In this document: in pieces, positions 1 through 6,879 of the stretch
How positions within the stretch are numbered: position 1 is the first letter of the stretch
How the letters are laid out: every line of letters begins with the position of its first letter
From: a virus
Taxonomy: Duplodnaviria; Heunggongvirae; Uroviricota; Caudoviricetes
DNA length: 6,879 bases
Strand: one strand, 5' to 3'
Virus record (IMG/VR): IMGVR_UViG_2681813233_000006
Made by a program: the position numbers and the translations under genes
The notes under the pieces: generated by a model
What the model was told of the DNA's origin: nothing
Databases searched by the model: none
The model's input: only the letters and a program-made list of their open reading frames with translations

Positions 1-14
1 TGGTTTGGGAGAAG
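1..14. repeat. Inner arm of the left inverted repeat / left crossover site of the invertible segment (truncated by the window edge)
   Basis: Positions 1-14 (TGGTTTGGGAGAAG) are the exact reverse complement of 1865-1878 (CTTCTCCCAAACCA). The match stops at position 15 versus 1864. Confidence 0.7.
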
Positions 15-391
15 CGGCAACGAGGAACGTCGGAACGGGTACCGGCCAAGTACCAGATATGAGTAGTTTTACAACGGGGCACTCTGGAGCAGCAGACTGG
101 CCGATTCCTAAATCTGGATGGAGTAAGGGGCCGGATGGGGTAATTACACAATGGGGTATTTTCGGTTTCCCCGTTGGACAGACAGGGACGAATGTTGTTT
201 TCCCGCTACCTTTCCCCGCGCGGGTCGAATCAATTACACTGACAATAGCAGATATCCAGGAGTCTCTGCTTTCTCCAACAACCATGCCTGCTTATGGAGT
301 TAACTCAACTGGTACTTCAAGAACGGGTTTTACAGCCCGTATGTCAGGCGTCGGTGGGTTTAATCTTTGCTATATAGCGAAAGGGAGATAA
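1..391 (+). CDS. Tail-fibre protein, C-terminal variable (receptor-binding) segment, Sv-like; 5'-partial. The ORF is open to the window edge in this frame; the track's start at position 5 is a TTG, not a real start.
   Basis: Frame is open from position 2 (GGT TTG GGA GAA...) to the TAA at 389-391. Gly/Thr/Ser-rich translation typical of fibre tips. It is followed 4 bp later by a tail-fibre assembly gene with its own Shine-Dalgarno, and it starts inside the inverted repeat that defines the invertible segment. Confidence 0.75.
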   Translation, partial: GLGEAATRNVGTGTGQVPDMSSFTTGHSGAADWPIPKSGWSKGPDGVITQWGIFGFPVGQTGTNVVFPLPFPARVESITLTIADIQESLLSPTTMPAYGVNSTGTSRTGFTARMSGVGGFNLCYIAKGR

Positions 392-395
392 CAGA

Positions 396-839
396 ATGAA
401 TAAAGTTAAAAGTGTTTACAGCCCGTCCGAAAATGCAATCTACAACGCAGCGCTATATGAAAGTTATATCAAGGAGGGGACATGGCCGCAGGATGGTATT
501 GAAATCAGCGATGAGGATGCTGTCAGATTTAATGGGGGAAATAAGCCAACAGGAAAAATGCTGGGAATGGTTTCAGGGACCCTTGCATGGGTTGATGAGC
601 CGCCGCTTTCACCAGAACAGAAAATATCAGATGCAGAAAACATGAAAGCCACATTTCGTGCAAAAGCTGACAGTGAAATATCCTGGCGTCAGGATGCTGT
701 TGATGCTGGTATCGCAACTGATGAAGAAACTTCAACTCTCACCCAATGGAAGAAATACCGTGTGCTGCTGATGCGTGTTGATACGTCAACAGCACCCGAT
801 ATTGAATGGCCTACGCCTCCGGCAGCTCAGGCCAGATGA
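396..839 (+). CDS. Tail-fibre assembly protein (Mu U / P2 G / Tfa family chaperone), 147 aa
   Basis: Shine-Dalgarno AAGGGAG at 381-387. C-terminus ...WKKYRVLLMRVDTSTAPDIEWPT... carries the conserved tail-fibre-assembly C-terminal motif (as I recall it from E. coli TfaE-type proteins). Positioned directly after the fibre tip. Confidence 0.85.
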   Translation: MNKVKSVYSPSENAIYNAALYESYIKEGTWPQDGIEISDEDAVRFNGGNKPTGKMLGMVSGTLAWVDEPPLSPEQKISDAENMKATFRAKADSEISWRQDAVDAGIATDEETSTLTQWKKYRVLLMRVDTSTAPDIEWPTPPAAQAR

Positions 840-1413
840 CATCAGGCGCGGTGCTGGTATCTGTTGCCGTCACCGCGTCAATGTAATCCAGCACGACGTT
901 AAGTCGGGTTGTTTCTGCCGGCGTCAACTTCCGTCCGGCCTGTAATTTCAACTGAATCAGACTAATGGAAGCTATTGCAGTATCCATCAGCGACTGGCGC
1001 TGTGCTTCTGCTGCATCTACTGCGGCGCTATGCTGTGCCTCGGTATCCGTCACCCATTTCTCACCATCCCATTTATCGTATGGCGTTAACGGGGCTATAG
1101 TGGTTGTATTTTCAGGGTAATCACCCGGAGTTGTGATTTCTTTGGCGTCTCCCGTTTCGGTGTTATAGACGATTTCACCGCGATGGTCTGGCACATATTC
1201 CCATGAGTTTAAATCTGCCGAACGGCAGATTGCATAACCAGCCTTATGTATACCAGGTTCATCCAGACAGGAATATGCCGGGATACCAACACCAACGGCA
1301 AGATATTCATTTGAAGTGGAAATATATTCCCGAGTTTCACCATCATAGCTATAGACGGTAATATTCCCCGCCTTCGTGGCAATAAGCTCGCTATTTAATA
1401 CAGCGTTATCCAT
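811..1413 (-). CDS. Alternative tail-fibre assembly protein (U'/Tfa'-like), 200 aa, partner of Sv'
   Basis: C-terminus ...DTSTAPDVIWPELPEA has the same conserved Tfa motif. Its start codon overlaps the stop of the upstream minus-strand fibre-tip ORF at 1411-1415. Convergent with the + strand Tfa, overlapping it by 29 bp. Confidence 0.8.
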   Translation of the reverse strand: MDNAVLNSELIATKAGNITVYSYDGETREYISTSNEYLAVGVGIPAYSCLDEPGIHKAGYAICRSADLNSWEYVPDHRGEIVYNTETGDAKEITTPGDYPENTTTIAPLTPYDKWDGEKWVTDTEAQHSAAVDAAEAQRQSLMDTAIASISLIQLKLQAGRKLTPAETTRLNVVLDYIDAVTATDTSTAPDVIWPELPEA

Positions 1414-1919
1414 TATGCAGCCCTCACGATAAAGTTAAATGCAATATTTCGCGCACGTGTTTCCGTTGATGTTCTGGCAACACGTGATGCATCAAAATAA
1501 TAATTCGCCTGTTTATATGTACCACCTGTCGCAATTGATGCGAGATTTGGTGTCAATGTTAAAGAGGCAAATGCGCCGACAGTATTATTATTTGGCCCCG
1601 TGGTCATATCCAAAAAGCTACCTGTAATATTTTGCAGCGTATCGCTCTGAGCACTCAATAACGCTCGCCCACTGTCCACTCCACGCCCATCATCCCAGCC
1701 ACGAATAAACTCACCACGTAAATCAGGCAATTTATTTGTCGGGTAAGCCTTTGCCAGCTCCGGGTATTCTTCAGCAGAAAAAGCTGCACCATTGCATTTC
1801 AACCAGCCTGTCGGTGGTGTAGCTGAAGGCCACGGAACAGGCACACCAACCGGTAATGCAGAGCCTTCTCCCAAACCAACGTTTAAGAAAATGCAGCGAT
1901 TACGACTAACTGGCATCAT
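1413..1919 (-). CDS. Alternative tail-fibre C-terminal variable segment (Sv'-like) with a phage tail-collar-like motif; silent in this orientation. The part inside the invertible segment is about 1413-1879; the ATG at 1919 is probably not a real start.
   Basis: Translation contains GWLKCNGAAFSAEEYPELAKAY, which resembles the tail-collar domain of Mu S / P2 H-type fibres. The reading frame continues across the right inverted repeat, as required for fusion to the constant fibre part after inversion. Confidence 0.7.
   Translation of the reverse strand: MMPVSRNRCIFLNVGLGEGSALPVGVPVPWPSATPPTGWLKCNGAAFSAEEYPELAKAYPTNKLPDLRGEFIRGWDDGRGVDSGRALLSAQSDTLQNITGSFLDMTTGPNNNTVGAFASLTLTPNLASIATGGTYKQANYYFDASRVARTSTETRARNIAFNFIVRAA
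1866..1891. other. Right crossover site (hix/gix/cix/pix-like 26-bp site with AA core at 1878-1879)
   Basis: TTCTCCCAAACC-AA-CGTTTAAGAAAA has the two imperfect inverted half-sites AAACC...GTTT around a 2-bp core. By my recollection it matches hixL (TTCTTGAAAACCAAGGTTTTTGATAA) at about 19 of 26 positions. The inner half-site coincides with the 14-bp inverted repeat. Confidence 0.65.
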
Positions 1920-1946
1920 CCCCGGTTTTTATTCAGGGAGATGATC

Positions 1947-2513
1947 ATGCTTATTGGCTATGTACGCGTGTCAACAAATGACCAGAACACCGATTTGCAA
2001 CGTAGTGCGCTGAACTGCGCGGGATGTGAGCAGATTTTTGAGGACAAAATCAGTGGCACTAAGTCCGACAGACCGGGGCTGAAAAAACTACTCAGGACAC
2101 TATCGGCAGGAGACACGCTGGTTGTCTGGAAGCTGGACAGGTTGGGGCGCAGTATGCGGCATCTTGTTACGCTGATAGAAGAGTTGCGCCAGCGTGGTGT
2201 GAATTTCAGAAGCCTGACTGACAGTATTGATACCAGTACCCCAATGGGCCGTTTCTTTTTTCATGTCATGGGTGCCCTGGCTGAAATGGAACGCGAACTG
2301 ATAGTTGAACGTACCAGGGCAGGGCTGGCTGCAGCTCGTGCCAAAGGCAGAGTAGGTGGACGCCGTCCTAAGTTGACCACCGAACAGTGGGCACAGATTG
2401 GGCGTTTACTCGAGGCCGGAGAATCAAGACAGCGTATTGCACTGATTTTTGATGTAGGCGTTTCTACCATTTATAGAAAATTTCCGGCAAATAAGATCAA
2501 TGAATCCCCCTGA
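1947..2513 (+). CDS. Serine DNA invertase, Gin/Pin/Cin/Hin family (resolvase-type catalytic domain plus C-terminal helix-turn-helix)
   Basis: Translation MLIGYVRVSTNDQNTDLQR...LVVWKLDRLGRSM...SPMGRFFFHVMGALAEMERELIVERT...GRVGGRRPKL...STIYRKF is near-identical in its conserved blocks to Gin/Hin/Pin as I recall them. The track ORF starts at 1941 (MIM...), but the Shine-Dalgarno AGGGAG at 1935-1940 abuts that ATG and lies 6 nt before the ATG at 1947, which gives the canonical MLIGY N-terminus. Confidence 0.93.
   Translation: MLIGYVRVSTNDQNTDLQRSALNCAGCEQIFEDKISGTKSDRPGLKKLLRTLSAGDTLVVWKLDRLGRSMRHLVTLIEELRQRGVNFRSLTDSIDTSTPMGRFFFHVMGALAEMERELIVERTRAGLAAARAKGRVGGRRPKLTTEQWAQIGRLLEAGESRQRIALIFDVGVSTIYRKFPANKINESP
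1965..2045. promoter_or_regulatory. Probable Fis-dependent recombinational enhancer inside the 5' coding region of the invertase gene
   Basis: In Hin/Gin/Cin systems the enhancer lies within the first 60-170 bp of the invertase ORF, about 100-165 bp from the adjacent crossover site. This stretch (GTGTCAACAAATGACC...GATTTGCAACGTAGTGCGCT...) is in that position and resembles my memory of the hin enhancer. Exact Fis sites are not asserted. Confidence 0.4.
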
Positions 2514-2561
2514 ATCAGCATTATGTTGATTATCCCTGCAAGCAGACAAATACCGTTATTT

Positions 2562-2579
2562 TGTGTGAATAACGACACA
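2562..2579 (+). promoter_or_regulatory. P2-type late-promoter activator site (Ogr/Delta-class dyad TGT-N12-ACA) upstream of the sheath gene
   Basis: TGTgtgaataacgacACA at 2562-2579 sits in the 142-bp intergenic region. Its centre is about 85 bp before the FI ATG, compatible with a -55-centred activator site and a short leader. The -10 element is not clearly identifiable. Confidence 0.5.
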
Positions 2580-2655
2580 ACTGCGCTTAGCTGTTTGTCA
2601 GGCACAATCACTTCAACATAGGGCGAAGCCTAATCCAATCAGGAGGTTCGCCACT

Positions 2656-3828
2656 ATGGCTCAGGATTACCACCACGGGGTGCGCGTTGTTGAAGTCAAC
2701 GAAGGCACCCGATCTATTACCACGGTGAGCACCGCCATCGTGGGTATGGTCTGCACGGGCGATGATGCCGATGCAAAAATGTTTCCTCTTAATAAACCCG
2801 TGCTGATCACTGATGTGCTGACTGCCAGCGGTAAAGCGGGTGAGTCCGGTACTCTGGCCCGTTCGCTGGATGCCATCGCTGACCAGGCAAAACCCGTGAC
2901 CATTGTTGTGCGTGTGCCGCAGGGTGAAACGGAAGACGAAACCACGACCAATATCATCGGCGCAGTGACTGCTGAAGGTAAAAAAACAGGTATGAAAGCC
3001 CTGTTATCTGCCCAGTCACAGCTCGGCGTTAAACCGCGCATTCTCGGCGTGCCAGGCCACGACACCAAGGCGGTAGCTACTGAGTTGCTGAGCGTGGCGC
3101 AAAGCCTGCGTGGATTTGCTTACCTGTCAGCGTATGGCTGCAAGACAGTGCAGGAGGCGATCACTTACCGCGAAAACTTCAGCCAGCGCGAAGGGATGCT
3201 GATCTGGCCTGACTTTACTGGTTGGGACACGGTGCTGAATGCCGAAGCAACGGCATATGCCACCGCCCGTGCGCTTGGTCTGCGCGCCAAAATTGACGAG
3301 CAGACCGGATGGCACAAAAGCCTGTCCAACGTGGGCGTGAACGGTGTCACCGGAATTTCTGCAGATGTGTTCTGGGATCTGCAGGACCCGGCAACCGATG
3401 CAGGTCTGCTGAACCAGAACGACGTCACCACGCTTGTGCGTAAAGACGGTTTCCGCTTCTGGGGTTCCCGCTGCCTGAGTGATGACCCGCTCTTTGCCTT
3501 CGAAAACTACACCCGCACGGCGCAGGTGCTGATGGACACGATGGCAGAAGCACACATGTGGGCGGTGGATAAACCGCTTAACCCGTCGCTGGCCCGCGAC
3601 ATTATCGAAGGTATCCGCGCCAAAATGCGCAGCCTGGTCAGTCAGGGCTATCTCATTGGTGGTGATTGCTGGCTGGATGAGTCGGTGAACGACAAAGACA
3701 CGCTGAAAGCCGGAAAACTCACCATCGACTACGACTACACGCCAGTGCCGCCACTTGAAAACCTGATGCTGCGTCAGCGCATCACCGATCAGTACCTGGT
3801 GAATTTCGCCAGCCAGGTCAGCGCGTAA
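2656..3828 (+). CDS. FI: Contractile tail sheath protein (P2 gpFI family), 390 aa
   Basis: Shine-Dalgarno AGGAGG at 2641-2646. Translation [19 protein letters not shown]...[14 protein letters not shown]...GFRFWG...[16 protein letters not shown]...[13 protein letters not shown]...RQRITD matches P2 FI sheath proteins along its full length, as recalled. Confidence 0.95.
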
Positions 3829-3837
3829 GGGGACAAC

Positions 3838-4353
3838 ATGGCTTTACCACGCAAATTAAAACACCTGAACCTGTTTAACGACGGGAACAACTGGCAGGGG
3901 ATCGTTGAGTCGCTGACGCTGCCGAAATTTACCCGCAAATATGAGAAGTATCGCGGCGGCGGAATGCCGGGTGCGGTGGATGTGGATCTGGGGCTTGATG
4001 ACAGTGCGCTGGACACAGAATTTTCCATTGGTGGTACTGAATTGCTGCTGTTTAAACAGATGGGTAAAGCCACGGTGGATGGCATCCAGCTGCGCTTTAC
4101 CGGCTCTATTCAGCGTGACGATACCGGGGAAGTGCAGGCCGTGGAGCTTGTCGTGCGTGGACGTCACAAAGAAGTGGATTCCGGCGAGTGGAAGACGGGC
4201 GAAAGCAACACCACCAAAGTGACCAGTACCAACAGCTACGCGAAGCTGACCATCAATGGTGAGGTGCTCTATGAAGTGGACCTTATCAACATGGTGGAAA
4301 TTGTGGACGGTGTGGACCTGATGGAAGCGCACCGCAACGCCCTCGGCCTCTGA
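3838..4353 (+). CDS. FII: Tail tube protein (P2 gpFII family), 171 aa
   Basis: Starts 10 bp after the FI stop with a Shine-Dalgarno AAGGGGA. Size and position are identical to P2 FII. Translation MALPRKLKHLNLFNDGNNWQG... is typical of myovirus tube proteins. Confidence 0.92.
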   Translation: MALPRKLKHLNLFNDGNNWQGIVESLTLPKFTRKYEKYRGGGMPGAVDVDLGLDDSALDTEFSIGGTELLLFKQMGKATVDGIQLRFTGSIQRDDTGEVQAVELVVRGRHKEVDSGEWKTGESNTTKVTSTNSYAKLTINGEVLYEVDLINMVEIVDGVDLMEAHRNALGL

Positions 4354-4364
4354 TATATCTGAAC

Positions 4365-4382
4365 GGCGCGGGATACCGCGCC
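4365..4382 (+). other. GC-rich stem-loop (7-bp perfect stem GGCGCGG/CCGCGCC, 4-nt loop GATA) between FII and E; no downstream U-tract
   Basis: Read directly from the sequence, 12 bp after the FII stop and 26 bp before the E start. Confidence 0.4.
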
Positions 4383-4407
4383 AGAACCCAATTGACAGGA
4401 CAGCAAA

Positions 4408-4710
4408 ATGAGCGATAAGCAGACTGAAAAGACCATTCAACTGGATACCCCCATCAAGCGCGGTAAAACAGAAATCACCGAAATTGTGCTGCGTAAACCG
4501 CAGTCCGGTGCGCTGCGCGGTACACGCCTGCAGGCCATTATGGATATGGATGTAAACGCGATGATGATCGTGATCCCCCGCATCTCCAGTCCGGCACTGA
4601 CTGCACAGGAAATTGCTGAGATGGACCCGGCAGATCTCACTGCCATGTCGGTTGAGGTTGTCACTTTTTTGTTGAAGAAGTCGGTGCTTGCCGGTTTACC
4701 GACAGCCTGA
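4408..4710 (+). CDS. E: Tail assembly chaperone gpE (lambda gpG analogue), 100 aa, zero-frame product
   Basis: Located between the tube and tape-measure genes. Contains the slippery heptamer T_TTT_TTG near its 3' end. Confidence 0.85.
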   Translation: MSDKQTEKTIQLDTPIKRGKTEITEIVLRKPQSGALRGTRLQAIMDMDVNAMMIVIPRISSPALTAQEIAEMDPADLTAMSVEVVTFLLKKSVLAGLPTA

Positions 4711-4844
4711 CGGTTGACGATCTGGTGGCAGATATCGCCACCATTTTTCACTGGCCGCCATCCGTTACTGACGTTATGCCGCTGACCGAAGTGCTGGAAT
4801 GGCGGTATAAAGCGATTCAGAGAAGCGGGGCCAACGATGAGTGA
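4408..4844 (+). CDS. E': gpE+E' tail assembly chaperone made by a programmed -1 ribosomal frameshift at 4665-4671 (joined as 4408..4671 then 4671..4844)
   Basis: The heptamer TTTTTTG at 4665-4671 is in X_XXY_YYZ register with the E frame. The -1 frame is open from there to the TGA at 4842-4844, which overlaps the tape-measure ATG at 4837 (ATGAGTGA). The lambda G/GT and P2 E/E' arrangement is conserved in this position. Confidence 0.75.
4665..4671 (+). other. Slippery heptanucleotide T_TTT_TTG for the E/E' -1 frameshift
   Basis: Codon register checked by hand against the E start at 4408 (ACT TTT TTG in zero frame). Confidence 0.7.
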
Positions 4845-6879
4845 TAACAACCTGCGTCTGCAGGTCATTCTTAATGCGGTTGACAAGCTCACCCGCCCAT
4901 TTCGATCTGCGCAGGCCAGTTCAAGAGAACTGGCTGCTGCTGTCAAAAAATCCCGCGATGCAATAAAGCAGCTTGATCAGGCCGGGAGCAGTCTGGACAG
5001 CTTCCGAAAGCTGCAGGCAGAAAATCAGAAATTAGGCGACAGGCTGAACTATGCCCGCCAGCGTGCAAATTTGCTCAGTCAGGAACTGGGAGCGATGGGG
5101 CCGCCTTCGCAACGTCAGGTTGTTGCTCTGGGCCGTCAACGGCTGGCTGTTCAGCGTCTGGAAGAACGCCAGAAAAAGCTGCAGCAGCAGACGGCGCTTG
5201 TGCGTGCTGAACTGTACCGGGCGGGAATTTCTGCGAAAGACGATGCGGGAGCAACTGCCCGTTTAGCCCGTGAAACATCACGTTATAACCAGGAACTTTC
5301 GAAACAGGAGGCGCGGCTGAAGCGACTGGGGGAAGCTCAGCGCAGGATGAATGCAGCGCGTGCCAGTTATGCCCGTTCGCTGGAGGTGCGTGATCGTATT
5401 GCAGGTGCCGGAGCCACCACCACGGCTGCAGGGCTGGCAATGGGCGCACCAGTGATGGCGGCAGTAAAAAGCTATACCAGCATGGAAGATGCCATGAAAG
5501 GTGTGGCAAAGCAGGTCAATGGTCTGCGTGACGATAATGGCAACCGCACTGCACGTTTTTATGAAATGCAGGATGCCATCAAGGCTGCCAGCGAACAGTT
5601 GCCGATGGAAAACGGTGCGGTGGATTTCGCTGCACTGGTTGAAGGTGGTGCGCGCATGAACGTCGCAAACCCTGACGACAGTTGGGAAGATCAGAAACGT
5701 GACCTGCTGGCCTTCGCCAGTACGGCAGCAAAGGCGGCAACAGCCTTTGAGCTGCCAGCGGATGAACTGTCAGAAAGTCTGGGGAAAATCGCCCAGCTCT
5801 ACAAAATCCCCACCCGCAATATTGAACAGCTCGGTGATGCGCTGAACTATCTGGATGATAACGCCATGTCGAAAGGGGCAGACATCATTGATGTGATGCA
5901 ACGTCTGGGCGGTGTGGCTGACCGTCTGGATTATCGTAAAGCGGCGGCGCTGGGTTCCACCTTCCTGACACTGGGCGCTGCGCCAGAGGTTGCAGCCAGT
6001 GCAGCAAACGCGATGGTGCGTGAATTGTCCATTGCCACCATGCAAAGCAAAAGTTTCTTTGAAGGGATGAATCTGCTGAAACTCAATCCTGAAGTGATTG
6101 AAAAGCAGATGACGAAGGATGCGATGGGAACCATCCAGCGCGTGCTGGAGAAGGTAAACGCGCTGCCGCAGGACAAGCGCCTGTCTGCCATGACTATGTT
6201 GTTTGGTAAAGAGTTTGGCGATGACGCGGCGAAACTGGCAAACAACCTGCCGGAACTGCAGCGTCAGTTAAAACTGACAGCGGGCAATGATGCGCTCGGC
6301 TCCATGCAGAAAGAATCCGACATTAACAAGGATTCACTTTCTGCGCAGTGGTTGCTGGTCAAAACCGGAGCGCAGAACACCTTCAGCAGCCTGGGCGAAA
6401 CGCTGCGCCAGCCGCTGATGGATATTCTGTACACGGTGAAAAGCGTCACGGGAGCGTTGCGTCGCTGGGTGGAAGCTAACCCGGAACTGACAGGCACACT
6501 GATGAAAGCATCGGCTGTTGTGGCTGCGGTTACCGTCGGCCTCGGCACCTTAGCGGTGGCGCTGGCTGCAGTGCTGGGGCCGCTGGCAGTGATCCGTCTG
6601 GGATTCTCTGTGCTGGGTATCAAAACGTTATCTTCCGTTACGGCAGCAGTAACTCGAACCAGCAGCGCGTTGTCCTGGCTGGCTGGCGCACCACTGGCAC
6701 TGCTGCGACGCGGGCTTGCTTCATCGGGCAACGCCGCAGGTTTACTTACTGCGCCGTTGTCGTCTTTGCGCCGCACGGCATCACTGACGGGAAATGTCCT
6801 GAAAACTGTAGCAGGTGCGCCGGTTGCACTTTTGCGGTCTGGATTATCCGGTTTACGTGCTGTTGCTGTGATGTTTATG
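4837..6879 (+). CDS. T: Tail tape-measure protein (P2 gpT family); 3'-partial, 681 codons with no stop before the window end
   Basis: I translated the frame by hand from the ATG at 4837 to 6879 without meeting a stop. It has a coiled-coil-like N-terminus (QKKLQQQTALVRAELY...), a Gly/Ala-rich hydrophobic segment and C-terminal LLR-type repeats. It lies immediately after E/E'. The ORF track omits it only because it has no stop in the window. Confidence 0.9.
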   Translation, partial: MSDNNLRLQVILNAVDKLTRPFRSAQASSRELAAAVKKSRDAIKQLDQAGSSLDSFRKLQAENQKLGDRLNYARQRANLLSQELGAMGPPSQRQVVALGRQRLAVQRLEERQKKLQQQTALVRAELYRAGISAKDDAGATARLARETSRYNQELSKQEARLKRLGEAQRRMNAARASYARSLEVRDRIAGAGATTTAAGLAMGAPVMAAVKSYTSMEDAMKGVAKQVNGLRDDNGNRTARFYEMQDAIKAASEQLPMENGAVDFAALVEGGARMNVANPDDSWEDQKRDLLAFASTAAKAATAFELPADELSESLGKIAQLYKIPTRNIEQLGDALNYLDDNAMSKGADIIDVMQRLGGVADRLDYRKAAALGSTFLTLGAAPEVAASAANAMVRELSIATMQSKSFFEGMNLLKLNPEVIEKQMTKDAMGTIQRVLEKVNALPQDKRLSAMTMLFGKEFGDDAAKLANNLPELQRQLKLTAGNDALGSMQKESDINKDSLSAQWLLVKTGAQNTFSSLGETLRQPLMDILYTVKSVTGALRRWVEANPELTGTLMKASAVVAAVTVGLGTLAVALAAVLGPLAVIRLGFSVLGIKTLSSVTAAVTRTSSALSWLAGAPLALLRRGLASSGNAAGLLTAPLSSLRRTASLTGNVLKTVAGAPVALLRSGLSGLRAVAVMFM

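Follow-up and report, generated by a model that had tools for sequence, protein, structure and literature searches.

A probable two-state, Pin/Gin-type inversion switch of the tail-fibre tip in a P2-like E. coli prophage

In the G segment of phage Mu and the C segment of P1, which share a common mechanism, a constant fibre part (Sc) is followed by an invertible Sv-U / U'-Sv' block, and the invertase (Gin or Cin) is encoded outside the segment, with an enhancer in the 5' end of its gene. The Hin invertase of Salmonella lies inside its own H segment and flips a promoter to control flagellin, unlike the locus described below, in which a fibre gene fusion is concerned and the invertase lies outside. 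Phage P2 has a fixed H-G pair and is devoid of an invertase. The Fels-2 Fin of Salmonella is reportedly an invertible tail-fibre locus of a P2-like prophage, and is said to have been described by Kutsukake in 2006. For e14, a cryptic prophage of E. coli K-12 with a P-segment and the invertase Pin (pinE), phase variation by inversion has been shown by sequencing and PCR, and inversion in P2-like prophages of EPEC was reported from culture sequencing (PMC4272514); in both cases the cultures contained the two orientations side by side.

We analysed a stretch of viral DNA of 6,879 nucleotides (hereafter the window) and concluded, with a probability that we put at about 93%, that the tail-fibre tip of a P2-like E. 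coli prophage is controlled here by a site-specific inversion switch of the Pin/Gin type with two states. This type of switch is already well known, as the original prediction had stated (invertible fibre loci are described in PMC4272514), and as a phage device it is ordinary. The features of the locus are the following.

1..13, no strand: left crossover site, partial; of the TT core only the second T is included, as base 1, and the inner half-site follows at 2-13 (GGTTTGGGAGAA).
2..391, + strand: gp53-like tip (Sv), variable C-terminal fibre part of 129 codons (Gp53-like_C, Pfam PF21882, E=1.4e-10).
396..839, + strand: Tfa, tail-fibre assembly protein of 147 aa (Pfam Caudo_TAP, E=1e-32).
811..1413, - strand: Tfa', tail-fibre assembly protein of the alternative cassette, 200 aa (Pfam Caudo_TAP, E=8e-31).
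1413..1877, - strand: collar-domain tip (Sv'), alternative variable C-terminal fibre part (Pfam Collar, E=1.4e-15).
1866..1891, no strand: right crossover site, complete (TTCTCCCAAACC AA CGTTTAAGAAAA), with the core AA at 1878-1879.
1947..2513, + strand: serine DNA invertase of the Hin/Gin/Cin/Pin group, 188 aa (Pfam Resolvase, E=2.6e-53, and HTH_7, E=1.4e-15).
1968..2031, no strand: probable recombinational enhancer within the invertase gene, proposed from homology to hin and gin.

The original prediction had described positions 1-1891 as a complete switch of the Gin/Pin type. Completeness held for the element but not for the window, which includes only half (13 bp) of the 26-bp left site and is without the constant part of the fibre. 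The stated extent omitted the invertase and the enhancer-like region, both of which are part of the system. The family assignment stood, with the qualification that the element is nearer to e14 Pin (86% amino acid identity; right site differing at 1 of 26 bases) than to Gin (75% identity).

The perfect 14-nt inverted repeat on which that prediction was built is real. Positions 1-14 (TGGTTTGGGAGAAG) and 1865-1878 (CTTCTCCCAAACCA) are exact reverse complements of each other. No other perfect 14-nt inverted repeat exists within 1-2600, and when this region was shuffled 1000 times, one arose in just 4 cases. The base preceding position 1 is T, as had been forecast, in genomes 99.9% identical to the window, so that the full repeat measures 15 bp. 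It encloses two convergent cassettes, one per strand, in which the 3' ends of Tfa and Tfa' overlap by 29 nt; the repeat itself encodes the G-L-G-E with which both tip ORFs begin.

Each repeat supplies the inner half of a crossover site. On the right this is a 26-bp site of the hix/gix/pix type, with a 12-2-12 build, and the left site is built likewise. The window does open inside the left crossover site, as had been claimed, its outer half (TTCTCGCATACC) and first core T preceding the window start. The complete left site, TTCTCGCATACC TT GGTTTGGGAGAA, is present at 12 near-identical loci, and both 26-bp sites were identical in 12 of the 12 loci examined (those of E. coli 22-245 and LF4-1 and of 10 assemblies in which the encoded invertase protein is identical). 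Since the cores TT and AA are identical when read in inverted orientation, the element has two inverted 26-bp sites with imperfect 12-bp halves and a common 2-bp core. A model of the 26-bp site, which gave 0.01 false matches per shuffled window, also recovered the Mu, e14 and hin sites, whose architecture is alike. Salmonella hixL (TTCTTGAAAACC AA GGTTTTTGATAA) has an AA core too, whereas the Mu segment is 3 kb long with 34-bp perfect repeats and a TC/GA core, compared with 1.9 kb and TT/AA here. The inner half-sites of e14 are identical to ours.

The forecast failed for the outer half of the left site. It had been expected to resemble TTTTCTTAAACG, the reverse complement of 1880-1891, but the real sequence, TTCTCGCATACC, matches this at 7 of 12 positions and the inner half-site at 10 of 12. 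Finding no inverted copy of 1879-1891 upstream had been proposed as grounds for refutation, which was too strict; the outer half-sites are mutually unlike in e14 as they are here.

The constant part of the fibre lies wholly outside the window. The missing upstream sequence is available from E. coli 22-245, which is 99.9% identical across window positions 1-2600 and has the outer half-site, the core T and the constant part in frame. As anticipated, a P2 gpH-like constant region stands upstream, in frame, in E. coli genomes whose identity to the window is 99.8-99.9%, and in 22-245 the result is a 479-aa fibre made of a P2 gpH-like N-terminus and the gp53-like tip. The + cassette is thus the expressed one in the window orientation, as had been proposed, and the collar tip (Sv') is separate from the constant part. 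In three flipped genomes (L002, L009 and L010), the collar tip is fused to the constant part instead, giving a 504-aa fibre. The two states therefore encode Phage_tail_fib + Gp53-like_C (479 aa) or Phage_tail_fib + Collar (504 aa), each followed by a Caudo_TAP gene. One constant N-terminus can accordingly be continued in frame by either C-terminus, each with its own Tfa, and the two tips probably confer different host ranges.

The original prediction had suggested looking in assemblies for the flipped segment, and it was found. Among the 12 loci, 6 assemblies carry the same 1852-bp segment in the window orientation and 3 carry it flipped; the segments in the two orientations are at least 99.8% identical and their outer flanks are unchanged. 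The exchange point falls in the core, the ambiguity being limited to its two bases. In E. coli LF4-1, the same segment is inverted (1848 of 1852 bases), and the junctions read TTTTCTTAAACG TT GGTTTGGGAGAA and TTCTCCCAAACC AA GGTATGCGAGAA, which indicates that only the outer halves were swapped. That the segment inverts, with exchange at the core, was established by comparing genomes, not by experiment. Most of the 80 relatives in IMG/VR have exactly two sites, at conserved positions. Among the relatives with a detected right site, nearly all have it 80-81 nt ahead of the invertase start, as does e14. Several relatives' contigs end exactly at the crossover core, and two open with an exact inverted copy, 61 nt long, of the flank on the invertase side, implying that both junctions were present within one read set. 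The culture from which the window derives may likewise have been mixed in orientation, for which these contigs of relatives offer indirect hints. The switch family is very common: the junction of a collar-type cassette with the invertase flank was detected in 857 of 5426 complete E. coli genomes, at the level of similarity that megablast detects, though such junction counts are unusable as an orientation ratio, because the collar cassette also occurs in e14-like and other prophages.

The prediction of a serine invertase just outside the segment was equally borne out. The protein matches the structure of Mu Gin (3UJ3) over its full length (E=1.6e-92). It has the N-terminal catalytic domain with Ser9/10 and the C-terminal helix-turn-helix of the small serine recombinases, the catalytic serine S9 being kept in the motif MLIGYVRVS9T; R42 is also present. 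K46, K47 and R50 correspond to Hin K47, 48 and 51 (numbering offset -1), and a Q-x-x-R-L in DNA-binding helix 1 aligns with Hin Q151, R154 and L155 in the 1HCR alignment. The Hin residues K47, K/R48, K/R51, Q151, R154 and L155 have been reported as unique to Fis/enhancer-dependent invertases (PMC3798978). The residues expected to contact Fis and the enhancer are thus conserved at the level of sequence, which, by analogy, suggests that this invertase too would be dependent on Fis and an enhancer.

Invertases of this family have a recombinational enhancer in cis, with two Fis sites some 48 bp apart; in Hin, Gin and Cin it is situated within the 5' end of the invertase gene. The candidate enhancer region is colinear with the 5' coding region of hin (73% identity over 99 nt). 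It holds two Fis-like 15-mers, GTGTCAACAAATGAC (1968-1982) and GCGCGGGATGTGAGC (2017-2031), with centres 48-49 bp apart. The proximal one matches hin at 14 of 15 bases, and the core of the distal one has a G+C-rich centre. According to PMC3798978, ATTTA and TAATG are located between the pair of Fis sites in hin. The centre of the candidate lies 96.5 bp from the site centre, compared with 105.5 in hin. Among 73 unique genes including Mu gin, synonymous sites are invariant in codons 10-13 and nearly so in codon 9. Statistically this signal of constraint is weak (Fis-site codons, p about 0.04; codons 7-30, p=0.10); its direction is that expected for an embedded enhancer, but the test is marginal and confounded by the start of the gene.

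Together, these observations are consistent with the following mechanism. Invertase dimers would bind the two inverted 26-bp sites, the left one (half of which is window 1-13) and the right one (1866-1891), and the complex would be activated, by analogy with Hin and Gin, by an enhancer bound by Fis and located within the invertase gene at its 5' end. Both sites would then be cut at the central dinucleotide (TT/AA) and the strands rotated, inverting the 1.9-kb segment. The constant gpH-like N-terminal 350 residues and the late promoter would stay upstream of the segment, so that inversion would select the C-terminal receptor-binding part, together with the matching assembly chaperone, read from the constant part: the gp53-like tip with Tfa in the window orientation, and the collar-domain tip with the TfaE-like Tfa' after inversion.

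We considered the possibility that the locus, although built like an inversion switch, is a frozen relic, the invertase being inactive or unexpressed and the orientations found in other genomes reflecting old events. The window itself displays one orientation only, many prophage switches decay (e14 stfE, for instance, is annotated as a pseudogene), and a consensus scan of 1-2700 for promoters and terminators gave nothing above the shuffled expectation and no sigma-70-like promoter ahead of the invertase. Yet prophages with an identical invertase and segments at least 99.8% identical are found in both orientations (6 versus 3), which means that inversion must be recent. In addition, all five ORFs (the two tips, Tfa, Tfa' and the invertase) are intact, the catalytic and enhancer-contact residues are conserved, and relatives' contigs break at the junction or hold both junctions. 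We consequently regard a frozen relic as very improbable. Still less likely is a multi-site shufflon, similar to Min of p15B or to the three-repeat EPEC P2-like prophage, in which extra sites would generate more than two fibre variants. There is a precedent in PMC4272514, where three repeats and four variants are described for one P2-like prophage, and a few IMG/VR relatives (L046, L049 and L058) have 3-4 site-like matches. In the window, however, the 26-bp site model found a single full site besides the partial one at the start, with no site separating the cassettes, and a half-site search with up to 3 mismatches returned 6 matches versus 5.6 expected by chance, of which only the two already known were exact. 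Near-identical complete loci have exactly two sites, and just two arrangements of the segment have been seen. With the half-site search at chance level and a single full site by the model, we rejected a shufflon for this element.

The two orientations could also be assembly artefacts, or result from RecA recombination between short repeats rather than from a site-specific event. Some contigs of relatives have indeed plainly been mis-joined at the repeat (L045, L052 and possibly L046). A repeat of 15 bp is nevertheless shorter than any read length, so that spanning reads fix the orientation in an assembly, and both states are found in chromosome-level assemblies, one of which is a complete genome. 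RecA recombination is efficient only at lengths far above 15 bp. Moreover, the point of exchange falls within the 2-bp core of a 26-bp site of the invertase type, and an intact invertase gene lies next to it. We find an artefact or RecA origin hardly credible. The preferred reading remains a two-state site-specific switch.

Among the described systems, the e14 P-segment is the nearest and has the layout of this switch, with a tip and Tfa, a Tfa' and tip', and then the invertase. Tfa' is 88% identical to e14 TfaE and the collar tip 57% identical to StfE, whereas the + cassette differs, its gp53-like tip being 25% identical to StfP. Furthermore, e14 is lambdoid and defective, and its fibre has decayed (stfE being a pseudogene), while the present switch belongs to an apparently intact P2-type tail module. 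Mu is a transposable myovirus, unlike the P2-like prophage here, and its cassettes are distant: only Tfa matches, with 43% identity to U and 27% to U' (C-terminal part). The C-terminal ~63 residues of Tfa are 43% identical to Mu U and 40% identical to P2 G. The loci of the P2-like prophage of EPEC E2348/69, for which a two-variant switch was reported (PMC4272514), are alike in phage type and position; the EPEC and Fels-2 loci are likened by description, and their cassette content may differ. RefSeq E. coli genomes annotate the same element.

The constant part is 49-53% identical to residues 1-330/390 of P2 gpH, and the downstream order FI, FII, E/E', T is the same as in P2. The P2 fun(Z) slot, between G and the F-operon promoter, here holds the second cassette and the invertase. 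P2 gpH resembles neither tip, and a search of it revealed no crossover-like site, which rules out an origin of the cassettes from the C-terminus of P2 H. An alignment of P2 pF with the invertase-FI region was poor (64% column identity, with long gaps), and the activator site was not placed by homology.

On the minus strand, an ORF starting from an ATG in the flank beside the invertase (window 1919/1916) runs through the crossover site into the 'off' tip, with 168 aa in the window orientation and 143 aa in the flipped one; PGAP annotates both. An in-frame flank ATG is also found in Mu and e14 and is kept in 42 of 50 unique flanks, and the leader encoded from it differs freely between e14 and the present element. 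The conserved TGGCATCAT can be explained just as well if it serves the invertase promoter as an extended -10 element, and the conservation of the flank ATG was therefore not counted as evidence of translation. There is only a slim chance that the cassette adjoining the invertase is not fully silent and that a lysogen makes a free 'off' tip, perhaps with its chaperone. If it did, a free tip without the part that attaches to the baseplate might block receptors or exclude superinfecting phage.

Beyond correct annotation, the importance of the finding is small. The element explains why a 1.9-kb block differs in orientation between assemblies of the prophage, why contigs tend to break exactly at the switch and why pipelines call a truncated 'phage tail protein' beside the invertase. 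It also predicts that lysates of the P2-like phage would be a mixture of two fibre types, which would bear on host-range typing and on any application of such phages or their tailocins.

The first 14 nucleotides of the window (TGGTTTGGGAGAAG) and positions 1865-1878 (CTTCTCCCAAACCA) are exact reverse complements of each other. No other perfect 14-nt inverted repeat was found within positions 1-2600, and one appeared in 4 of 1000 shuffles of this region. Four intact ORFs, arranged as two convergent pairs, lie between the repeat arms. The genes referred to below, with their domain matches where these were obtained, are the following:

2-391, + strand: fibre tip (Gp53-like_C)
396-839, + strand: chaperone Tfa (Caudo_TAP)
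811-1413, - strand: chaperone Tfa' (Caudo_TAP)
1413-1877, - strand: fibre tip (Collar domain)
1947-2513, + strand: invertase (Resolvase and HTH_7), directly outside the segment
4408-4710: gene E, with an E' extension to about 4844

The exact repeat, the ORFs and the domain matches confirmed the original observation of an inverted repeat bracketing two cassettes with an invertase outside. Both tips start with G-L-G-E, residues that are encoded by the repeat. The invertase is followed by P2-type tail genes (sheath FI, tube FII, E and tape measure). The convergent Tfa genes share 29 nt at their 3' ends (811-839) and finish, on opposite strands, with similar peptides (DTSTAPDIEWP and DTSTAPDVIWP).

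The right crossover site (26 bp, 1866-1891) reads TTCTCCCAAACC AA CGTTTAAGAAAA, the right repeat being its inner half, and follows the 12-2-12 arrangement seen in hix, gix and pix sites. A site model giving 0.01 matches per shuffled window recovered gixL and gixR of Mu as well as the e14 sites, CTCTCGAAAACC TT GGTTTGGGAGAA and TTCTCCCAAACC AA CGTTTATGAAAA, the latter differing from the right site of the window by one base. The same model recovered Salmonella hixL, TTCTTGAAAACC AA GGTTTTTGATAA; P2 has no crossover-like site. The left core has its second base at position 1, so that no more than 13 bp of the 26-bp left site fall within the window.

The missing part was found in E. coli 22-245 (NZ_AP038810), which matches positions 1-2600 at 99.9%. 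There, position 1 is preceded by a T, as had been predicted, and this T by TTCTCGCATACC. The outer half-site had been expected to be TTTTCTTAAACG, which the actual one matches at only 7 of 12 bases; it is a good half-site itself, sharing 10 of 12 bases with the inner half, and the outer half-sites of e14 are also unlike each other. An open frame joins a 350-residue N-terminal part to the gp53-like tip, and the fused fibre has 479 aa, in line with the predicted upstream constant part fused to the + cassette. This constant part shares 49-53% identity with P2 gpH over the first 330-390 residues of the latter, and the prophage is P2-like throughout (capsid, terminase, lysis, baseplate V-W-J-I, H, then FI-FII-E-T-U-D-ogr).

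In E. coli LF4-1 (NZ_CM141450), the same segment (1848/1852 bases) is reversed with respect to both invertase and constant part, and the collar tip is joined to the latter as a 504-aa fibre. The junctions, TTTTCTTAAACG TT GGTTTGGGAGAA and TTCTCCCAAACC AA GGTATGCGAGAA, indicate that the outer halves exchanged partners, with the ambiguity confined to the 2-bp core, as would be expected of core cleavage. We compared 12 loci, comprising these two strains and ten NCBI assemblies retrieved by exact look-up of the invertase protein. Both 26-bp sites were identical in all 12. Six had the 1852-bp segment (≥99.8% identical) oriented as in the window (L001, which is 22-245, L005, L006, L008, L012, L013) and three had it flipped (L002, L009, L010); the remaining three (L007, L011, L014) carried another segment, of 1816 bp, with the same design. 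The prophage occupied two chromosomal positions, beside ybjL or beside smpB, and the lysogens are therefore independent. It lay at ybjL/ybjM in L001, L006, L009 and L013, and at smpB (ssrA region) in L005, L007, L008 and L010-L012.

We considered the possibility that the switch is a frozen relic. This is unlikely, since a segment of at least 99.8% identity occurs in either orientation alongside identical invertases. For this element, the site scans, together with the observation of only two arrangements of the segment, exclude a multi-site shufflon. Nor do an assembly artefact or RecA-mediated exchange fit the data: chromosome-level assemblies, including one complete genome, show the two states, the repeat has a length of only 15 bp, and the exchange was located to the core.

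The invertase matched the Mu Gin structure 3UJ3 over its full length (E=1.6e-92) and shares 86% identity with e14 PinE and 75% with Mu Gin. It carries the nucleophile S9. Its K46, K47 and R50 correspond to Hin 47, 48 and 51, and helix 1 of the DNA-binding domain has Q, R and L at the positions of Hin 151, 154 and 155; these residues are reported as unique to Fis/enhancer-dependent invertases (McLean et al., PMC3798978). The 5' coding regions of hin and of this gene are colinear (72/99 bases). The Hin enhancer has AT-rich ATTTA and TAATG between its two Fis sites (PMC3798978); in hin these fall in GATTTACAGCGTAATGCG, the window equivalent being GATTTGCAACGTAGTGCG. The flanking 15-mers, GTGTCAACAAATGAC (1968-1982; 14/15 bases as in hin) and GCGCGGGATGTGAGC (2017-2031), both fit G-N13-C and are 48-49 bp apart, centre to centre. 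In a set of 73 unique genes, one of them Mu gin (67% nucleotide identity overall), synonymous positions were invariant in codons 10-13 and nearly so in codon 9. The formal synonymous-site test was weak (p=0.04 for Fis-site codons, 0.10 for codons 7-30), and a recombinational enhancer within the gene is therefore no more than probable.

A promoter scan of positions 1-2700 found none for the invertase. An ORF starting in the invertase-side flank (1892-1946; ATG at 1919/1916, - strand) crosses the site into the 'off' cassette, encoding 168 aa in the window and 143 aa in the flipped genomes, both annotated as proteins by PGAP. Of 50 unique flanks, 42 have an in-frame ATG, as do Mu and e14. Read on the + strand, these bases form TGGCATCAT (1911-1919), nearly invariant among Mu, e14 and the window. 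It may serve the invertase as an extended -10 element, a role that would account for its conservation without translation.

Two sites were detected in most of the 80 IMG/VR loci encoding invertase relatives (86-99% aa identity), and in 68 of all 90 loci scanned. Where detected, the right site lay 80-81 nt before the invertase start in nearly all relatives, and the left site 1.2-2.1 kb further upstream. Several independent contigs begin at, or a few bases from, a crossover site: L049 with TTGGTTTGGGAGAAGG, L029 with TTGGAATAGGAGAA, and L040, L043 and L063 within 6 nt of it. L045 and L052 open with an exact 61-nt inverted copy of the invertase-side flank, the assembler outcome expected when reads contain both junctions. 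Because contigs of relatives start at sites or carry both junctions, the simplest reading of the window start, one base into the core, is that the switch ended the contig there. The window ends (6879) inside the tape-measure gene, with 681 codons present (1025 in relatives), and many of the contigs carrying this invertase measure just 2-10 kb; the window, too, may be a short one, with the switch at one end. L046 (IMGVR_UViG_2698536335_000014), L049 and L058 have 3-4 site-like sequences, and L046 an exact 897-nt inverted duplication taking in the invertase side. These are either true multi-site arrangements, with the invertase within the invertible region, or misassemblies from mixed orientations.

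Elsewhere in the tail module, a perfect TGT-N12-ACA dyad (TGTGTGAATAACGACACA, 2562-2579) lies 85 nt before the FI start. It shares its geometry with the annotated P2 pF activator site, centred 83 nt upstream of FI, and probably represents the Ogr-dependent F-operon late promoter; the region aligns poorly with P2 pF. The E frame contains a slippery heptamer, T TTT TTG (4665-4671), followed by a -1 frame 'GpE family' ORF, RefSeq-annotated at the equivalent of 4725-4844. By comparison with the P2 annotation, these features correspond to the programmed -1 frameshift (E/E+E') of the tail assembly chaperones.

The element is the design of e14 Pin, Mu Gin and P1 Cin inside a P2-type tail module: the second cassette and the invertase stand between G and the F-operon activator site, where P2 has fun(Z). 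The tail-fibre switch is real and, as originally interpreted, of an already known type. Using culture sequencing and PCR, Goldberg et al. showed phase variation of e14 by inversion; the same culture sequencing led them to report inversion in a Mu prophage and two P2-like prophages of EPEC, and they described both two-variant and three-repeat versions (PMC4272514). All parts of the element are already annotated in RefSeq. Among 5426 complete E. coli genomes, 2776 matched parts of the query, and a junction of a collar-type cassette with the invertase flank was present, at megablast-detectable similarity, in 857. At the DNA level, the collar tip and Tfa' cassette (798-1884) shares 91-93% identity with the stf/tfa (side-tail-fibre) ends of HK97 and HK106, both lambdoid, and 98% with a Citrobacter phage; no matches of this kind were found for the + cassette. 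As judged from sequence, receptor-binding cassettes move horizontally among unrelated phage types.

Follow-up and report, generated by a model that had tools for sequence, protein, structure and literature searches.

Organization of the tail module

The stretch of DNA analyzed here (6,879 nucleotides; 'the window') represents the tail module of an E. coli prophage of the P2 type, with an invertible segment of 1.88 kb (positions 1–1879) that is followed by the gene of a serine DNA invertase and by further tail genes (Table 1). In the orientation of the window, the variable fibre cassette Hv is joined to a constant fibre part located upstream of the window: in the prophage of NZ_AP038810 (L001), which matches window positions 1–2600 at 99.9% in the same orientation and provides the left flank absent from the window, a 479-residue CDS annotated as 'phage tail protein' crosses the left site. 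The alternative cassette, Hv', is joined to the constant part as a 504-residue CDS in NZ_CM141450 (L002), where the same prophage carries the segment flipped; in the window, its mechanical ORF extends beyond the segment to an ATG at 1919. This gene layout is the classic layout of the G segment of Mu, the C segment of P1 and the P segment of e14.

The two convergent tail-fibre assembly genes share a 29-bp 3' overlap (window 811–839), and both assembly proteins end in ...TSTAPD(I/V)(E/I)WP..., so that a common C-terminal coding stretch is read from opposite strands. Further downstream, the gpE/gpE' tail assembly chaperones are located at 4408–4844 (4408–4710, and an ORF of the RefSeq 'GpE family' at 4725–4844), a pair that constitutes the usual programmed-frameshift arrangement of P2-like phages.

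Table 1. Features of the window and their coordinates
Feature	Position	Strand	Evidence or remarks
Left crossover site, inner half	1..13	.	the TT core enters the window with its second T (base 1); 2–13 is GGTTTGGGAGAA
Variable C-terminal tail-fibre cassette Hv	2..391	+	Pfam Gp53-like_C, 1.4e-10
Tail-fibre assembly protein paired with Hv	396..839	+	Caudo_TAP, 9.8e-33
Tail-fibre assembly protein (tfaE-like) paired with Hv'	811..1413	-	Caudo_TAP, 7.6e-31; tfaE annotation in L001
Alternative fibre cassette Hv', silent in the window orientation	1413..1877	-	Phage Tail Collar domain, 1.4e-15
Right crossover site (pixR-type)	1866..1891	.	inner half TTCTCCCAAACC, core AA at 1878–1879, outer half CGTTTAAGAAAA
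Conserved motif TGGCATCAT	1911..1919	+	27 nt ahead of the invertase start codon; position constant in e14, in Mu and across many genera
Serine DNA invertase, Pin/Gin/Cin/Hin family, 188 aa	1947..2513	+	Resolvase 2.6e-53; HTH_7 1.4e-15
Recombinational (Fis) enhancer homologue	1965..2036	.	homology only; G-N13-C 15-mers at 1968–1982 and 2017–2031
Tail sheath, tail tube, gpE/E', tape measure	2656 onward	+	domain search and L001 annotation

The crossover site at 1866–1891

The original prediction had placed at 1866–1891 a hix-like 26-bp crossover site, composed of 12-bp imperfect inverted half-sites around an AA core and embedded in the coding frame of the silent cassette, and this reading is exact at these positions. 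Read directly from the window, the site is TTCTCCCAAACCAACGTTTAAGAAAA, and its two halves exhibit dyad symmetry at 8 of 12 positions. A scan of the 6879-bp window with the Din-family consensus TTCNNNNAAACNNANGTTTNNNNGAA (that is, TTC-N4-AAAC-N-NA-N-GTTT-N4-GAA) yielded 1866–1891 as the sole match, with one mismatch on the plus strand and two on the minus strand; the chance expectation for matches with at most two mismatches is 0.02 per window (200 shuffles). Likewise, a position-weight scan of the window assigned 29 bits to 1866–1891 and 7 bits to the runner-up position. Additional crossover sites within the segment, as present in shufflons, were detected neither with the consensus (≤2 mismatches) nor with the weight matrix.

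The site was compared with the characterized hix, gix, cix, pix, mix, nix and bix sites, which were taken from Table 3 of PMC3241671, with pixR and pixL being re-read directly from the e14 element of MG1655, and gixL and gixR from Mu. The highest identity is to pixR (25/26), followed by pixL (21/26), mixMI''L' of the p15B Min system (20/26), hixL, cixL and cixR (19/26 each), gix (17/26) and hixR (15/26). The minus-strand ORF 1919..1413 passes through the site as ...IFLNV/GLGEGS... (here and below, the slash marks the junction), that is, the site is indeed located inside a coding frame. Judged by its sequence, 1866–1891 is hence an invertase-proximal crossover site of the Din family (Hin/Gin/Cin/Pin), and of an already known kind.

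The AA core had also led to the expectation of a TT core at the left site. Window positions 1–14 are the exact reverse complement of 1865–1878, and base 1 is correspondingly T; the window comprises only half of this partner, since its outer half and the first base of its core fall just before position 1. The complete left site, TTCTCGCATACC-TT-GGTTTGGGAGAA, with the full TT core, is found at 3988–4013 of L001 (window base 1 being L001 position 4001), and a complete inverted partner with a TT core is likewise present in most of 80 related loci from viral contigs.

The window thus begins in the middle of the core of the left site. Many other draft-genome and viral contigs (L034, L054, L073, L012, L086, L092, L094, L098, L109, L113, L114, L117, L119, L121–L123, L132, L147, L148, L154 and L158) begin 66–92 nt 5' of the invertase ATG, that is, at or inside the crossover site. 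Assemblies appear to break at this site, probably on account of both orientations being present in the sequenced culture.

Natural isomers bound the exchange

The two prophages L001 and L002 are natural isomers. They are identical at 2999 of 3000 positions in the flank on the side of the constant fibre part (Sc), at 1874 of 1876 positions in the segment, and at 2930 of 3000 positions in the invertase-side flank. The segment between the sites therefore inverts in nature, as far as can be judged from these genome sequences, and the existence of a near-identical prophage (segment and both 3-kb flanks) in the opposite orientation indicates that the inversion is very recent. Among 5426 complete E. 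coli genomes, the Sc–Hv junction occurs in 34 and the Sc–Hv' junction in 531.

Comparison of the four junctions of L001 and L002 bounds the exchange to the 15 bp common to both sites, TTGGTTTGGGAGAAG. The base that adjoins the TT on the outside, which is C in the fibre-side flank and G in the invertase-side flank, never leaves its flank, so that the outer limit of the exchange coincides exactly with the predicted core. The inner bound is located 13 bp from the core edge (10 bp in L047/L060); because the inner half-sites are identical, with their first five bases being the same in all loci, the exchange is resolved to 15 bp, or to 12 bp in L047/L060. Mapping of the junctions on natural isomers thus places the strand exchange where the original prediction had located it.

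It had furthermore been proposed that the reading frame must be kept on both sides of the site, and the cassettes agree with this proposal: both open with GGT TTG GGA GAA, which encodes GLGE and has the same phase with respect to the core in each, and this frame is conserved in 73 of 79 distinct related sites (one genome per species). The junctions read in frame as ...LAYL/GLGEAATRN... (479 residues, L001) and ...LAYL/GLGEGSALP... (504 residues, L002), and the sharing of the frame at GLGE leaves the fibre gene intact in either orientation.

Related loci

Two samples of relatives were inspected: 80 viral contigs encoding invertases with at least 86% identity, and a second sample with one genome per species. 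In these approximately 160 related loci, the same fibre cassettes are found joined to either flank, and at every locus examined for it, the edge of the exchange falls at the core. Among the 80 viral contigs, little variation is seen in the outer half-site and in the 55-nt spacer, while the sequence of the inner half depends on the attached cassette; more than 40 cassette types are represented, many of which occur on both flanks, and the Hv' cassette of the window was counted 30 times beside the invertase and 16 times beside the constant part. L047 and L050 on the one hand and L060 on the other are isomers with inner halves that differ distally (…GAGAT versus …GAGGG); this difference moves together with the cassette, which narrows the exchange in L047/L060 to 12 bp. 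The core dinucleotides in the one-per-species sample are AA (55), GA (21), AG (2) and TA (1).

The GA-core clade (L129–L142, L149, L160 and L165, from Enterobacter, Pseudocitrobacter, Buttiauxella and others) carries the outer half CGTTTTATAGAT and a 65-nt spacer without the TGGCAT motif, and its fibre frame closes two codons outside the core. In L019 (2420–2445), the right site has kept the core and the outer half, while the inner half is unrelated (GTGCGAGTATTG), and a single cassette is located between the sites; homology to the window ends at the inner edge of the AA core, which fits a past event at the core, and L019 looks like a locked, non-invertible derivative.

Several loci deviate in other respects. 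The invertase-proximal site of L052 (2420–2445) carries the fibre-side outer half (GGTATGCGAGAA) instead of CGTTTA(A/T)GAAAA, with exactly 12 bp being substituted before the normal spacer resumes, which could represent either a half-site swap or an assembly artefact. In L025 (554), L036 (50), L037 (552) and L043 (50), the left site has an outer half of the invertase type (TTTTC(A/T)TAAACG-TT-...), so that this type is present at both ends of the segment; this could have arisen by chimeric assembly of both orientations or reflect genuine duplication. Two sites per contig are found in direct rather than inverted orientation in L049 (842 and 2420) and L066 (273 and 2421); if real, such direct sites would favour deletion, and otherwise they may reflect a multi-site arrangement or misassembly. 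L040 contains the right site and the invertase start twice (1037/1118 and 2420/2501), 1383 bp apart, which could be a tandem duplication or an assembly artefact. Finally, L124 (Moraxella), L139 (Chitinophaga MAG) and L143 (Mobilitalea MAG) are very short contigs that encode enterobacterial-type invertases with 74–77% identity, and their labels as unrelated phyla likely reflect contamination or mis-binning.

Invertase, spacer and enhancer homologue

The invertase is 86% identical to PinE, 75% to Gin and 77% to Cin, and the nearest solved structure is that of Gin (3uj3; 1.6e-92). Its N-terminus reads MLIGYVRVS(9)T with the catalytic serine at residue 9, the ORF is intact, and the residues common to Gin, Cin and Pin, including Ser9, are invariant. 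The site is separated from the ATG of this gene by 55 nt, and the stretch from site to invertase start aligns base for base with those of pixR-pinE and gixR-gin.

Within this spacer, the motif TGGCAT(C/G/T)AT is found approximately 27 nt from the invertase ATG, as is the case at 4651–4659 of L003 and 5058–5066 of L004; the spacer around the motif varies between enterobacterial genera. Its conserved position leads us to propose that TGGCATCAT could serve the invertase promoter as an extended -10 element. If so, the location of the motif just beyond the outer half-site would permit autoregulation by the invertase. A simple sigma-70 scan between the site and the invertase gene called no promoter, TGGCATCAT included.

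In P1, the recombinational enhancer is annotated at nucleotides 19–90 of cin, and the corresponding stretch of the window (1965–2036) is identical at 55 of 72 positions, but this stretch is also coding, and the identity could hence mirror only protein conservation. The two putative Fis 15-mers are at conserved positions in the coding stretch, with the second (2017–2031) having a G+C-rich centre.

Discussion

Comparison with known inversion systems

The closest characterized system is pixR/PinE of e14 in E. coli K-12. The two elements share (i) the inner half-site and AA core, which are identical, (ii) a spacer of 54–55 nt to the invertase ATG, with TGGCATCAT in both, and (iii) the order fibre cassette, tfa, tfa', fibre cassette, site and invertase, with segments of 1.8–1.9 kb. 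However, e14 is a defective lambdoid element, whereas the window belongs to an intact-looking myovirus tail module of the P2 type; moreover, the left sites differ in their outer halves (CTCTCGAAAACC in e14, TTCTCGCATACC here), and one of the two cassettes (Hv of the window, with Gp53-like_C) is not the same.

The gix/Gin and cix/Cin systems of Mu and P1 are alike in having 26-bp sites with 12-bp halves and a 2-bp core inside a tail-fibre gene, in the gene order around the segment, and in an enhancer (putative for the window) within the 5' end of the invertase gene. In contrast to the AA core of the window, gix has a GA core, and only 15 bp are common to the two sites of the window element, while Mu has 34-bp perfect repeats. 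In P1, cin faces the segment and cixL overlaps the 3' end of cin; on account of this different arrangement, the P1 region upstream of cin was rejected as a homologue of the spacer. Among P2-like prophages, an invertible tail-fibre segment is found with Fin of Fels-2.

The hix/Hin system of Salmonella exhibits the same site architecture and AA core, together with the catalytic mechanism and Fis enhancer that are expected here (PMC2724282; PMC3798978), but what Hin inverts is a promoter instead of coding cassettes, and hin itself is located within the invertible segment. For the same type of element with the same biology, inversion in P2-like prophages of enteropathogenic E. coli (E2348/69) was observed by sequencing and PCR (PMC4272514), although one locus there is a multi-site shufflon with four variants and the window element has two sites only. 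Inversion in e14 has been demonstrated experimentally (PMC12529663).

Proposed mechanism and alternatives

Given the evidence collected so far, it is very probable that 1866–1891 is the invertase-proximal site of a two-site inversion switch of the Pin type in a P2-like E. coli prophage, and we infer switch activity for the exact sequence of the window. According to what is established for the family (PMC2724282; PMC3798978; PMC3241671, legend to Table 3), dimers of the serine invertase would bind to 1866–1891 and to the inverted partner at the left edge, and the bound sites would be assembled into a synaptic complex with an enhancer that is occupied by Fis and located in the 5' end of the invertase gene. 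As derived from the biochemistry of Hin and Gin (PMC3241671, PMC2724282), all four strands would then be broken at the central AA/TT by cuts offset by 2 nt, with formation of a covalent phosphoserine link, half of the complex would rotate by 180 degrees, and the strands would be rejoined. As the comparison of genomes shows, the 1.88-kb flip joins the constant N-terminal part of the fibre in frame either to Hv (2–391) or to Hv' (1877–1413, minus strand), each with its own assembly protein, and as an outcome the receptor-binding tip of the phage tail changes. Binding, cleavage position and Fis dependence are thereby expected by analogy with characterized Hin, Gin, Cin and Pin.

It is conceivable, instead, that the site is a relic, that is, derived from pix but part of a switch which is frozen in this prophage, either by the A-for-T exchange in the outer half or by an inactive invertase. 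The single base by which the site differs from characterized pixR is in line with this notion, as is the finding that some relatives are decayed or locked (e.g., L019, the inner half of which is unrelated, and a single site whose core is TA). However, the variant CGTTTAAGAAAA and the pixR form are equally common in related elements, the intact invertase has retained all residues invariant in Gin, Cin and Pin, and the near-identical prophage in the opposite orientation attests to a very recent inversion, so that we regard a frozen switch as very improbable. A further explanation would be that the repeat is a by-product of the shared GLGE motif and that the inversions arise by homologous recombination, with no dedicated site being involved. 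Although the 15 bp common to both sites are indeed coding in both cassettes, this explanation is scarcely conceivable: the invertase-side outer half is non-coding and yet fits the family consensus, the spacing between the site and the invertase gene is constant from genus to genus, and the boundary of the exchange falls at the core throughout the loci surveyed. Moreover, 15 bp are too short for efficient RecA recombination.

The minus-strand reading frame open to 1919

Across the right site, the frame of the minus-strand ORF reads K P G M M P V S R N R C I F L N V / G L G E and is directly preceded by a stop codon, and the original prediction had attributed this openness to the repeat. We do not uphold this part: the repeat ends at the core, and the invertase-side outer half and the spacer are not copied from constant fibre sequence. 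Having 17 stop-free codons outside the core has a chance probability of about 0.44, and in the sample with one genome per species a run of at least 13 open codons beyond the site was seen for the fibre frame in 15 of 40 cases, as compared with 41 of 80 for the other two frames. The repeat was consequently rejected as the cause of the openness to 1919, the fibre frame being open no more often than the control frames across species.

Alternatively, the extension might be functional, with the ATG at 1919/1916 and a 14-residue leader providing the silent cassette with a start of its own, from which a free fibre-tip protein would be made. In a study from 2025, the homologous ORF of e14 was treated as a gene, and its inverted form StfE2 was reported to block adsorption of phage T2 (PMC12529663); in addition, the ATG doublet and the open frame are common to the window, e14 and many Pin-type relatives. 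However, the leader peptides MMPVSRNRCIFLNV (window), MMPFACYFFIFINV and IMPCVPKSTIIQNL are poorly conserved when the window is compared with e14 and Mu, the fibre frame shows no preference for being open (see above) and closes after two codons in the GA-core clade, and a promoter scan of the minus strand near 1919 detected no promoter-like site. Furthermore, the ATGATG 'start' is the complement of CATCAT within TGGCATCAT, a conserved motif better placed for the invertase gene. In view of these findings, we consider a functional extension unlikely. A more specific variant, namely that the ATG at 1919/1916 and the leader MMPVSRNRCIFLNV, being located outside the segment, allow the 'off' tip to be made as a free receptor-binding fragment which could mask host receptors and exclude other phages, as was claimed for StfE2 (PMC12529663), appears quite improbable as well. 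If it were true, the switch would toggle two products at once: a fibre tip on the virus particle and, in the lysogen, an exclusion protein.

Implications

The system described here is already known: the main reading of the site is correct, and near-identical prophages are already present in RefSeq. Tail-fibre switches of the Pin/Gin/Cin type have had textbook status from the 1980s onward, and P2-like prophages that carry them have been described. For annotation, the site is of use in that it marks the true boundary of the invertible segment, and identifies the minus-strand 'phage tail protein' of 167–168 residues as the silent half of a switchable fibre gene and not as a separate gene. The crossover site would also account for the frequent assembly breaks at this position. 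Finally, the survey of related loci shows a large pool of fibre tips (more than 40 types in 80 loci) that is shuffled behind one constant junction.

Follow-up and report, generated by a model that had tools for sequence, protein, structure and literature searches.

How is an open reading frame translated that starts within the 3' end of a phage tail gene, runs in the -1 frame and closes just inside the tape measure gene: from a start codon of its own, or as an extension of the upstream protein reached by a shift of the ribosome? The window, by which we mean the whole stretch of 6,879 nucleotides analysed here, carries the late tail genes of a P2-like (Peduoviridae) prophage, an operon encoding sheath FI, tube FII, chaperone E and tape measure T. 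From sequence comparison, we conclude that E, which follows the tube gene and precedes the tape measure gene, very probably undergoes a programmed -1 frameshift of the P2 E/E+E' type. The features that bear on the question are these.

2656..3828, plus strand: gene FI, contractile tail sheath protein, the first gene of the F-E-T operon (Pfam Phage_sheath_1, 7.8e-33; Phage_sheath_1C, 1.8e-23).
3838..4353, plus strand: gene FII, tail tube protein, upstream of E (Pfam Phage_tube, 8.8e-60).
4408..4710, plus strand: gene E, zero-frame tail assembly chaperone of 100 aa (from the ORF list; ATG 4408, TGA 4708-4710).
4665..4671, plus strand: slippery heptamer T_TTT_TTG, the proposed -1 shift site (read from the sequence).
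4671..4844, plus strand: E' extension in the -1 frame, 57 sense codons followed by TGA 4842-4844 (from translation).
4837..6879, plus strand: gene T, tail tape measure, which runs off the window end (ATG 4837-4839; Pfam PhageMin_Tail, 9.5e-19).

The assignment of E was based on both domain and family matches. Its product matches Phage_TAC_7 (PF10109) at 1e-18 over residues 9-88 (Pfam, cut-off 25 bits), a family described in Pfam as 'phage tail assembly chaperone proteins, E, or 41 or 14', and PHROG 103 ('tail protein') at 1.6e-43. The start of E agrees with the annotation in Escherichia phage 500465-1 and phage Cartapus, and the start of T, which stays open for 681 codons to the window end, agrees with related phage records. 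Near its 3' end E reads GTC ACT TTT TTG TTG AAG, which places T(4665)_TTT(4666-4668)_TTG(4669-4671) in the X_XXY_YYZ register, with TTT 4666-4668 in the ribosomal P site and TTG 4669-4671 in the A site. E contains no other X_XXY_YYZ heptamer in register, and both frames are open around this one, the -1 frame from 4656 and the zero frame to its stop at 4708. Translated from G4671, the -1 frame gives VEEVGACRFTDSLTVDDLVADIATIFHWPPSVTDVMPLTEVLEWRYKAIQRSGANDE (VEEVGACRF...SGANDE), and joining 4408-4671 to 4671-4844 gives an E+E' product of 145 aa. At the downstream end, E' and T overlap by 8 nt: ATGAGTGA at 4837-4844 contains the ATG of T as well as the stop of E', the TGA lying 3 nt past the ATG. 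The register of the heptamer and this overlap had both been put forward in an earlier note on this DNA, and the codons of E and the coordinates of T confirm them. The same note gave the -1 frame 58 codons up to TGA 4842-4844; its stop and coordinates hold, whereas the sense codons number 57 and reach 58 only when the stop is counted.

Judged by its homologies, the -1 frame after the heptamer codes for protein. In E', residues 19-55 match Phage_P2_GpE (PF06528) at 4e-19 (Pfam) and residues 3-57 match PHROG 1756 ('tail protein') at 1.8e-22; a conceptual E+E' fusion matches Phage_TAC_7 (1e-18) and Phage_P2_GpE (4e-19) together. A sequence search of the PDB found no relative. Among the 1440 codon positions of the other plus-strand genes in the window, 1.5% are followed by a -1 frame that stays open for at least 57 codons; this background rate and the family matches rule out a chance ORF. 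The heptamer by itself is at chance level, since the window has two copies of TTTTTTG and shuffles predict 1.6; it is the combination of features that exceeds chance.

The closest comparison is with phage P2, whose E/E+E' pair has been characterised by experiment. In the P2 reference record, E (91 aa) stands beside a two-piece joined CDS, E+E', which carries the note 'shares amino terminus with gpE; -1 frameshift; essential tail protein', and a misc_feature named 'site of -1 translational frameshift' lies one base past TTTTTTG. The shift at this heptamer in P2 yields the 91-aa E and a 142-aa E+E' (Christie et al. 2002, as reported in PMC3091744). The P2 heptamer is identical to ours and falls in the same columns of a pairwise DNA alignment, without gaps nearby, and the shift site lies near the 3' end of E in P2 and window alike. 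gpE of P2 and E of the window share 44% identity (BLASTP 1e-24). The comparison of E' with its P2 counterpart, which the earlier note had suggested, bears out the likeness in both length and sequence: each has 57 codons, they align ungapped, and 32/57 residues are identical (56%). The two fusion proteins likewise align without internal gaps. In the -1 frame the very first residues past the shift are already homologous, with V-E-E-V-G-A in the window and V-A-E-L-G-A in P2. The overlap of E' stop and T ATG, ATGAGTGA here and ATGAGTAA in P2, has the common geometry ATGAGTRA with the stop 3 nt past the ATG, and the gene order FI-FII-E-T is common to the window and P2 (the FETUD tail operon of P2). 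A P2-type E/E+E' locus is thus present here in each of its parts: a gpE homologue, an E' homologue, an in-register heptamer, a location between FII and T, and a conserved signal and frame.

There are also differences from P2. E is 100 aa long here and 91 aa in P2, with 3 extra N-terminal residues here; the zero-frame tail past the heptamer has 12 codons against 6 in P2; and the codon preceding the Phe codon is ACT (Thr) here and GGT (Gly) in P2.

To follow the arrangement through its relatives, one genome per species was scanned, which gave 80 loci; with P2 added and two truncated loci removed, 79 comparators were available. The loci span many genera of gamma- and betaproteobacteria, in the Enterobacterales and beyond, and include Citrobacter, Enterobacter, Pantoea, Providencia, Xenorhabdus, Pseudomonas, Cupriavidus, Ralstonia and Chromobacterium. 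They were found partly via a peptide pattern inside E', and this selection accounts in part for the presence of E' in them, but not for the frame offset or the heptamer.

Several findings emerged from these relatives. First, in 78 of 79 the sequence homologous to E' is read in the -1 frame with respect to that homologous to E, which bears on the earlier note's question whether homologous phages keep this frame open; the exception is the locus L037 described below. Second, an in-register TTTTTTN occurs where both frames are open in 78/79, the seventh base being G in 64, A in 13 and T in 1. Third, the heptamer was found in all 17 of the clusters formed at 70% amino acid identity, and it persists across loci of 39-67% GC, in which Leu is otherwise encoded by 700 CTG vs 83 TTG codons. 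Fourth, the E' amino acid alignment is conserved from the first codon past the shift (V/A-x-E-V/I-G), with E' lengths of 54-59 codons and zero-frame tails past the heptamer of 6-22 codons. Lastly, an ATG stands 5 nt ahead of the E' stop in 55 of the 79, and in 52 of those it is the sole nearby ATG. Homology of both frames, the heptamer in the P2 column, the family matches, the gene order and the conservation in 78/79 relatives together support the frameshift reading, and with it the earlier note's view of the locus as a tail-chaperone frameshift like P2 E/E' and lambda G/GT.

Two further observations concern the relatives. The only one with E and E' fused in one frame, in a product of ~141 aa, is L037:1501-1917, from Candidatus Symbiopectobacterium sp., where the T-run is kept but out of register and a short deletion lies just upstream. 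This locus is probably a decaying prophage, or else a natural 'E+E' only' variant; judged from its reading frame, a fused E/E' product can exist without a frameshift. In the overlap of the two frames, the zero-frame E tail (4672-4707) continues after the heptamer as L-[KP]-K-S-[VA], and the nucleotides CCGAAGTCGG in this region are ~90% conserved among relatives. The two frames are about equally conserved there: for the first six residues after the heptamer, identity averaged over pairs is 0.55 in the zero frame vs 0.50 in the -1 frame. The pattern is consistent with a dual coding constraint in the E/E' overlap.

Under the frameshift reading, the majority of ribosomes would read E to the zero-frame stop and produce the 100-aa chaperone. 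A minority would shift when the P site holds TTT 4666-4668 and the A site TTG 4669-4671; the two tRNAs, for Phe and Leu, would re-pair one base back on UUU UUU, and decoding would restart at GTT 4671-4673. These ribosomes would add 57 residues and end at TGA 4842-4844, just inside T, giving an E+E' of 145 aa whose first 88 residues are common with E. Such a tandem slip would put Leu at position 88, with the junction ...VVTFL-VEEVG... and the junction peptide ...SVEVVTFLVEEVGACR.

A different junction would result if tRNA-Phe alone moved, from UUU 4666-4668 to 4665-4667, while the A site was empty: ...VVTFF-VEEVG... (...TFFVEEVGACR), the one that the earlier note had proposed for mass spectrometry. 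The six-T run permits a P-site-only slip and the product would have the same length of 145 aa; moreover, P-site-only slippage with A-site pairing in the -1 frame has experimental support for a dnaX variant, according to the discussion of it in PMC5009743. Against this, the G or A at the seventh base in 77/78 relatives points to selection on an A-site Leu codon (UUG or UUA) whose tRNA re-pairs on UUU, and the published shift at P2-like sites is placed after the terminal G in the description given in PMC3091744. Because the seventh base is so nearly always G or A, we favour the tandem model and consider a P-site-only slip unlikely. The junction of the earlier note would accordingly not be the expected one, since in a canonical tandem slip UUG is read as Leu in the A site before the tRNAs move, and TFL-V results.

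The frame could also be read without any shift, and this is how existing records treat part of it.

4725..4844, plus strand: fragment of E' annotated as a stand-alone 39-aa gene, 'GpE family phage tail protein', from GTG 4725 (NC_049342, CP019275, OV696611 and RefSeq E. coli).

If this gene model were right, E' would be a separate 39-aa protein with its own initiation at GTG 4725, as near-identical phage records and PGAP have it. Consistent with the model, a start-capable codon (GTG or ATG) stands at the equivalent position in 64/78 relatives, and PF06528 covers only the part of E' downstream of GTG 4725. However, the other 14/78 lack ATG, GTG and TTG at this point (they have ATC, ATT, GCG, GTC, CAG or TAC), and the 18 codons upstream of GTG 4725 are open in the -1 frame and conserved in amino acid sequence back to the heptamer, a stretch into which the PHROG 1756 match (residues 3-57) extends. 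An AGGAG-type Shine-Dalgarno sequence was not seen just ahead of 4725 (GGTTGACGATCTG). Independent initiation would also leave unexplained why the heptamer is kept in 78/78 of the relatives with a -1-frame E', and the P2 record gives E+E' as a joined CDS for an essential tail protein. With a start codon that is not conserved and homology that extends upstream of it, independent initiation of E' at GTG 4725 was rejected and is very improbable; the stand-alone 39-aa gene is an annotation artefact of an unmodelled frameshift. The earlier note had said that gene callers miss E'. They do fail to join it to E, but its 3' two-thirds are called, as the 39-aa ORF from GTG 4725. NCBIfam gave no match for E, E' or the 39-aa fragment, though the PGAP name is that of a GpE family.

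It is also highly unlikely that RNA polymerase makes the shift by adding one U at the T6 run in some transcripts: the site is indeed a homopolymer run at which one added U would give the same frame for E+E', and a few relatives have T7 or T8 where the preceding base is also T, but productive transcriptional slippage in bacteria uses runs of ~9 A or T in the account of PMC5009743, against 6 here, the T-run is not selected for length (the preceding codon being ACT, GGT, AAT and so on), the conserved trait is the X_XXY_YYZ register with G/A as seventh base (77/78), which is a ribosomal and not a polymerase signature, and the P2 event is annotated as a translational frameshift in the P2 record and so named in the title of Christie et al. 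2002, J Bacteriol 184:6522 (as cited in PMC3091744 and PMC5009743).

Returning to programmed ribosomal frameshifting, we considered which elements might stimulate it. The earlier note had pointed to a downstream stimulatory structure in 4672-4720, and this expectation was not borne out. The region folds into a hairpin of -13.5 kcal/mol that starts 8 nt past the heptamer (4680-4711) and is no better than shuffled sequence (z = -0.68; 50/200 shuffles fold equally well). RNAalifold, run on 31 diverse relatives, returned 0 consensus pairs downstream of the heptamer, and when the window hairpin was followed across relatives 63% of cells were paired and convincing covariation was not found. A longer fold, of 89 nt, gave z -2.1, mainly through its strongest helix (4723-4742), which lies 51 nt downstream. 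A conserved downstream stimulatory structure was therefore rejected. The absence of conserved downstream RNA structure agrees with the P2 literature: for P2 and the Burkholderia P2-like phages, which keep the frameshift site, PMC3091744 reports no hairpin within 60 nt. P2 and the window are therefore alike in this respect too, and an RNA structure seems not to be needed; as in the published account of P2, the heptamer seems to work mostly by itself.

A second candidate lies on the other side of the heptamer.

4654..4659, plus strand: Shine-Dalgarno-like GAGGTT (GAGGTG in most relatives), candidate 5' stimulator, 5 nt upstream of the heptamer.

The spacing of GAGGTK to the heptamer is about 5-7 nt, and AGG is found at -10 in 55/76 sequences. 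Its Glu codon is GAG in 55 sequences vs GAA in 5, whereas the rest of these genes use GAG at 38%; counted per cluster, the figures become ~8 GAG vs 4 GAA, and the motif is missing from several deep lineages. Shine-Dalgarno stimulators of -1 frameshifting have a spacing of 9-14 nt as described in PMC5009743. Since the codon bias collapses at cluster level and the spacing falls outside 9-14 nt, the upstream element is a weak lead only. It is quite improbable that GAGGUK (4654-4659) acts as a 5' stimulator at a spacing shorter than the dnaX rule of 9-14 nt; if it did, it would represent a variant stimulatory arrangement for bacterial -1 frameshifting.

The frameshift proposed here resembles that of lambda G/GT in several ways. 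In each, the chaperone gene lies between the major tail (tube) and tape measure genes, and a -1 slip near its 3' end yields, or here would yield, the longer product in a low and constant proportion to the shorter; by gene order and signal the locus belongs with the lambda G/GT-like class. Sequence similarity between the two systems is not expected, and the heptamers differ, that of lambda being G_GGA_AAG and that of the window T_TTT_TTG. The lambda tail is non-contractile, whereas the window encodes a contractile sheath. The proposal for lambda, as summarised in PMC5009743 (which cites Levin, Hendrix & Casjens 1993 and Xu, Hendrix & Duda 2004, 2013, 2014), assigns tape measure binding to the N-terminal part and tube protein binding to the extension. 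By analogy with lambda G/GT and P2 genetics, we infer that the shared N-terminal domain would coat the tape measure protein, and that the E' domain would recruit tail tube protein, with the tube then polymerising around the tape measure; both products would be absent from the mature virion. The frameshift would set a fixed, sub-stoichiometric ratio of E+E' to E. P2-type sites shift 2-3 times more often than lambda G/GT according to PMC5009743. That E and E+E' are both made and both needed for tail assembly comes from P2, and is predicted for the window.

The cassettes of E. coli dnaX and the IS3 family also work by X_XXY_YYZ tandem slippage on the bacterial ribosome, as proposed here. They are described in PMC5009743 as combining a 5' Shine-Dalgarno sequence at 9-14 nt with a 3' stem-loop. 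The window departs from this type in that a conserved 3' structure is absent, no conserved stem-loop or pseudoknot having been found 5-9 nt past the heptamer. Its Shine-Dalgarno-like GAGGTK stands nearer to the heptamer, at 5-7 nt, and some lineages have lost or never had it.

The phage itself belongs to a different genus from P2, being Wadgaonvirus or Elveevirus-like, with an invertible tail-fibre segment beside the operon. The phages nearest to the region are Escherichia phage 500465-1 (Peduoviridae, Wadgaonvirus) at 99.7% and phage Cartapus at 97% identity, and the best E. coli prophage matches to the window reach up to 99.8% identity. The upstream part of the window (1-2513), an invertible tail-fibre (host-range) switch adjoining the tail operon, contains the following.

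2-391, plus strand: alternative fibre C-terminus (Gp53-like_C).
396-839, plus strand: Caudo_TAP assembly gene of the 2-391 fibre C-terminus.
811-1413, minus strand: Caudo_TAP assembly gene of the 1413-1919 fibre C-terminus.
1413-1919, minus strand: alternative fibre C-terminus (Collar domain).
1941-2513, plus strand: serine invertase (Pfam Resolvase, 2.7e-53, plus HTH_7).

The serine invertase is accompanied by two alternative fibre C-termini that flank it on opposite strands, each with its own Caudo_TAP gene. A 14-nt perfect inverted repeat joins 1-14 and 1865-1878, the window edge cutting its left arm, and the sequence at 1866-1891 (TTCTCCCAAACCAACGTTTAAGAAAA) may be similar to a Gin/Cin/Hin-type crossover site. 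Between this switch and the sheath gene, in the sole long intergenic gap (2514-2655), where a P2 Ogr-dependent late promoter element would be expected, TGTGTGAATAACGACACA at 2562-2579, 77 nt before the sheath ATG (2656), forms a TGT-N12-ACA dyad; the pattern alone is at chance level in the window, with 3 found vs 2.1 expected.

The frameshift mechanism, its conservation in P2-like phages and the absence of a downstream stimulator have all been published already, and biologically nothing here is new. The worth of the finding is mainly that of an annotation correction. The Phage_P2_GpE Pfam model (PF06528) has 37 positions and covers just the fragment callable from an internal GTG or ATG; it appears to have been built from shortened stand-alone ORFs and not from the full 57-residue extension, of which PHROG 1756 spans residues 3-57. 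Related copies of the region were found in 999/5426 complete E. coli genomes, with 294 records at >=99% identity (at least 99%), which means that about 1 in five complete E. coli genomes carry this prophage type, and the matches listed show the 39-aa protein and not the 145-aa E+E'. For proteomics databases, structure prediction and phage engineering, the correct protein is the one given by join(4408..4671, 4671..4844).
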